DNA from: Bacteroidales bacterium
GTDB taxonomy: Bacteria > Bacteroidota > Bacteroidia > Bacteroidales > GCA-2748055
DNA length: 64,000 nt
Direction of reading: 5' to 3'
Assembly (NCBI GenBank): GCA_023138875.1
Contig: JAGLOO010000037.1
Coordinates: 23,471-87,470, forward strand
Part shown: piece after piece, positions 1 through 64,000 of the stretch
Numbering within the stretch: position 1 is the first letter of the stretch
Layout: the number at the start of each line of letters is the position of its first letter
Program-made: the position numbers and the translations under genes
Notes under the pieces: generated by a model
Databases searched by the model: none
What the model was told of the DNA's origin: nothing
What the model saw: only the letters and a program-made list of their open reading frames with translations

Positions 1-395
1 GGATAATCACTGGCCTCGCCATACATGCTGCAACTCGAAGCGTAAACAAATTTTTTAACACCATTCTTTTTGCTCAACTCCGCAAGCTTCACTGCAGCTT
101 TGTAGTTCACTTCCATGGTGATAGCCTCATATTTATTACCCATAGGATCGTTAGAAATTGCCGCCAGATCCAGTACAGCATCAACATCCTTAAGAAGGTG
201 CTCCGGAAAGTTCCTGATGTCGCCAAAAACCTGGCTGTTGAGCATGACCTCAGGAAAGAAAGATGGATTTACCAGACTATGTGCAAAATAACCGATATCA
301 AAACCTATTAGCTCTGCATCCGGAAAAGTAGACCTCAATTGATTTGTTACACTTGGTCCGATATAACCAAGATTACCAGCAATAATAATTTTCAT
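1..395 (-). CDS. NAD-dependent epimerase/dehydratase family protein, N-terminal part only (gene runs off the window start)
   Basis: Not in the ORF track because no stop lies in the window. Reverse complement from the ATG (complement of 393-395) reads MKIIIAGNLGYIGPSVTNQLRSTFPDAELIGFDIGYFAH..., a Rossmann GxxGxxG-type N-terminus. It lies 27 nt downstream of the rfbF-like gene on the same strand. Confidence 0.7.
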   Translation of the reverse strand, partial: MKIIIAGNLGYIGPSVTNQLRSTFPDAELIGFDIGYFAHSLVNPSFFPEVMLNSQVFGDIRNFPEHLLKDVDAVLDLAAISNDPMGNKYEAITMEVNYKAAVKLAELSKKNGVKKFVYASSCSMYGEASDY

Positions 396-422
396 TTTTC
401 TATAGTTTTTGAGTAATTATAA

Positions 423-1211
423 TCAATCTTCCCAAATCTTCCAGGGAGCCTTATTCTCATTCCAAAGTCCTTCAAGCAGATTCTTATCTCTTAGCGTGTC
501 CATTGGCTGCCAGAATGTTGTATGCCTGAATGCACATAGTTGGCCATCGTTGGCTAGTTTTTCCAATGGTTTCCGCTCAAAAACAGTTGAATCACCATCA
601 ATGTAATCAAAAACTTCGGGTTCCAACACAAAAAATCCACCGTTGATCCATGCGGTTCCATCTCCATTTCCTTTTGGCTTTTCCTGGAAATAATTTATTT
701 TGGATTCGTCTGACTTGAGGTTAAAAACACCAAATCGTCCATGCTGTCTGACAGAGGTCAATGTGGCATATAATCCCTGGTTTTTATGATACATAATTAA
801 ATCATCGATGTTTATATCGCAGACGCCATCACCATAAGTTAGACAGAAAGTCTGGTTGTCAACATAATCCCTGATACGTTTAATCCTACCCCCTGTCATT
901 GTCAACTCTCCGGTATCCACCAGGGTAACTTTCCAGGGCTCAGAATGCATGGAATGCACCTGCATTTGATTGTTTTTCATATCAAATGTTACATCTGTAT
1001 TATGCAAGAAATAATTTGAAAAATATTCCTTGATCATGTAACCTTTGTATCCGCAACAAATGATAAAATCGGTCAACCCATAATAAGAGAAAATCTTCAT
1101 TATATGCCATAGAATGGGGCGACTACCTATTTCAACCATGGGTTTCGGTCTCACTCCACTCTCTTCACTTATTCTTGTTCCGAATCCACCTGCTAACAAA
1201 ACTACTTTCAT
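423..1211 (-). CDS. rfbF: glucose-1-phosphate cytidylyltransferase
   Basis: 262 aa. [59 protein letters not shown]...GGFFVLEP...[11 protein letters not shown] is collinear with enterobacterial RfbF as I remember it. Confidence 0.9.
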
Positions 1212-1221
1212 AATAATTATT

Positions 1222-2298
1222 TTAGTTTTTTAATGACTCGAATACCTCAACTGTATTGTCTACTGCAATCGATAGACCTTTGAAATTCCAATGGGTATCA
1301 GTCCCATAGTATAAGATGTCTTCTGCAGCTCTAAAATCCTCATATAGGTGTATAACTGGTATTCCTCTTTCTTCAAGTCCAGCATATAGTCTGGGAATAA
1401 AATTATTATAGGGATCATTATTCATCAATGTATGGCATATCGTATACTTTGAGGGTATGGCCATGAAAACCATCTTTAGTTTGTATTGCTCATACAGTTT
1501 GGATGCCAGATCAGCAATGTTATCACAATACATGTTCATTTCATCCTGACTGTGTTTGTAATAGAAGCTGGATGGTTCACCATTTAGCTGATCATAGTAG
1601 AACAACCATGGTATGTCTCCCTCAAGATAATATGTTGGAGTCATGTCTGTAATATATTTGAAAACATCAAACTTTAATGTTGCATTGAAAGAGAATATTC
1701 CTGTAGTAAGAATGTTGCGGGAAAGCAGTGTTCCGTAAAGTAAATCTGCATTAGGCAGAAATAGAAAATCCCTCACATTTGCCACATGTTGTCGAACTTT
1801 ACTCCTTGAATCGGTAATCTCCATCTTCGGATGAGTTTCGGAGAACCGGGTGGGTATATACCTTTCAGCTGATTCATAGAGAAGAATCTTCTCCACATTA
1901 TTATCGAATTGCTGCTCAGCAAAATATTGTAAAGGCCGATCATATCTTGCATAAAATGCTTTCTGATTTAGAGTATCACCCAGCATTTCAGGAAATGTCT
2001 TCATCCTGGTAAAATCTAAAAAGCTATCTCCGAAAAGAAAAATGTCTGCCTTATCCAGGGAAGGGTGCTTTTCAGAAAACCGGTATTTCTTGTCATGGAG
2101 AGGAAGATCTTTCTCCCTGAAGTGCCGTATATGATTAAAGTAATATAACTCCCCATATTTGGTGTTTTCCCAATATTCAGGAATAATTTTTTCTTTCAAT
2201 ACTGCATTAAAAAGTGGTGGTATGCGAATCGCCACAAATGCGTAGAGACAAACGATACCAGCTATGTATATCAGTATTTTTAATGGTTTTTCATTCAT
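1222..2298 (-). CDS. AlgJ/AlgX-like (DHHW/SGNH-type) polysaccharide O-acetylation accessory protein
   Basis: N-terminal membrane anchor ([17 protein letters not shown]) and a C-terminal GTDTHWN motif typical of AlgJ/AlgX-type partners. It lies 17 nt downstream of the MBOAT gene. Confidence 0.55.
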
Positions 2299-2315
2299 AA
2301 TGCCAGATCTTTTGA

Positions 2316-3758
2316 TTAAAATTGAAAATAGAGAAAATCAGCTTCATCCCATACACCGAGAATGAGCACAACAAAGATCACAACAGCTAAAATTGCCCAT
2401 TTCCAAGGTCTGGGGACTTTCAGCTTCAACTTACCATATAGCTCTGCAAATTCCTCAAAATATTCAATCACTAATAACAAGCCAATACTTATAAAAGCAA
2501 TATAGAAATCAACTCCGAAGTTAAAGAGATTTAGGGTTGCATTTCCTGCAAAACGAAAGGTATTGCCAATGATCAGAAACGCATCATGGGTATTGTTTGC
2601 ACGAAAGAAAATCCATGCAAAATAGACAAGAATGAAAGTGACGAAGACTTGTGTAAACTTATACAAACCAGGGAATTTGTTTATTCCGATCCTTCTGTTC
2701 AAATCTTCTCTAAGCTTACCGGTCCAGATTGCAAAAACCAGGTAAAACCCATGAAGAGCTCCCCAAATTACAAAAGTCCATTCTGCTCCGTGCCACAGAC
2801 CACTCACAAGAAACGTGATAAACAGGTTGTAGTACCATCTCCACTTAACAACTCTGTTGCCTCCCAGAGAAATATAGACGTAATCCCGGAACCAGGTAGA
2901 GAGAGAAATGTGCCATCGCTGCCAGAATTCTCTGATATTCATCGCGAAATAGGGTCTTCGAAAATTTACCATTAAACGATAACCCATAATCAGTGCGGCA
3001 CCAATAGCTATATCAGAATAACCGGAAAAATCACAATATATCTGGAAAGAAAAGAAGAATGTTGCTATGATATTCTGAAATCCTCCGAATTCCGTGGGAT
3101 TATTGTAAACAAGGTTCACATATTCAGCCAACCGGTCTGCAATCACTACTTTTTTAAAGAAACCCCATGCCATTAATAGAATTCCTTCCTTAACTCGCTC
3201 ATATTCAAACTTAAAGTCCTGCCGAAACTGCGGAATTAGATTTACCGAACGTTCAATAGGCCCCGCAACCAATTGCGGAAAGAATGAAACAAACAATGCA
3301 AATCGGCCAAAATGGTATTCGGGCTTCTGCTTTCTTCTGTATATATCAATGGTATAACTCAGTGTTTGGAAAGTATAGAACGAAATTCCAACGGGTAATA
3401 GTAAACTGTAAGTGGGAACCTCGGCAAAAATATTGATCTTATCAAAGAAATAGTTAGCCGTATCACCAAAGAAGTTAAAATATTTGAAAAAGAACAGCAA
3501 TCCCAGATTTGTCGTCAGACTCGCAATCAATAGAAGCTTCCTTAGCCTGGTTTTTTCTGTTCTGTGCATCAGGATCCCGGAAATATAATCTACAACTGTT
3601 GAGAACATGATAAGGATGATGTACTTATAGCTCCAACACATATAAAAGTAGTAGCTGGCCAACAGTAACAGGATCCATCTGTATTTTGGATTCAGGGCAA
3701 AATAGGCTGCAACCACAATGGGGAAAAAGAGAATAAACTGAAGAGAATTAAATAGCAT
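2316..3758 (-). CDS. MBOAT family O-acyltransferase (AlgI/DltB-like)
   Basis: 480 aa polytopic membrane protein with the REFWQRWHISLSTWFRDYVYISLGGNR signature containing the conserved MBOAT His. Confidence 0.85.
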   Translation of the reverse strand: MLFNSLQFILFFPIVVAAYFALNPKYRWILLLLASYYFYMCWSYKYIILIMFSTVVDYISGILMHRTEKTRLRKLLLIASLTTNLGLLFFFKYFNFFGDTANYFFDKINIFAEVPTYSLLLPVGISFYTFQTLSYTIDIYRRKQKPEYHFGRFALFVSFFPQLVAGPIERSVNLIPQFRQDFKFEYERVKEGILLMAWGFFKKVVIADRLAEYVNLVYNNPTEFGGFQNIIATFFFSFQIYCDFSGYSDIAIGAALIMGYRLMVNFRRPYFAMNIREFWQRWHISLSTWFRDYVYISLGGNRVVKWRWYYNLFITFLVSGLWHGAEWTFVIWGALHGFYLVFAIWTGKLREDLNRRIGINKFPGLYKFTQVFVTFILVYFAWIFFRANNTHDAFLIIGNTFRFAGNATLNLFNFGVDFYIAFISIGLLLVIEYFEEFAELYGKLKLKVPRPWKWAILAVVIFVVLILGVWDEADFLYFQF

Positions 3759-3940
3759 ATGGCAAATTCCTTATTAGTATTAAATATTATGCTGTCGATA
3801 TATGTTTGCTGACACTATGCTTACGGCAATTTGGGCTCAAAGTTTTCATAAATTTTATAAAACTTGAAATTGTTTTATGAAGGTCGATGTAATAAAGACC
3901 AATCATGGAATATTTGCTATCAAAAGATCTGTTCAACCGA

Positions 3941-6127
3941 TCATTCTCCGGATAGTCTGAGCAATAATTTCCCTGTATGCAATGGTACCCGCAATGCCCG
4001 ATCAGTCAACCTGTACAAATAGACTCCATCATTTAATCCTATTCCTAACAGTCTGATCTCGGAATGAGGATCCCCAAGTTCTTTGTGGATAACTTTTTTT
4101 CCTGTCAGGTCAAAAAGTTCAAAAATAACCCCATTCTGAATATTTGGCAGTTCGTTTAGATTTATGAAGAGTTGATGAGTAGCCGGGTTCGGATATACCA
4201 AATTGATTTCATGCAATTCCGGTTCCCCTATATAAGATGCAAAAGTCACATTGATGACAAATGCCTGATAGGTTGTATCATTCTGATCCGAAACACAGAG
4301 GACAACCAGATTTTCGCCGACATCTTCGTAATCAGGAACCCCGATTAATACTTGGGTAGACGGGTAAAAAACAAGCCACTCAGGTACTGTTTTTGCAAAG
4401 TAGAAAAGGGTGGCATCTTCAGGATCATTTGCCTGGATCCCGTAAGTATAGGTCTTCGCAACTATAGCTGTATCCTTTGGTTCAGTAACAACTACAGGTG
4501 GCAGGTTATAGGCCAATACCTCAAGGGTATAAGATTGTACATCTTCATATTCACCATCATATACCCGAAGTTTAATGCTGGGAAATCCAGTATCATTGAT
4601 TGAAGGAGTACCTGTAACAAGCCCTGTGTTTTCATTAATCTGTAACCACGTTGGTTTCTCAATGGCAGAATAGCTTAGAACATCACCAGGATCTTCGTCA
4701 TCTGCAACCAAAGTGTATACATATTGATCACCCGCTTTGGCTGAGAGAACGGGTGATGATGTGATCACAGGCGGATGATTTACATCGGTTACTTCAACAT
4801 CCAGATAATAGGTATCAGATTCTTTTGCATCGGCGACAATCTTAACCGGGACGGTAAGTTGACCGAAAAAGTATTGATCAGGAGTAATGGTATGGGATGC
4901 AACAGTATAATTATTTCCCGCTTCAACAATCAGCTCAAGACCAGCTGGTGCTTTATCAGGTTCCACAATGATCAAATCATCCAGGGAGATCTCCAGGGAG
5001 GTCCCTTCAGGGGTGAAGAGTGGCTGCTGCCCGATAATCTCAGGTGTCCAGTTTATGGTGAACTGCGTAAGACAATTATCAGATCTTTGAAGGCTGGTTA
5101 TCACCCTTCCTCTGTCTGTTGCAACAAACTCAATGGTCTCACTTCCACTCCAGTCTGAATGGAGTGGTGAGATAGTTGCTACTCTATTCTCATCAATAGT
5201 TATACTAAAGTGCTGGGGTGATTCCGGAAAAACACTCCAGGTAATGTCCTGAGGATTATCCTCAGCATCTGTGACAAAATTATCCAGTGTTATTTGTGAG
5301 AATTGCCCCCCTCTATCAATGGCCTGATCTGGAATCTGGCTTACTGATGGAGCCGAATTATAATTCTCAATGGCTTCAAACCACTTGTCAGCCATTTTAT
5401 CATATCCAGTCTGGTTTGGATGAACCTGATCAATGATATCCGTATAATAATTAATACCAGCTCCACATTCCATATCAACAATAACGACATGGTCTCCATT
5501 ATTGATTCTTGATTGGGCCATTGAAACCAATCTGTTGTTAAATGTTTTTGTCCCATAGTCGGTGTTGCATGATTTGTTCTGTCGACTGATTATTCTTGCA
5601 AGAAAGACCAGAATGGGTTCTCCATTTGCATCTTCATAATCATCAATTGCTTCCAGAATACGTTCAACATCGTTGACATAATAATCACCTGCTGAAACAT
5701 CATTGGTGCCGATATGCAACAGAATAATATCAGTAGGATAGTAGTTTAAAAATGGGCCTGGAGTCACCTGGCCTGTGTGAGTAGAGGTCCCCGTTTCCAT
5801 AATATCAGCCAGCCAATTGTCCCTGATGGCGCTGAATCCTGCATTATCCGGATCGGACATGGTTCCATAACCATATTTGTAATTGCCGATAAAATCGAAG
5901 TCATAACCGGCATTATTCATTAATGTGATTAACCTATGCCTATATCCAATCGCCTGTGCATCTGGTAAATGAACACAATTATAAATATCTCCATTCGTAC
6001 ACATACTTCCCCTGGTAATTGAATTTCCCAGGGGTAAGATCCTTAACTCTTGGGCTTCGACACTAAACACCAGTGTAAAACCAAATAGTATTGTATATAC
6101 TATATTCAAATACTTACGAAAACTCAT
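3941..6127 (-). CDS. secreted SGNH/GDSL hydrolase fused to cadherin/Ig-like repeats with a T9SS C-terminal sorting domain
   Basis: Signal peptide. GDSL block LPLGNSITRG, block LLHIGTNDV and DQVHPNQTGY (DxxH). At least two ~90-aa Ig-like repeats (..YTLVADDEDPGDVLSYSA..WLQIN..TGLVTGTP). C-terminal VYPNPATHQLFINL... is a T9SS CTD-like tail. Confidence 0.7.
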   Translation of the reverse strand: MSFRKYLNIVYTILFGFTLVFSVEAQELRILPLGNSITRGSMCTNGDIYNCVHLPDAQAIGYRHRLITLMNNAGYDFDFIGNYKYGYGTMSDPDNAGFSAIRDNWLADIMETGTSTHTGQVTPGPFLNYYPTDIILLHIGTNDVSAGDYYVNDVERILEAIDDYEDANGEPILVFLARIISRQNKSCNTDYGTKTFNNRLVSMAQSRINNGDHVVIVDMECGAGINYYTDIIDQVHPNQTGYDKMADKWFEAIENYNSAPSVSQIPDQAIDRGGQFSQITLDNFVTDAEDNPQDITWSVFPESPQHFSITIDENRVATISPLHSDWSGSETIEFVATDRGRVITSLQRSDNCLTQFTINWTPEIIGQQPLFTPEGTSLEISLDDLIIVEPDKAPAGLELIVEAGNNYTVASHTITPDQYFFGQLTVPVKIVADAKESDTYYLDVEVTDVNHPPVITSSPVLSAKAGDQYVYTLVADDEDPGDVLSYSAIEKPTWLQINENTGLVTGTPSINDTGFPSIKLRVYDGEYEDVQSYTLEVLAYNLPPVVVTEPKDTAIVAKTYTYGIQANDPEDATLFYFAKTVPEWLVFYPSTQVLIGVPDYEDVGENLVVLCVSDQNDTTYQAFVINVTFASYIGEPELHEINLVYPNPATHQLFINLNELPNIQNGVIFELFDLTGKKVIHKELGDPHSEIRLLGIGLNDGVYLYRLTDRALRVPLHTGKLLLRLSGE

Positions 6128-6294
6128 ACTGCAATCTATTTACGTTCAAAGATGCTTCGCACTAAAGTTTTAAAAATATACCAATGTCATTAGGTAAGAG
6201 CCGGGGGAAAAAGAATCGATTAGCTAATTGATATGATAAAATAGGGTGCCTGACATGACACCCTATTTCATTTTTCATCTAACCATCCCTGTAT

Positions 6295-8718
6295 TTAATT
6301 AATGATTAGTTTTCCAGTCTGGTACTGGTCTTCATCAAAGATTCTGAACAAATAAATTCCCTCGCTCAATTCAGAAACATCAAGCTGAATCTTGCTGGCT
6401 CCGTGCTCCACAACTTCATGGATCATCACTTTTCCGGAAAGATCAGAAACCTCGATATTTGAAGCACTACTATTCAATTCGAAAATTACATATTCATTTG
6501 CAGGATTCGGATATACCCTGGATACCAAAATATCTTCCGGGTCTATGCCAACTCCCCATCGAGGTACTACGGTGACAGTGAACTGATGATTTACCGTGAA
6601 TGTACCATCTGTAACAGTTATAATCACAGAGTGTTCCCCCAGATTATCGGTAGTAGGTGTACCACTTAAAACCTTGCTGCCCGTATCGAAAGTCAACCAT
6701 GTGGGAATAACAGTTCCGCTAAAAGTAAGTTGGCTTCCTTCATGGTCCACTACCTCCATCAAATATGTATAGGGTAGGCTCACCTTAGCCGTATCATTGG
6801 GCACTGATATAACCTGCGGAGCAGTGTTGACATCCCTGACAGTAATGGTAAACTCTTGTTTGACTTCCTCAAATCCATCTGAAACCACCAAAATTACACT
6901 GTGATCGCCGACATTCTGCTTTTCAGGAATACCACTCAGGAGCTTGGTTTCAGTGTTAAAACTTAACCATGAAGGAATGACCTCTGCTGAAAAAGTGAGT
7001 ACATCACCGGCATCAGCATCATATGCTGTAATCAGGTACTGATACTCACTGTAGTTATCCACAATAGTGGGGGGAGTGGAGGTAATAACAGGAAGGTTAT
7101 TTCCACTTTTAACGTCGATAATAAACTCCTGGAATACCTCGAATTCTCCGTCGGTTACCTTGATCTTAACCGGGTTGTCACCCACATTCTCCCTTGCAGG
7201 AATACCAATCAGTACTTTGGTAGAGGGATTAAAGGTAAGCCAGGCGGGAAGAATTTCAGCCGTAAATGTAAGAGCATCCTCATCCGGATCACTCGCCTCC
7301 ACAAAATAAGTATAAGCCACTTCTTCATTAGCCACAATAATAGGAGTTGAAGTGAACTCGGGAGGATCATTTACATCTTTTACTGTAATTGTGAATTCCT
7401 GGAAAATATCTATTTCACCATCTGTAGCTTTTAACTTAACGGGGGCTTCACCCACATCTTCATTTAGTGGAGTACCACTCAGAACACCGGTGGATGGGTT
7501 AAATGTTAGCCATGAAGGTATAATTTCTGCAGATAGTGTTAACGGGTCACCATCAAAATCACTGGCTCCAAGTGTGTAAGTATAAGGAATATCCTGAGTA
7601 GCAGTATCAACGGGGACAGAGGTAAATAATGGATAGTAATTGCCAGGCTTGCAATGGGGCCTGCCGGTCAAACCATCATTATATATGTCGTTCACCTCAC
7701 CCGAAGAAAGTGATTTGTTATACACCAGTATTTCATCCATGGAACCATTAAATGGGAATCTGTTTGATTCATACCTGTCCCAGAATCCGATATTCAAATC
7801 ATATAGCCCATCTCCGATGAAATCCTTATCACCAAATATATGGGGATACCAAAACATCTGGTTATTGATAAATACCCTTAAAGTAGAAGATTCTCCTGCC
7901 GCGGCACCCTCGTAGACGGCAACAACATGATACCACTGGTTTTGGCTGATGGTAACATTTGGCGTTACAGTTTTTAATTCCTCTGCTAACTTGGGTCTGA
8001 GGCTGAATGAAATTTTGGGAGTGCCACCCGAAACATCAATCATAAGAATGTAACACATCTGGTCGTATTCTGCATCCGGAGATCCCCTTGCAATAAGTAC
8101 CTGGTTATTTGGATCGGGCAGAAACTGACCTTTGTAGTTAAACCACATAGAAACAGAAAATCCTCCTGATCTAGGAAAATCATACTGTCCCTCATCGGTT
8201 ACATAAACAAATTGATCTGTTTTTCCGAGTGGAGCAAATACCTTCCCGCGGTCAACTTTTCCAATTGTATCGCGAAGGGAGGTTAATGATGTTGCAGTGT
8301 AACCACCCTTAAAATCCTCATACGTGCTTCCTTCGGTTTCATCCAATTTCCAGTAGGAGATGAGATCTGCTGCACAGATGATGGCATCGGACAGGTAAAC
8401 AACAAATGATCTCTGTGAATCACCAACAGAGTTGAAAGCCCTGACGATAACCGTACCACCGTCGCCGCTCTGCGCGGGTGTCCATGTAATTAAGCCTGTG
8501 GTTGAATTAATCGACATGCCCGGACGAGCCACCAGTAACTCATAGGTTTCGGCAGGATCAGCATTTACCGCATCCACATCATAAGTAAATAATTCTCCGA
8601 TCATGGCTGTCTGATCACTGATTGGAGCAATGTATGGAGCTTCGGCAGCTATTGCCGTCTGACTGTATGAAAAACACAGCAGAATGGCAAGCACGTTAAC
8701 AATGTATAACTTTCTCAT
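6295..8718 (-). CDS. secreted LamG (concanavalin-like) domain protein with repeated Ig/cadherin-like domains and a T9SS C-terminal sorting domain
   Basis: Signal peptide. LamG-like block (ISYWKLDE...GSMDEILVYNKSLSSGEV). One N-terminal and four tandem Ig-like repeats. C-terminal RVYPNPANEYVIFEL...GIYLFRI is a T9SS CTD-like tail. Confidence 0.7.
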   Translation of the reverse strand: MRKLYIVNVLAILLCFSYSQTAIAAEAPYIAPISDQTAMIGELFTYDVDAVNADPAETYELLVARPGMSINSTTGLITWTPAQSGDGGTVIVRAFNSVGDSQRSFVVYLSDAIICAADLISYWKLDETEGSTYEDFKGGYTATSLTSLRDTIGKVDRGKVFAPLGKTDQFVYVTDEGQYDFPRSGGFSVSMWFNYKGQFLPDPNNQVLIARGSPDAEYDQMCYILMIDVSGGTPKISFSLRPKLAEELKTVTPNVTISQNQWYHVVAVYEGAAAGESSTLRVFINNQMFWYPHIFGDKDFIGDGLYDLNIGFWDRYESNRFPFNGSMDEILVYNKSLSSGEVNDIYNDGLTGRPHCKPGNYYPLFTSVPVDTATQDIPYTYTLGASDFDGDPLTLSAEIIPSWLTFNPSTGVLSGTPLNEDVGEAPVKLKATDGEIDIFQEFTITVKDVNDPPEFTSTPIIVANEEVAYTYFVEASDPDEDALTFTAEILPAWLTFNPSTKVLIGIPARENVGDNPVKIKVTDGEFEVFQEFIIDVKSGNNLPVITSTPPTIVDNYSEYQYLITAYDADAGDVLTFSAEVIPSWLSFNTETKLLSGIPEKQNVGDHSVILVVSDGFEEVKQEFTITVRDVNTAPQVISVPNDTAKVSLPYTYLMEVVDHEGSQLTFSGTVIPTWLTFDTGSKVLSGTPTTDNLGEHSVIITVTDGTFTVNHQFTVTVVPRWGVGIDPEDILVSRVYPNPANEYVIFELNSSASNIEVSDLSGKVMIHEVVEHGASKIQLDVSELSEGIYLFRIFDEDQYQTGKLIIN
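6558..7638 (-). repeat. four tandem ~90-aa Ig/cadherin-like (He_PIG-type) domain repeats inside the CDS
   Basis: Repeating pattern x-YTY-x-A-x-D-x-D-x-LTF(S/T)AE(I/V)(I/L)P(S/A)WL(T/S)FN..T..L.G.P...(N)VG(D/E)..V.(I/L).V.DG...V.QEF.I.V read directly in the translation. Coordinates are approximate. Confidence 0.6.
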
Positions 8719-9148
8719 AACAAATTAGATTTTGGTTTCTATAATTATTACTAAATTTCATCTTTAACGCATATACGTTATAATTAATATAAGGTTTGAA
8801 AAAAAAAGCCAATACTTAAAATCATTGAAACTGAGTAAAACCTTACATAGCTTTAACCTAAAATTAGTAAATAAAGTTGCACTGGTTTAGATAATTTGAC
8901 GAGGCAAAACATTTTTGCGATTTTCGTATATTCTTGCCTACCTAAATGATTTTTGCAGGAAATCAATACACATTCACATACATCATTAAATTTTAGCTTT
9001 TTATCAAATAATTCACGCCTTAAACTAAAGAATCGCTCAATAAAATTATTTTATTTGCTTGATTACTAAATACTTTAATCAGCTCAGCATAATAACCATG
9101 CAATAAATCTGTATCTTTTATCAAAAACAAAGGATTATTTGGGATTAA

Positions 9149-10051
9149 TCAGACTCCCTTGCTTATGCCAAAAAGTGAAAGGAATTTCCATTTAAAAAAA
9201 CCTCCAAAAAGTCGAAAATAATCAACCACAAGGACCCTGTAGGCCAAAATTGAAGTTGAATGCCTTTTATAAAAAAGGAAATTCTTACTTAAATTGGAAT
9301 TTGACCTTATATCCGTCATTGTCAAATACAAGCCCTTTAAGGTCCCTCCGTGTGATAAACCGCTGCTTGATTTATCATTCCATAGTATTAACTGCGGATA
9401 TACAATTATATCATAGCCCGCAGTTCTGGCTCTAAATGTAAAATCACTATCTCCATGGTATTGTGGAAACACTTTTTCATCCCAAAAACCAATCTTTCTG
9501 ATAACATCAATTGGAACCAGTGTTCCCATGCCTGGTAACCAATCTACTTTCCTGGGGTTTTTAAACTCATCTGTATCGGGCAAATTACTTCCCAGCATAT
9601 ATTTCACACCATTTTTCGGATTAAAAATTCCCCCGAAAGACCAGATTACATTATCCTTACCAAAATGAAATATTTTTGAACCCGCAACTATATTATCAGG
9701 TAAATTGTCAACCAGGTTATCTAATTCAATAAAGTAATTTGATGCTGGAATGATATCATTATTCCAAAGAAGTACAAAGTCAGCAGCAATCTCCGACATA
9801 GCATAACTTGCACCGAGATTCACACCTCCGCTCCACCATAAATTACCATCTCCCTTTAATACGGTTACTTCAGGATGATGATCTGTCAGCCATTCTTCAG
9901 TACCATCTGTGGACCCATCATCAACAACAACAATCAAAAAATCACAATTATTGAAGTTGATATCAGAAATTAATTTATCCAGCGTTTTAATGCATTTTTT
10001 TGTAAAACCAAGATTGTTATACACTGGTATTAGAATTGCGATTTTCTTCAT
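9149..10051 (-). CDS. family 2 glycosyltransferase
   Basis: IAILIPVYNN...LIVVVDDGSTDGT... is a typical GT2 (GT-A) N-terminus with a DxD-type region. Confidence 0.8.
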   Translation of the reverse strand: MKKIAILIPVYNNLGFTKKCIKTLDKLISDINFNNCDFLIVVVDDGSTDGTEEWLTDHHPEVTVLKGDGNLWWSGGVNLGASYAMSEIAADFVLLWNNDIIPASNYFIELDNLVDNLPDNIVAGSKIFHFGKDNVIWSFGGIFNPKNGVKYMLGSNLPDTDEFKNPRKVDWLPGMGTLVPIDVIRKIGFWDEKVFPQYHGDSDFTFRARTAGYDIIVYPQLILWNDKSSSGLSHGGTLKGLYLTMTDIRSNSNLSKNFLFYKRHSTSILAYRVLVVDYFRLFGGFFKWKFLSLFGISKGV

Positions 10052-10178
10052 TCGAATTGTTATATTAATTCCTGTTGAATATTATTCCGTTTCAGAGTGC
10101 AAAAAAAGGAATAATTCTATTAACATCACCAATTAAACCTAATTTTGAATAAATATCAAATATTAAGAAAAGCTATTT

Positions 10179-11222
10179 ATGACTAACAGGAACCGGAGAA
10201 TTATAATCGCATTAATTGCAACACCAATAACCATCATCATAGTTGCAATAATTGTTTATTTATCATCTAAAGAAAAAATCACAAATTATTTAACTATCTG
10301 TCAACCAGTAGAGGCTGATTTTTTATTGGTTGAAGGATGGGTGGAAGAATCGGTTCTCGATATAGCTGCAAGCGAATATAAAGAAGGTACTTATCTAAAA
10401 GTTATTACGACAGGTAATCCTATTGATTCTTATTTTATGATGTCCGAAGAGGGATTACTGGAATATCGTTTTAAAGAGCCCAATATTGACTTGAATCCCG
10501 GAGATACATTAAAAATATGCTTAAAAGGAACTCCTGTTACAAATGTTTTCCCGGAATTCACGGTTTTTTTAAATGAAAATGTATTATCACAACACTCCTC
10601 AACGGTGGATTGGAAAGATCATGCATTTACATTTGATTCTGCAATTCAAATTATTAGTATTGGTATTACCTTTGATAACGATGGATATTATTTAAAAGAG
10701 GACCGGAATTTATTTATCAAAAATATTCATATCAACGATATCGATTATCCTGCCCGATCAAAGTATTCATTGTTTTATGATAAAGGAGATTACAATAAGC
10801 AAAACCCATATCCAACCAACTTTCATTCAGTGGCCTCAATCTGCGCTGAAAAGCTTAAAAACAGGGGGATTCCTGAAGAAAAAATAACTATTCTGACTTC
10901 ACCAAATTCAAAACAGAACAGAACATTCGCAAGTGCACTTGTTGTTAATAATTGGATTGAATCAAATGATTTTTTTGGTATATCAGTAAATGTTCTTTCA
11001 GAAGGAATTCATTCGCGTAGAACATATACTCTTTATCAATATGCGTTAAGAGAAAACTGCGAAGAGATAGGCATTATTTCAACCCTTCCGGATAATAATC
11101 GATACCTGGGAAATTATATTGAAGATAAGGATATTATACGTGAACTTGCCGGAAACTTATACTACAACCTCCTGTTTAACAAAAGAAAATTTAAGAAACA
11201 ATTCAAATCTGGAAATAATTGA
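10179..11222 (+). CDS. membrane-anchored DUF218 (ElyC/YdcF/SanA)-like protein with an inserted beta-rich, carbohydrate-binding-like segment
   Basis: N-terminal TM (IIIALIATPITIIIVAIIVYL). ADFLLVEGWVEES...VITTG and the C-terminal ILTSPNSKQNRTFASALV...LSEGIHSRRTY resemble a split DUF218 fold. The middle part (ITFDNDGYYLKEDRNLFIKNIHIND) resembles CBM-type modules. Assignment by eye only. Confidence 0.35.
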   Translation: MTNRNRRIIIALIATPITIIIVAIIVYLSSKEKITNYLTICQPVEADFLLVEGWVEESVLDIAASEYKEGTYLKVITTGNPIDSYFMMSEEGLLEYRFKEPNIDLNPGDTLKICLKGTPVTNVFPEFTVFLNENVLSQHSSTVDWKDHAFTFDSAIQIISIGITFDNDGYYLKEDRNLFIKNIHINDIDYPARSKYSLFYDKGDYNKQNPYPTNFHSVASICAEKLKNRGIPEEKITILTSPNSKQNRTFASALVVNNWIESNDFFGISVNVLSEGIHSRRTYTLYQYALRENCEEIGIISTLPDNNRYLGNYIEDKDIIRELAGNLYYNLLFNKRKFKKQFKSGNN

Positions 11223-11228
11223 TAATTA

Positions 11229-13676
11229 CTATTTTACTTTACTCATTTTAGATCCTTTGGAGAAAACCTTTTTTCTGTTTTTTACAAAAATATTATCCTT
11301 CTTATGATTTGTGTAATATTTTCCATAGGATCCATGTTTGACCGTATCTCCATTTATCAGGATCTGGACATTATCTATGTTCTTTGATTCGATATCCTCG
11401 ATACTCGATAGAAGCATCCGTTTCTTCACATAACCAAGTCTGGATACATAAATCTTGATATCTGCAAACTTCATCAGAACAAAAGAGTCTGTGAGTACAC
11501 CGTAAGGAGGTGTATCAATTACGATGTAATCATACTTCTTCCTCAGCTCCTCGAATAATTGCTCGGTTTTCCTGCTGGAGATCAGCTCAATGGGATTTGG
11601 AGGAATCTGTCCAGCCAGGACAATATCCAGGTTCTCCACTTCTGATGATATGGTTATTTCGTCGAGTTCGGCCTTATTGATCAGGTATGAGCTAACACCT
11701 ACCAGTCCCCTGATACCCAATTTTGAATAGAGCTCACTGGGTCTTCTCAAGTCGAATTCAATCAGCAGAGTTCGATTGTTTGTCACAGCAAGACTGCTGG
11801 CAATATTCAGCGCAGAATAGGATTTACCCTCCCCCTCCATGGTAGAAGTAACCAGGATCACCTGGTTCCGTCTCCCCATCAAATAGTATATGATATTGCT
11901 TCTGAGTGTATGAAATGCTTCAGCGGTTATTGAATTGGGCTCGTCTGTAATTACATTGATTGTATTCCTGTTGTTCTGGGGAATGTTGCCGATCTGTGTC
12001 AGGCTGGTGTATTTTCGTAACTCTTCCTTATTCAGGATCTTAGTGGTGAAGAATTTTTTACCTAGAACAAACAGAGAAGGTATTAAAATTCCGAGGAAAA
12101 GTGCTCCGATCAGAATGATTATCTTTTTCGGTGCGTGGATGGATGCATACTGGGGCGGTTCAACCACTTCGCAGTCAGGCAGGGTTGATGCTTTAATGAT
12201 CTGGGCCTGTATGCGTTGTTCCAGCAGGGACATGTACACATTTTCACTCAGGTTGAATTTCCTTTCAATGCCAAGCAGTCTTCTTTGCGTAAAAGGTAAA
12301 CTTGAAAATTCTCTGTTAAGTCCCCTGATTTTGTTATTGATATCACTCAACTCCGCATTCGTTGTATTGATGCTGTAATGCAAATTCTCAGTGATCACCT
12401 CCTTCAGGTTGCTGATGGTAATATCCAGTATCTTTAATCTGGGGCTTCTGAGCTGATTACTATTAATGATCTGCTGACGCTCAGCGTTTAAGGTAGTAAG
12501 CTCCTGAATAAGGCTGGTTAGCAAAGGATCGTCCAGTCCCATGGCCGAGGGAGCCATGAATCCTGAAGAATCCCTGTTTGAGGAGAAATAATCCTCCATC
12601 TGAACCAGATAATTGCGTCTCCGTTCAATTTCATCTTTTTGTGTCTCGGAAGCCTGTCTCTGATTGTAAATATTTCCTGCTTTCTCGTCAATATTCATCA
12701 CACTGGCACTGCGCCGGATATTTTGCAGCTCCTGCTCGGAACTTCCCAGCGATTCTGATATATCTGAAAGCTGAAAATCCAGGTGTTCAATGGTCTTAAT
12801 TGCCAGGTAATTCTTCTTCTCCAAATTGTTTTCAATATACTTGTTGATCAAACCATTCAGAAAATCAATACCCTTTTGTAAATTGTCAGTATTCAGAGAC
12901 ATCTCTACCATGGTTGCGTCAATGAACGAAGCTTCCACAGTTAGTGATTTTTTATGAATGGCAGTCAGTGTATTATTGGTGTTAAACTTAAAGAACAGGT
13001 CTTTCCCCAGGTAAGTATTCGAATTATAGTTCGAATTTAACAGGACACGAAAGGAAGTAAATGTATTGCTGATCTCTTCTCCGAATTTATATGTCCCCCC
13101 AATTTGAAACGGGGTTGATGGATAAGCCACACTCTCATCCTTGAAATCCACAATCGTTGCATCTCTGCTCAGGGCCGACACCAGACAGCTCTCTTCGTCC
13201 AATATCTTAATATAGATGTAGATCTCAACCGGCTGAAGATGTTCCTTGTCGGGAATCACAATAAAGGGAGCCTCTTCATAAAGATCTTTCATACTGAATT
13301 CTATCTCCTTGGGTATTTTGTCTTCCTGGAGATAGTAGGAAACCTGAAGGTCCATTGCCTCCACAACCGTCTTGATCAACGGGGAGGATTGCAGAAAAAA
13401 GATCTCATTCTGAAGGTTCTTATCCTGTTCAATCAGCTCATAGACCCTCATCATATCATCTGTTTTTGCCCCGAATGCATTGGACCGCTCAATTTTTAAT
13501 AATACAGAAGCGGTTACTTTATAGGTCCTCGCTGCAACCTTGATGTAAAAAAGTGCTATTCCAAGTGTTAAAGCCATCGAGATAGCCACCACATACCAGT
13601 ACTTAACAAGATCCCGAACAAATTCTGTAATATAATTTAATGCTGTATCATTCGAATTATTCATATTGATTTGCAC
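11229..13676 (-). CDS. polysaccharide co-polymerase / tyrosine autokinase (Wzc/GumC-like)
   Basis: 815 aa with two TM segments flanking a long coiled periplasmic region. C-terminal P-loop kinase (VTSTMEGEGKSYSALNIASSLA, VIDTPP) and a Tyr-containing tail (GSYGKYYTNH). Start may be M5 (13664). Confidence 0.85.
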   Translation of the reverse strand: MQINMNNSNDTALNYITEFVRDLVKYWYVVAISMALTLGIALFYIKVAARTYKVTASVLLKIERSNAFGAKTDDMMRVYELIEQDKNLQNEIFFLQSSPLIKTVVEAMDLQVSYYLQEDKIPKEIEFSMKDLYEEAPFIVIPDKEHLQPVEIYIYIKILDEESCLVSALSRDATIVDFKDESVAYPSTPFQIGGTYKFGEEISNTFTSFRVLLNSNYNSNTYLGKDLFFKFNTNNTLTAIHKKSLTVEASFIDATMVEMSLNTDNLQKGIDFLNGLINKYIENNLEKKNYLAIKTIEHLDFQLSDISESLGSSEQELQNIRRSASVMNIDEKAGNIYNQRQASETQKDEIERRRNYLVQMEDYFSSNRDSSGFMAPSAMGLDDPLLTSLIQELTTLNAERQQIINSNQLRSPRLKILDITISNLKEVITENLHYSINTTNAELSDINNKIRGLNREFSSLPFTQRRLLGIERKFNLSENVYMSLLEQRIQAQIIKASTLPDCEVVEPPQYASIHAPKKIIILIGALFLGILIPSLFVLGKKFFTTKILNKEELRKYTSLTQIGNIPQNNRNTINVITDEPNSITAEAFHTLRSNIIYYLMGRRNQVILVTSTMEGEGKSYSALNIASSLAVTNNRTLLIEFDLRRPSELYSKLGIRGLVGVSSYLINKAELDEITISSEVENLDIVLAGQIPPNPIELISSRKTEQLFEELRKKYDYIVIDTPPYGVLTDSFVLMKFADIKIYVSRLGYVKKRMLLSSIEDIESKNIDNVQILINGDTVKHGSYGKYYTNHKKDNIFVKNRKKVFSKGSKMSKVK

Positions 13677-13678
13677 TA

Positions 13679-14452
13679 TTAATTTAAATACGTGACCATA
13701 AAAGTTAATACGACTATAGTGAGAGATGCCATGGATAAAAGCAAATCATAAGGAAAGGTATCCATTCCCCATTTTTTACTTTTTAAGGGTTCAACATAAA
13801 TAATATCATTGGATTTAACCATATAATACTCAGAGGTCAGGAGTGCATCGCTTGTAAGGTCTATCTCATATTTGGACCTGTATTCGCCCTCCTCCCGGAT
13901 GATGAGTACATTCTTCCTGTTACCGAAAGTGGCAACATCATTTGCATACCCGATGGCCTGAAGAATATTGACGCTCTTGTAGTTAAATACGTATACACCC
14001 GGTCTGTTCACTTCCCCAAGAATGGTCACCTTATTGTTTACAAACCGGATAAATACAGATGGATAAAGCAGGTATTGCGCCAGTTCCTCCTCAATGTGGT
14101 CAGATGCCTGAACCAGTGTCAGTCCGGATAGTTTAACCCTGTTAATATAGGGTAGTTTTATATATCCCTCATCATCAACGGTATAGCTTATGACCGAGGG
14201 GTCTTGCACTGTCTCCTGCCTGCTCTGGTTAAAGTTGGTCTGGGTTTCGTCGGCACTGGAAACCTTAATATACAGTTCATCGCCCTGCCTGATGGAATTA
14301 TCCAGCGGTTCATCGATAAAGTACATGTTTTTATTTTGCTGAGAGAGCATCTCCCTGCTATCCTGAACATACAAAATCTTTTTGTTCGGAACACATGAGG
14401 CCAGTGTGGCAGTGATCAGAACTGCGATTCCTATTTCCCTAAATCCTGACAT
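13679..14452 (-). CDS. polysaccharide export protein (Wza/BexD family)
   Basis: Lipoprotein-type signal (LITATLASC), Poly_export-like block (IRQGDELYIKVSS) and SLBB-like block (GEVNRPGVYVF). Stop lies 2 nt upstream of the Wzc-like start. Confidence 0.8.
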   Translation of the reverse strand: MSGFREIGIAVLITATLASCVPNKKILYVQDSREMLSQQNKNMYFIDEPLDNSIRQGDELYIKVSSADETQTNFNQSRQETVQDPSVISYTVDDEGYIKLPYINRVKLSGLTLVQASDHIEEELAQYLLYPSVFIRFVNNKVTILGEVNRPGVYVFNYKSVNILQAIGYANDVATFGNRKNVLIIREEGEYRSKYEIDLTSDALLTSEYYMVKSNDIIYVEPLKSKKWGMDTFPYDLLLSMASLTIVVLTFMVTYLN

Positions 14453-14568
14453 TTAATACCCTTTAGTTGAATCGTAAAGATAGGAACTATAAGCAATATT
14501 ATAACATTGAAAACTAGCAAATGAGAAGATGCTTTGAGATTATTAAGTTCAGTAATGGTGTATTCCCG

Positions 14569-16008
14569 TTAATGCCCCCCTGCCATGAAGAAGGTTTTTA
14601 CTGTCTTGAAAAACAGTTCGAAATCTTTGCGAAGGTTCCAGTTATCAATGTATGAAAGATCCAGTTCCATCCATTGCTCAAAAGAAACATCATGCCTGTC
14701 AGGAACAATTTGCCAGGTGCAGGTAATACCAGGTTTCACCGAAAGCCTCCTCAGTTGCCAGCGCTCATATTGTTTCACTTCGTCTTCCAGCGGAGGCCGG
14801 GGCCCTATAAGTGACATTTCTCCCCTTACCACGTTTAAAAACTGCGGCAATTCATCAAGACCGGTCTTTCTGAGAAATATCCCGACCCGTGTAATCCTGG
14901 GATCATCCTTTATTTTAAATACCGGGCCATCTGCTTCATTTCTTTCTTTCAGCTTCTTCAACTGCTCTTCTGCATCGACCACCATGGTCCTGAATTTGAA
15001 TAATTTAAATTTCCTTCCCCGCAATCCGATCCGCTCCTGTTTGAAAAATACGGGGCCTTTGGAACCAACTTTAATGACTATGCCGATAAAAAGAAAGACC
15101 GGGAATAGCAAAATAACAGCCAGGATGGAAAAATAGATGTCTCCCATCGTTTTTAAAATGAGTGACAGGCTGTTGGAGGGAACGTCAACGATGGAGAGAT
15201 CTTTTGTTTTATTCAAAGTTTTCAACTGGAACTCTGTCGGATCAAGCGGAGAGACCGAGGATTGCAACCTGAAAATAACTCCAACCTCGTTGCAAACAGC
15301 AACTACGTTCTTAATCAGCTCAATATCTACATCCCTCTTGCAGTACATCACTTCATCAATAATAGAGTTATCGATCGCTTTCTTCAGCTTCTCCTGACTG
15401 GAGATGATCTTTATTTGCGATCCATACTTGGCCTTGATTAATTTAGAGTCTGTAAGGATGGAAACAATTTTAAAACCCCATTCTTTCTGATTCAACAGGT
15501 TCTCGATGACACCATCGGAAAAGGCATCTGCCATTATTAACACGTGATGCGAACTCCGGCCGTACGAGCGATAAGCCTTCAAAGCTTTAAAAGCAAGCAG
15601 TCTGAAGACCAGGGTCAGTATGAATAATGTGGTCACATAGACCACGATCAAAAGAACAGGAAGTGATGTGAGCCTGAAAAGTACTTTTACAATCAACAAA
15701 CCCACAAATATGATAAACGCACTTCGCGTAAACTGAAATGCCAGTGTCAGATTTCGCTGGGTTCTCGGTATCTTTGCCATGGCGGTAATCCTCGAAAGAA
15801 CAAACCAGGACATAAGAATGAACGCAAAGAAAAATATGGCTTCAAAGGTCTTCACTTCCATCTCAGGAATGAAAAACCGCTTTGTCAGCCAGATTGCTAT
15901 GGGAAAGTTTATGCTGGCAAGAATCAACTCAACAAGGTCAATAAAACCTTTGGCTCTGCCCTTGTTGTTCAGCTTGTAATCTTTAATCTTGCTGTAAATG
16001 TGTGTCAT
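14569..16008 (-). CDS. polyprenyl-phosphate hexose-1-phosphate transferase (WbaP-like priming glycosyltransferase)
   Basis: N-terminal TM bundle and a C-terminal bacterial sugar transferase domain (PVFFKQERIGLRGRKFKLFKFRTM...GLDELPQ...GEMSLIGPRPP). Confidence 0.85.
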   Translation of the reverse strand: MTHIYSKIKDYKLNNKGRAKGFIDLVELILASINFPIAIWLTKRFFIPEMEVKTFEAIFFFAFILMSWFVLSRITAMAKIPRTQRNLTLAFQFTRSAFIIFVGLLIVKVLFRLTSLPVLLIVVYVTTLFILTLVFRLLAFKALKAYRSYGRSSHHVLIMADAFSDGVIENLLNQKEWGFKIVSILTDSKLIKAKYGSQIKIISSQEKLKKAIDNSIIDEVMYCKRDVDIELIKNVVAVCNEVGVIFRLQSSVSPLDPTEFQLKTLNKTKDLSIVDVPSNSLSLILKTMGDIYFSILAVILLFPVFLFIGIVIKVGSKGPVFFKQERIGLRGRKFKLFKFRTMVVDAEEQLKKLKERNEADGPVFKIKDDPRITRVGIFLRKTGLDELPQFLNVVRGEMSLIGPRPPLEDEVKQYERWQLRRLSVKPGITCTWQIVPDRHDVSFEQWMELDLSYIDNWNLRKDFELFFKTVKTFFMAGGH

Positions 16009-16329
16009 TCGAAAATAGATGTTTTAACGCTTTGACAAATCTAATTTGAGAAAATTCTACCATTTAGTACGTGAAAAAGACGTTAACGTTTTCCACAATT
16101 TGACCAAGCATGAGAAAGAAAATCTAAACGAATATTTTCTTAGGATAAGATCGCCGAATGCCCGAAAAACAAGGATTTTCAGGACTTGTTCATATCTCAC
16201 AGCCTCCAGTCAATTGGTCATTAGAATGGCTCCATTCGTCAATATTTGATAACTTTTTAGCCGTGTCGATAAACAATCTTTGTTACCTTAGCTTACATAG
16301 TAGTTCGATCGAAATGAAACCTGCTTTTT

Positions 16330-16698
16330 ATGGATGACCTGATTATAAAGCCAACAGATAAATCCCTTGCAGTTGATATCTCATATGGGATTTTAAACTT
16401 CATGGGTCGTTCCATCTTAACTGATCCCAAGATCTTCTTTGACCCGATTAATATCTGGGTGAATAGATACATTAAGAACCCTGCTGAGGAGACCGTTATT
16501 AACATCAAGCTTGAATATATAGATACAGCTTCTACCCAATCCCTCTATCAGATCCTTCGCCAGATCAACAGCGTCAGGAAAAAGGGACTGGTGGTGATGA
16601 TCAACTGGTACATTGAAGACGAAGATCCGGAAATGAAGGAACTGGGAGAAATGATTGAACAGCGCCTTGGTATTGAGTTTCAGTACATCCCGTATTAA
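16330..16698 (+). CDS. DUF1987 (SiaC-like) protein, copy 1
   Basis: 122 aa. IKPTDKSLAVD...F.GRSILTDP..FF.PI..WV..YI.NP...T..I.LEY.DTAS.QS matches my memory of the DUF1987/SiaC family. Clear paralog of 17680-18051. Confidence 0.65.
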   Translation: MDDLIIKPTDKSLAVDISYGILNFMGRSILTDPKIFFDPINIWVNRYIKNPAEETVINIKLEYIDTASTQSLYQILRQINSVRKKGLVVMINWYIEDEDPEMKELGEMIEQRLGIEFQYIPY

Positions 16699-16817
16699 AC
16701 CCTTGATCCTGAAGTCGTCCCCCGAATGTGTTTTTTTTTTCGAAATCAACTTGAAAATCTACTGCCATTTAAATAAAAAATCCTAAATTCGGTAGCTACA
16801 TGCAATAATGTGTTACT

Positions 16818-17636
16818 GTGTCTTTCATGGGAGAAAAAGCGAATAGATTAACCAGGACTGAATTAGAGGAATTGTGTCTGAAGCAGAATATCATCATCGA
16901 ACGGGATGATCCTCTCACAAACTCAAAAATATTCCTGCCGAATATCGAGAAGATCAATAAAATGATCAGGGAGTTTGACTTCCTTGTGGATGGAGAATCA
17001 AGGGGTAAGGCTGTGAATGAGATCAGTAAGATAGAGCGGTTTCTCTATGACAACGAGGAGAACGTTGATATCAAGAGCAAATTCCTCGCCACCTATTATT
17101 CAACCGCTTCCATGTATATTGAAAACCATCGCAGTTTACTGGAAGACAAACGATCGGAAAACTGGAAATACCTTTTCGTCAATTACTTCAAACTGGAAGA
17201 TATCTATAGATACTTTAACAAGGATACCGGTGCCTCCACCTTCTTTAAGGACTACACCATCTATAATGACATTGTGGACCTCACATACAATGTGAAGTTG
17301 ATGGAATACCTCAGAAGTCAGGTTGAGCTGCAGATCCCCGTTGACAATGACAGGGATATGCCATCGAAGATCGAGGAATCCAATTTGAAGCTCGTTCTGC
17401 TCCATGAACTGGGAGTGATTGACATGTTAAAGGAACAGATCACCGAAAATACATTTCCGAATATGGCTAAATTCCTGACAGTCATGTGCAATGAGGACCC
17501 ATCCAGCTGGCGGGATGTCCTTGATAAATTGAAGAACATGAATCTTCAGAATGACAAGGACCTGCTCACCGAGTTGAATCTGAACAAAGCACATGAAATA
17601 ATGTCGGTGTTTAGTATTGAATTGGAAAAAGAGTAA
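16818..17636 (+). CDS. hypothetical protein (helical, no recognisable motif)
   Basis: 272-aa ORF between the two DUF1987 genes on the same strand. The first ATG is at 16827 (the track uses GTG at 16818). Confidence 0.5.
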   Translation: MSFMGEKANRLTRTELEELCLKQNIIIERDDPLTNSKIFLPNIEKINKMIREFDFLVDGESRGKAVNEISKIERFLYDNEENVDIKSKFLATYYSTASMYIENHRSLLEDKRSENWKYLFVNYFKLEDIYRYFNKDTGASTFFKDYTIYNDIVDLTYNVKLMEYLRSQVELQIPVDNDRDMPSKIEESNLKLVLLHELGVIDMLKEQITENTFPNMAKFLTVMCNEDPSSWRDVLDKLKNMNLQNDKDLLTELNLNKAHEIMSVFSIELEKE

Positions 17637-17679
17637 TGGTATATTTGTAATTATTTCAAAACGCTGAAACTATATAAGT

Positions 17680-18051
17680 ATGGAAAACATCAGTATCGAA
17701 CCCACCAAAAAGTCTCTTGAAGTAGAATGCTCCCCAGGCTATTTTAAATTATCGGGGAATTCCATACTATCCGATCCACGGAAATTCTTCAAACCAATTG
17801 TCGAGTGGGTTGAACAGTACATTCAAAATCCTGAAGATTTAACCACCATTGATCTGAAACTAGAATACGTGGACACAGCTTCGGTGCAGAGTGTATTCGA
17901 TATCATGAGGATGTACAAACCGCTACAGGAAATGAACAAGGACGTTGCTGTGAATTTTTATTTTGAATTTGATGATCCGGAACTCCTGGAGCTGGGTGAG
18001 ATCATGGAGGGCCGTCTGGGTATTAAATTCAATTTTATCGAATACCAGTAG
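17680..18051 (+). CDS. DUF1987 (SiaC-like) protein, copy 2
   Basis: 123 aa. IEPTKKSLEVE...LSGNSILSDPRKFFKPIVEWVEQYIQNP...LKLEYVDTASVQS. Roughly 40 percent identical to copy 1 by eye. Confidence 0.65.
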   Translation: MENISIEPTKKSLEVECSPGYFKLSGNSILSDPRKFFKPIVEWVEQYIQNPEDLTTIDLKLEYVDTASVQSVFDIMRMYKPLQEMNKDVAVNFYFEFDDPELLELGEIMEGRLGIKFNFIEYQ

Positions 18052-18114
18052 ATTATATTTATTCTTTCCTGAGGTTGCAATAACCATATGATAATGATAT
18101 TTTGACTACCAGCT

Positions 18115-19083
18115 ATGATTGACAGACGAAAATTCTTACAGGCAGGCGCTGCTACAGCAGTTGGGACCGCTCTGATGGGATGCAATCCAAAGGAACAGTC
18201 ATCCCCTGCAACCGGTTCTCCGAAAAATGTCAGGCACAATCCCATTGGTGTCTCCACCTACTCTTTCTGGCAATTCAACGGTCCCCCGGAAAACACACCC
18301 ATTGAATCCTGTATTGACCATGCTGCAGCCATGGGATTTGACGGAATAGAACTGCTTCTTGTCCAAATGACCTCTGAAGAAAACAGCTATCTCCAGAGTT
18401 TGAAGAAAAGAGCTTTTCACAGCGGGCTTGATCTGATGGGATTTTCCACCCATCAGGGATACGTCAACCCGGACAAAGCCTACAGGGATGAAAACATTGA
18501 AAAGACCATCCATCAGATTGAACTGGCTTACAAACTGGGGATTCCCACCATGCGTTTGAATACAGGCCGCTGGGGCACCAGTGAGTCATTCGACCATTTG
18601 ATGGAGAACAGGGGCATTGAACCAGCCCTTGAAGGTTATACGGATGAAGATGGTTTTAAATGGGTCATCGACTCCATCGCCCAGTGCCTGCCAAAGGCCG
18701 AAGAATGCGGTGTTGTACTGGGATTGGAGAACCACTGGGGACTGGGACGGACTGCTGAGGGTGTGAGGCGTATTGTGGACGAGATCAATTCACCCTGGCT
18801 CAGTATCACCCTGGATACCGGGAACTTCCTTGAAGATCCTTATGACCAGCTCGAGAAACTTGCTCCGGACACCTTCCTGGTACAGGCAAAAACTTACTAC
18901 GGAGGGGGCAAGTGGTACACCCTGGACCTGGATTACCCGCGCATCGGCGAGATCATGCGAAAGCACAATTACAAAGGCTACATCTCCCTCGAATTTGAAG
19001 GGAATGCCGACCCAATGGAAGCCATTCCAAAGAGCCTCCAGGTATTGCAGGATTCTTTCTACTATGAGTTAGAGCCGGCTTGA
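18115..19083 (+). CDS. sugar phosphate isomerase/epimerase (xylose isomerase-like TIM barrel) with a twin-arginine signal
   Basis: MIDRRKFLQAGAATAVGTALMGC is a TAT/lipoprotein-like leader. GFDGIELL, LGLENHWG and DTGNF are motifs typical of the AP-endonuclease-2/xylose-isomerase-like TIM fold. Confidence 0.75.
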   Translation: MIDRRKFLQAGAATAVGTALMGCNPKEQSSPATGSPKNVRHNPIGVSTYSFWQFNGPPENTPIESCIDHAAAMGFDGIELLLVQMTSEENSYLQSLKKRAFHSGLDLMGFSTHQGYVNPDKAYRDENIEKTIHQIELAYKLGIPTMRLNTGRWGTSESFDHLMENRGIEPALEGYTDEDGFKWVIDSIAQCLPKAEECGVVLGLENHWGLGRTAEGVRRIVDEINSPWLSITLDTGNFLEDPYDQLEKLAPDTFLVQAKTYYGGGKWYTLDLDYPRIGEIMRKHNYKGYISLEFEGNADPMEAIPKSLQVLQDSFYYELEPA

Positions 19084-19808
19084 CATTTTATCAAACCATA
19101 TCCGATTATTACAGGAAAATCTTTCCCCTGAATCCAGCACAGGTCAAATTTGTAAAAAATACTCTTGCGGAAACATGCCAACTTTCCCTTCTGGATATCG
19201 GGTGTGGAACGGGTGATCTGTCCCTTGAGCTTTCAAAATCGTTTAAGAAGGTAGTGGGCATTGACCTGGATGAGGCCATGCTTGATCAGGCCAGAAGTAA
19301 GTCGGCTGAGGATGGGAATGTAGAATTCATCAACCTGAATATGATGGATATCGGGCAACATTTTGGCAATGATGCTTTTAACTCCATCGTTTGTTTCGGG
19401 AATACCCTCGTCCACCTCAACACCCCCGATAGCATTTCCGGTTTTATCAATCAGTGTAAAAGGGTACTAACACAGGATGGAAAACTGTTGTTACAGATCA
19501 TAAATTACGACAGGATCCTGGATCTGAAAATAAGCTCCCTTCCTACCCTTGAGAACAACGATATCAGATTCGTCAGAAACTATCAATATCTTGAAGGTAT
19601 GCACCTGATTGATTTTGAAACGATTCTGACTGTAAAATCAACTAACCAGGTTATTAAAAGCAACATCAGGCTCTATCCATTGCGAAAAGCGGAGATTGAA
19701 TCTCTTATTAAGGAGGCAGGATTCAGGTCCTTTCAGGTTTACAGCAACTTCAACTGGGCGCCCCTGGCAGCTGAAAGCATTCCACTTGTCATAGAAGCTG
19801 ATAATTAA
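19080..19808 (+). CDS. class I SAM-dependent methyltransferase
   Basis: LLDIGCGTGDLSLEL (motif I) and VVGIDLDEAML (motif II). TTG start overlaps the upstream stop by 4 nt. Confidence 0.75.
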   Translation: MTFYQTISDYYRKIFPLNPAQVKFVKNTLAETCQLSLLDIGCGTGDLSLELSKSFKKVVGIDLDEAMLDQARSKSAEDGNVEFINLNMMDIGQHFGNDAFNSIVCFGNTLVHLNTPDSISGFINQCKRVLTQDGKLLLQIINYDRILDLKISSLPTLENNDIRFVRNYQYLEGMHLIDFETILTVKSTNQVIKSNIRLYPLRKAEIESLIKEAGFRSFQVYSNFNWAPLAAESIPLVIEADN

Positions 19809-19918
19809 CTTTTTAGATTCGCTATAAATTATCGGGATCAGTTTAATAGCAGTCTCAATTCTTGGGACAAGCAGTCCAATGTTTTTAACTTTATATCAAC
19901 CAACTATAATCCCCGGCA

Positions 19919-20596
19919 ATGATCAACTTTGAAACACTGTTTAAGATCTCTTACGGACTCTATATCGTAAGTTCCGGATCCAAGGAATACGGGAACGGAT
20001 ATATTTCCAATACCGTATTTCAGGTCACTTCAGAACCTCCTCAATTTGCAACATGCTGCAATAAGAATAACCATACAGCGGATATTATCCAATCTTCAGG
20101 GCTTTTCTCCGTATCGGTACTGCAAAGTGATGCAGCTTCAGGCACCATCGGGACTTTCGGTTATAAAAGCGGAAAAGAGATCAACAAGCTGGAGGGTATG
20201 GAAATTAAATACGGGGAAACAGGGGTACCCATTGTATTGAATGATGCCATTGCATTTCTTGAGTGTAAGGTGGTTGAGACCTATGACGTAGGTACCCATC
20301 TGATGTTCATTGGGAAACTTGTAAATGCTGATGTTCTTGATGACGAGAAGGATCCACTTACTTATCTCCATTACAGAAAAGTTAAGAAAGGTGTCGCACC
20401 TAAAAACGCCCCCACCTATATCGATATAACAAAACTGGAAAAAAAGTCTGATGTTAAGGAGAAAAATAAGCATCAGTGCCCCGCCTGCGGATACGTTTAT
20501 GATGAAGAAAAAGAGGATGTCGGTTTCGAGGAGTTGCCGGATGATTGGGTGTGTCCGGTTTGCGGATTGGAAAAAGAAGACTTCATTAAAATATAA
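19919..20596 (+). CDS. flavin reductase-like domain fused to C-terminal rubredoxin
   Basis: N-terminal flavin-reductase-like region (GLYIVSS...FLECKV...GTHLMFIG). C-terminal [11 protein letters not shown]...[10 protein letters not shown] is a rubredoxin 2xCxxC motif. Confidence 0.8.
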
Positions 20597-20607
20597 ATCA
20601 AAAACTT

Positions 20608-21186
20608 ATGGAAAACTCAATTAAAGGAACAAGAACAGAGCAAAACCTGTTAAAAGCATTTGCCGGAGAATCACAGGCCAGGAACAGGTATGAATTCTTT
20701 GCCAAGCAGGCTAAAAAAGAGGGCTTTGAGCAAATCGCAGCCATCTTCCAGGAAACTGCAAACCAGGAGAAAGCACACGCTAAGAGGTTCTTTGAATTTC
20801 TTGAAGGGGGAGTGACAGAGATTACTGCCACCTACCCTGCCGGGATCATTGGATCAACTGCCGAAAACCTTAAAGCAGCAGCTGAAGGTGAAAACGAAGA
20901 GTGGACCGACCTCTACCCCGCTTTTGCGGAGATCGCCAAAGAAGAAGGATTTCCCCAGGTCGCAGTGGCATTTAAGATGATTGCCAGGGTTGAAGCAGAA
21001 CACGAACGTCGCTACCTGAAACTGCTTCAGAATATCTCAGAAGACAAGGTCTTTATGAAGGATGGCAAAGTGTGGTGGAAGTGCATCAACTGCGGATATG
21101 TGTATGAATCAGAAAAAGCGCTGGAAAACTGCCCGGCCTGCCTGCACCCGCAATCTTACATGCAAATGAAGGAAGAAAACTATTAG
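20608..21186 (+). CDS. rbr: rubrerythrin
   Basis: [22 protein letters not shown]...[11 protein letters not shown]...EAEHERRY is the di-iron four-helix bundle. C-terminal [10 protein letters not shown]...CPAC is a rubredoxin-like domain. Confidence 0.9.
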
Positions 21187-21194
21187 AAAATAAT

Positions 21195-21452
21195 ATGATA
21201 GATGTAAAGGAAGCTTCAGATAAGGCAAAGGAATACCTGATTTCCTTCTTCCCCGATGCAGAGAATGTGCAACTGGAAGAAGCCGAATTAACCGACGATA
21301 AAACGCACTGGTTCATTACATTGAGCTACGAGGGAGTCTCCAACTCTGTTGCCAGCTCCCTCCTGGTAGGTAAATCAGTCAGATACAAAATCTTCAAGCT
21401 GCATGCCAAAAGCGGTGAGATTTTGTCCATGAAGATCAGGGATATCAAGTAG
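21195..21452 (+). CDS. small hypothetical protein
   Basis: 85-aa ORF 8 nt downstream of rubrerythrin on the same strand. No motif recognised. Confidence 0.45.
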   Translation: MIDVKEASDKAKEYLISFFPDAENVQLEEAELTDDKTHWFITLSYEGVSNSVASSLLVGKSVRYKIFKLHAKSGEILSMKIRDIK

Positions 21453-21694
21453 ATATCACTGTGTACTCGACGGGATTATCCTGCTATCAGCCGGTCGACC
21501 CTGCCCCTGCCGGGCGAGCTGAAAAAGCGGCTTGCTCTTTGCTTCATACCATCTAAAGCGAAAGATTTACAGAAGTTAGTCCACCAAATATGTCATTTCA
21601 TCATTCAAAACCACTTCATTAATCAATCACCAGTTCGTTTTTGTAACAAAAAAAATATCTATAACGTACTATATTACAGTGTATAACGAAATAG

Positions 21695-21991
21695 ATGCGG
21701 AAGAACCATATAACTATGAAAACACAAGAGCTGAATGAAGCAAGGGTAAATGTGATTATTGAAGAATTCACTGACTACGTTGAAAATTACTACGATGAAG
21801 ACAATGAACCAAATGATGTGTCAAGCATCGTAAATGATCACTTTGAGGAATTTACTGATTGGGCATTTGATGATTTTGTTATTAATGAAGGGGAACGAGA
21901 TACCTTACTAAATAACAATGAAAGGGAATTACACGAAATTATTAAGCGGGAAGTTGCGAGTGAATTCAGGATAGCATTGAACAATCGGTAG
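21695..21991 (+). CDS. small, strongly acidic hypothetical protein
   Basis: 98-aa ORF (alternative ATG at 21716) very rich in D/E (EEFTDYVENYYDEDNEPNDV...EEFTDWAFDDF). Lies just outside the first tRNA-Asp scar. Confidence 0.4.
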   Translation: MRKNHITMKTQELNEARVNVIIEEFTDYVENYYDEDNEPNDVSSIVNDHFEEFTDWAFDDFVINEGERDTLLNNNERELHEIIKREVASEFRIALNNR

Positions 21992-22149
21992 ATCAAAAAC
22001 GATTTCAATCTCTTTTTCGATGAATCCTGTAAGTGGAAGCTTGCAGGATTTTTCTTGTCAGGAGAAGTCTGAGAATTGGTTTTTTTGTCCCAATATTTGC
22101 ACTAAATAAAATTAATCCCTTGAAATTCAAGGGATTATTTAACCTGTGA

Positions 22150-22172
22150 GCGGTCTGGACGGGGCTTGATAC
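22150..22172. repeat. degenerate copy of the tRNA-Asp 3' end (old att scar)
   Basis: GCGGTCTGGACGGG matches 14/14 nt of the repeat at 24331 and 51449, then degenerates (GCTTGATAC vs ACTCGAACC). Preceded by a hairpin (ATCCCTTGAAATTCAAGGGAT), as are the other two copies. Confidence 0.5.
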
Positions 22173-22243
22173 GAAACCATGTCAACCATTATACAAGGGT
22201 TACATCCTGTTTTAGTGTCTAAATTGATGTCTAATTCTGGTGT

Positions 22244-23014
22244 CTAATTTTCATAGTTGAAGGCTTTGATTATCTGACTCAACACTCTTTCCGAAGATAT
22301 TCTGCCAATTCCCATATTTCTGAATAATTCCTTTCCTGGCAATTCTTCAGTTATATCTTTAATGAAATTAGTCATGTCATTCTTTATTGATCCAGGTAGT
22401 TCAAACTGATCTCCTTCAGGCAACATGGCTCCCAATCTAAATATATCACCTTTATGTTTACGAAGAAGCTTGCTATCCTCCTTGCTCCCCTTTTTGATGC
22501 GCTCAGTTATTTCAAGATAAGCTTTGGCCTTGAGACAAATTAGTGATTCGATATTTGCACGATGTAAGCCATTAACCTCACTACTATGTTCGAGAATAAA
22601 ACCATAGTATTCATCATCAAGCAGAATGGCCGAAAGGCTGCTCAAATCATCTGGCGTTGGGATTGGGGTTAAATGTATTCCTTCATCGATATGAATCAGG
22701 TCTGGATTTCGGGAAAACAATTCAATCTGAAATGGGAATTCTCCCTGCTCAGGTTTTACAAATCGGTAATATTTCCTTTCTGTATCGCTAGATTCATTTC
22801 GTTCATATCTGCCATCTTTCACAAATTGCCAGAACTGCTTCACAAAGTCTGAAGATAAAGCCTCAACCACCAGGATCAAATCAATATCCTTGGTGGCACG
22901 GGGATAAAACCCAGCTTCATCAATGATCAAATCACACGCTGTCCCTCCAATGATCACATAGTTTTGAGAAAAATCCTTGAAATATTTAATGAATACGTCT
23001 AAGCCTTTTACCAT
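22244..23014 (-). CDS. nucleotidyltransferase-fold protein (AbiEii/AbiGii toxin-like)
   Basis: YVIIGGTACDLIIDE...ATKDIDLILVV is the G[GS]-x(n)-DxD minimal nucleotidyltransferase signature at the N-terminus of a 256-aa protein. Overlaps the upstream partner gene by 7 nt. Confidence 0.6.
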   Translation of the reverse strand: MVKGLDVFIKYFKDFSQNYVIIGGTACDLIIDEAGFYPRATKDIDLILVVEALSSDFVKQFWQFVKDGRYERNESSDTERKYYRFVKPEQGEFPFQIELFSRNPDLIHIDEGIHLTPIPTPDDLSSLSAILLDDEYYGFILEHSSEVNGLHRANIESLICLKAKAYLEITERIKKGSKEDSKLLRKHKGDIFRLGAMLPEGDQFELPGSIKNDMTNFIKDITEELPGKELFRNMGIGRISSERVLSQIIKAFNYEN

Positions 23015-24006
23015 TGGTATCTATCAATTATTTGCTCACATGCCATTTCTATTCGTTCATCTCCCGTATCCTTTAAGCTTAGATAGAGAGAGAGAGGATC
23101 AACATATTTAGCCGATGTTGTCAATCTTACCGGATTGTAACTCCATACCTCGATGCAATACCTTCCTTCATCACTATTCGGATTTACAAATGATTGCCTC
23201 TTTTCCAATTCATGATATATCTTCTTATCAACCGCTATGTAATCCTGGTTTCCCGGATTTAAATCAGAGTACTCCCCTATAGCGGAAAAATACGAGTAAT
23301 ATAGGTTCAAGCCATCAGGGATTTCATCAATAAACACCCTTTTCAAAACAGGGCTACGTAAGAGATTCATCTTCTCAGTCTGATCCCAAAGCTCCTTTTT
23401 CTCCAACTTGAAACTGATGGATTTCTCCTTCGTTCCGATAATATCAATGAGATCAAATCGTTCTAAATCTTTTGCAGCTTTTGTAATAGCCATGGGAGTA
23501 TAACCGGTCATGTCAGCGACTAGTTTAAGTGAATACTCCGCAAGACTATACCTGGCTGTAGAGAAGACCAAGTGATAAATTAATAAAAACTGTGCAGAAG
23601 GAAGTAATACATCCCGCTGACGATGAAACGCAGATCTGGAATGCTCCTCCTTCAAATCAAGTAACAAAGAAGGAAGGAATAGCTGTTTTCCTGGAACGAT
23701 AAAATCTACCTTTCTTTCAATCAACCTTCCTCTTTGTATTGCCGAGATCGAAGGCAGCAACAAAACAACTAGTTTTTCATAGCTGTTTTGTACTATAGCT
23801 AAATGTTTTAACAAATTCCCTATGATTAACTTATCTAAATCCTTCGGCTCCATGATAATCAAAGACCTACTCAGTAATACCGCTGATTTCAGATTGTATG
23901 TCTCGCGAATAAACAACGGTAGGTTTGCATAAAGCAATTCGGGAACAGCATCCTCTTGAACAGTCTCACCTAACACTTTACTAATAAAATCGCTTAGACG
24001 ACTCAT
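23008..24006 (-). CDS. putative cognate partner (antitoxin/regulator-like, winged-helix segment)
   Basis: 332 aa. LKLVADMTGYTPMAITKAAKDLERFDLIDIIG resembles a wHTH. Translationally coupled to the nucleotidyltransferase gene. Function inferred from the pairing only. Confidence 0.4.
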   Translation of the reverse strand: MSRLSDFISKVLGETVQEDAVPELLYANLPLFIRETYNLKSAVLLSRSLIIMEPKDLDKLIIGNLLKHLAIVQNSYEKLVVLLLPSISAIQRGRLIERKVDFIVPGKQLFLPSLLLDLKEEHSRSAFHRQRDVLLPSAQFLLIYHLVFSTARYSLAEYSLKLVADMTGYTPMAITKAAKDLERFDLIDIIGTKEKSISFKLEKKELWDQTEKMNLLRSPVLKRVFIDEIPDGLNLYYSYFSAIGEYSDLNPGNQDYIAVDKKIYHELEKRQSFVNPNSDEGRYCIEVWSYNPVRLTTSAKYVDPLSLYLSLKDTGDERIEMACEQIIDRYQW

Positions 24007-24058
24007 TTAATGATTAATAAACTTACTATTATATAATATATCACATTTGTTTATCATA

Positions 24059-24066
24059 CAAATATA
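24059..24066 (-). promoter_or_regulatory. candidate Bacteroidota -7 box (TATATTTG) for the 24006-22244 operon
   Basis: Reverse complement of 24059-24066 is TATATTTG (TAnnTTTG consensus), 53 nt upstream of the ATG at 24006. Confidence 0.3.
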
Positions 24067-24330
24067 CGTTTATTATACTGATTTACAAATCACAAAATAT
24101 TGCATTCCATACTATGGAAGAAGACAGGAGAAAATGATACTGATCTTTCAGTACAGAAGGGCAGATATGCACTTAATAACTATCTTTCTCCGAAATTCAA
24201 GAGAATAAGAGCAATGTGATAGTGGATAATTCAGTGTCTAAAAGAGGGCGAAAAGACAACGGTTGCGGTCTGACTTTTGTATCTAAACGACAAAACCCCT
24301 TGATTTACAAGAGGTTTCGTCTAATTTAAG

Positions 24331-24352
24331 GCGGTCTGGACGGGACTCGAAC
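24331..24352. repeat. distal att direct repeat: 22-bp copy of the tRNA-Asp 3' end
   Basis: GCGGTCTGGACGGGACTCGAAC is identical to 51449-51470, which is the T-loop-to-3'-end part of the intact tRNA-Asp. Confidence 0.85.
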
Positions 24353-24463
24353 TTACAAATACTCATGATTATTGATGATCTTCTACACCCCTTGTATAAA
24401 GGGCTGTTCAGCAACTCTCCTGTCAGACAAAGTTATCAAATCTAATCAAATGTTGGTAATTTT

Positions 24464-24484
24464 ATGACCCCTATAGTAACCCCG
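24464..24484 (+). repeat. 21-nt motif ATGACCCCTATAGTAACCCCG, repeated near the other element end (candidate arm-type recombinase/Xis site)
   Basis: 19/21 identical to 51373-51393 (ATGACCCCCATAGTGACCCCG) in the same orientation. Both lie inside the element, 112 and 56 nt from the core repeats. Confidence 0.45.
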
Positions 24485-24499
24485 CTTATGATTTTTTCA

Positions 24500-24507
24500 T
24501 AGATTTG
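24500..24507 (+). promoter_or_regulatory. candidate -7 box (TAGATTTG) upstream of the integrase
   Basis: Matches TAnnTTTG. Being only 10 nt from the ATG at 24518, it favours the downstream ATG at 24536 (MASFRF...) as the real start. Confidence 0.3.
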
Positions 24508-24517
24508 TCAAGGTCAA

Positions 24518-25789
24518 ATGTTAAAATGTATCGCTATGGCAAGTTTTCGATTCGCTCTCCGGGATCCCAAAGCCGAAAGGGAAACCCGAATCCGCCTACA
24601 GGTAAGGTATGGATCAAATAAGGTAACCGTTTATTTTGGTGAAAGTGTACACCCAAATCATTGGAACCAGGGATCACAAAAGGTTAAAGGAATCAAAACC
24701 GCCCCTGAGATTAACGGGCGTCTTGAAAACATCAGAACGGCCGCAAAGAATACCCATGGCCAATATCTCAACACGCATGATCAAAAGGAGCCGCCACCTG
24801 GCGAGCTGAAGAAGCTCATTGAAATTGCGCTAAATCTGCGATCAAAAGAGCCAGAGCTTGATTTCTTCGGTTACTTCGAGAAGTTCATTAAAATCCAAAC
24901 TTTAAGATGTGAGACAGACGGCAAGGATCCTCGCAAGACTGTCGTAAAGGATTATGATCGCTCCTTGGAACTTTTGCAGGAATACTCTCGGAAATACATG
25001 AAACTTGAGTTCGGCAATATTGATGAAGAGTTCTATCACAAATATGTCAAATTCCTGAAAGAAGCCAAGGCGTTCAAAGTGAACACCGTTGGCAAGCACA
25101 TCAAATGTCTGAAGTCATTCTTAAACTGGTCAACGGGAAAGGGGTATAATGATAATCTAACCTTCCGGACCAGGGAATTCAAGGTTCTTACTGAAGAAAG
25201 CGTTAACTTTTATCTGACTGAACAGGAGCTTCAAATAATGAAAGACCTGGATCTGAGGCCCGAGCTTGAGCGTTACCGGGATTCATTTTTAATTGCAGCT
25301 TGGACCGGCCTGAGGCATTCTGATTTCTCCAGGTTGACAGAGGAAAACATTGACTATGAGGATAAGGTTATCCGGATTCAGACCAAGAAAACCGGCGAAT
25401 CGGTGGTGATCCCATTCTTGCCAGAGTTGAAAAATGTCATAGAGAAGTACCAGGAAAAGGATCTTCCATCCTACGCGAACCAGCCGATGAACCGGTACCT
25501 TAAAGAAATCGGCAGAACCATGTCCCAAAAGGTTCAGGAACTAAATATGAATGGTGAGCTAAAGTTGAAGGATTATTCCCGGTTGACTACTCATGTCGGT
25601 CGGAGGTCTTTCGCATCAAATATGTATTTTCGGGGCATCGACATTGAGATGATCATGGCAATCACCGGCCACAGGACCGAAAAGCTATTCCGTCAATATA
25701 TAAAGGTGTCAGGAGAGGATAAAGCCGCCAAGTTCCTGAAGCAAGCCCAAGAACACAAACCAGTTATCAACCTCAAAATCGCTCAATAA
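24518..25789 (+). CDS. tyrosine recombinase / site-specific integrase (Bacteroidota IntDOT-like with N-terminal arm-binding domain)
   Basis: AAWTGLRHSD (Arg), THVGRRSFASNMY (HxxR) and ITGHRTEKLFRQYIKV (His...Tyr). N-terminal FRFALRDPKAERETRIRLQVRYG resembles the arm-DNA-binding domain. Confidence 0.9.
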   Translation: MLKCIAMASFRFALRDPKAERETRIRLQVRYGSNKVTVYFGESVHPNHWNQGSQKVKGIKTAPEINGRLENIRTAAKNTHGQYLNTHDQKEPPPGELKKLIEIALNLRSKEPELDFFGYFEKFIKIQTLRCETDGKDPRKTVVKDYDRSLELLQEYSRKYMKLEFGNIDEEFYHKYVKFLKEAKAFKVNTVGKHIKCLKSFLNWSTGKGYNDNLTFRTREFKVLTEESVNFYLTEQELQIMKDLDLRPELERYRDSFLIAAWTGLRHSDFSRLTEENIDYEDKVIRIQTKKTGESVVIPFLPELKNVIEKYQEKDLPSYANQPMNRYLKEIGRTMSQKVQELNMNGELKLKDYSRLTTHVGRRSFASNMYFRGIDIEMIMAITGHRTEKLFRQYIKVSGEDKAAKFLKQAQEHKPVINLKIAQ

Positions 25790-25843
25790 TAATATGAAAG
25801 TGGGGACAATATCCCAGACCAGTGAAGTATTAATTACGCTGAA

Positions 25844-26515
25844 ATGAACAAATCAAGAGGGTTTTATCTCGCCCAGGAACTGTGGCACTTTGTAGTCATG
25901 AATCTTCCCCCCTATGAAGCATTTAAACAGAAATATGCTTCTTATCTTCAAGAACTTAAAACAAAAGGGGAGAAAGAAACATACCATAATGCTTATATTG
26001 CACTCTGTGATAATCGCACTCGATATGTTGGATTTGATTTAGATTATCTCCAGACTATCTCTGAGATTCGTAGCTATATCTTGAGAGAAGTTACCAACAT
26101 GAGAGAAAGAACTCCACCTCCTGAGGTGACGAATTTCAACTTCGATCTTGATAACGAAATGTATGCTGAATTATATGATATTCTTGCGAAGAAACTTGAG
26201 ATTGTAGACCTAGAAAAAACTGATATTTCGACTTTTAGGAATGTACTGTCTCATGATTGGAATTCACATGAAGAGAAGATTTATTTGTGTAGCAAGACTA
26301 ATGAATTTGCATTAGCAGCTTCTATCATTGAAAAACAATTCGAGAGATTCACACCTAAAAATATAGAAACTTCTAAAAAGTTCATTTCGAAAAGGGGAAT
26401 CCCAATTACCTCGAATAATATTAGCAGTAGTAATTCGCAGACAAGGAAAGTCGGAGGACTCCCAAACAAGGAAAAAATAACATCCTTGATAACAAACCTA
26501 TTCGCAAAACATTAA
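25844..26515 (+). CDS. hypothetical protein
   Basis: 223-aa ORF co-directional with the integrase. No motif recognised. Confidence 0.5.
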   Translation: MNKSRGFYLAQELWHFVVMNLPPYEAFKQKYASYLQELKTKGEKETYHNAYIALCDNRTRYVGFDLDYLQTISEIRSYILREVTNMRERTPPPEVTNFNFDLDNEMYAELYDILAKKLEIVDLEKTDISTFRNVLSHDWNSHEEKIYLCSKTNEFALAASIIEKQFERFTPKNIETSKKFISKRGIPITSNNISSSNSQTRKVGGLPNKEKITSLITNLFAKH

Positions 26516-26594
26516 GTTTATTAAGCCATCTTAATGACTTAATCCCTTCTTATCCATTTTTTTTAGATTTTTGATTTATGCTTAACAATCAAGC

Positions 26595-26921
26595 ATGATG
26601 TTGAGCATCTATTGTCAATATAAACCAGAGGATATGAAAAAGGATGTAACTCAAGAGGGGTGCAATCATGGGAATGATTTCAGCTTAACAAAACCGATTT
26701 TAACCTTTACTGAAGGATGTCAACTTACTGGAATCAGTAACAGTTACATGTACAAACTAACATCTCAAAGGAAAATTCCTCATTTCAAACCAAACGGAAA
26801 ACTGATCTATTTTGACAGAGGTGAGTTAATTTCTTGGTTAAAGTCAAATCGTATTACCACTGTCAAGGAAGAGCTGGCTCAGTCCAAATCCAAAAACGGT
26901 GATAATAATAAAGGAGGATGA
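26595..26921 (+). CDS. excisionase-type helix-turn-helix DNA-binding protein
   Basis: LTFTEGCQLTGISNSYMYKLTSQRKIPHFKPNGKLIYFDRGELISWL matches the Xis/MerR-like HTH_17 pattern. True start may be the internal M (MKKDV, ~26634). Confidence 0.65.
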   Translation: MMLSIYCQYKPEDMKKDVTQEGCNHGNDFSLTKPILTFTEGCQLTGISNSYMYKLTSQRKIPHFKPNGKLIYFDRGELISWLKSNRITTVKEELAQSKSKNGDNNKGG

Positions 26922-26924
26922 GAG

Positions 26925-27236
26925 ATGGAAATATTAACTGCTGAATATAAAGCACACCTGGAAGAGGTAGCGCGCAAAGCTGGTGCCGAAGAGGCGATGA
27001 AGGTGCTAGAGGAGCAGATGGATGGGCAAACCCAGAAAAGAAAAAAACACCTGGTCCCTGTAAAGCAACTCTCCAAGGAAATCGGCGTATCCGTCCCCAC
27101 CCTCATCCGACACCGTAACAATGGCTTAATTGAGGGATTTCGATTCGGAGGTCGCATTTTATATGATGTAGACCAGGTACTGGGGGAAATGCAAAGCACG
27201 CTGAGGATAAAAAAGAAAGGGCCGCACAATGACTAA
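26925..27236 (+). CDS. second excisionase-type HTH protein
   Basis: VPVKQLSKEIGVSVPTLIRHRNNGLIEGFRFGGRILYDVDQV follows the same HTH-plus-wing pattern. Confidence 0.55.
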   Translation: MEILTAEYKAHLEEVARKAGAEEAMKVLEEQMDGQTQKRKKHLVPVKQLSKEIGVSVPTLIRHRNNGLIEGFRFGGRILYDVDQVLGEMQSTLRIKKKGPHND

Positions 27237-27636
27237 ATCATCGAACGGCCCGAATTATCTTTATAACGCACAGGATAAAGATAAGCAATTATTTCTACAG
27301 ATATTCAGGAATCAAGTAGAAAATGAAACAGGAAAATCAATTTCCCAACTGAAAAGAGACAAAATTCTTGCCAGGGATAACTATCAGTGCTGTGCGTGTG
27401 GAAAAAAACATCTGCTCGGCATCTATCTTCTTAAGGATACACCCTCCTTCCTATCCAAAAAAGAAATACCTGCAGTGTATCATGTCACTCTTTGTCTTGT
27501 ATGCAGAATCAGACTGTTTCTGATAGATTGTGGTCTGGTGATCAATGTGGATAAGGCTTGTGATTTCTGGTGTCGTATCTACCATTCAGGAATTTACAGA
27601 GCAGAGCAATACCTCAATAATCTGGCATTACCATGA
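27229..27636 (+). CDS. Cys-rich hypothetical protein (degenerate HNH-like zinc ribbon?)
   Basis: ARDNYQCCACGKK...HVTLCLVCR has two CxxC pairs. Overlaps both neighbours (8 nt and 4 nt). Confidence 0.4.
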   Translation: MTKSSNGPNYLYNAQDKDKQLFLQIFRNQVENETGKSISQLKRDKILARDNYQCCACGKKHLLGIYLLKDTPSFLSKKEIPAVYHVTLCLVCRIRLFLIDCGLVINVDKACDFWCRIYHSGIYRAEQYLNNLALP

Positions 27637-28460
27637 ATAAAAGCCCAGCATTCTTACTATATCCCAGGGACTTCCTTGAAGGAACAGAAGATATGACCTA
27701 TGAAGAAACAGGAATGTATATCCGCCTTCTTTGCCATGAATGGGAGCGGGGATATTTACCTGCTGATAAAGGTAGGTTAAGCCGACTCTTAAGGGTACCC
27801 TTAAGCACCCTTGAGGTACCCTGGCAAATATTGAGCGAAAAATTTGAGGAAAAAGACGGAAAATTGTTCAATTCTCGCCTGGAGAATGAAAGAAAATCCA
27901 GAATTGAATACATAGAGGGGCAAAAACTTAAAGGAACTATTGGAGCCTTTCTCAAAATCCAGAAGCGGCAACTCCTTAAAAAAGAGTATGATAAGTTGAA
28001 GTCCTCCGTTTTAGAAATTGATACCAAGGGAATGGATAAGGGTACCCTAGAGGCAACCCTTAAGAGTACCCTTAAGGCTAGCTTAAGCACGCGCGTTGAA
28101 AATGAAGATGGTAATATTTGTATTGATAATAGTAGTATTAAGTATAGTAGTTACTATGATAAACAAATAGAGTTAGCTCAGGTAGAGAATAACCTTCAAT
28201 ATGAGGAAGTAGTAAAAATCCTATTCGGAAACAATTCTCTGAAACAAAAGCTATCTGCCGTCCTCTCCCTTCGTACACAGCTATCATTTGAGCAATCCAA
28301 AGAGCTAATGTTCTACAAAGCGAAACACAAAATCTCTTTCGGAGAGATCCTGGTTGAAATGGAAGGATGGAAGCCCCTCACCCAAAAACACACCACAGTA
28401 TTTGGTTCCTTCAAAACCTTCATGAAAAACAAGTACCCCGAACTAAAGAAAACCTCATGA
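27633..28460 (+). CDS. DUF1376 (YdaU-like) phage replication-associated protein
   Basis: PAFLLYPRDFLEGTEDMTYEETGMYIRLLCHEWERGYLP is the characteristic DUF1376 N-terminus. Confidence 0.7.
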   Translation: MNKSPAFLLYPRDFLEGTEDMTYEETGMYIRLLCHEWERGYLPADKGRLSRLLRVPLSTLEVPWQILSEKFEEKDGKLFNSRLENERKSRIEYIEGQKLKGTIGAFLKIQKRQLLKKEYDKLKSSVLEIDTKGMDKGTLEATLKSTLKASLSTRVENEDGNICIDNSSIKYSSYYDKQIELAQVENNLQYEEVVKILFGNNSLKQKLSAVLSLRTQLSFEQSKELMFYKAKHKISFGEILVEMEGWKPLTQKHTTVFGSFKTFMKNKYPELKKTS

Positions 28461-30229
28461 TCGAAGCATTCAAGAAATATCAAGCTGCCGGATTCGCCAC
28501 CCTTCCAACCAAACAGGACAAATCACCTGATGTGAAAGGAACCTGGAAAGGTGGTATACAGGATCCAGAGGCATACCGAACCGCTCATGGCATTGGAATC
28601 ATTTGCGGGAAACTATCCGGAGGGTTTGAATGCGTGGATTTTGATAATCACTTCGGAGATGCAAAGGAAATCATTTCGGAATTTTCCCGGATCGAGGAGG
28701 TGAAGGAAATCTTCACAAAATATTCCTTTCCTATTGAATCAACCGTATCCGGTGGGTTTCACCTCATTTACCGGTGCAGCACTATTGCAGGGAACCAAAA
28801 GCTGGCACAAAGACCAAAAAAAGAGGGTGACCGGTGGCGCCCGGATACGATCATCGAGACCAGAGGCGAAGGCGGGTACTTTTGCGTGGATCCGACACCT
28901 GGTTACAAAGTGATCAGGAATGATATCACACAGGTACCGGAAATTACTCCGGAGGAAAGAGAGATCCTACTATCTGCTGCAAAGAGTTTCAATACCTGGA
29001 ATGATACCCGGAAGAACGAGTTTGAAGAAACAGATCGGCCAGGAGATATTTTTAACACCAAGCCTGAAGCAGTTGAAGAGACGAGATCCGCCCTGATCGG
29101 TGCCGGGTGGAAGGAACTCACCCCCGAACTCTGGCAGCGGCCAGGGAAGAAGAAAGGAATAAGTGGCACATTGGGGAAAGTGGCTCCGGGCGTATTCTAC
29201 AACTTCAGCAGCAATGGGCACCCATTCGATTCCGGAAAGGCATACACGCCCTTCCAGGTAATCGGACTTCTGAAATACAACGGTGATTTTAAAACCTTCG
29301 CGAAAGAGCTTGCCGAAAGATATGAACTGAGTAAACCTCCAAAAACCCGCTCCGGGAATTCCCCGACTGGATCTACTGGTAATAGCAAACCAAAGGAGAC
29401 TGGTCCGGAACTCGAACAGATCCTCAACAAGGCATATATCGATCTTGAAATCCCGGTATCAAAACCACCAGTGATTATGCGAATACGCGATTATGAAGCC
29501 ACCAGGTCAATTGATAGGCGACTGTTCACCCTGGGTAACTTCTCCGCCGTAATTGGTAAAAGTAAGAGTAAAAAAACCTTCCTTGGCACTCTCTTCCTGG
29601 CATCTGCAGCAGACAATGGATCTATCCAAAATAAAATCATTGCAGATTTTCCGGAAAACAAACAGGCGGTCCTGCTATTCGATACCGAGCAGAGCCGTTA
29701 CGATTCATACCTGAGCAGCTCACGAATTCCAAAAATATTGGGATATATCCCGAAGAATTTTGGCGCTTTTGACCTGCGGGAGTACTCACCCCATGAAAGG
29801 TGCAATATCATCGAATTTGGCCTTGAAAAGTGGAAAAACAGCCTCGGATTCGTGGTGATTGACGGAATAGCCGACCTGGCCACCGCGATCAATGACGAGG
29901 TAGAAGCCAGCAGGGTAGTTTCACTTCTCATGCGGTGGACCAAGATTTATAACTGTCACATTCACGTTGTGATCCATGAGAACAAAGGTGACAACAATGC
30001 AACCGGTCACCTGGGTTCTGCAATTCAAAAAAAGGCCGAGGCCATCATTTCTGTAAAGAAGGACACCAAGAAATTCCGGAGAAGCTATGTTTCCTGCACC
30101 CTGATCAGGGGAACGGCCGATTTCAATGACTTCAGTTTCATTATTAACGAAGATGGACTGCCGGAGGTTGAGGAACTTAAAATGAGTGAAGTAATGAATT
30201 TCACTGAACCCGTTAGAGATGAATTCTGA
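28457..30229 (+). CDS. bifunctional primase-polymerase (PrimPol) fused to a RecA/DnaB-like P-loop ATPase
   Basis: GIGIICGKLSGGFECVDFDNH (DxD), GGFHLIYRC and ETRGEGGYFCVDPTPGY are PrimPol motifs. The C-terminal half has AVIGKSKSKKTFL (Walker A) and GFVVIDGIADL (Walker B). Start moved to the ATG at 28457 (ATGA overlap with the upstream stop) from the track's 28367. Confidence 0.85.
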   Translation: MIEAFKKYQAAGFATLPTKQDKSPDVKGTWKGGIQDPEAYRTAHGIGIICGKLSGGFECVDFDNHFGDAKEIISEFSRIEEVKEIFTKYSFPIESTVSGGFHLIYRCSTIAGNQKLAQRPKKEGDRWRPDTIIETRGEGGYFCVDPTPGYKVIRNDITQVPEITPEEREILLSAAKSFNTWNDTRKNEFEETDRPGDIFNTKPEAVEETRSALIGAGWKELTPELWQRPGKKKGISGTLGKVAPGVFYNFSSNGHPFDSGKAYTPFQVIGLLKYNGDFKTFAKELAERYELSKPPKTRSGNSPTGSTGNSKPKETGPELEQILNKAYIDLEIPVSKPPVIMRIRDYEATRSIDRRLFTLGNFSAVIGKSKSKKTFLGTLFLASAADNGSIQNKIIADFPENKQAVLLFDTEQSRYDSYLSSSRIPKILGYIPKNFGAFDLREYSPHERCNIIEFGLEKWKNSLGFVVIDGIADLATAINDEVEASRVVSLLMRWTKIYNCHIHVVIHENKGDNNATGHLGSAIQKKAEAIISVKKDTKKFRRSYVSCTLIRGTADFNDFSFIINEDGLPEVEELKMSEVMNFTEPVRDEF

Positions 30230-30303
30230 AAAGACCACATACGAATTGAAGCCAAGCCATTATTGCATTAAATGATTGAGTATAAACTATAAATCAAATA
30301 GAG

Positions 30304-30600
30304 ATGAAAGAAACAATTGCTTATGAATGTGAGTTTTGCGGAAAAATCTACAAGAATCTTGCTAGCTGCAAAAGCCACGAGTACAAATGCTATTTCAATC
30401 CTCGAACACGGAGCTGCGCAAGTTGCGCTTTAAACAGATATGAGGAGCAATCGGTCTCGGAGGGGGTAACCCGAATGACACGGATTTGCCTAATGAGTGT
30501 CCCCGTAGAAGTTGAAGGATTGAAAACAAAATGTCGGCTGTATCAAGAGAAAATGCATGTTGCCAATTCAGAAATATTGGAACCCATGATTGATCAATGA
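30304..30600 (+). CDS. small zinc-finger protein
   Basis: YECEFCGKIYKNLASCKSHEYKC is C2H2-like, followed by CASCAL. Confidence 0.5.
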   Translation: MKETIAYECEFCGKIYKNLASCKSHEYKCYFNPRTRSCASCALNRYEEQSVSEGVTRMTRICLMSVPVEVEGLKTKCRLYQEKMHVANSEILEPMIDQ

Positions 30601-31073
30601 GTGAAGGACAATTCTATAGATCACGATTTGCTCAAATCATATCCTGGGAGTCGTTTCAACTACTTCAAGATAAGGTTTACAATGCTCAATCACTACCTGT
30701 GACCCCCATGGGTGTAAGTCAATACTTCGCAGGATCCAAGGGTGCAAATTTGATTACAAAACTGGTGCTGTTTTGGTTGAAGCGTGATGGTGTGTTTTGC
30801 TATCGTAATTCATCCCAAGGCACTGCCAGGAAACTGAAAGATGGCCGTGTGAAATTCACACCAGGGAGCAAGTATGCAAAAGGTCAGGGTGACATTTTCG
30901 CGGCGATCAACGGCAGAGCCACCTTCATAGAAATTAAGGCTGGCCGGGACTGGATGAGCGAAGCACAGAGGCGATTCAAAGCCAATATCGAGATGTCCGG
31001 AGGAGCCTATCTAGTGGTGCGGTCCTTTGATGACTTCCTTGAACAGTATAACAGATTAATAACAACACCATGA
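30597..31073 (+). CDS. VRR-NUC domain nuclease
   Basis: GQGDIFAAINGRATFIEIKAGRDWMSEAQRRF carries the D...ExK PD-(D/E)xK core as in VRR-NUC proteins. ATGA overlaps on both sides. Confidence 0.65.
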   Translation: MSEGQFYRSRFAQIISWESFQLLQDKVYNAQSLPVTPMGVSQYFAGSKGANLITKLVLFWLKRDGVFCYRNSSQGTARKLKDGRVKFTPGSKYAKGQGDIFAAINGRATFIEIKAGRDWMSEAQRRFKANIEMSGGAYLVVRSFDDFLEQYNRLITTP

Positions 31074-31300
31074 GATTTCTAAACGAAGATGACCAATACC
31101 AGTATTTCTCAGCCAATTTTCAAGACCAACCGGTACGATTTATGCAGGACAAAGTGACCGGAGAAATATTCATCGATTCTGAAGATGTTGCCAACGTTTT
31201 AGGCTTCGTGAATGTGGGTGATATGCTAAACTCAGATGAGAAACTAATGAATACTTACTTGGATGAATTCAAGAAGGGTAAGATTATCACTACTGAATGA
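31070..31300 (+). CDS. Bro-N/ANT-N-like small protein
   Basis: FSANFQDQPVRFMQDKVTGEIFIDSEDVANVLGF matches the Bro-N pattern (F.F....VR.......FF.A.DVA..LG). Confidence 0.5.
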   Translation: MRFLNEDDQYQYFSANFQDQPVRFMQDKVTGEIFIDSEDVANVLGFVNVGDMLNSDEKLMNTYLDEFKKGKIITTE

Positions 31301-31429
31301 ATCAGAAAAGGGTATGATTAATATTCACACCCCTGGCGGACCCCAACAATTAGTGGCTCTTACTGAGCACAGACTGTATTGACATGGCATCTATTCTTGC
31401 AGGTGAATCGCAAGATTTTACAAAGAAGG

Positions 31430-31939
31430 TCAGTCTGAATTGAGGGTGGATTTATGGGGATTCTCTGGTTCATAACCTTGTTGTATTAATTGATTGTTGA
31501 TTTGCTCGTAAATATTTATCACCGTTCCTTTTGGCTCCTCTTCTCCGTTCTTTTTGCTGGATCCATCTATCTCACACAATGTCTTGAGGGTTTTTTGAAG
31601 GTTGTCCAGGTTCCTCTCGTCCTTAACAAGCTCTAACATACGATTTATGGTCAGTACCTTTACCTTAAACACCGCATCAAAGAAATCTTTATTCCGCTTG
31701 GCCATATCATCAGTCACCTCCTCAGCCATCTCTTTGGCAATAGAGGCTTTATTCATCTCATCACCATACTGAGTATGCCACCTACGTATTGTGGTGTGGG
31801 ATATCTTTATCTGCTTCCCGGTCTTGTAGTAGCTCAGATCATTCTCCTGCAATATTTCTAACACCTGCATTTTCTGCTTCAAGGTGTATTCGATATATCC
31901 CAATGAAGGCTTTTTCTTTGTGGTCTGCTTCTTTACCAT
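31430..31939 (-). CDS. HTH protein, the only minus-strand gene of the module (regulator or small-terminase-like)
   Basis: Start set at MVKKQTTKKK (31939) because the track's N-terminal extension runs through the tRNA-like fragment. ISHTTIRRWHTQYG is HTH-like, followed by a helical region. Confidence 0.5.
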   Translation of the reverse strand: MVKKQTTKKKPSLGYIEYTLKQKMQVLEILQENDLSYYKTGKQIKISHTTIRRWHTQYGDEMNKASIAKEMAEEVTDDMAKRNKDFFDAVFKVKVLTINRMLELVKDERNLDNLQKTLKTLCEIDGSSKKNGEEEPKGTVINIYEQINNQLIQQGYEPENPHKSTLNSD

Positions 31940-31953
31940 TGGTAAAATGTTTG

Positions 31954-32000
31954 TGTCGCGAGCGGGACTCGAACCCGCGTTATTTGGGATATGAGCCCAA
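31954..32000 (-). pseudogene. orphan tRNA-like 3' fragment (anticodon arm with CAU, variable loop, T arm, 3' acceptor strand)
   Basis: Reverse complement reads TTGGG-CTCATAT-CCCAA-ATAAC-GCGGG-TTCGAGT-CCCGC-TCGCGAC-A. No complementary 5' acceptor strand or proper D arm lies upstream. Confidence 0.6.
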
Positions 32001-32160
32001 GCAGGTACCATCTCCAGTCCACTGCGCAATGTCTTTATTTACAAAAGTCGGGCATGTGTTTCTAAAAGAAGGTTATAACAGGGACGTTTCCAGCATTATA
32101 ATAACCCACCAACACAAAGCAATCATTTAAATTTATTCGCGAATATAAATCGCAGCGAAT

Positions 32161-32955
32161 GTGGAAAGAACAGGATGCGAACCAGGTCCATTTAACTATT
32201 ATGAGATGGTGAAACGTATGAGGGAGTCAATCGCCAAACGTGATGCTTTGAACCAAAAGAGAGAACGAGACAAAAATATTACCGATGTGATCAACTTGCT
32301 TGTCTACGGTCCGGCGGGTCCAAATCAATCGGTTATTGGCGCGCCAAATGGTTACAGGGCATTGGACCGGTTCCGGATGTTGAGCATTGACGGCGAATCA
32401 AAAAATCTACAATTCAAACTTGCCCGTGAGGCCGAAGGTAGGCAGAGAGCGTTTACGAGGGAGCAAGCAGATATCCAGAGAGCCTTCACCGCAGGAAAAA
32501 GGTATCAAGACAAGGTGTATTCCGATAAAATAGGATATATCCTCAAAGGAGTGAGCATCACGCCTGATCTGCATATGAAAATGCTCATGCTGTTGCAGAT
32601 GATGTACGATGGTTTTGTGAACAAACCAAGAGCGCTGAAGGATATTGACATGAATGAAAATGTCCAGGATGAGTCAATACGTGATTTAATTCTACAGCAC
32701 TGGGATGATTTGAAGAAGGTTGTTCCAGAGCTATCCGCAGCGCAGAGCAGGGAGACGATGGTTGAAATATCACAAGCAACCAACCAATCACAAGATAATT
32801 CACAGGCATATGCAAATAGTATTGCAAATGTCATGGCTAATACAGAATACAGTTACCGAAAGAAGTTGAGACTCATTCGTGATGCAGCAATGAATCACAA
32901 CGGGTGGGATAAGGATAAGGCCGAACAGTATGCCAAAGAATTGTTGAAGGATTAA
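32161..32955 (+). CDS. hypothetical protein, paralog A of a tandem pair
   Basis: Shares LDRFRML, EAEGRQR.FT.EQA and KGVSITPDL..KM...LQMMY.G...KPRALKDID.NENVQDESIRDL....WD.LKK.VPELS with the next gene. The first ATG is at 32206 (the track uses GTG at 32161). Confidence 0.55.
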   Translation: MERTGCEPGPFNYYEMVKRMRESIAKRDALNQKRERDKNITDVINLLVYGPAGPNQSVIGAPNGYRALDRFRMLSIDGESKNLQFKLAREAEGRQRAFTREQADIQRAFTAGKRYQDKVYSDKIGYILKGVSITPDLHMKMLMLLQMMYDGFVNKPRALKDIDMNENVQDESIRDLILQHWDDLKKVVPELSAAQSRETMVEISQATNQSQDNSQAYANSIANVMANTEYSYRKKLRLIRDAAMNHNGWDKDKAEQYAKELLKD

Positions 32956-32975
32956 TAACCATTGATATAACAGCT

Positions 32976-34232
32976 ATGTTTCCAGCATACGACGATCAGG
33001 ATAAGCAGAGGATGCAAACGCTATTTAACACAATGAAGGACGTTGAGGTTGCTCCACAGGTAAGAGATGTAGGCCCATTCTCCTCACTGTTCAACTATGA
33101 GCAGGAGAAAGCGCGTCAGGATGAGTCATATGCCAAGCGGGAAGAGGTGAATCAGAAAATTGCACGGGGCAATTCTATCGTTGATGCATTCAGACTGATC
33201 ACCCAAGGGCTTACCGGATCTGCAGGGGCCACTATTCCAAAGGAAGCACCCAACCAATCGGTGATCCGTGCGCTGAATGATTTCATGGTACTGGACAGCG
33301 AGAAAAAGGAAGCGTTAGACCGGTTTCGGATGCTAGGGTTGAATGCCTCGGCTCGTGACCTACAATACAAGCATGGGCTTGAAGCAGAGGGCAGGCAGAG
33401 GGAGTTCACAGGAGAACAGGCAGAGCTTGGCAGGACCTTTCAGGCAGGGGAAGCAGAGAAGGGAAGAGAATTCAAGGCAGGGGAAATGGATATTAGTCGT
33501 GAATTCTCAGCTACAGAGGCAGCGAAAAGGGATAAGGCCAGGGCAGATCAGATTCATCTTACACAGAAAGGCCAGAGAAACCTTGAAAAATACAGGGCTG
33601 ACCAGGGCCATTACAGTTATCAGGACAGGGCATATTCCAATAGAAAATCCTACGACCTCAAAGGAGTAAGCATCACGCCTGATCTTCAAACAAAGATGAT
33701 ACGGGCATTGCAGATGATGTACGAAGGTGATCCTATGAAACCAAGAGCGCTGAAGGATATTGACAGGAATGAAAATGTCCAGGATGAATCTATCCGTGAT
33801 TTGTTCCTGGGAAATTGGGATGAGCTGAAGAAGTTAGTTCCTGAGCTATCTACTGCCACAGGGGTAACACCAGGTCAATCAACCGCACAACCACAACAGC
33901 AACAGAAGCGTAATCCAGCCGAAGGTGATAGTGTGTTACTGGAAAAGAAGCTCAAGGATGCTGCTAGCAGATTCAGCAAGGAGGGCAAACCCCGTAAGCA
34001 GATCAAGGATAACAAACGACCAGGGGTTTCACTTGAAAAGCAAGCAAAGCAGAATGATCGCATTGGCATAATGATGAGGGCGTTTAAAGAATTCGATCCC
34101 GACATTACCTGGGAAGAAGCATATAATGATGCGATGGAATTCCTGTACGGGCATTATCAAAAACGGCAGAGCTTTAATGCGAGTGGTCAGGGGACCATCA
34201 ATCAGTCAATGGCATATTATCCTCCTCAATAA
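32976..34232 (+). CDS. hypothetical protein, paralog B (longer, with internal REF/RTF short repeats and a Q-rich tract)
   Basis: 418 aa. Same conserved blocks as paralog A, plus GRQREFTGEQAELGRTFQAGEAEKGREFKAGEMDISREF and PQQQQK. Confidence 0.55.
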   Translation: MFPAYDDQDKQRMQTLFNTMKDVEVAPQVRDVGPFSSLFNYEQEKARQDESYAKREEVNQKIARGNSIVDAFRLITQGLTGSAGATIPKEAPNQSVIRALNDFMVLDSEKKEALDRFRMLGLNASARDLQYKHGLEAEGRQREFTGEQAELGRTFQAGEAEKGREFKAGEMDISREFSATEAAKRDKARADQIHLTQKGQRNLEKYRADQGHYSYQDRAYSNRKSYDLKGVSITPDLQTKMIRALQMMYEGDPMKPRALKDIDRNENVQDESIRDLFLGNWDELKKLVPELSTATGVTPGQSTAQPQQQQKRNPAEGDSVLLEKKLKDAASRFSKEGKPRKQIKDNKRPGVSLEKQAKQNDRIGIMMRAFKEFDPDITWEEAYNDAMEFLYGHYQKRQSFNASGQGTINQSMAYYPPQ

Positions 34233-34244
34233 AAGGCAGATACA

Positions 34245-37200
34245 ATGATAAATGATCCTCCAAAAAAATCCGGTTTTCAAGAGAAGTATGGATTTGATGC
34301 TTTCAATTCATTACCCACCATTAACACGAATCCCGATCCTGTCCAAACAGGTGTGTTGGGAAGTGAATTTGTTGGTGAGTCGGAGGAGGATAAGCAGTTT
34401 TGGAGGGATTGGAATATAAAAAACCCCGGCGAACAAGCAAAACTGGCGTGGGAGGCTGGAACAAAAGAACTCAAGGGTGGTGTGAAGAACATGATTGCAG
34501 ATGTTGCACCTTTGGTAATGTCAGCGGCCTCACCGGGCACTATTCCCGAAATCTATCAATATGAGGATTGGATACTTGGACTTCAGGAATCTGCGGCAAA
34601 AGACTTTGAAACAGCACCCGAAGGAGCTGGGCTGCTTTATGAAACAGTGAGGATGATGCCACAGATGGTTGGAACAATGGCTGCATTGACAACCACCCCG
34701 TTCACCGGAGGCACATCGATGGCAGCCCTCCCAGGTATACTTGGTATGGCGAATATCGGTATGCTCTCCTCATCGGTATATGGCCGGTCCCTGTATGACT
34801 ATGACCAGTATGTTGCTGAGAAAGGTCTTGAAACCAACCAATTTACACGAAGGGGAGTTGCTGCGGCATCCGCAGCGATGGAGTTTATTGCTGAGAAGCT
34901 GCGATTGGACTTCATGTTGCCAAAAGGCATGGCCGGACGAATGGCATCGCAACTATTTAAATCCGATCCAAGCCTTGCAGACGATGTTATGCGCAAATGG
35001 GCGAAGAATGACCCAAAAGTATATCAGAAGTTTATGGGTTTGGGTAAAACAACCCTTGCAAACATGGGGCAGGAAGGTGCGGAGGAATTTCTTACCGAAG
35101 TGGGACAGTCCATTGCCCAAAATGTTTATTTGCTTGGCGAGGACCGACTTGGAGCGATGGATATTGTTATCAATGCTGGCGAGGCTGCAAAAGGCGGTGC
35201 GATGATGGGTGGGATGCTGGGTCCCGCTTCATACTCATCGAACCAGTTGTATCACAAGATGCGCAAAAACCGGAACGGAGCAACTATTATTGAAACAGAG
35301 GACGGCTCGGTTTACGAATACCTGGGAGTAGACAGTAAAGATCCGAACATGGCAACGGTGATGGATAACAGACTGAATATGACCTCAATCCACAAAGATC
35401 ATATTAAGGATCATCGCACCATGACCGACCAGGAGTTGAGTGAATACCTGAATGTGTACAAAGATTCGCAGGAAAACTTACCACAGCTTGAAGATCAGAT
35501 GCGCCGTAATACCACAAAGCAACACCTTAACAGTGTGGGCCAAAGTATTGTGAACACTGAGGATGGAACACCGCAGGTCAAGGTTGGAAAGAAGCGGAAC
35601 GGTGGCTATGTGTTTATCAAAAGTCAATGGGAGGAGATGCCTGGTCAGACCAAGATGATTGTTGTGGATCCGGAAACCATGGAGCTGGACATGATGGATG
35701 CAAGTCAGATCGGTGAAATACGCACCCAAAGCTATGATTCATGGCTAGAAGTTCAGACCGATCAGATGGTTGGTGTGCAGGACCAGCAGCGAAGTGCGCA
35801 GATGGAACAAGCTGTTGTGGAGGAGCAGATCAAGGATGAGGCCGGGATCCCAGAGTTCAAGGAGGGCGAGAAGATCACATACCAGGACCGTGAGTGGATT
35901 GTTGATGAAGTTGATACGGATGGTACATTGAATGTATACGCCAATGAGGAAGACGGGACCCCTGGGGAAACGATTCCTATTAGTCCTGAAATGCTTTCAG
36001 AAGTAAATAGATACACACCCGAAGCACCTATTACAGAAACAGGGGAGCAGCAGGGCCAACAGAAGGAAAAGATCCTCAATGACGGTAAAAATGATTATCC
36101 GGTAGTTGATGGCAAGATCCAGCAACCATTCACAACTGAGAAAGCAGCGAATTCCCTGGTAAGCAAACTCAAGAATGAATACCCCGGATTGAACTTTACA
36201 GTTGATATTATGGATGATGGGGATCCATTCACTAAGAATGAGTACACAATCACTGTAGAGCCTATAAATATTACCAATGGTGAAGAAACGACCCCAGAGA
36301 CATCCCAGGGAGTCGCCCCGTCGCAAACAGGCGAGGATGAGCTTAAAACCACTGAACCGAGATACTTTAAAGACGAAGAGGATGTTACAAAAGGATATAT
36401 CCAGGGCCGTATCCTTGCAGCGAAATCAGATGGTGATCTCCACGGGTTATCATGGGAGAATGACCCGGAACTGGACGCGATGCGCAAAGAGAAGTTCCCG
36501 GAGGCAGTACCAACATACACATATAATGGCCAGGAGATTGAGCAGGACGTTGCCCGTGGAATTATCGACGGTGCAACAGAGGCCACGGATCTGGAACAAT
36601 TGGTGGTTAAGAACGATGACGCAACCGGTCAGACATATTTGGATAAGATAAGCGAGTTGCAACCTGAGACCGAGGAAGCTCCAGGGGTAGAGCAGGAAGA
36701 AGTAAGTGCACCCATTGACCAATCACAGGAGGATGCTATCAGTGAAGCAGAGGGATTGACACAGGAGCCAGCTGCTGAAGAAACTACTCAGATTGAATCT
36801 ACTCCCGTTCAGGAAACAGAAGTAGAGGCCACACCCGCAAAACCCGTAACCGAAACAGAGCAGAAATTAGCAGCAGCAGAGGCCGAAGTAGATCAGAACC
36901 CTTCAGAAGCAAAAATCGAGGCCGGCAACTACAAAAAAGGCCATGTTTCCATCCAGGGACTTGATATCACTATTGAGAACCCCAAGGGATCCACCAGGTC
37001 CGGGACTGATCAGGATGGTAAGAAGTGGAGCCAGATTATCAATAATACCTATGGATACTTCAAACGGTCCATGGGTAAAGACGGTGATCAGATAGATGTG
37101 TTCCTGGGCGAAAACATTGAGTCAGATAAGGTATTTGTGGTTGACCAAGTAGATACGAAAACCGGAGCCTTTGATGAGCATAAGACCATGGTCGGATTTG

Positions 37201-40200
37201 ATAGTGTTGAGGAGGCCCGTGAAGCCTATCTATCTAACTATGAGGAAGGGTGGCAGGGACTTGGTGCTATCACCGAGATGTCAATGGTGGAGTTTAAAAA
37301 GTGGGTGGATAGTGGTACCCGAAAGCGCAAGCCGGTCAGCGAGATGAAGACTCTCAAGACCGAAACACCTGTCATTGACAAAGAAAAGGCTCACAACCGA
37401 TTGATTGAATTGGTTCGCGCATACAACAAGATCCCGAAAAGCCATACTGTAAAACGATCCGGAGCAATACAGACCATCAATAACCTTACCGGACAGCTTG
37501 GATACTCCATAACAAGAAATGACAAAGGCAAGCTCGTACCGCTAAACGAGAACAGCAAGCAGATACGCACAATCTCAGATCAGGTTGATTATATCTCCCT
37601 GGTAGAGATCGAGGATGAAGCGTTTACATCCTTTGCACATGATTTCTTGGTGAATGAAACGATATTGCACAACTTGGATGTTCCTATTTATGGTAAAGCA
37701 CTTTTCAAAGCAGCCAAAGATGCTATCAGTGGCAGAAAGAACGCTGAGAGTGACTTATTGATCCGAAACATTCAGGAGATGTACGATTCTGATAGTTTTA
37801 ATTATAGAGCCGGGGAGGAAACAGGTGCGTTCAACGTAACAGTAACAGAGGTAAACGACCTGATCGCAGAGCCAAAATTGATTAAATTTGTAGAAGAGAA
37901 TGGTGCTCTTGATATTACCAATATCGACAAAGCACTCGATGCTGGGCTTGTAACGCAGGATGAGTATGAAACAGTCAAAAAACAATTCGAAGATGAACTC
38001 AACCAACGAGAGCAAATCGAACGAGAATCCGATACCGAGCTTGGAGTCACAGAAGATGGTGACCGCGTTCAGGATACTCAGGGCCAGGAAAGCCAAGAAA
38101 TAGATAACGAATCGACCCAGGCGCTCGAATCCGAGATTGCCACCTTAAAAGAATCCCTTTCCGAAACCCGGAAAGCCAGGGAGTCCAAGAAAAAAGAACT
38201 TTCCAAGAGATTGCACCAGCAGCAGAGCATGTTCGCCGGTGAGAAACTTGCACGGATGGATCAAAACCTGTTCGAAGTTAAGCAGGATGGATCCAGGGAG
38301 AATATCGATAAGATCCTGGGTGAGTTTGATAACACTATTGCCGGGATTGAGAACCAGATCGAGCAAAAGGAGAAGCAGCTGGCCACCGCGAAAAAAGAGT
38401 CTGCAGGGCAATTGGAGCTGGAACCCACCAAGAAAACTGAAAAAATTGAAGATTTCGGAGAGAAGATCGGTGGGGCGCGGAAGGATCAGTGGGCCCAAAG
38501 CCTTGCATCACTCAACAAGCTGACCGATGATGACCTCATTTCCCTTCCGCTTGTTAAAGCAATTCCCGTACCCGATTACAAAGAACTGGTTGCATCCGGT
38601 AAGATGAACAAAAAAGAGGTTGCCCTACTTCACTATTACCGGACCAACATGAGCCGCAAGCCGGCAGAAACAGCACAGAACTACAAAAAAGCACGATGGC
38701 TCAAAGAGGCTAACCTGTACAAGCAAGTCTATGCCTGGATGCTGGATAAGAAAGGGTTTGAAGAGACTCACGGCAAAGCGTTCGTTGATTTGATGGATGA
38801 GCGTATATCATTCCATGCAGCAAAGGAGATTAAGGAATTCACAAAAATGTTGGAAGCACTTGGTTTCCCGGAAACCTTTGATGGTAACTTGAAGAAATTC
38901 AAGATAATGAAGTTCGATAGCCGCGAGGACTTCACTATTATAAATGGTCGGAAGATTATCGCAGATTTCAAAACCTATGATGAGGCTATCGCTGCATTGA
39001 AACACATTCTGGAGGAAACCGGGAACCAGCGCAGCAGGGTGACATTCGATGCCTGGAGCTTGAGTGGTAAGAAAGGTGTGATGGTGGGTAAAAAGGTTGG
39101 TCCGAGGAAATTCATTACCCTGGCCGGGCCTTTTGAAACAGGTAAGGAAGCGTTCAATTATATTAAGGATAATCAGGAAACCCTTGAGCAACAGCTTGCT
39201 GAAGAAAAAGTAATTCCCGCAGAACGACCGGATGTTGCAGAGGAGCGATCAGGCAAGGATCACCGTAACGGGAAGGATGTTACGCCCGATATGTTCCAGG
39301 AAGCGTTTGGGTTCCGGGGTGTGGAGTTTGGCAACTGGGTGGAGAATGCAAAACGACAGGGTGATCTTAACCTTGCTTATGATGCGCTGATGGACCTGGC
39401 AGAGATAACAAACATCCCATCCCGTGCAATATCTCTTGGTGGTGAGCTGGGCCTTGCGTTCGGAGCAAGAGGTAAGGGAGGAAAAGACAGATCCAGCGCA
39501 CATTATGAGCCTGATAAGATTGTGATAAACCTGACAAAAGTGTGGGGCGCAGGATCACTCGCACATGAATGGTGGCATGCCATTGATAATTATTTCTCCC
39601 GCCAAAGAGATAAGAAGCACGACTATCTGACCGAAAAACCTCGTTCGTTGCTTGTGAAGAAAGATGGTGAGTGGGTAGATGATGTTTCTGTTCGCCCGGA
39701 AGTTGTTGGCGTATTTTATGATGTGGCAAAAGCAATCAAGGATAGCGGGATGGTTGAAAGGGGCACCGAGTTAGACAGGCGCAAGACGAAAGATTACTGG
39801 TCACAGATGCGCGAGATGTCCGCACGGTCCTTTGAATCATATGTGAAGGATAAGCTGGATGAGCAGGGGATTAAAAACGATTACCTGGTCAGCTTCAAGG
39901 ATATGGTGGATTATATCGTTCAGACAGGCGCCGCAGAGGATGTGTACCCCTACCCCACCAAAGGAGAGCAACCGACTATCAACAAGTCTTTTGAGAATCT
40001 GTTTGATGTGATTGAGACGGTTAACGATGAGGCTGGTAATACTGTTCTGTTCAAAGTCGAAGAGCAAGCTGGTTCCTCCCAAGAGGGGGCATTCCCAGGC
40101 ACAGATGTACGCGATGTAGCTGAGCAGTTATCCAAACAGTTTAATACACCCATTGAGGTTGTCATAACCCGTCAAGAGCTGCCACCACATATTCAGAGAG

Positions 40201-43200
40201 CGATTAAGGATGACACACGCATCCCTGGCGTTTATGATGTGCAGAACGATAAGGTGTACCTGATCGCTCGTGAGGTCAAAAGCAAAGAGGAGGCACAGCA
40301 AACAGTATTCCATGAGATTGTTGGCCACAAAGGATTGAGGGAATTACTTGGGCATGAGTATGATCAGATGTTGACAGATGTGTACAACAGCATGTCGGAA
40401 GGTGACATATCCACCATGTCACGGGTGTACGGCACCACAGATCAGCTTGAGATAGCTGACGAGTATATTGCCCGGATAGCAGAGGATAATTCCAATCCGT
40501 CCATCATTGATAAGTTCGTTGCGAAGGTGCGCAGACTGATCCGCAAGGTATTTAAGATCAACTACACCAAAAAGGATATCATTGATCTGTTAAGTAAATC
40601 CAGGGAAGGATTGAAGAAAAAAGCAAGACCACAATTTGCTGGTGAATACCTGGATGTGCAGTTTAAGGCTGAAGAGGAAGGAGAAAAGAAGGACGGGCCG
40701 CCGATAAACATATTACAGAGCAAAGCCCAAAAGTTCAGGGAGAACTGGCAAGACAGGATGCTTTCTGTGCGAAATCTCCAGAAGCAAGTAGAAGAAAGAG
40801 GCGGGAAGATTACCGATTTTTCCAATGCCTACGAACGGGAGAACGCATCACACCAAATTGTCAGGGAGGCTATTGAAAGGTTCGATGATAAATATGAACT
40901 CCCATTATTGAAGGCTATCAGCGAAATTGAAAAAAGTGCAGATATGAACTTCAAAGAGGTCAATGAGTACATGAAGGCCAAACATGCTCTTGAGAGGAAT
41001 CTGGTAATGGCAAAACGAAACCCGAAATCAAATAAAACAAACTGGTCCGGGATCGAAACCGTGGATGCAGCAAAAACAGTAAGGAAGTATGAATCGAGAC
41101 TAACAAAGGATCAGATTAATGATTTTTGGAAAGCCGTCAATAACGCCACTCTATTTTCACTTGACAGGGCTATGGCAGATGGATTCATCTCGAAAGATTT
41201 GCATGATAAACTCACCAAAGGGGAAGATGCTTACAAGTTTTACGTTCCGTTAAGGGGCTGGGAGCCGTCAGAAACAGACGCGCTGATCGATTATATGGAA
41301 ACAGACGTAGGTAGGATTATGAACCCGTATCGTTCAGCCAAAGGTCGCACAACAATGGCAGACGACCCATTGAAGTATATCACAAATATGGCCCACACAG
41401 CTATTATTATGGGCGAGAAAAACCGTGTCAAGCAATATGCATCAGCCCTTGTGAGAAACAACAAAGGAATGAACGATCTATTTTCATTCAAGAAAGTGTA
41501 TTACGTGTGGGATGGCACATATGATGAGAATGGTAAAAAGAATCATAACGAAACGGTAATAAAACCTCCGCAGGAATTGTTTGATGAGGGTAAAGTAGAA
41601 ATCAAATTCAACTCCGACTACATGATCCGCAGGCCGGTCTCACACGCAAAAGAGCATGAGGTGGATATGTGGCAGGGTGGTGAAAAATATGTTCTGATCC
41701 TGCCGGCAGATGTGGCCAATGCGCTGAATAAAACACCATCACCAATAGAGGAAATGACTCGAAATGCAATGCGGTCAAAATGGACAGCTTGGGCACCGAT
41801 GTTTACAAGGTGGATAGCATCTGAATTCACCAGCAGGAATCCTGCTTTTATTCCGATCAACCAAATGCGTGATGTTGGATATGCGATGATGGCACACGCT
41901 ATCAAGGGAGAAAGGGGTGATGCTGGAAAATTCATTATGAACATGGGGAAGGCCCGATCAGCTATTATAAGAGATTTAAAAGGGAAGCTCGATCATAATA
42001 GTGAAGTCGGTAAGATGTATCAGGATTTTGTCCGGTTAGGTGGTCCTACAGGATGGATTCACCTCAGAGATGTTGAACAGTTGGAGAAAGATATCCAGAA
42101 GAAACTAAAAAGGTTAGAAGGCGGGAAGCCTGGTGCAAAGCAAGTGAGAGATTTATACCTAAAAGCAGGTGAGCTCCTGGAGCATTGGGCTATTCGATCT
42201 GAGAACCTTTCACGTTTCGCAACATATATCACAGCCATTCAAAACGGGAAAGGATCCAAACAGGCAGTTCAGGCAGCGAAGGATATAACCGTTAACTTTA
42301 ACCGGAAAGGACGAAACACATCGCTTGCCGGGGCATTGTTCGTATTCTTTAATGCAGGTGTCCAAGGTGGTCATAATTTCCTGAAACTAGGTAAAGATAA
42401 TCCTGGTAAGTTTATTGGTGTGGGAGCTGGATTCATGGCATTAGGCTTCCTGACCGCACTATTCAATCACCTGTGGGCCGGTGATGATGACGATGATACG
42501 ATGAACGATTACCAGGAGTTGAACGATTATCATAAGTTCAATAGTCTGGTCATACCTGTACCTGGGAAGGATCGATTCGTTAATATCCCCCTTCCCTTTG
42601 GTTTCAGGGCATTCAACGCATTAGGGGTACTTGCATATCAAAGCCTCGTATCGAAGGAGAAAGATATTGGAGAAGCGGTGAAGGATGGTCTGTCAAATAT
42701 AGGTACGGCTCTTTCCCCGGTAAATCCTATTGAATTTATTAACGAGGATGGAACCTTGACGGCCAGGCCGATTATACCAACAATCGGGGTACCGATTTTT
42801 GATATAGCAACAAATGAGGATTTTGCCGGTAACACTATAACCAGAACACCATTTACAACAGCGCAAGAAGGGTACCTGGCTGACTCCGGACTAGGGAAGA
42901 AGCATGTGAATAAGCAACTGAAATGGCTCACAGACGAGTTATTCAAACTTGGTGGAGGTCATGTAGCCGAAGATGACGATAAGCGGAATAAATATTATAT
43001 CGATGATGATGGCAAAAGTAAGCATGTTAGTGAAATATTTGATTGGAACCCGTCAAAAATCGAACATATGTTTGAGTATTTATTCGCAGGTCGAGGTAGG
43101 TTCTGGAATAATACACTCAAAACCAGTACCGGGATTCTAGAAGGTGCGCGTGATGTTATTGAGGGTGATAAGGGGATTGAGAAGATACTTTCCAATGTGA

Positions 43201-43550
43201 ACCCCAACACGGTTCCTGTGTTCCGGAGGCTGTATGTACAATCCTGGCAGAACTCTGTTTACACAAGGTATTACGATTTACTGAATTATATGGATGAGTA
43301 CGAGGCTGCCCTTAACACTGAATCCAGAAAAACCGGTATTGATAATGAGGATCTGATTGACCCATACCATCGGTTCGTTAAGGATGAAATCAAATATCTG
43401 AATAAAGACCTGAAATATATCGATGATCAACTTGACCTGTTGGATCCGGATAAAAACGAAAAGCTGAAAAAGCAGAGAGAATTATATATCAGGAACTTCA
43501 ATGATATGATAATGCGCTTCCAAGAGAAATATGACATAGATATGAAATAG
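34245..43550 (+). CDS. 3101-aa multi-domain 'polyvalent-like' protein (pyrophosphatase-like module, two HExxH zincin-like modules, terminal hydrophobic segments)
   Basis: Single uninterrupted 9306-nt ORF. YGYFKRSMGKDGDQIDVFLG (family-I PPase-like DGDxxDV). AHEWWHAID at nt 39564-39578. FHEIVGHKGLRELLG at nt 40311-40328. EDFGEKIGGARKDQW at nt 38448-38492. TM-like FIGVGAGFMALGFLTALF followed by DDDDD. Confidence 0.8.
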   Translation: MINDPPKKSGFQEKYGFDAFNSLPTINTNPDPVQTGVLGSEFVGESEEDKQFWRDWNIKNPGEQAKLAWEAGTKELKGGVKNMIADVAPLVMSAASPGTIPEIYQYEDWILGLQESAAKDFETAPEGAGLLYETVRMMPQMVGTMAALTTTPFTGGTSMAALPGILGMANIGMLSSSVYGRSLYDYDQYVAEKGLETNQFTRRGVAAASAAMEFIAEKLRLDFMLPKGMAGRMASQLFKSDPSLADDVMRKWAKNDPKVYQKFMGLGKTTLANMGQEGAEEFLTEVGQSIAQNVYLLGEDRLGAMDIVINAGEAAKGGAMMGGMLGPASYSSNQLYHKMRKNRNGATIIETEDGSVYEYLGVDSKDPNMATVMDNRLNMTSIHKDHIKDHRTMTDQELSEYLNVYKDSQENLPQLEDQMRRNTTKQHLNSVGQSIVNTEDGTPQVKVGKKRNGGYVFIKSQWEEMPGQTKMIVVDPETMELDMMDASQIGEIRTQSYDSWLEVQTDQMVGVQDQQRSAQMEQAVVEEQIKDEAGIPEFKEGEKITYQDREWIVDEVDTDGTLNVYANEEDGTPGETIPISPEMLSEVNRYTPEAPITETGEQQGQQKEKILNDGKNDYPVVDGKIQQPFTTEKAANSLVSKLKNEYPGLNFTVDIMDDGDPFTKNEYTITVEPINITNGEETTPETSQGVAPSQTGEDELKTTEPRYFKDEEDVTKGYIQGRILAAKSDGDLHGLSWENDPELDAMRKEKFPEAVPTYTYNGQEIEQDVARGIIDGATEATDLEQLVVKNDDATGQTYLDKISELQPETEEAPGVEQEEVSAPIDQSQEDAISEAEGLTQEPAAEETTQIESTPVQETEVEATPAKPVTETEQKLAAAEAEVDQNPSEAKIEAGNYKKGHVSIQGLDITIENPKGSTRSGTDQDGKKWSQIINNTYGYFKRSMGKDGDQIDVFLGENIESDKVFVVDQVDTKTGAFDEHKTMVGFDSVEEAREAYLSNYEEGWQGLGAITEMSMVEFKKWVDSGTRKRKPVSEMKTLKTETPVIDKEKAHNRLIELVRAYNKIPKSHTVKRSGAIQTINNLTGQLGYSITRNDKGKLVPLNENSKQIRTISDQVDYISLVEIEDEAFTSFAHDFLVNETILHNLDVPIYGKALFKAAKDAISGRKNAESDLLIRNIQEMYDSDSFNYRAGEETGAFNVTVTEVNDLIAEPKLIKFVEENGALDITNIDKALDAGLVTQDEYETVKKQFEDELNQREQIERESDTELGVTEDGDRVQDTQGQESQEIDNESTQALESEIATLKESLSETRKARESKKKELSKRLHQQQSMFAGEKLARMDQNLFEVKQDGSRENIDKILGEFDNTIAGIENQIEQKEKQLATAKKESAGQLELEPTKKTEKIEDFGEKIGGARKDQWAQSLASLNKLTDDDLISLPLVKAIPVPDYKELVASGKMNKKEVALLHYYRTNMSRKPAETAQNYKKARWLKEANLYKQVYAWMLDKKGFEETHGKAFVDLMDERISFHAAKEIKEFTKMLEALGFPETFDGNLKKFKIMKFDSREDFTIINGRKIIADFKTYDEAIAALKHILEETGNQRSRVTFDAWSLSGKKGVMVGKKVGPRKFITLAGPFETGKEAFNYIKDNQETLEQQLAEEKVIPAERPDVAEERSGKDHRNGKDVTPDMFQEAFGFRGVEFGNWVENAKRQGDLNLAYDALMDLAEITNIPSRAISLGGELGLAFGARGKGGKDRSSAHYEPDKIVINLTKVWGAGSLAHEWWHAIDNYFSRQRDKKHDYLTEKPRSLLVKKDGEWVDDVSVRPEVVGVFYDVAKAIKDSGMVERGTELDRRKTKDYWSQMREMSARSFESYVKDKLDEQGIKNDYLVSFKDMVDYIVQTGAAEDVYPYPTKGEQPTINKSFENLFDVIETVNDEAGNTVLFKVEEQAGSSQEGAFPGTDVRDVAEQLSKQFNTPIEVVITRQELPPHIQRAIKDDTRIPGVYDVQNDKVYLIAREVKSKEEAQQTVFHEIVGHKGLRELLGHEYDQMLTDVYNSMSEGDISTMSRVYGTTDQLEIADEYIARIAEDNSNPSIIDKFVAKVRRLIRKVFKINYTKKDIIDLLSKSREGLKKKARPQFAGEYLDVQFKAEEEGEKKDGPPINILQSKAQKFRENWQDRMLSVRNLQKQVEERGGKITDFSNAYERENASHQIVREAIERFDDKYELPLLKAISEIEKSADMNFKEVNEYMKAKHALERNLVMAKRNPKSNKTNWSGIETVDAAKTVRKYESRLTKDQINDFWKAVNNATLFSLDRAMADGFISKDLHDKLTKGEDAYKFYVPLRGWEPSETDALIDYMETDVGRIMNPYRSAKGRTTMADDPLKYITNMAHTAIIMGEKNRVKQYASALVRNNKGMNDLFSFKKVYYVWDGTYDENGKKNHNETVIKPPQELFDEGKVEIKFNSDYMIRRPVSHAKEHEVDMWQGGEKYVLILPADVANALNKTPSPIEEMTRNAMRSKWTAWAPMFTRWIASEFTSRNPAFIPINQMRDVGYAMMAHAIKGERGDAGKFIMNMGKARSAIIRDLKGKLDHNSEVGKMYQDFVRLGGPTGWIHLRDVEQLEKDIQKKLKRLEGGKPGAKQVRDLYLKAGELLEHWAIRSENLSRFATYITAIQNGKGSKQAVQAAKDITVNFNRKGRNTSLAGALFVFFNAGVQGGHNFLKLGKDNPGKFIGVGAGFMALGFLTALFNHLWAGDDDDDTMNDYQELNDYHKFNSLVIPVPGKDRFVNIPLPFGFRAFNALGVLAYQSLVSKEKDIGEAVKDGLSNIGTALSPVNPIEFINEDGTLTARPIIPTIGVPIFDIATNEDFAGNTITRTPFTTAQEGYLADSGLGKKHVNKQLKWLTDELFKLGGGHVAEDDDKRNKYYIDDDGKSKHVSEIFDWNPSKIEHMFEYLFAGRGRFWNNTLKTSTGILEGARDVIEGDKGIEKILSNVNPNTVPVFRRLYVQSWQNSVYTRYYDLLNYMDEYEAALNTESRKTGIDNEDLIDPYHRFVKDEIKYLNKDLKYIDDQLDLLDPDKNEKLKKQRELYIRNFNDMIMRFQEKYDIDMK

Positions 43551-43596
43551 CCTGCAGGAATAAATTCTCACTCGGTCCTGAGATGAAACAGAAAAA

Positions 43597-43620
43597 CCGC
43601 CTCCCGGTGAAGAGAGGCGG
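43597..43620. terminator. hairpin between the convergent giant ORF and 43723-43986 gene
   Basis: CCGCCTC-ccggtgaaga-GAGGCGG is a 7-bp GC-rich stem, with an A-run before it and TATTT after. Confidence 0.5.
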
Positions 43621-43722
43621 CCTATTTGATTGCTTTACGATTTTTAATTACTCCGGCATTCACCGGATAGGAAGATGGTGGACAATCTAAGAAGATAGTG
43701 AAATATGGCCACTATGTCCAGA

Positions 43723-43986
43723 TCAATGGTCCTGCAAGGATTCACTCAACTTCATTTCAGCCTCTAATTTTGCTCTTTCTACCTCTGCCTCGATAGCCGT
43801 TAGGAGGTCCATCATCGCATTGAAGTGCGTGATCATAGTGCCCCTGACCTCCCGATCACTGGCAGATTCAGAGCATAACCATTGCTCATAAAACTCGGCA
43901 AGGGATTTCTTGATGTTTGAAACTTCATCGGTATTGGTAAGGTTGCTGATAGCATCCTCCAGTTGTTCATTGTTTTGTGTTTTCAT
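43723..43986 (-). CDS. small helical hypothetical protein divergent from the XRE gene
   Basis: Start set at MKTQNNEQLEDAIS (43986), 49 nt downstream of a TACATTTG -7 box. No motif recognised. Confidence 0.45.
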   Translation of the reverse strand: MKTQNNEQLEDAISNLTNTDEVSNIKKSLAEFYEQWLCSESASDREVRGTMITHFNAMMDLLTAIEAEVERAKLEAEMKLSESLQDH

Positions 43987-44034
43987 AATGTTTAGTGTTT
44001 TAGAAATACAACAGTTTGTTAGATTATTACAGGA

Positions 44035-44042
44035 CAAATGTA
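44035..44042 (-). promoter_or_regulatory. candidate -7 box (TACATTTG) for the 43986-43723 gene
   Basis: Reverse complement of 44035-44042 matches TAnnTTTG. Confidence 0.35.
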
Positions 44043-44104
44043 ACTATATCAAATAACTAATACAACATTTACTATAATTATTTTACTAATATCACACAAA
44101 ATGT

Positions 44105-44112
44105 TATATTTG
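44105..44112 (+). promoter_or_regulatory. candidate -7 box (TATATTTG) for the XRE gene
   Basis: Matches TAnnTTTG 16 nt upstream of the ATG at 44128. Forms an inverted repeat with the divergent -7 box. Confidence 0.35.
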
Positions 44113-44127
44113 TAGAAAGACTTACTC

Positions 44128-44415
44128 ATGAATTACCTGCGTATAAAGGATCTACTGAAAGAGAAGGGATTAACCGCCAAGGACCTAGCCCTGGATCTCA
44201 ATATCACTGAGAATGGGATCAGCATGATTGTGAACGGTAAAAGACAGCCCCGCTTCGAATTGCTTCAGCAAATCGCAGACCGGTTAGATCTTGAGATTTG
44301 GCAGCTGTTCAAAGGGTCAGACAAGGCCGTGAAGGGGTGTATCGAGTACCAAGGGATTCTTTACCACATACAGACGAAGCAGGGGCTGGAGAGGCTTCTG
44401 AAGTTAATTGAGTGA
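44128..44415 (+). CDS. XRE-family helix-turn-helix transcriptional regulator
   Basis: LRIKDLLKEKGLTAKDLALDLNITENGISMIVNGKRQPRFELLQQIADRL is a canonical HTH_3 pattern. Confidence 0.8.
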   Translation: MNYLRIKDLLKEKGLTAKDLALDLNITENGISMIVNGKRQPRFELLQQIADRLDLEIWQLFKGSDKAVKGCIEYQGILYHIQTKQGLERLLKLIE

Positions 44416-44687
44416 TGGCCAGAAAGGATACCCTCTCGAAAGAATAAGTCCAGGCCCTTCTCCAAAACATATACGTCCCTCGCCTATCCCGCATTGCTGA
44501 GAATTGCTTAACTTGTGTTTGGCCGTGGAAGTGACATAAACTCCAACGTGGTAATTAAAACCTCTTAATCCGTTGCTATACAAGTATTACGTGACTGTAG
44601 AAGATAAAACCTGCTTTAAAGCGGGGTAACAAATCCGCACCCTTTCTGATTAAACCCTCAGAACAATAACCTGAAATCTCAATAATT

Positions 44688-45257
44688 GTGAAAGGAGTAA
44701 TCATTGTTGCCGCAGTAATAATTGTTCTGGTGATCATTCTGTCGATTAATCCCAAATCAAAGACAAGTAATTCAAATTCTACAGGAACTCGACCTGATAG
44801 ACAGGAGAGGATGAGGCGAGAAGCTCTTATACCGGTATTTCAGAGGCATAAGCAAATCTTAAACGAAAGCATAGGAATCATTGAATCATCTAAAAAGATC
44901 GATACTATAATAGGAAGGAAGCAGGTTGTCCTTGAGAAGCTAGATTGGTTTGACAAGAACTCTATTCCGGGTACTGAATTTGTTTTAATCCCCACCCCAA
45001 AAGATAGTCGACCAAAATTTATGAGCATCTATAATGCTAGGCTTGTTGATGTTGCTGAACATCTGGTGGTGGAAGCAGAGAGTAAAACGAAATCCTTAAA
45101 GACTAAATCTGGAAAGCAGAATCATATCAATAAAACTATCGATGCCATTCAGAAAATCACATCAGAGTTATATGCCGAAACGGAGAATTTCGAGGAGGCG
45201 GTTACTGAAATTCAAAAAGCATATAATAAATTGGAAAACCTAGATCTATCAGTATAA
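44688..45257 (+). CDS. N-terminally membrane-anchored helical protein
   Basis: GTG start. VIIVAAVIIVLVIILSI is a TM helix followed by ~150 aa of helical sequence. No motif recognised. Confidence 0.45.
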   Translation: MKGVIIVAAVIIVLVIILSINPKSKTSNSNSTGTRPDRQERMRREALIPVFQRHKQILNESIGIIESSKKIDTIIGRKQVVLEKLDWFDKNSIPGTEFVLIPTPKDSRPKFMSIYNARLVDVAEHLVVEAESKTKSLKTKSGKQNHINKTIDAIQKITSELYAETENFEEAVTEIQKAYNKLENLDLSV

Positions 45258-45394
45258 CATCAAACTGAATCATGAAACACCTCCGATCAATCACAATCGC
45301 TCTCCTGGCTATTGAATCAGGGGCCTGTTCACATCATTATGGGGTGAGCTATTGGCTGTGTGTGGATTGATTGGCAAATCATCTATAATCGAAT

Positions 45395-45901
45395 ATGGTA
45401 GAACTAACTGATGACTATCCAAATGGCTTAAGTGATGAAAATTTGTTGGCCAAAATTCAGGAATTTTCAAGTCTGGGATCGGGCTTTGGCAAAAGATCCC
45501 CAACATTTCAAGAAAGAGGGTATTATCTTCAGATGGCTCAGGTTGGTCAAAGTGAATATACGAGTCGGATCCAGGTAAGATTCGCAGATGAGACAAAATC
45601 CTTGAAAGCTGAGATATCTGAATTAAGAAAAAGCAATCAGAAATTCAGCAGGAAGGCAACTAGATTAAGCAGAGTTACTATTGGCTTCGCGATTGGCATG
45701 ATACTCTTAGCTGGGACAACTGTTTGGTATTCACAAAGGGATATGGAATCAGATCAGATCTGGAGAGATGATCAAATGACAGAATTGAAGAAAAATAATG
45801 AGTTTCTCCAGGAGCAGATCCGGATCAATGAGGAGTTGAATGGGAATATTCTCAGGTTGCTTGAACTGCAAGACCGAAGTGGTGAAATTGAATCAGAATA
45901 A
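45395..45901 (+). CDS. single-pass membrane protein with a coiled-coil tail
   Basis: 168 aa. Central TM (VTIGFAIGMILLAGTTVWY) followed by a heptad-like ELKKNNEFLQEQIRINEELNGNILRLLEL. Stop lies 6 nt before the TIR gene start. Confidence 0.5.
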   Translation: MVELTDDYPNGLSDENLLAKIQEFSSLGSGFGKRSPTFQERGYYLQMAQVGQSEYTSRIQVRFADETKSLKAEISELRKSNQKFSRKATRLSRVTIGFAIGMILLAGTTVWYSQRDMESDQIWRDDQMTELKKNNEFLQEQIRINEELNGNILRLLELQDRSGEIESE

Positions 45902-45907
45902 TGTTTT

Positions 45908-46861
45908 ATGGATAAGCAGAAGAACATATTCATCAGCTACTCAAGCAATGATCAGGACAAAGTTGGTATTTTAAAAGAATTGATAAAGATAAAAAATGGG
46001 CTAAATCCCATTGTCATTGCTGATAAACGAGAAGCCCAAAAGCCTCTAACTGACAAAGTAATTGATGGGATAGAAAAATCTGAAATAGTCGTTCCCATTA
46101 TAACGAGTAGATCAATTCATACACAATGGATGAACCAGGAGATCGGTTATTCCCTAGCGTTAAGTAGAAAGGTTACAGCTATTGTGGAAAGAGAACTACT
46201 CGATGATTTAAAAGGATTCATCCATAAACAGGTTGATCTTCCATATAATTTTTCAAGGAGTAATAATAGTGATGAAGAAAACAAAGGATTTGAATCTGCA
46301 TGCATACTTCTGGTCAACGATATCCTATTTAGCAAAGAAAAATCAATGACGTTGCCAAATCTTGCTGACAAGCATATGAATAAAATTAAGGAGAAGGTTG
46401 AAAGAGAAAAACTGGAAAGTGAAAAGGAGAGAATGCTCAATAGCCAAGAAATAGTGACTATTGCAAATCAAGCCGTGGATAATGAGCTTCTTCCTTATGT
46501 GCATGAGCAAAAGGATAAATGGAATCAGATAATTGGGAAGAATGTGCCCTATGAAACTAGTCCTAATGATCCAAATGGCATAATACTTAATCTAAGAGGA
46601 TTTGCTCTAAGTTTTGTTTGGAGGCAACCACATAGAAATTCAATTGAATCGGCCAAATTAACAGTAAGCCTTTGGGACGGTAGAATGTCTTTCATTCAGT
46701 TTAGATACCCGATTGAAGATCGTCCTGATATTATAAACGAAATGAAGTGTCAACCTTATTTAGACGATGAACTTCGTTTTAAGTGGAACAACTCAACGGA
46801 ATTGATGGATTCAAAACAAGTCGTTGATGTTGTATTCGAGTGGTTAGCTGAAGTATTCTAA
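45908..46861 (+). CDS. TIR-domain protein with an unknown ~170-aa C-terminal domain
   Basis: NIFISYSSNDQDKVGILKELI...KSEIVVPIITSRSIHTQWMNQEIGYSLAL matches the bacterial TIR (TIR_2/DUF1863-like) pattern, including the S..W...E putative catalytic Glu. Confidence 0.75.
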   Translation: MDKQKNIFISYSSNDQDKVGILKELIKIKNGLNPIVIADKREAQKPLTDKVIDGIEKSEIVVPIITSRSIHTQWMNQEIGYSLALSRKVTAIVERELLDDLKGFIHKQVDLPYNFSRSNNSDEENKGFESACILLVNDILFSKEKSMTLPNLADKHMNKIKEKVEREKLESEKERMLNSQEIVTIANQAVDNELLPYVHEQKDKWNQIIGKNVPYETSPNDPNGIILNLRGFALSFVWRQPHRNSIESAKLTVSLWDGRMSFIQFRYPIEDRPDIINEMKCQPYLDDELRFKWNNSTELMDSKQVVDVVFEWLAEVF

Positions 46862-46878
46862 TTTATATCTTTCGTGCA

Positions 46879-47124
46879 ATGTACGCCCTCACCTTCAAAC
46901 GATCCCGGTCAAAGCACATCTTGAAAGAACTCAACCATGTTGTGTCAATGGGCGAATCCTGGGATGCGACAACGGAAAAACTCATGATTACAGAGAAGGC
47001 CCTGTCCGTCTGTCGGTGGACCGTGGAGAAGCTGCAGAAAAAGATTTCTGTGCTCAGGCAGGAAATTATTGTGATTATTCCTGAGTGGAGGGAGTGGAAA
47101 AAGAATAGACAATACCAAATATAA
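46879..47124 (+). CDS. doubtful small ORF in a GC-richer spacer
   Basis: 81-aa ORF. Similar-length ORFs also exist on the opposite strand here, so coding status is uncertain. Confidence 0.25.
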   Translation: MYALTFKRSRSKHILKELNHVVSMGESWDATTEKLMITEKALSVCRWTVEKLQKKISVLRQEIIVIIPEWREWKKNRQYQI

Positions 47125-47164
47125 GAGCACAATTGTATTGCATGTAAGTTAAAATGACCAACTT

Positions 47165-47827
47165 ATGGAAGGAATGAAAATAAATTTAATAATTGCTATT
47201 ATAGGAGCGATTGTTACCTCTACCATCTCTGGTGTAAGCACTTACGTATCTCAAGATAACAAGTTTGGGGAACAAATTGAAAATTTATCCAAAGAAAGCA
47301 ACTCTAAAGGCCATCAAATTGAGATACTTACGGATGAAAATTCGACTTTGAAAAACGAAATCAATTCAAAAACGGAAAGTCATAATGCATTAATGGCAGA
47401 ACACAATGATTTAAAAGTAAAATACGCTAGATGCATCTCATCAGAAGGATCAATTACTGCAGTTGGGACAATTGATACGCGGGTTTATCAGGGACAATTA
47501 AAGACTGGAGATGAACTTGAATTTAAATTAACATCTAGTTCATTATTTATAAAAATAATCCGAGTTTCTGATAGTGGACCGATAATTTCTATTGCTGGTT
47601 GTGAAAACTATGTTACCGTTAACGAAGTAAGAATGCCAATGAATAATGAAAATCACTATCTCATTAAACCTCAATCTCCTTTAAGAGTTAGATTTACTGT
47701 AGGTTCCTGTGAAGACAATGAGAATATTGAGCCATCTCAAGTTGAAGAAATAATACTATTACTCAGGCAATTTAATGTAGATGAGCAAACCATTCAATTA
47801 GAGTATAATAGAAAATTTTTATTCTGA
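47165..47827 (+). CDS. membrane-anchored coiled-coil protein with a C-terminal beta-rich domain
   Basis: N-terminal TM (INLIIAIIGAIVTSTISGV), then the coiled segment ILTDENSTLKNEINSKTESHNALMAEHNDLKVK. Confidence 0.5.
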   Translation: MEGMKINLIIAIIGAIVTSTISGVSTYVSQDNKFGEQIENLSKESNSKGHQIEILTDENSTLKNEINSKTESHNALMAEHNDLKVKYARCISSEGSITAVGTIDTRVYQGQLKTGDELEFKLTSSSLFIKIIRVSDSGPIISIAGCENYVTVNEVRMPMNNENHYLIKPQSPLRVRFTVGSCEDNENIEPSQVEEIILLLRQFNVDEQTIQLEYNRKFLF

Positions 47828-47831
47828 ATTC

Positions 47832-48209
47832 ATGAAAAAAGCTACGTTAATATTTATCATTTTAGGTATTGTGGCGGCTAGTTGTGTCGCTCCAAAAAAA
47901 TTTCAAGCAACAACTGTAAACCTAAATAATGAGATTGATGTTTTAAGAAGTGAGACCAGAGTTCTTCGAAATGATAATTCCTCATTAAAAACGGAAATAA
48001 ATAGTATAAAGAATCAGATCTACAGACTTAACGCAGAAATTAAAAGCCTAGAGAATCAACTTCAATCCGATAAAAAAAAGCACAATGAGGATATTCAACA
48101 ACTAAATCAGCAGATTGAAAATTTTGAAACAAGAGATAGGAATTTAAGAAATTTGATTACAACCCTCCGGATTGAAGTTGCCTCATTAATGGCAGAAGTG
48201 AATAACTAA
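47832..48209 (+). CDS. coiled-coil lipoprotein
   Basis: MKKATLIFIILGIVAASC is a lipoprotein signal with lipobox. The rest is heptad-like (LRNDNSSLKTEINSIKNQIYRLNAEIKSLENQL). Start is 4 nt after the previous stop. Confidence 0.55.
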   Translation: MKKATLIFIILGIVAASCVAPKKFQATTVNLNNEIDVLRSETRVLRNDNSSLKTEINSIKNQIYRLNAEIKSLENQLQSDKKKHNEDIQQLNQQIENFETRDRNLRNLITTLRIEVASLMAEVNN

Positions 48210-48287
48210 TTATCGGCAACCAGGATCGCGCCAGGGTGGAGTCGGGGGAGAGTGTTTGGAAGGCGCAATAAAAAACACCATACTGAT

Positions 48288-48389
48288 ATGAAAGACATCG
48301 ATTACAAAGAGGAGGTACGGAAACTCATTGAGAGATTCCGGGAGATTGACCGGGAGCGGGACCAAGCTATAGGATCCAATCAGGAATAA
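48288..48389 (+). CDS. 33-aa small ORF (MKDIDYKEEVRKLIERFREIDRERDQAIGSNQE), copy 1 of a repeated mini-gene
   Basis: Below the ORF-track cutoff. Homologous to 50166-50273 at protein level and in the 10 nt upstream of the ATG (ACCATACTGA). Confidence 0.3.
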   Translation: MKDIDYKEEVRKLIERFREIDRERDQAIGSNQE

Positions 48390-48403
48390 ATTCAGAAAAC
48401 GAA

Positions 48404-48934
48404 ATGAACACTGAAAGAGCCTCATTGCACTATTATACATGGATTGAACATGCTGAAACTATTTTCATTGCAGCGTCAGAGAATTTAAAGCTATACCGTT
48501 CAGTAGTACAAGGTAGAGAGGTTGATGCTCGTGAGAGACAACTAGCGTTTTTTAGAGCAGCAGGATTACTGTTTGGAATATCAATTGAGCTCATCATAAA
48601 GGCTCGGATATTATATGAGAAACGGGAAGCTATCGAATCCGAAGAGATAAAATCACATGAAAATATTTCAAGGGAATGGCATCATAACGGACATAATGTT
48701 CTATGGCTTATCAAACACTACAGCATTGAACTTAATACGGATGAAAAACACCTGGTGGAAATACTTCAACCCTTTATGATTTGGGCTGGAAGATTTCCAT
48801 TTCCAAGAAAAGAGCATGACATACTCGATTACGAACAGGGAGAGAAGCAGCTTTCATACCCAAACAGCATTGACAAATATGTATTAAAGTTTATTGAAAG
48901 ACAAAAGTTAATTATGAGCAATAAGCACACATAA
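48404..48934 (+). CDS. helical protein, possibly HEPN-like
   Basis: 176 aa. LLFGISIELIIKARIL ... REWHHNGHNVLWLIKH resembles the HEPN helix pair (E.aLKA ... H.L..L) and contains an Rx6H spacing. By-eye call only. Confidence 0.35.
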   Translation: MNTERASLHYYTWIEHAETIFIAASENLKLYRSVVQGREVDARERQLAFFRAAGLLFGISIELIIKARILYEKREAIESEEIKSHENISREWHHNGHNVLWLIKHYSIELNTDEKHLVEILQPFMIWAGRFPFPRKEHDILDYEQGEKQLSYPNSIDKYVLKFIERQKLIMSNKHT

Positions 48935-48950
48935 ATCCCATAAATTTGGG

Positions 48951-49403
48951 TTGAAGGAATTCTCAGATCCTTACGTTTTCTTAACTTGTGGTAATTCAAC
49001 CCTGACCCGAGAAATCATGATAACATTTATTCTGAAAGTCAACCACAAGCAGGATGACAAAATTACCGCCTCCAGTTCTGAACAAAATGTGGAATTTCCT
49101 ATTTATGACAGCATTACATCTACCCACAATAAAGGCCATATGCCCGAAATTAGTCTTCATTGGTATCACGGTTTGACATTCAATACGATGAAATATCAGA
49201 AGTATAGAAACTTATTGAATGACCAGCTTGAAAGGGAAGAATTAGTCAGATTCCTTCGTAAAGATGCAATTGAAATGTTGGTTTCTGATGGAGATCTCTA
49301 CTTGAAGGCAAAAGAGTACCTCACCATAAGAGAGGATGTGGTTAAATTAGATCTGAAAATGTGGGGGATGGATGTCAACCGGATAGCACAAATTATTTTC
49401 TGA
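48951..49403 (+). CDS. hypothetical protein (middle gene of a three-gene operon)
   Basis: TTG start in the track, with a possible ATG start (MITFILKV) about 49017. 16 nt after the previous stop and 4 nt before the next start. Confidence 0.4.
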   Translation: MKEFSDPYVFLTCGNSTLTREIMITFILKVNHKQDDKITASSSEQNVEFPIYDSITSTHNKGHMPEISLHWYHGLTFNTMKYQKYRNLLNDQLEREELVRFLRKDAIEMLVSDGDLYLKAKEYLTIREDVVKLDLKMWGMDVNRIAQIIF

Positions 49404-49407
49404 TCCA

Positions 49408-49989
49408 ATGAGTATCCATGACTTTAATGACCGGTTTGGCGTTTCCGAACCCACCCCTACAGAATTCGAGAAGGCTGTAATGAAGCTGTTCATGTCACTA
49501 CCAGATGAACTAGTTAGTAAAAGCATCGAACATAATGTAAAAATACCCGGAATCGATGGTATTTATCAAATCGATATCAAGTTGACGTTTGAAGTTTTTG
49601 GCGCCAATTTTCTGGTATTGATTGAATGTAAACGATACTCCTCACCGGTGAAGCGAGAAGCAGTTCAAATTCTACATTCAAAGCTTTCAAGTCTAGGTGC
49701 ACAAAAAGGAGTCCTTGTGTCTACATCAGGATTTCAAAGAGGTGCAATTCAATATGCAAAAGAACACGGAATAGCACTGCTCCGGATTGCTGCGGGTAGA
49801 ATGACCTATGAAACTAAAAATATTTTCAGTGATGGAGAGTACCAGTATTTTAACGGAACGGAGGCCTTCCCAATATATCGAATTGAAGAATCCAGTCCTG
49901 GTTCAATTTCAATTACGATGCTAATTGATGATCATATTAACGAATTTGGAGTTTCCCTATTCAAATCAAGTGAAAATGAAAATAATTAA
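49408..49989 (+). CDS. Mrr-like (PD-(D/E)xK) restriction endonuclease-domain protein
   Basis: FEKAVMKLF...GIDGIYQIDIKL...FLVLIECKRYSSPVKREAVQILHSKL...GVLVSTSGFQRGAIQYAKEHGIAL is collinear with the Mrr catalytic domain (D...ExK). Confidence 0.75.
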   Translation: MSIHDFNDRFGVSEPTPTEFEKAVMKLFMSLPDELVSKSIEHNVKIPGIDGIYQIDIKLTFEVFGANFLVLIECKRYSSPVKREAVQILHSKLSSLGAQKGVLVSTSGFQRGAIQYAKEHGIALLRIAAGRMTYETKNIFSDGEYQYFNGTEAFPIYRIEESSPGSISITMLIDDHINEFGVSLFKSSENENN

Positions 49990-50036
49990 AACCGGCAGCT
50001 AGGGTCCAAATCACCCTAAGAGGTCAAAATAAATCC

Positions 50037-50105
50037 ATGACCACCAAAGAAAAAATCCTCCAGCTAGAGAAGGACCTGGAGGAGCTTATGAAGAAAATGG
50101 AATGA
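50037..50105 (+). CDS. 22-aa small ORF (MTTKEKILQLEKDLEELMKKME), doubtful
   Basis: Below the track cutoff. Weak resemblance to ATTEKLMITEKAL...EKLQKKISVL within 46879-47124. Confidence 0.2.
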   Translation: MTTKEKILQLEKDLEELMKKME

Positions 50106-50165
50106 TTCTCTGGCTGATATTTCCATCTTCATCACATCAACTTATATGACCAATACCATACTGAA

Positions 50166-50273
50166 ATGAATGACCAGGAAATTAAGGAAGAGGTTCAGGG
50201 GTTAATTGTACGGTTCCAGAAGGTTGACCAGGTGAATTTGATAATAATTAACTGCTATTTAACCGGTTTTTAA
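50166..50273 (+). CDS. 35-aa small ORF (MNDQEIKEEVQGLIVRFQKVDQV...), copy 2 of the repeated mini-gene
   Basis: Shares M.D...KEEV..LI.RF...D and the upstream ACCATACTGA with 48288-48389. Confidence 0.3.
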   Translation: MNDQEIKEEVQGLIVRFQKVDQVNLIIINCYLTGF

Positions 50274-50383
50274 CATTTTTATATTCAATACTTGCTTTTT
50301 TGTGCTCGATATCAGTATATTTAAGGTAACAAAAGTATTGGAGTTGCGTTAAAATATATAACCGATTTCAATATTTGTAGCCC

Positions 50384-50662
50384 ATGAACGTAGCTAAAAT
50401 TCAAAAACCTCAGCAAATCATGGCCCCGAATCCATCTGGATTGAGAGGAAAACACTATTTTAGCGCTTCTAACATTACACCACAATACATGCTAGAACTT
50501 ATTCGTTATTTCGCTCGTGCCAAATCAAGTGGTACGATATCTGACGACCAATTTACTGCCTTGATTACACTAACTCTATCCAATTTTGTTGAAGCTCAAG
50601 TTGAAAGCAAGGTGAACAGGGTAGTAATCGATCGGGTTGAACATGTGTTTAAGGTTCTGTAG
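50384..50662 (+). CDS. hypothetical protein
   Basis: 92-aa ORF. Its stop lies 1 nt before the likely start of the next gene. Confidence 0.45.
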   Translation: MNVAKIQKPQQIMAPNPSGLRGKHYFSASNITPQYMLELIRYFARAKSSGTISDDQFTALITLTLSNFVEAQVESKVNRVVIDRVEHVFKVL

Positions 50663-50663
50663 T

Positions 50664-51128
50664 ATGTGTCCAAAAAAAACCACACAGCCTGCCGTCCAGG
50701 ATAATTCGAAATCAGACGTGAAAAGCACCCAAGCTAAGATTCCTAAGGACGGAAATCCTGAGACTATTGATCCTGAAGTAATAGAAGGGCTCCCCCCGGA
50801 AATTAAAAAGGTGTTTGAATTCGGTATGCTTCAAATGCGAAGTGGCCCACATAATCCAATTATGGATAAATTGGAACCACAGCACATAGATAAGATCCTT
50901 AACATCGCAGAGAAGGACGAGGAACATTCTGACAAACAGACAACAAAACGTAGAAGATATAACCTGGTATATGTACTTCTGGGGATTTCCGTCTTTATAT
51001 TTTTGATTGTTTATCTAATCGAAATCGATAAAGAACTACTTCTAAAGATATTAGCTGCAATTACCCTTTTCGGAGCTGGTTTCGGTGGTGGATATGGGTA
51101 TAGGTATTTTCGTTCCGAATCTGAATAA
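50664..51128 (+). CDS. membrane protein, DUF2335-like
   Basis: Start set at MCPKKTT (50664). PPEIKKVFEFGMLQM...ILNIAEKDEEHSDKQ, followed by two TM helices (LVYVLLGISVFIFLIVYLI, LAAITLFGAGFGGGYGY), resembles DUF2335 architecture as I recall it. Confidence 0.4.
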   Translation: MCPKKTTQPAVQDNSKSDVKSTQAKIPKDGNPETIDPEVIEGLPPEIKKVFEFGMLQMRSGPHNPIMDKLEPQHIDKILNIAEKDEEHSDKQTTKRRRYNLVYVLLGISVFIFLIVYLIEIDKELLLKILAAITLFGAGFGGGYGYRYFRSESE

Positions 51129-51228
51129 TCTCCTTCTTCACTATCTTCCTGCAATTGGTTAAGTCAATCTCCTGGTCAATCCTCTCCAGGTCCAGATCGA
51201 TATAAATATCTGTCACTCCCTCCTTGCC

Positions 51229-51252
51229 GTGACCCGGTGACCCTCTTAACCC
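51229..51252 (+). repeat. three closely spaced TRACCC direct repeats (GTGACCC-G-GTGACCC-TC-TTAACCC)
   Basis: Read directly. Same half-site as in the 21-nt motifs at 24464 and 51373. Confidence 0.45.
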
Positions 51253-51372
51253 TCGATGCTATAAAAAAGGGCGGCCAGTTCCCCGGCCACCCTAATAGGT
51301 CAAATATCTCCGCTATGGCAGCGTAGATAAGACAAAGGTAAGGAATAAAGCTGACATAGGAATCCCGAAATA

Positions 51373-51393
51373 ATGACCCCCATAGTGACCCCG
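51373..51393 (+). repeat. 21-nt motif ATGACCCCCATAGTGACCCCG (right-end copy)
   Basis: 19/21 identical to 24464-24484 in the same orientation. Confidence 0.45.
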
Positions 51394-51405
51394 GTAAAAA
51401 AGAAA

Positions 51406-51432
51406 CCCCTGTAATCTTTTGAACTACAGGGG
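51406..51432. terminator. bidirectional hairpin terminator just downstream of the tRNA-Asp 3' end
   Basis: CCCCTGTA-atcttttgaac-TACAGGGG, flanked by an A-run and CTTTTTCT. Confidence 0.6.
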
Positions 51433-51448
51433 CTTTTTCTGTCTAATT

Positions 51449-51470
51449 GCGGTCTGGACGGGACTCGAAC
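51449..51470. repeat. proximal att direct repeat (within the tRNA-Asp 3' end)
   Basis: GCGGTCTGGACGGGACTCGAAC is identical to 24331-24352. Confidence 0.85.
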
Positions 51471-51524
51471 CCGCGACCTCCGGCGTGACAGGCCGGCATT
51501 CTAACCAAACTGAACTACCAGACC
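51450..51524 (-). tRNA. tRNA-Asp (anticodon GUC)
   Basis: Reverse complement folds as GGTCTGG-TA-GTTC-AGTTTGGTTA-GAAT-G-CCGGC-CTGTCAC-GCCGG-AGGTC-GCGGG-TTCGAGT-CCCGT-CCAGACC-G. 75 nt, CCA not encoded. Confidence 0.9.
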
Positions 51525-51742
51525 TTATATACTATTGGTGGTTATGGGTAATCTTCTTTAGAACGTGCATCATTCAAATGCGTGGCAAAAATAGATGATT
51601 TTTTCATTTCAACAAAACAAAATCCGCAATATTTTCTTCCGTGGAATAATGAGGACCGATTAATCCACAAGTTCCAGCATCTCACACCCGGTCAGAAGGA
51701 ATGCACCGGTATCATTTACCTGCCACTTATACTTTAACCGTG

Positions 51743-52661
51743 CTATTCCGAGAGGTACTTAATCCATTGATATACCCGGTCGGGCCAGGTGGATAAATGA
51801 CCCTGACCAATGCCCAGTGAGTATCCGTGTCCTCCAAAGGGATAAATATGCAGCTCCGCCGGAATCTGGTGTTCCAGCAGTGCCTCGTAATAGACGATGC
51901 TGTTTTCTACCGGAACGGTCTTATCATCTCCTGAATGGATCAAAATGGCAGGCGGGGTCTCTTCAGTTACCTGCAATTCATTGGAAAAATGCTTTACCAG
52001 CTCTTCATCCGCATCCTCACCGAGCAGGGCCTTCCGTGATCCGGCATGGGAAAAGTCAGCAGTGAAGGATATGACCGGGTATATGAGTATCGAAAAATCG
52101 GGTCTGCAACTCATTTGCTCCACAGGATCATCGCTGGAAGGGTTTCCCGGATCGAAATGGGTAGAAAGGGTGGATGCCAGGTGACCTCCTGCTGAGAAAC
52201 CTATAATTCCAATTTTACTGACATCCACATTCCACCTTTCAGCATTGTAAACGGACCATACGCAAGGCCCTCTGGGCATCCATAAGTGGTGACTTATGAG
52301 GTACGATGTTGCTTTTTGATCCGGGCAGGCGGTATTTCAGAACAAAAGCAGCAATTCCACGTGAATTTAACCACCGGGCAATATCAATTCCCTCCCAGTC
52401 ATAGGCCAGGATGTGGTAGCCTCCGCCCGGACAGATCACTACTGCTTCCCCGGTAGCATTCTTCTTGGAAGGAAGAAATACAGCAATATCAGGTTGCTGA
52501 ACAAGCCTTACCCTTACAATATCGGAGGTATCCCAGATGGTGACTTCCCCGGTTTCCCTGTAGTTGGGAGGATCACCTTCCCACAGGGGGATGATCTTAT
52601 TCTGTGCAAATCCTGATGTTGCAAGCATAACCAAAAACAGTGTAAGAAATAGATTTTTCAT
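51743..52661 (-). pseudogene. alpha/beta-hydrolase esterase split by a 1-nt frameshift
   Basis: Two overlapping ORFs (52661-52239 and 52279-51743). The N part ends ...DAQRALRMVR-LQC*. The C part continues YNAERWNVDVSKIGIIGFSAGGHLA (GxSxG). Removing one base of the AAA run at 52249-52251 restores ...RMVRYNAERW... Confidence 0.7.
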
Positions 52662-52675
52662 AGTTGGTTCAGGGA

Positions 52676-55393
52676 TTAATATATTGTTGTATGGATCTTA
52701 TAGTTTCCCGATCCGGCCTCTCCAATTACTTTGCCATCAGCAATCCTGTACTCCAGACCTGACTCATCCAGGCCAGCACCATTAATCAGGATATCCTCCG
52801 AACTCCCAGGAATATGAATGGTGGCCGAAGTGTTGGCAGGGATTTCAATCTCCATAAACAGTCGATCCCCATCCAGCTTCCAACCGGACACGATGGTGCC
52901 ATACATGCTGTTGTGTGTGGCTTCTGCTGAAGTAAGGCCACCACCTGGTCGGGGATGGATAATGGTATGCTTATAACCCGGCCTGTCAGGATCAATCCCG
53001 ATCCCGGCAACCACCTGGTACAACCATTTCCCGATGGCCCCGTAGGCATAATGATTAAAGGAGTTCATACCTGGAGTCTGGAATGTGGAATCGGGTTTTT
53101 GACCGTCCCACCTTTCCCATATGGTGGTAGCCCCCATGGTCACCGGGTAGAGCCATGAAGGATATTCTGTCCTGTTCAGCAATAAATAGGCCAGGTCGTT
53201 CATTCCGTGATCGGTCAATGTGAGCGATATGAGCGGGGTTCCGAGGAAACCGGTGGTGATGTGGCCAAAATCCTGCACATCCTTACCCAGATGAGAAGCA
53301 CTTTTTACTGCTGTTTCCTCATCCAATAGATCAAATGCCAGTGCAAGGGTATAAGCAGTCTGGGTATGGGCCACCAGCCGGCCATTAGGGGTTACAAATT
53401 CATCCTGGAAGGCTTCCTTTACCTGATTCGAAAGATCTCCATAATACTTCTCATCATCTGCCTGTCCGAGAATGGAAGCCACTTTCGAAACCAGGCCGGA
53501 TGAATAGGAATAGTATGCAGTGGCGATCAGGTCTTTGGTGGTATATGCACCCATATAGTCGGATCTGCTGGCATCAAACGACAGCCAGTCACCGAAATGC
53601 CCGTCCTCATCCCAGATCAGGTCATCACCAGCACGATCCTTCATATAACCGATCCATTTCTTCATACTCTCATATTGGGTCTCCAGGATAGAGATGTCCC
53701 CATAATCCAGGTAGAGTACCAAGGGGATTACCACACCTGCATCTGCCCAGCCGGTGGCTCCTCCCCCGCCAAGAATGTTGGGGATCACATGGGGAATGCT
53801 TCCATTTTCCGCCTGGTCGGCCATCAGGTCTTTCAACCATTTTGTATAGAAAGTGGCTGCGTTCATATTGAAGCAGGCTGTGGGCGCAAAAACCTGTGCA
53901 TCTCCGGTCCATCCAAGCCTTTCATCCCGCTGTGGACAGTCGGTGGGTACATCCAGAAAATTCCCTTTCAACCCCCAGACGATGTTGTGCTGAAGCTGGT
54001 TGATCAGTGGATCAGAACAGGTAAAGCTGCCTGATGGTTCCATATCAGAATGGATCACCATCCCCCTGATATCTTCCTCATGTAATATTCCCGGGTAACC
54101 CGAGACCATCACATACCTGAATCCCTGGAAAGAAAAGTGGGGTTCAAAGACTTCCCGTTCGTCGCCTTTGAGAATATACGTATTGGTTTGTTGAGCCTTA
54201 CGTAAATTATCATAGTACATATTCCCCTCTTTATCCAGGACCTCTGTATGCTTCAGCGTGATAATGTCTCCTTTTTTCCCGGTTGCCTTGATCCTGATCC
54301 AACCCACCATGTTCTGACCCATATCAACCTGCCACTGGTCATTCCCTGTCTTCTGAATGGAAACAGGTGCCAGTTCATCAATGATCCTGACGGGCGGACC
54401 TTCAGGAGCAATCAGCTTTTCTTTGGAAATATCCACGGTGACAGTTTTTTGCCACTCTGTATCATTGTAACCCGAACTGCTCCACCCATCCAGTTCCTTT
54501 GTGGCATCATAGGTTTCCCCGTTGTATATGTCAGATTTCAGGATGGGACCGGTGCCGGCTTTCCAGGAGTCATCCGAATAAATGATCTCCTCAGAACCAT
54601 CAGTATATTGAATAATCAGCTGTGCAATGACGGACAACTGTGTCCCCCATTCATTCCTGTTATTACCCCATCCCAGGTTGCCCCGGTACCATCCATCACC
54701 AAGTATGATCCCAATGGCATTGGCCTCTTGCTGAAGGTTTTCCGTTACATCATAGGTCTGGTACTGGAGCCGTGTATCGTAGCTGGTCCACCCCGGTGTA
54801 AATTCCTGGTCACCTATCCTCTCACTGTTGATCTCCACCTGGTACAGACCATGACTGCTGATATACAACCTGGCCTTCCGGACCCCTTTATTGAGGTTAA
54901 ACTCTTTCCTGAGGTAAGGGGAGGGCATGGAGATGGTAGAGTCCTCCTCCAGGAGGGGTGATATCCAGTCCGCCTTCCAATCAGCACTGCTCAGGATCCC
55001 CATTTCCCAGTATGCCACTTCACTCCATCCACTGGATTTACCATGATTATCCTTGATCTTCACCTGCCAGTAAACCCGTTGAAAGGACTCAAGTGGAGGA
55101 CCTGCATATTTTACATGCAGACTCTGGGATGAGGGAACCTGTCCGGTTTTCCACAGCAGGTTCTTTCCTTTCTTCAGATCGGCCATACTCAGTGCAGCCC
55201 TGATCTCATAGGAGTCCTGCATGGTGTTCATCTGGTTGGAATGAATGATCCAGCTGAGCTTTGGAGCGGTATTATCAATGCCTGCCGGATTGGTTATGTA
55301 ATCGGTTTTAAGTGATGTGATACTAAGCTCGGCCCTGAGGGTGGCAGTAACTGCAAGCAAAAGGCAGAGCGCAATGGTGCGGGTAATTTTCAT
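52676..55393 (-). CDS. alpha-L-rhamnosidase (GH78)
   Basis: 905 aa with a signal peptide. VPTDCPQRDERLGWTGDAQVF and the overall collinearity are typical of bacterial GH78 enzymes. Confidence 0.85.
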   Translation of the reverse strand: MKITRTIALCLLLAVTATLRAELSITSLKTDYITNPAGIDNTAPKLSWIIHSNQMNTMQDSYEIRAALSMADLKKGKNLLWKTGQVPSSQSLHVKYAGPPLESFQRVYWQVKIKDNHGKSSGWSEVAYWEMGILSSADWKADWISPLLEEDSTISMPSPYLRKEFNLNKGVRKARLYISSHGLYQVEINSERIGDQEFTPGWTSYDTRLQYQTYDVTENLQQEANAIGIILGDGWYRGNLGWGNNRNEWGTQLSVIAQLIIQYTDGSEEIIYSDDSWKAGTGPILKSDIYNGETYDATKELDGWSSSGYNDTEWQKTVTVDISKEKLIAPEGPPVRIIDELAPVSIQKTGNDQWQVDMGQNMVGWIRIKATGKKGDIITLKHTEVLDKEGNMYYDNLRKAQQTNTYILKGDEREVFEPHFSFQGFRYVMVSGYPGILHEEDIRGMVIHSDMEPSGSFTCSDPLINQLQHNIVWGLKGNFLDVPTDCPQRDERLGWTGDAQVFAPTACFNMNAATFYTKWLKDLMADQAENGSIPHVIPNILGGGGATGWADAGVVIPLVLYLDYGDISILETQYESMKKWIGYMKDRAGDDLIWDEDGHFGDWLSFDASRSDYMGAYTTKDLIATAYYSYSSGLVSKVASILGQADDEKYYGDLSNQVKEAFQDEFVTPNGRLVAHTQTAYTLALAFDLLDEETAVKSASHLGKDVQDFGHITTGFLGTPLISLTLTDHGMNDLAYLLLNRTEYPSWLYPVTMGATTIWERWDGQKPDSTFQTPGMNSFNHYAYGAIGKWLYQVVAGIGIDPDRPGYKHTIIHPRPGGGLTSAEATHNSMYGTIVSGWKLDGDRLFMEIEIPANTSATIHIPGSSEDILINGAGLDESGLEYRIADGKVIGEAGSGNYKIHTTIY

Positions 55394-55501
55394 CTTTTGA
55401 AGAAGCTTTTAGATACAGTTCTAAAGTTAAACTATTTTTGAATAGCCGTTTGCGAATGGATCCAAAAGCAATGTGAGAACTTGAAACAGCAACCGGCAAA
55501 A

Positions 55502-57094
55502 CTAAAGTCCGGAGGGTGGTGTCCCATAGATGATGACCTCATGCATATGGATACCGTAACCCTTTTCAGGATCTTTCAGGACAACCCTGACTGTATGATC
55601 CCCGTCATCCAGGTTGTACTTCCAGGCAACTTCATGCTTCCGGGTCCTTTCGGATGTGGGCATAGCTGAAGTTTCGTACAGTGCTCCGTCGATGAAGACA
55701 TCCAGTAGCAAATCTTTGTCTTCCAGGGCACCATCGTGCTTCACGCTCCTGCCTTTAATAACAAAACCTTTGCCTTTGAAATCAAAGCTTAAGTCAGTTT
55801 CACCATCCGCTTCAAGTAGCTTACCACCCCAGCCGAAATTGATCTTCCTCACCGGGTAATGCCCTTCGAATGCCCGCTCAAATTTTACGGGAGATGGCTC
55901 CTCAACTATAATCTTCACCTCTTCATCCTGCTCCTCACCTCCATTTCTGCGAATCATCTCAAGGGCATGCCTGTAACTCATCTCATAGGCGTCATTAAGC
56001 GAGATGGTGGTGTATTTGAAGTCCATATCCTCCACCCTGTCGAGCCCCTGTTTCCAGTAGTCCGGGATTCCGTCGTACCCAATAACAGTGCCAAGAATAC
56101 CTCCGGCACTGGCCGGATTACAATCTGAATCCTGACCACACCTGGTACTGATATCCACCGTTTTCCCAAAATCACCTTCACCATACAGCAGTCCGATCAC
56201 AATGTATGCTGCATTGATCTTGGCATCAATATTAAAGGCAGAGAATACTCCACTTGGGCAACCGATGTCGGAAGACCACTTTTTCTCAGCTTCGAACCAG
56301 GTACTCCTCCAGTCATCCGGATTCTGGCCATGCCACTGGATCACATCTTTTATACACTGGTGAAACTCGCTCTCTTCGGGGATGGCTTTCAGTGCTTCTG
56401 ATACAATGAATCCAATATCATCTGAATAAAATGCCAGGGAATACATGGCTGCCACATACACCCCTCCATACCATCCATCACCATAATTCATAATATGCCC
56501 TACACGGTCACAGATCTCAGATGAAGAGTTCACCATCCCCGGGTTCATTAATCCGGCAAAATCCGCCTCGATCTGGAAATCGATGTCATCGGCATGGGGA
56601 TTGTTTTCCCAATATCCTGAAGCAGGAGGCTCCATGCCTCTGAGAATGTTGTACCTGGCGGCCTGGTTGGCATGCCACAGTTTGTATTCAGCATTGGCAA
56701 AAGCGTGTGCATGGCAGGAGGCCGGAGCATCCACACCCTCCATTTCAATCACCTCAACGAAAGTCAGATCCATATATATATCATCGTAGAGTCCGGGTGC
56801 ATTGCTGTACCACCATTCCATCATGTTCTCATCCCACTCGATGGGAGTATATTCCTGGATCATAGTACCGTTGAACTTGAACTCGGTGGGACCACCATAG
56901 GTACAACCGATTACCTGTCCGGCCCATCCTCCTTTGATCTTGTTCAGCAAATCACTCTTTGAAACAGTCAACTCAACAGGATAGTCCACTCCGGACGAAG
57001 CTGGAGCATTGTTGTCGTTTCCACAGGAAAAAGTGAACAACAGACCAAGGATGAATAGAAGATTTAAAACGGGATTTGTTAGCTGGATCTTCAT
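55502..57094 (-). CDS. ADP-ribosylglycohydrolase-fold lipoprotein with a C-terminal beta-sandwich-like extension
   Basis: Lipoprotein signal (LFILGLLFTFSCG). IKGGWAGQVIGCTYGGPTEF and RCGQDSDCNPASAGGILG match the N- and C-terminal metal-binding motifs of the ARH/DraG family. Confidence 0.7.
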   Translation of the reverse strand: MKIQLTNPVLNLLFILGLLFTFSCGNDNNAPASSGVDYPVELTVSKSDLLNKIKGGWAGQVIGCTYGGPTEFKFNGTMIQEYTPIEWDENMMEWWYSNAPGLYDDIYMDLTFVEVIEMEGVDAPASCHAHAFANAEYKLWHANQAARYNILRGMEPPASGYWENNPHADDIDFQIEADFAGLMNPGMVNSSSEICDRVGHIMNYGDGWYGGVYVAAMYSLAFYSDDIGFIVSEALKAIPEESEFHQCIKDVIQWHGQNPDDWRSTWFEAEKKWSSDIGCPSGVFSAFNIDAKINAAYIVIGLLYGEGDFGKTVDISTRCGQDSDCNPASAGGILGTVIGYDGIPDYWKQGLDRVEDMDFKYTTISLNDAYEMSYRHALEMIRRNGGEEQDEEVKIIVEEPSPVKFERAFEGHYPVRKINFGWGGKLLEADGETDLSFDFKGKGFVIKGRSVKHDGALEDKDLLLDVFIDGALYETSAMPTSERTRKHEVAWKYNLDDGDHTVRVVLKDPEKGYGIHMHEVIIYGTPPSGL

Positions 57095-57111
57095 GTTGTA
57101 AAGTTTATGGG

Positions 57112-58041
57112 TTATTTATTTTCTTCAAGGAAATAATCAGTTTCTTCCCTCCTGGGAATGGAGCTTTGAGCTCCTATCTTCTGAACAGACAGGGCAGCAG
57201 CAGCATGGGCAACACGTACTGATTCTTCGAGCGATTTTTCTTCAGAGAGTGCAACGGCCAATTGGCCGTTAAAAACATCACCCGCAGCTGTGGTATCTGC
57301 TGCCTCCACAGAAAATCCCGGTACCAGCAAGCGGGATCCTGATGCAGGATCCGATAGAAATGCCCCACCGGCACCCATGGTAATGATCACTGTGCTTACT
57401 CCTTTCTCATGCAACCTGTCAGCTGCATTCCCTGCATCATTTTCGTCCTTGATGAGGATACCTGTCAGGCGTTCCGCTTCCGTTTCATTGGGAGTGATGA
57501 TGTCCGTCCCGGAAAGGATCTCCCCGGGTAAATCCATTGCAGGAGCTGGATTAAGAATGACCATGGTATTGAACTCCTTGCATAGCTCTATAGCTTTAGC
57601 AACAGTTTCCACAGGGGTTTCCAGTTGTACAAGCATAAAATTCGCCTCATGAAAAGCCTCTTCAGCCTCATCCAGGTCAGCAGGAGATAACCTGGCATTT
57701 GCTCCCGGAGCCACTGTGATGGCATTCTCACCTTTATCCGACACATTGATCATAGCGATCCCCGATGGAACATTTTTACAAATTTTTATGTTTTCGGTAT
57801 TAATATTATCCAGTTTATAGCCCTTTACAGCCTCCTCTCCATAGGCATCATCCCCTACGGAAGCAATGAAAACCACATCTCCTCCCGCACGTGCAGCAGC
57901 CACTGCCTGGTTGGCACCTTTTCCTCCGGGGAAGGTTTGGAACTGACCACCCAGCAGCGTTTCACCCGGCCTGGGAATCTCAGGGACTTTAATAATCAGA
58001 TCTGTATTCGAACTTCCAACGATAAGCATCTTCTTCATCAT
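57112..58041 (-). CDS. rbsK: ribokinase
   Basis: VGSSNTDLI...PGETL...FPGGKGANQAVAAARAG...DTTAAGDVFNG are canonical PfkB/ribokinase motifs. Confidence 0.85.
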   Translation of the reverse strand: MMKKMLIVGSSNTDLIIKVPEIPRPGETLLGGQFQTFPGGKGANQAVAAARAGGDVVFIASVGDDAYGEEAVKGYKLDNINTENIKICKNVPSGIAMINVSDKGENAITVAPGANARLSPADLDEAEEAFHEANFMLVQLETPVETVAKAIELCKEFNTMVILNPAPAMDLPGEILSGTDIITPNETEAERLTGILIKDENDAGNAADRLHEKGVSTVIITMGAGGAFLSDPASGSRLLVPGFSVEAADTTAAGDVFNGQLAVALSEEKSLEESVRVAHAAAALSVQKIGAQSSIPRREETDYFLEENK

Positions 58042-58067
58042 AGATTCGTTTTAATGAACAGGATGGA

Positions 58068-59069
58068 TTATATAAGGCGGGAAAGAATGATCATGGAGAG
58101 CCCGGCCAGGTAGAACAGGAACATGGTAGTAAGTATACCTTTCAATCCTTCAGCTTTACCAAATTCTTTCCAGATAAAGACTCCCCACAGTGCTGCAATG
58201 AGGGTTGCTCCCTGACCCAGGCCATATGATATGGCAAATCCGGCCTGACCGGAAGCAATGATGTTGAAGGTCATTCCCAGGCTCCAGATGATCCCGCCAA
58301 ATATCCCGATCATGTGAAGCCGTACATTGCCCTTTTTGAAATAATCTGAATAGGTCGCTCTTTCCCCCGAAATCGGTCTGTACATGAAGAAGGTATTCCA
58401 GACAAAATTTGACAACAGTAATCCCACCGCAAATACCACTGAAGCAGTATAGGGAGTCAACTTGCCTGGCTGAGGATCCACAAAATCCGTTGCCATGGAT
58501 GCAGCCACAAACCTGTAAAAGAATCCCATTAATATACCCCCAAGGATAGAAATAATGATCCCTTTAGTGGTAGTGGATATCTTGCCAGCACTTGATTTCC
58601 GATATGCAACAGCATCCAGTATGATAGCAAGTGCCACCAGGATTACCCCGGCAAACAGAAAAACAGGATGACCGATGGGTGTTGCTACGTAATTGAGTAT
58701 CACGCCGATAACCAATGCAAGCCCGATCCCGATGGGAAATGCCACCGCCATTCCTGCTATATTGATGGCCACCACAATCAAAATATTCGCCAGGTTGAAA
58801 ACCACCCCTCCAAGGAATGCCGAACCCAGGGCTTTTCCGTCTGCCTGTGCGAGGTCAGAAAGAAAGCTTCTACCCTCCTCCCCCGCACTGCCCATCGTAA
58901 AAGCCAGGATAAGTGAAAGGATCAGAACACCCAGTGAATAGTCCCAGTAAAACAGCTGGAAGGCCCATTTTTTAGAAACCAGTTTCTGTGTATTGGCCCA
59001 TGAGCCCCAGCAGAACATCGTGATGACGCACAACAGAACCGCTACGAAATAAGATTGAATAACTACCAT
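58068..59069 (-). CDS. GRP-family sugar (ribose/glucose-type) uptake transporter
   Basis: 333 aa with ~10 TM helices. CWGSWANTQK near the N-terminus resembles RbsU/GlcU-type transporters. Adjacent to the ribokinase. Confidence 0.6.
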   Translation of the reverse strand: MVVIQSYFVAVLLCVITMFCWGSWANTQKLVSKKWAFQLFYWDYSLGVLILSLILAFTMGSAGEEGRSFLSDLAQADGKALGSAFLGGVVFNLANILIVVAINIAGMAVAFPIGIGLALVIGVILNYVATPIGHPVFLFAGVILVALAIILDAVAYRKSSAGKISTTTKGIIISILGGILMGFFYRFVAASMATDFVDPQPGKLTPYTASVVFAVGLLLSNFVWNTFFMYRPISGERATYSDYFKKGNVRLHMIGIFGGIIWSLGMTFNIIASGQAGFAISYGLGQGATLIAALWGVFIWKEFGKAEGLKGILTTMFLFYLAGLSMIILSRLI

Positions 59070-59106
59070 GTTTATGGGTTTTTAGATATCACCCTGATTA
59101 GACTAC

Positions 59107-60849
59107 TCATTCCATATTGAACTTTTTTCGGATCCACTCGTACTTCATCCGGTGATAATCACCGGGCAATCCATGACCCGCTTCCGGATAAACATAATAC
59201 TCCCGGGGCACAGTCAGCTGGTTATAAGCTGCAAAATTGATGTGGGGCGGACATGTAACATCTTTTAGTCCGATTGACATCAACACCGGGGCTTTGACCC
59301 ACGGTGCAAGGTTTTTAATATCAATATAACTCAGCGTTTTATAAATCTCATCCTGATGGATCTCCGGATGTTCTTCAAAATACGTGACAAACTCACCTGC
59401 AGGCCAGCCAGCCACCTTGAAATAGTCCCTGAAATCGGAAAGGAACGGGACATACGGAACACACAGATCGATCCGCTTATTGTCCAATGCAGCAGTGGCA
59501 AAGCTCAATGCACCTCCCTGGCTTCCTCCTTCCACTGCCACCCTTGTGGTATCCACCTCATCCCTGGAATAGAGGAAATCCACCGCACGGATACAATCCA
59601 TGTATGCACCCCTGTATATATAGCGTTCCTTATCGTCCACATTATGCAGGATATAACCTGGGAAACCCGGGCTTACATGATCCTGGCTGAATCCGTGACC
59701 CCTGATATTTAATCCCAATGCGACCATATCATCCCCGGGATACATCCCCTCAGGCACCATAAAGCTGCTGTATCCCTGTACATGAAGGATGGCCGGATAG
59801 ACTCCTTCTTTAACAGGTCTTATGTACCATCCCCGAACCAGGATATTGCCCAGCGACCTCATTTCCAGGATAAAAAGCTCCCGGGTTTCGGTGCACAATG
59901 AATCCTTCCGGATCAGCCTGAACTGGGGATCTACGGCATCCAGTTCCCTCCGGGCCCGCATCCAGTAATTGTCAAAATCTTCAGGGCGGTCCTGGGGGGA
60001 GATGATCGCTTCGGGCCTGACCCCAATAACAAAGTTTGCCCGCTTGTTGTCAGACTCACTCTGCAATACTGCAGATATTTTATAGAATCCGGGATCCAGA
60101 TTACCCAGTTCTATGGCCAAATTTTTTGAACTTCCCGATTTGACCTTCACCTCCTGGCTCTCTTCCAGGATTTCTTCTCCGAAATCCGAAATTGCATTTA
60201 TCTCTATGGCACCTTTGAGCGACCTGTCCATGTTGTTCTCAACCAGTAGATTAATTTTCACCGGGCCTTCTTCCAAAACGATATGATCCTCCCTTTCCAT
60301 CACAGGCTTTATCACCACAAGCTCCTTCAGACCTATCACCGAGAGACCTACCGGATCAGCGTATATACCTCCACCACCCCCGCCATCATATACCCTGACA
60401 GCTACTGTGTTTTCTTCTCCCCATTTGATCTTATCCACAGAGATCTCATAGGCACGCTGATCTCCATAGCCCGTTTCATAATTGGGAGGTAATTTTCCGG
60501 TCTGCCCCAGGAATTCCCCGTTCCAGTATGTAACATCCACATCATCGATCTTACCTACGCAAAGAATAAAGCCGCCATTCTTTACCGCATCTTTTTTCAG
60601 GGTTGCAGGTACAACAACAGTCTGGCGGTACCAGGCATATCCGTCATACTCTCCAAATCCCTGGTCTTCCCACGGCGTACCTGCCTGGATCTTCATCCAG
60701 TCCGAATCATCGTAGCCTGTGGATGCCCAGGCCGGATCATCACCGGTGCTGAACTTCCATTCAAATTTCAAAAGGTTCTGGGCCTGTATGAGAGGGACCA
60801 GTCCAGCTAAGACCAATAAGGTGATCAGGTTCTTTTTCATGATTCTCAA
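59107..60849 (-). CDS. acetyl esterase (CE7/AXE1-like) with an N-terminal galactose-binding-like domain
   Basis: Signal peptide. WASTGYDDSDWMKIQAGTPWEDQG..YDGYAWYR is a GH2-N-like sugar-binding module. C-terminal AVEGGSQGGALS (GxSxG) and EAGHGLP resemble AXE1. Start is probably M4 (60840). Confidence 0.7.
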   Translation of the reverse strand: MRIMKKNLITLLVLAGLVPLIQAQNLLKFEWKFSTGDDPAWASTGYDDSDWMKIQAGTPWEDQGFGEYDGYAWYRQTVVVPATLKKDAVKNGGFILCVGKIDDVDVTYWNGEFLGQTGKLPPNYETGYGDQRAYEISVDKIKWGEENTVAVRVYDGGGGGGIYADPVGLSVIGLKELVVIKPVMEREDHIVLEEGPVKINLLVENNMDRSLKGAIEINAISDFGEEILEESQEVKVKSGSSKNLAIELGNLDPGFYKISAVLQSESDNKRANFVIGVRPEAIISPQDRPEDFDNYWMRARRELDAVDPQFRLIRKDSLCTETRELFILEMRSLGNILVRGWYIRPVKEGVYPAILHVQGYSSFMVPEGMYPGDDMVALGLNIRGHGFSQDHVSPGFPGYILHNVDDKERYIYRGAYMDCIRAVDFLYSRDEVDTTRVAVEGGSQGGALSFATAALDNKRIDLCVPYVPFLSDFRDYFKVAGWPAGEFVTYFEEHPEIHQDEIYKTLSYIDIKNLAPWVKAPVLMSIGLKDVTCPPHINFAAYNQLTVPREYYVYPEAGHGLPGDYHRMKYEWIRKKFNME

Positions 60850-60891
60850 GGTTTGATATACCTTTGTAAGGGTTATAACGAATGATTATTG

Positions 60892-62403
60892 CTATTCATG
60901 CTCCCATTTAAGGATCCAGGGATCGTTGGTCCTTTCCTGGAATGCATAGAGTTTTTTCTTCAACCCTTCCAGTTCCTCCTCATATGCAGGATTCTGAGCC
61001 AGGTTCCTTGTTTCATAGGGATCGATTTCAAGGTTGTACAGTTCAAACTCCGGCCGGTTTGTGAACTCGTTGATGCTCTTTCCGGCGTACATTCCACTTC
61101 CACTCTTCAGGGCCACCTGCCAGGTGGAAGAGCTCCACAGGTCCGATGCATGAGGATAGGGCAATTGCCAGGCTATGTTCCAGATCAGCTTGAATTTACG
61201 TGAAATAACTGACTTCATCGGATAATACATGGTAATCTCATGAAATGTATGTGAAGCATAGGTCTCATCCCATCCTTCTGCCTCCACATTTTCCAAGACA
61301 GATTTAAAGGAATGGCCCTGAAAGGACTCGTTGGCTGTGTTGTTCCAGTTCATGGCGGGATCCTCCAGCCGCTCCTGCATCATCTCATCTGCCCCTGACA
61401 GTACTCCAGCCAGGTCAAGGATGGTAGGTGTCAGATCGGCCCAGTTGATCATGGCATCAGTAACCAATCCTTTGTTCCCACCCTTTGCGTTTTTTATCAG
61501 GCAGGGCAGGTTGATACCCGGCTGGTAGATGGTGGTCTTGGCTCCGGCAAAGGCTATTCCATTGTCCGAGATATAGATGACCACCGTTTTATCCCACACT
61601 CCAGCCTGCTTCAGGTGATCGAATAACCTTCCCACACCCTGGTCAACACGGGCCACTGACTGGTAATACTGGGCCAGTTCCTCCTGGCATGCCCTGGAAT
61701 CAGGAAGATAGGGAGGAACATTTACATCTTCTGTGGTAAAGTAAGTCTCCTCCACACCTTCATGCCCACCTTCAATATTCCCGAAACTGTCAGGAGCCAG
61801 CGGTTCATCACTAACCGGGCGTGCCCTGTGTGGATCTGAGGTACAGAAATAAAGGAAAAAGGGATGTTCCCGGTTGCTTTCTATGAATCCAATGCAGCTG
61901 TCGGCCATAGCCGCCGGGTTGCGAGCATTGGCTTGCATCACCTCCTGGAAATAAAACACCTCTTCCGGGGCCACATGGTATTTACCGATCCTTCCTGTAT
62001 GGTAGCCAGCCAGTTCTTCCAGATAAACAGGAAGTGAATAAACATGGTCAAAGGCAGAAAAATGATGGTAATGGTGCATGTGGCCAAAGTGACCATTGGC
62101 ATGGTTGTACAACCCTGTAAGGATCACCGAGCGGCTGGCACTGCATGAGGCTGATGTACAATAGGCCTGGGTAAACCTGATCCCCTCAGTGGCCAGGTAA
62201 TCCAGGTTGGGTGTTTTAACGGCTATGTTGCCATAGCATCCCAGGTCATTGGTCCCGTGATCATCCGCAACGATCAACACAATGTTGGGGAGATCGGAAT
62301 CCACACCCGTATCTGTGATTTTCTCCTTGTTTGTACAACCGGCAGAACCCAGCATCAGGGTCAGTATAACCAGATAAACAGCTTTATTGATTGATTCGTT
62401 CAT
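60892..62403 (-). CDS. sulfatase (N-sulfoglucosamine sulfohydrolase-like)
   Basis: Lipoprotein signal (LTLMLGSAGC). NIVLIVADDHGTNDLGCYGN...CTSASCSASRSVILTG is a C-x-A-x-R formylglycine motif. Start moved to the ATG at 62403 to remove the overlap with the upstream sulfatase. Confidence 0.8.
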   Translation of the reverse strand: MNESINKAVYLVILTLMLGSAGCTNKEKITDTGVDSDLPNIVLIVADDHGTNDLGCYGNIAVKTPNLDYLATEGIRFTQAYCTSASCSASRSVILTGLYNHANGHFGHMHHYHHFSAFDHVYSLPVYLEELAGYHTGRIGKYHVAPEEVFYFQEVMQANARNPAAMADSCIGFIESNREHPFFLYFCTSDPHRARPVSDEPLAPDSFGNIEGGHEGVEETYFTTEDVNVPPYLPDSRACQEELAQYYQSVARVDQGVGRLFDHLKQAGVWDKTVVIYISDNGIAFAGAKTTIYQPGINLPCLIKNAKGGNKGLVTDAMINWADLTPTILDLAGVLSGADEMMQERLEDPAMNWNNTANESFQGHSFKSVLENVEAEGWDETYASHTFHEITMYYPMKSVISRKFKLIWNIAWQLPYPHASDLWSSSTWQVALKSGSGMYAGKSINEFTNRPEFELYNLEIDPYETRNLAQNPAYEEELEGLKKKLYAFQERTNDPWILKWEHE

Positions 62404-62416
62404 AACCATAGATTGA

Positions 62417-64000
62417 TTATTGACCGTACATATCAATAAACTGCTGATCAAGCTCTTCAGAGTCCAGGTATTTCACCCTCAATTCGGCCAGTTTCTCATG
62501 GAGCTCCGCAACAACTTCAGCATACCCGGGATTATCATACTCGTTTTTCAGTTCCATGGGATCCTTCATCCGGTCGTACAGCTCCCACTCATCCACATCA
62601 TAATAGAAATGGGCCAGCTTATATTCCCTGGTCACAATCCCGTAGTGCCGCTTGACCATGTGTTCACTGGGATACTCATAGTAGTGGTAATAGACTGCAT
62701 CCCGGTCCCATTGTGCATCATCTCCCTTTAAGAGGGGCACAATACTTTCCCCCTGCATATCTTCCGGAGCCTTTATTCCGGCTGCATCCAGAAAGGTCTG
62801 GGCAAAGTCCAGGTTCTGGACCATCTGGTCACTGGTGCTTCCAGCCTCTGTAACCCCTGGCCAGCGCACAAGCAATGGGGTTTTGAAAGATTCATCATAA
62901 ATGAACCGCTTATCAAACCAGCCGTGTTCACCCAGGTAGAATCCCTGGTCGGAGGTATAGACAATAATGGTGTTTTCGTTGAGTCCCTCTTCATCCAGGT
63001 AATCAAGAAGGGTTCCTACGCCCTCATCCACTGAAGCGATACAACCCAGGTAATCCTGCATATACCGCTGGTATCGCCATCTCATTTTTTCTTTCTCTGT
63101 CATTGTAGGATAGATCTTTTTAAACTCCTCGTTCATTGGGCCATACACCTCGTTCCATGCTTCCCTCTGTTCATCGGTAAATCGTTTCAATGCATTTATC
63201 ATGGCACCTTTATCCCAGCTGGATACAGGCTCTATCCCCAGCTCATCCATCACTTCCGGGTAGAGCTTTGAATCACCGGCCCAGTTCTGGTGCACCAGTA
63301 TGTTCATCTCAGCCTCTTTTGCAGCTGAACCACGCCCTGAGTAATCATCAAACAGGGTGGCCGGCTCAGGGAATGTTTTGTTGATATACTCCCGGTAATG
63401 CCGCTCAGCGGGCAACCAATTGCGGTGAGGTGCCTTATGCAGGTAAAACAATAGGAATGGCTTCTCCGTATCCCTCCGGTTCTTCATCCAGTCCATGGTC
63501 AGTTCAGTGATCACATCGGTGGTATACCCTTCGATCCTGACTTTGCCGTCATTGGTGATAAAGTCGGGATTGTAGTATTGCCCCTGACCCGGAAGGATCT
63601 TGAACTCATCGATCCCTTTGGGATTATTTCCGAAATGCAGCTTCCCGAACATGGCCGTCTGGTATCCCGCCTCCTGGAACAACTGGGGGAAGGTAACCTG
63701 TGTAGTATCGAAGGGGAAATGATTATCGATCTTCCCGTGCAGATGGCAGTGCTTTCCTGTGAGGATGGTGGCCCTTGAAGGTGCACAGATCGAATTGGTA
63801 ACACAGGCGTTGGAGAAGAGCATACCCTCACTGGCAATGCGGTCAATGTTGGGTGTCTGTATCAAATGATCACTGTAGGCACTGATGGCTTGGTAAGCGT
63901 GATCGTCCGACATGATAAAGATGATGTTTGGCGGTGACTTCTGGTTCTTTTTTCCGGAACTGCATCCCGAGAGAAGAAATGCTAAAACTACAAATGATAA
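62417..64000 (-). CDS. sulfatase (arylsulfatase family), N-terminal end runs off the window
   Basis: NIIFIMSDDHAYQAISAY...SICAPSRATILTGK is a C-x-P-x-R motif. The frame stays open upstream of the track's M (63913) and reads ..LSFVVLAFLLSGCSSGKKNQKSPP, a lipoprotein leader, so the true start is at or beyond 64000. Confidence 0.85.
   Translation of the reverse strand, partial: LSFVVLAFLLSGCSSGKKNQKSPPNIIFIMSDDHAYQAISAYSDHLIQTPNIDRIASEGMLFSNACVTNSICAPSRATILTGKHCHLHGKIDNHFPFDTTQVTFPQLFQEAGYQTAMFGKLHFGNNPKGIDEFKILPGQGQYYNPDFITNDGKVRIEGYTTDVITELTMDWMKNRRDTEKPFLLFYLHKAPHRNWLPAERHYREYINKTFPEPATLFDDYSGRGSAAKEAEMNILVHQNWAGDSKLYPEVMDELGIEPVSSWDKGAMINALKRFTDEQREAWNEVYGPMNEEFKKIYPTMTEKEKMRWRYQRYMQDYLGCIASVDEGVGTLLDYLDEEGLNENTIIVYTSDQGFYLGEHGWFDKRFIYDESFKTPLLVRWPGVTEAGSTSDQMVQNLDFAQTFLDAAGIKAPEDMQGESIVPLLKGDDAQWDRDAVYYHYYEYPSEHMVKRHYGIVTREYKLAHFYYDVDEWELYDRMKDPMELKNEYDNPGYAEVVAELHEKLAELRVKYLDSEELDQQFIDMYGQ

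Follow-up and report, generated by a model that had tools for sequence, protein, structure and literature searches.

Classical HEPN domains of the PF05168 and HEPN-T type (AF0298, 2hsb; ST0689, 1wol) are all-alpha and ~125-135 aa long, and for the AF0298-type HEPN-T domains a variant pattern has been described, 'Ex3[KR] plus a conserved H N-terminal to the basic residue', together with an alternative His/Arg site that was proposed in 2013 (Anantharaman et al. 2013, PMC3710099). Certain HEPN domains bind without being catalytic, a linkage between HEPN and DNases of the REase and HKD types has been described as a theme (PMC3710099), and it is well established that HEPN toxins pair with a variety of antitoxins (PMC3710099, PMC7641770). 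Among the nucleases, E. coli Mrr and the Type IV enzymes (PF04471; PADLOC mREase_IV) share a PD-(D/E)xK core (D...ExK) and have no cognate methyltransferase, while in the single-gene, nuclease-only systems of the E. coli pangenome short proteins of little beyond a putative DNase domain were validated in E. coli as protecting against phage alone, without a methylase (Vassallo et al. 2022, PMC9519451).

Here we compare with these systems three adjacent genes, g1, g2 and g3, from a window of 64,000 nucleotides of a Bacteroidales bacterium (contig JAGLOO010000037.1), in which a HEPN-like gene and a short Mrr-type nuclease gene flank an orphan. The interpretation offered in the initial annotation is borne out in part. 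We judge it about an even bet that this trio forms the cargo block at the far end of a tRNA-Asp island, made up of defense-type genes that are modular and do not form an obligate three-part machine. The trio leaves the current picture of defense islands unchanged and fills one corner of it.

Gene layout of the trio

The co-directional layout given in the initial annotation was recovered, with all three ORFs on the + strand: g1 at 48404-48934 (176 aa), g2 at 48951-49403 (150 aa if read from TTG 48951, 128 aa if from ATG 49017) and g3 at 49408-49989 (193 aa). Of the two gaps claimed for them, the 4 nt between the g2 stop at 49403 and the g3 ATG at 49408 stands as given, whereas the 16 nt between the g1 stop at 48934 and g2 holds only when the TTG at 48951 is used and becomes 82 nt under the public gene call, which starts g2 at ATG 49017 (128 aa). 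The motifs cited earlier are likewise in place, SIELIIKAR and REWHHNGHNVLWL in g1 and IECKRY and GVLVSTSGFQRG in g3. The three genes are probably co-transcribed. A pattern search placed TAAATTTG between g1 and g2 (48941-48948, + strand), which matches the Bacteroidota -7 promoter box TAnnTTTG; because matches to this box occur across the window at chance level (48 found against 52 expected), we take it as a mere lead. Were it functional, g2 and g3 would be transcribed from a promoter of their own, with ATG 49017 as the start of g2. The wider scan for promoters and terminators also gave a result at chance level. Two similar mini-ORFs lie in the spacers that bracket the trio, one 5' of it at 48288-48389 on the + strand (MKDIDYKEEVRKLIERFREID...) and the other 3' of it at 50166-50273 (MNDQEIKEEVQGLIVRFQKVD...).

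The HEPN-like family of g1

Direct family searches with g1 in Pfam, NCBIfam, PADLOC and PHROGs gave no match, and 126 of its relatives searched against PADLOC and NCBIfam gave nothing usable. Its homologues (191 representatives, ~190 clusters at 50% identity) form a sparse, mostly metagenomic family that no curated model in Pfam, NCBIfam or PADLOC covers. When the 126-sequence family alignment was compared by hhalign with 25 PF05168 proteins, the two aligned in the order and spacing of their elements with 95.9% probability (E 6e-9, 93 columns), against <=0.2% for reversed and shuffled controls, and PF05168 was the sole recurrent Pfam match within the family (6/126 members, best 5.5e-4). The AF2 model of g1 (pLDDT 93.9) is all-alpha, like the classical domains, with two long N-terminal helices. 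In a Foldseek search of the PDB, HEPN entries (3o10, 4nqf and 1ylm) came up only at non-significant scores, E 0.8-2.4 and TM 0.27-0.42, and despite the confident model nothing significant was retrieved, whether from the PDB (searched with two g1 models) or from BFVD (searched with one); sequence searches of the PDB with g1 profiles also gave no matches. The HEPN-like character first assigned to g1 is therefore upheld by the profile comparison with PF05168 and its clean controls, but not by a HEPN fold retrieved at significance.

Family alignments define a conserved set of E62-x3-K66, H97 and W127-A-G-R130-F-P-x-P134. Among the 126 sequences E62 is invariant and K66 conserved in at least 90%, which gives the family its Ex3[KR] motif, and K66, H97, W127, G129 and P134 are nearly invariant. 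As in HEPN-T/PF05168, the Ex3K motif lies in the second long helix, a conserved His opens the next core helix and a conserved Arg follows in an 'RYP'-type motif, and the residue pattern as a whole agrees with the published HEPN-T description (PMC3710099). A different R/H catalytic pair had been proposed for g1. We found that R90-x6-H97 is present in g1 itself, but that R90 varies even in the nearest homologues (KKWGGSRDGHN), and that the HEPN Rx4-6H motif is not conserved in the family, which keeps H97 and, separately, R130; the proposed pair gives way to E62, K66, H97 and R130.

The g1 family also departs from the classical domains in its length (175-200 aa), in extra short helices between the core helices, in the extended WAGR[FY]PxP signature and in lacking a minimal nucleotidyltransferase partner, the cargo block holding no NTP_transf_2-type gene as would be found in a HEPN-MNT module (the neighbors of g1 being g2 and a coiled-coil lipoprotein). 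Phage and plasmid collections held no match to g1, and none was found in a scan of viral contigs. Taken together, these comparisons of sequence suggest that g1 is a divergent, HEPN-T/PF05168-like protein from an uncatalogued family. To our knowledge, PF05168-type HEPN domains have not been proven to be RNases, and some bind nucleotide or RNA non-catalytically. In our reading g1 might be an RNase or an RNA-binding module that uses the alternative Ex3K/His/Arg site of AF0298-type HEPN domains. If g1 is active, an uncatalogued HEPN-type family of ~190 clusters would join the defense and toxin repertoire, and would offer a tractable test of whether a HEPN domain without Rx4-6H still cuts RNA through the alternative His/Arg site.

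The solo nuclease and the orphan between

Pfam Mrr_cat (PF04471) matches g3 at 2e-15, with 57 bits against a cut-off of 21, over residues 16-126 of 193, and a variable tail of ~65 aa follows this core. The catalytic set E21, D56 and E73-C-K75 is intact, with E21, D56, E73 and K75 invariant across an alignment of 40 homologues, and thus all signature residues of the core of E. coli Mrr and the Type IV enzymes are found in g3, which like them has no cognate methyltransferase. Unlike E. coli Mrr, it has no reader domain, be it the N-terminal winged-helix (Mrr_N) or another: searches of Pfam, PADLOC, PHROGs and NCBIfam revealed neither an N-terminal modified-DNA reader or winged-helix nor a second domain, in keeping with the original description of g3 as a bare catalytic domain. 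PADLOC mREase_IV and PDC-S02 match it over the catalytic domain only, and of the mREase_IV models (317-544 aa) only the C-terminal catalytic part aligns. A PDB sequence search with g3 gave no matches.

We considered whether g3 could be a broken piece of a longer Mrr, or the C-terminus of one after a frameshift, and rejected this: in the alignment its N-terminus falls together with those of homologues of equal length, and the family, with 204 such homologues, is uniformly short. It is a complete protein, then, of a separate family of ~180-215-aa proteins with a short variable tail, unlike E. coli Mrr, and its relatives stand alone in varied settings that include prophage edges and sites beside housekeeping genes. 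The likeness to the nuclease-only systems of the E. coli pangenome is one of design only and not of sequence. In our reading g3 would be an autonomous short Mrr-like PD-(D/E)xK DNase that cuts foreign DNA, most plausibly modified DNA, without a cognate methylase, and its Mrr_cat-only family raises the questions of how a reader-less Mrr core chooses its target and how the host tolerates it.

The view that the trio is not a classical R-M system is borne out by its surroundings, where no methyltransferase occurs in the trio or among the flanking ORFs. The genome was also searched for a cognate enzyme, as had been suggested: its single PF01555 and PF02384 matches lie on other contigs (C41 and C71), and PF00145 has no match.

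No family or domain match to g2 was found in Pfam, NCBIfam, PADLOC or PHROGs, none in phage records, and among 5.8 billion protein clusters it matched only itself, so that the initial naming of the middle gene as an orphan, with no detectable relatives or domains, holds. It could still have been a chance ORF. The 473-nt gap in which g2 lies contains a stop-free run of 155 codons, a length reached in only 4 of 5000 Markov simulations of the local composition, and the other two forward frames over the region hold 14 and 15 stops; on these grounds g2 is more than a chance ORF, and is probably a true, coding orphan. Two possible origins were rejected: g2 is unrelated to the HEPN profile and hence not a diverged HEPN copy, and neither is it related to the small gene that precedes the nearest homologue of g3. 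It may be a lineage-specific accessory protein, possibly a regulator or inhibitor of one of its neighbors.

Island cargo and the neighborhoods of relatives

The trio sits at the tip of an integrative island of ~27.1 kb (24331-51470), which carries a tyrosine integrase (24518-25789) and a Prim-Pol gene. A direct repeat of 22 bp marks the two ends of the island, one copy at 24331-24352 and the other, which is the 3' end of tRNA-Asp, at 51449-51470. BLAST and alignment against a sibling element on contig C41, together with an internal repeat, place the right boundary of the trio cargo block at 49979-50105 on the + strand, where 49979-50030 is similar to the first part of the right-end segment of the island and 50037-50105 is the remnant 3' end of a second XRE/HTH gene. 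Ends of related elements also occur in 7 further species of this genus, and the genome itself has two more; the trio is absent from every one. The three genes are variable cargo of the tRNA-Asp island, and they lie in a low-GC stretch of it with a TIR gene; the defense-like setting seen in the initial annotation is consistent with this mobile-island cargo, the adjacent TIR gene and the lack of an adjoining methyltransferase.

A lack of synteny elsewhere had been named beforehand as a result that would refute the initial reading, and no search found the three genes syntenic: neither a second trio nor a g1+g3 pair appeared among 5.8 billion protein clusters, in scans of genomes and metagenomes, or among 48 relatives from the genus. 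The loci of the relatives closest to g3 contain neither g1 nor g2. These results weigh against the proposal that the trio is an obligate defense or abortive-infection system, in which g2 would be a sensor or adaptor that couples g1, as a HEPN RNase, to g3, as an Mrr DNase. Such a system would account for the tight co-directional packing with its 4-nt g2-g3 junction, for the similar mini-ORFs that bracket the trio as one block, and for relatives of g1 that repeatedly precede nucleases of differing folds, as in effector swapping. Against it, besides the missing trio and g1+g3 pair, the nearest g3 homologue (66% identity) follows an unrelated upstream gene in the absence of g1, the g1 and g3 families each occur alone in other genomes, and, because g2 has no homologue, the trio contains no conserved sensor. 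We consider an obligate system unlikely, although the 4-nt junction and the short g1-g2 gap could reflect a real functional coupling that the modular reading underrates. The three genes have the look of anti-phage cargo, but the locus being unique and each recognizable gene also living alone elsewhere, we view the trio as a modest variation on a known theme.

Relatives of g1 were found upstream and on the same strand of PLDc_2 (17 nt), YhcG PDDEXK (88 nt) and COG2454 DUF434+PIN-like (1-4 nt) genes, so that with g3 the family precedes four unrelated nuclease types (Mrr, YhcG, PLD and PIN-like COG2454), and in two lineages they adjoin type IIG R-M enzymes. A PDB sequence search with the COG2454 neighbor gave no matches. 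Nucleases are neighbors in only 4 of ~14 independent contexts, however; in six lineages the g1 relative stands alone, and in the rest non-nuclease genes come next. An extra genome search at class level added no further contexts, and a metagenome scan with a narrow g1 alignment added one new locus. The nuclease neighbors could be simple defense-island clustering. That the g1 family is instead an unrecognized HEPN-derived partner module, placed upstream of interchangeable nucleases (Mrr, YhcG, PLD and PIN-like COG2454) and gating or complementing them, seems to us quite unlikely; if true, two-component nuclease defense would gain a new modular class, with the trio as a variant bearing an orphan adaptor.

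The same neighborhoods bear on the role of g1. In metagenome loci a g1 relative comes after a SUKH/SMI1-type immunity-like gene, which together with the position directly upstream of four nuclease types, the unconserved Rx4-6H RNase motif and the existence of non-catalytic HEPN binders (PMC3710099) would suit a g1 that is not an RNase but a HEPN-like regulator or immunity factor, an antitoxin or inhibitor restraining the downstream nuclease. Yet the strict conservation of E62, K66, H97 and R130, a polar set, is of the kind usually seen at an active site or a ligand site, short Mrr_cat proteins related to g3 exist without such a partner, and many g1 relatives have no nuclease neighbor, all of which make a restraining role very unlikely.

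Toxin-first gene order is typical of HigBA-type modules. Fontibacter and Indibacter, two genomes that count as one lineage here, have a g1 relative 10 nt upstream of a HigA-like HTH gene, whose 129-aa product matches Pfam HTH_3 at E 0.002, below the curated cut-off. Given this toxin-first order and the position of g2 directly 3' of g1, the two could form a toxin-antitoxin-like pair, a HEPN-type toxin followed by a novel antitoxin, with g3 as an independent neighbor; but most g1 relatives lack a small downstream partner, g2 has no HTH or MNT signature and no family match, and it is joined more closely to g3 (4 nt) than to g1, and we hold such a pair to be rather improbable.

Returning to the modular cargo block that we favor, the adjacency of g1 and g3 would follow the recurrent HEPN-beside-DNase arrangement, and the two might give a two-pronged protection, with attack on DNA first and shutdown at the RNA level as a back-up. 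Our analysis shows how the genes are built, which domains and conserved residues they have, the island around them, the absence of synteny and the surroundings of g1 relatives. The enzymatic activities, the defense role and the cooperation between the trio genes we infer, and in the same way g1 may act as an RNase and the trio by abortive infection. The trio differs from HEPN-DNase neighborhoods and fusions in that its HEPN and DNase genes are separate, with an orphan between them, in that their pairing is not conserved, and in that the HEPN protein has neither an ATPase nor an R-M complex as its regulator. It nevertheless fits the published HEPN-plus-DNase 'multi-pronged defense' theme (PrrC-PrrI paradigm; REase, HKD/PLD; PMC3710099), since here too a HEPN-type gene stands beside a restriction-type DNase in mobile defense cargo. 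The relatives of g1 extend this likeness, being found, as in that theme, beside REase-fold and PLD nucleases and R-M enzymes, and both HEPN-T/PF05168 and the g1 family often cluster with R-M genes and DNases.

Layout of the trio and its Mrr-type third gene

The ORF listing places g1 (48404-48934, + strand, 176 aa, ATG start), g2 (48951-49403, +, 150 aa from TTG) and g3 (49408-49989, +, 193 aa) in a single direction with gaps of 16 and 4 nt, as the initial annotation had reported, although the 16-nt gap needs the TTG start; in the public gene call g2 begins at ATG 49017 (128 aa), making the gaps 82 and 4 nt. Every motif quoted in that annotation was likewise found in the trio sequences. We take g2 to be a real gene because its frame is stop-free over 155 codons in the 473-nt gap between g1 and g3, a length reached by just 4 of 5000 sequences simulated from the local composition, and because the remaining two forward frames are stop-rich (14 and 15 stops). 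It is an orphan: g2 matches only itself among 5.8 billion clusters, has no family match in the curated libraries and none in a phage search, shows no relation to the HEPN profile, and carries no MNT or HTH antitoxin signatures.

The description of g3 as a bare Mrr-type catalytic domain is borne out by its Pfam match to Mrr_cat (2e-15), with the PADLOC Type IV and PDC-S02 models aligning over the catalytic part only. From 5.8 billion clusters 204 homologues were recovered, almost every one between 160 and 240 aa long, and the residues invariant in a 40-sequence alignment (F20, E21, D56, E73, C74, K75 and R83) are all kept in g3. By sequence, then, g3 is complete and belongs to a family of short Mrr_cat proteins that have no reader domain; it adds a new protein to a known and common family. 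We also considered that g3 might be a fragment and ruled this out, since its N-terminus lines up with those of its closest relatives. At the seven loci examined g3 relatives are solitary in unrelated settings, namely short metagenome contigs, the edge of a prophage next to lysis and portal genes, a position adjoining NAD biosynthesis genes, and one alongside an IS element; the closest homologue (66% identical) has a 135-160-aa gene upstream that is unrelated to g2 and g1. The host genome has only one Mrr_cat gene, no match to a C5-methylase, and two N6-type methylase matches, both on other contigs.

A divergent HEPN-related family

While g1 had no match in the four curated libraries searched and a word-indexed search gave only two homologues, an exhaustive search by profile recovered 191 representative clusters whose members, at about 175-200 aa, exceed classical HEPN domains in size. 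Across 126 sequences of this family E62 is invariant and K66, H97, W127, G129 and P134 are each at least 90% conserved, with the consensus ...G.A.EN.xK...GH.L..L...L..RL...WAGRYP.P. In a Pfam scan of these 126 members the sole recurrent family was PF05168 HEPN (6 members, best 5.5e-4), the other matches being scattered noise. We then compared profiles, using 25 genuine PF05168 proteins drawn from relatives' genomes, and hhalign reported a probability of 95.9% with E 6e-9 across 93 columns. In this alignment E62x3K66 falls on EKxxK, H97 on the 'tHdL' His and R130 on the 'RYP' Arg, and none of the controls (one reversed, eight column-shuffled) exceeded 0.2%. On this profile evidence g1 is HEPN-related. 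The initial annotation's view of g1 as HEPN-like thus holds for profile homology, while Foldseek gave no significant fold match: the confident AlphaFold model (70 sequences, pLDDT 93.9, pTM 0.89) is all-helical and found nothing significant in PDB or BFVD, HEPN entries recurring just among its weak matches (TM 0.27-0.42).

The R/H pair with R90 that had also been proposed falls away, as R90 is not conserved, closest relatives included, and the family does not conserve the canonical RNase motif (Rx4-6H). Its residue pattern is instead that given for the AF0298-type HEPN-T clade, in which the Rx4-6H His is lost and a second conserved His N-terminal to the basic residue occurs together with an Ex3[KR] motif, a pattern proposed as an alternative active site (Anantharaman et al. 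2013, PMC3710099). Elsewhere the host genome holds four classical PF05168 HEPN genes, on contigs C39, C41, C5 and C59. The one on C41 lies ~7 kb from a sibling of the island that carries the trio.

Neighbourhoods of g1 relatives

No g1 relative was found in 60 relatives of the host, and roughly 1% of ~940 sampled genomes of the phylum have one. We examined about 14 independent contexts. On three metagenome contigs a DUF434+PIN-like COG2454 nuclease, classed as PIN-like (PMC5499597), lies 1-4 nt downstream of the g1 relative; a PLDc_2 nuclease follows at 17 nt in one genome, a YhcG PDDEXK nuclease at 88 nt in another, and in the window the Mrr gene g3 follows g1 via g2. Type IIG R-M enzymes lie nearby in two lineages, in Fontibacter and Indibacter DUF4238 precedes the g1 relative and a HigA-like HTH gene follows it after 10 nt, a pentapeptide-repeat membrane protein and a Bro-N protein are each found downstream once, and six lineages have no evident partner. 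A nuclease comes directly after the g1 relative in 4 of the ~14 contexts, from a different family each time, which agrees with the repeated fusion or linkage of HEPN domains to REase, HKD DNases and R-M operons (PMC3710099) and is suggestive of a functional affinity between the g1 family and nucleases. The family, though absent from the four curated libraries, fits a clade and a genomic theme that have both been described. Two close relatives differ in having the PLD gene or lacking it altogether. The pairing is not a conserved system, and defence-island clustering by itself could yield part of the adjacency. We consider it rather improbable that the g1 family is a partner module dedicated to nuclease effectors that can be exchanged for one another.

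The trio had also been put forward as a possible module; no second copy turned up among the protein clusters, genomes and metagenomes searched, leaving the arrangement unique and unreplicated, and it is this absent synteny that weighs most against an obligate system requiring g1, g2 and g3 together. Two further alternatives, that g1 and g2 form a toxin-antitoxin pair with g3 independent, or that g1 has no catalytic role and restrains the nuclease downstream of it, are both opposed by the many g1 and g3 relatives without a partner. The best-supported account is that the trio would be a co-transcribed yet modular cargo block in which g3 is a short Mrr-like DNase working autonomously, g1 a divergent protein of HEPN-T type that possibly acts at the level of RNA, and g2 a lineage-specific orphan. 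In such a block g1 could serve as a back-up in a PrrC-style 'multi-pronged' logic. Here we infer both the enzymatic activities and the defence role; DNase-only single-protein defence genes have experimental precedent (PMC9519451).

Several neighbours are of separate note. On two metagenome loci (L002 369-1628, L001 405-1743) a SUKH/SMI1-KNR4-like domain and a second conserved domain precede the g1 relative, as separate genes in one contig and a fused 419-aa protein in the other; these surroundings of a HEPN-like gene resemble those of polymorphic-toxin immunity. The type IIG R-M enzyme next to the g1 relative in Fontibacter flavus (L012 245-4933, 1562 aa) is broken by several copies of a repeated-peptide insert (…TLTPRPPLPKGEGE…GVR…) and a DUF559-like segment, neither of which is present in the Cyclobacterium xiamenense homologue (L011 2201-5962, 1253 aa). 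At another locus (L057 5763-6452, minus strand), ~1.2 kb from the g1 relative and on the opposite strand, lies a 229-aa protein that has no Pfam match and shows a GS...DLD nucleotidyltransferase-like motif; it may be a remote reflection of HEPN-MNT pairing.

The cargo block at the right end of the island

The low-GC block with the trio (~36-40% vs 47-50% in the flank past the tRNA) lies at the right-hand end of an integrative island of ~27.1 kb. The island has a direct repeat of 22 bp (24331-24352 and 51449-51470), whose right copy forms the 3' end of a tRNA-Asp gene. It also encodes a tyrosine integrase (24518-25789), a giant protein of 3101 aa and a replication protein of the Prim-Pol/AAA type, and besides the trio the cargo block has genes for an XRE regulator, a protein with a TIR domain and coiled-coil envelope proteins. 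When 48 further species of the genus were searched at the DNA level, the trio did not appear; matches in 7 of the 48 are confined to the island's last ~190 nt. Related element ends occur on two more contigs of the host genome, and the sibling element on C41 (L078) has the order XRE gene, spacer, one cargo gene and the same right end as the island, its spacer, directly after the XRE gene, matching window 50068-50153.

Right after the g3 stop, ~50 nt (49979-50030) form an 'end-like' segment resembling the start of the right-end segment, and 50037-50105 is what remains of a second XRE/HTH gene, its 3' end (C-terminal residues, ...EKDLEELMKKME*); together they put the trio at the outermost tip of a cargo block that is variable and looks to end at a former element end. 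Combined with the C41 sibling layout, these features (window 49979-50153 and 51262-51414) suggest that the island is a composite, probably formed when two related elements accreted in tandem and a deletion then occurred. Two similar mini-ORFs, at 48288-48389 (MKDIDYKEEVRKLIERFREID...) and 50166-50273 (MNDQEIKEEVQGLIVRFQKVD...), flank the trio and may be cassette-boundary marks or leader-like peptides.
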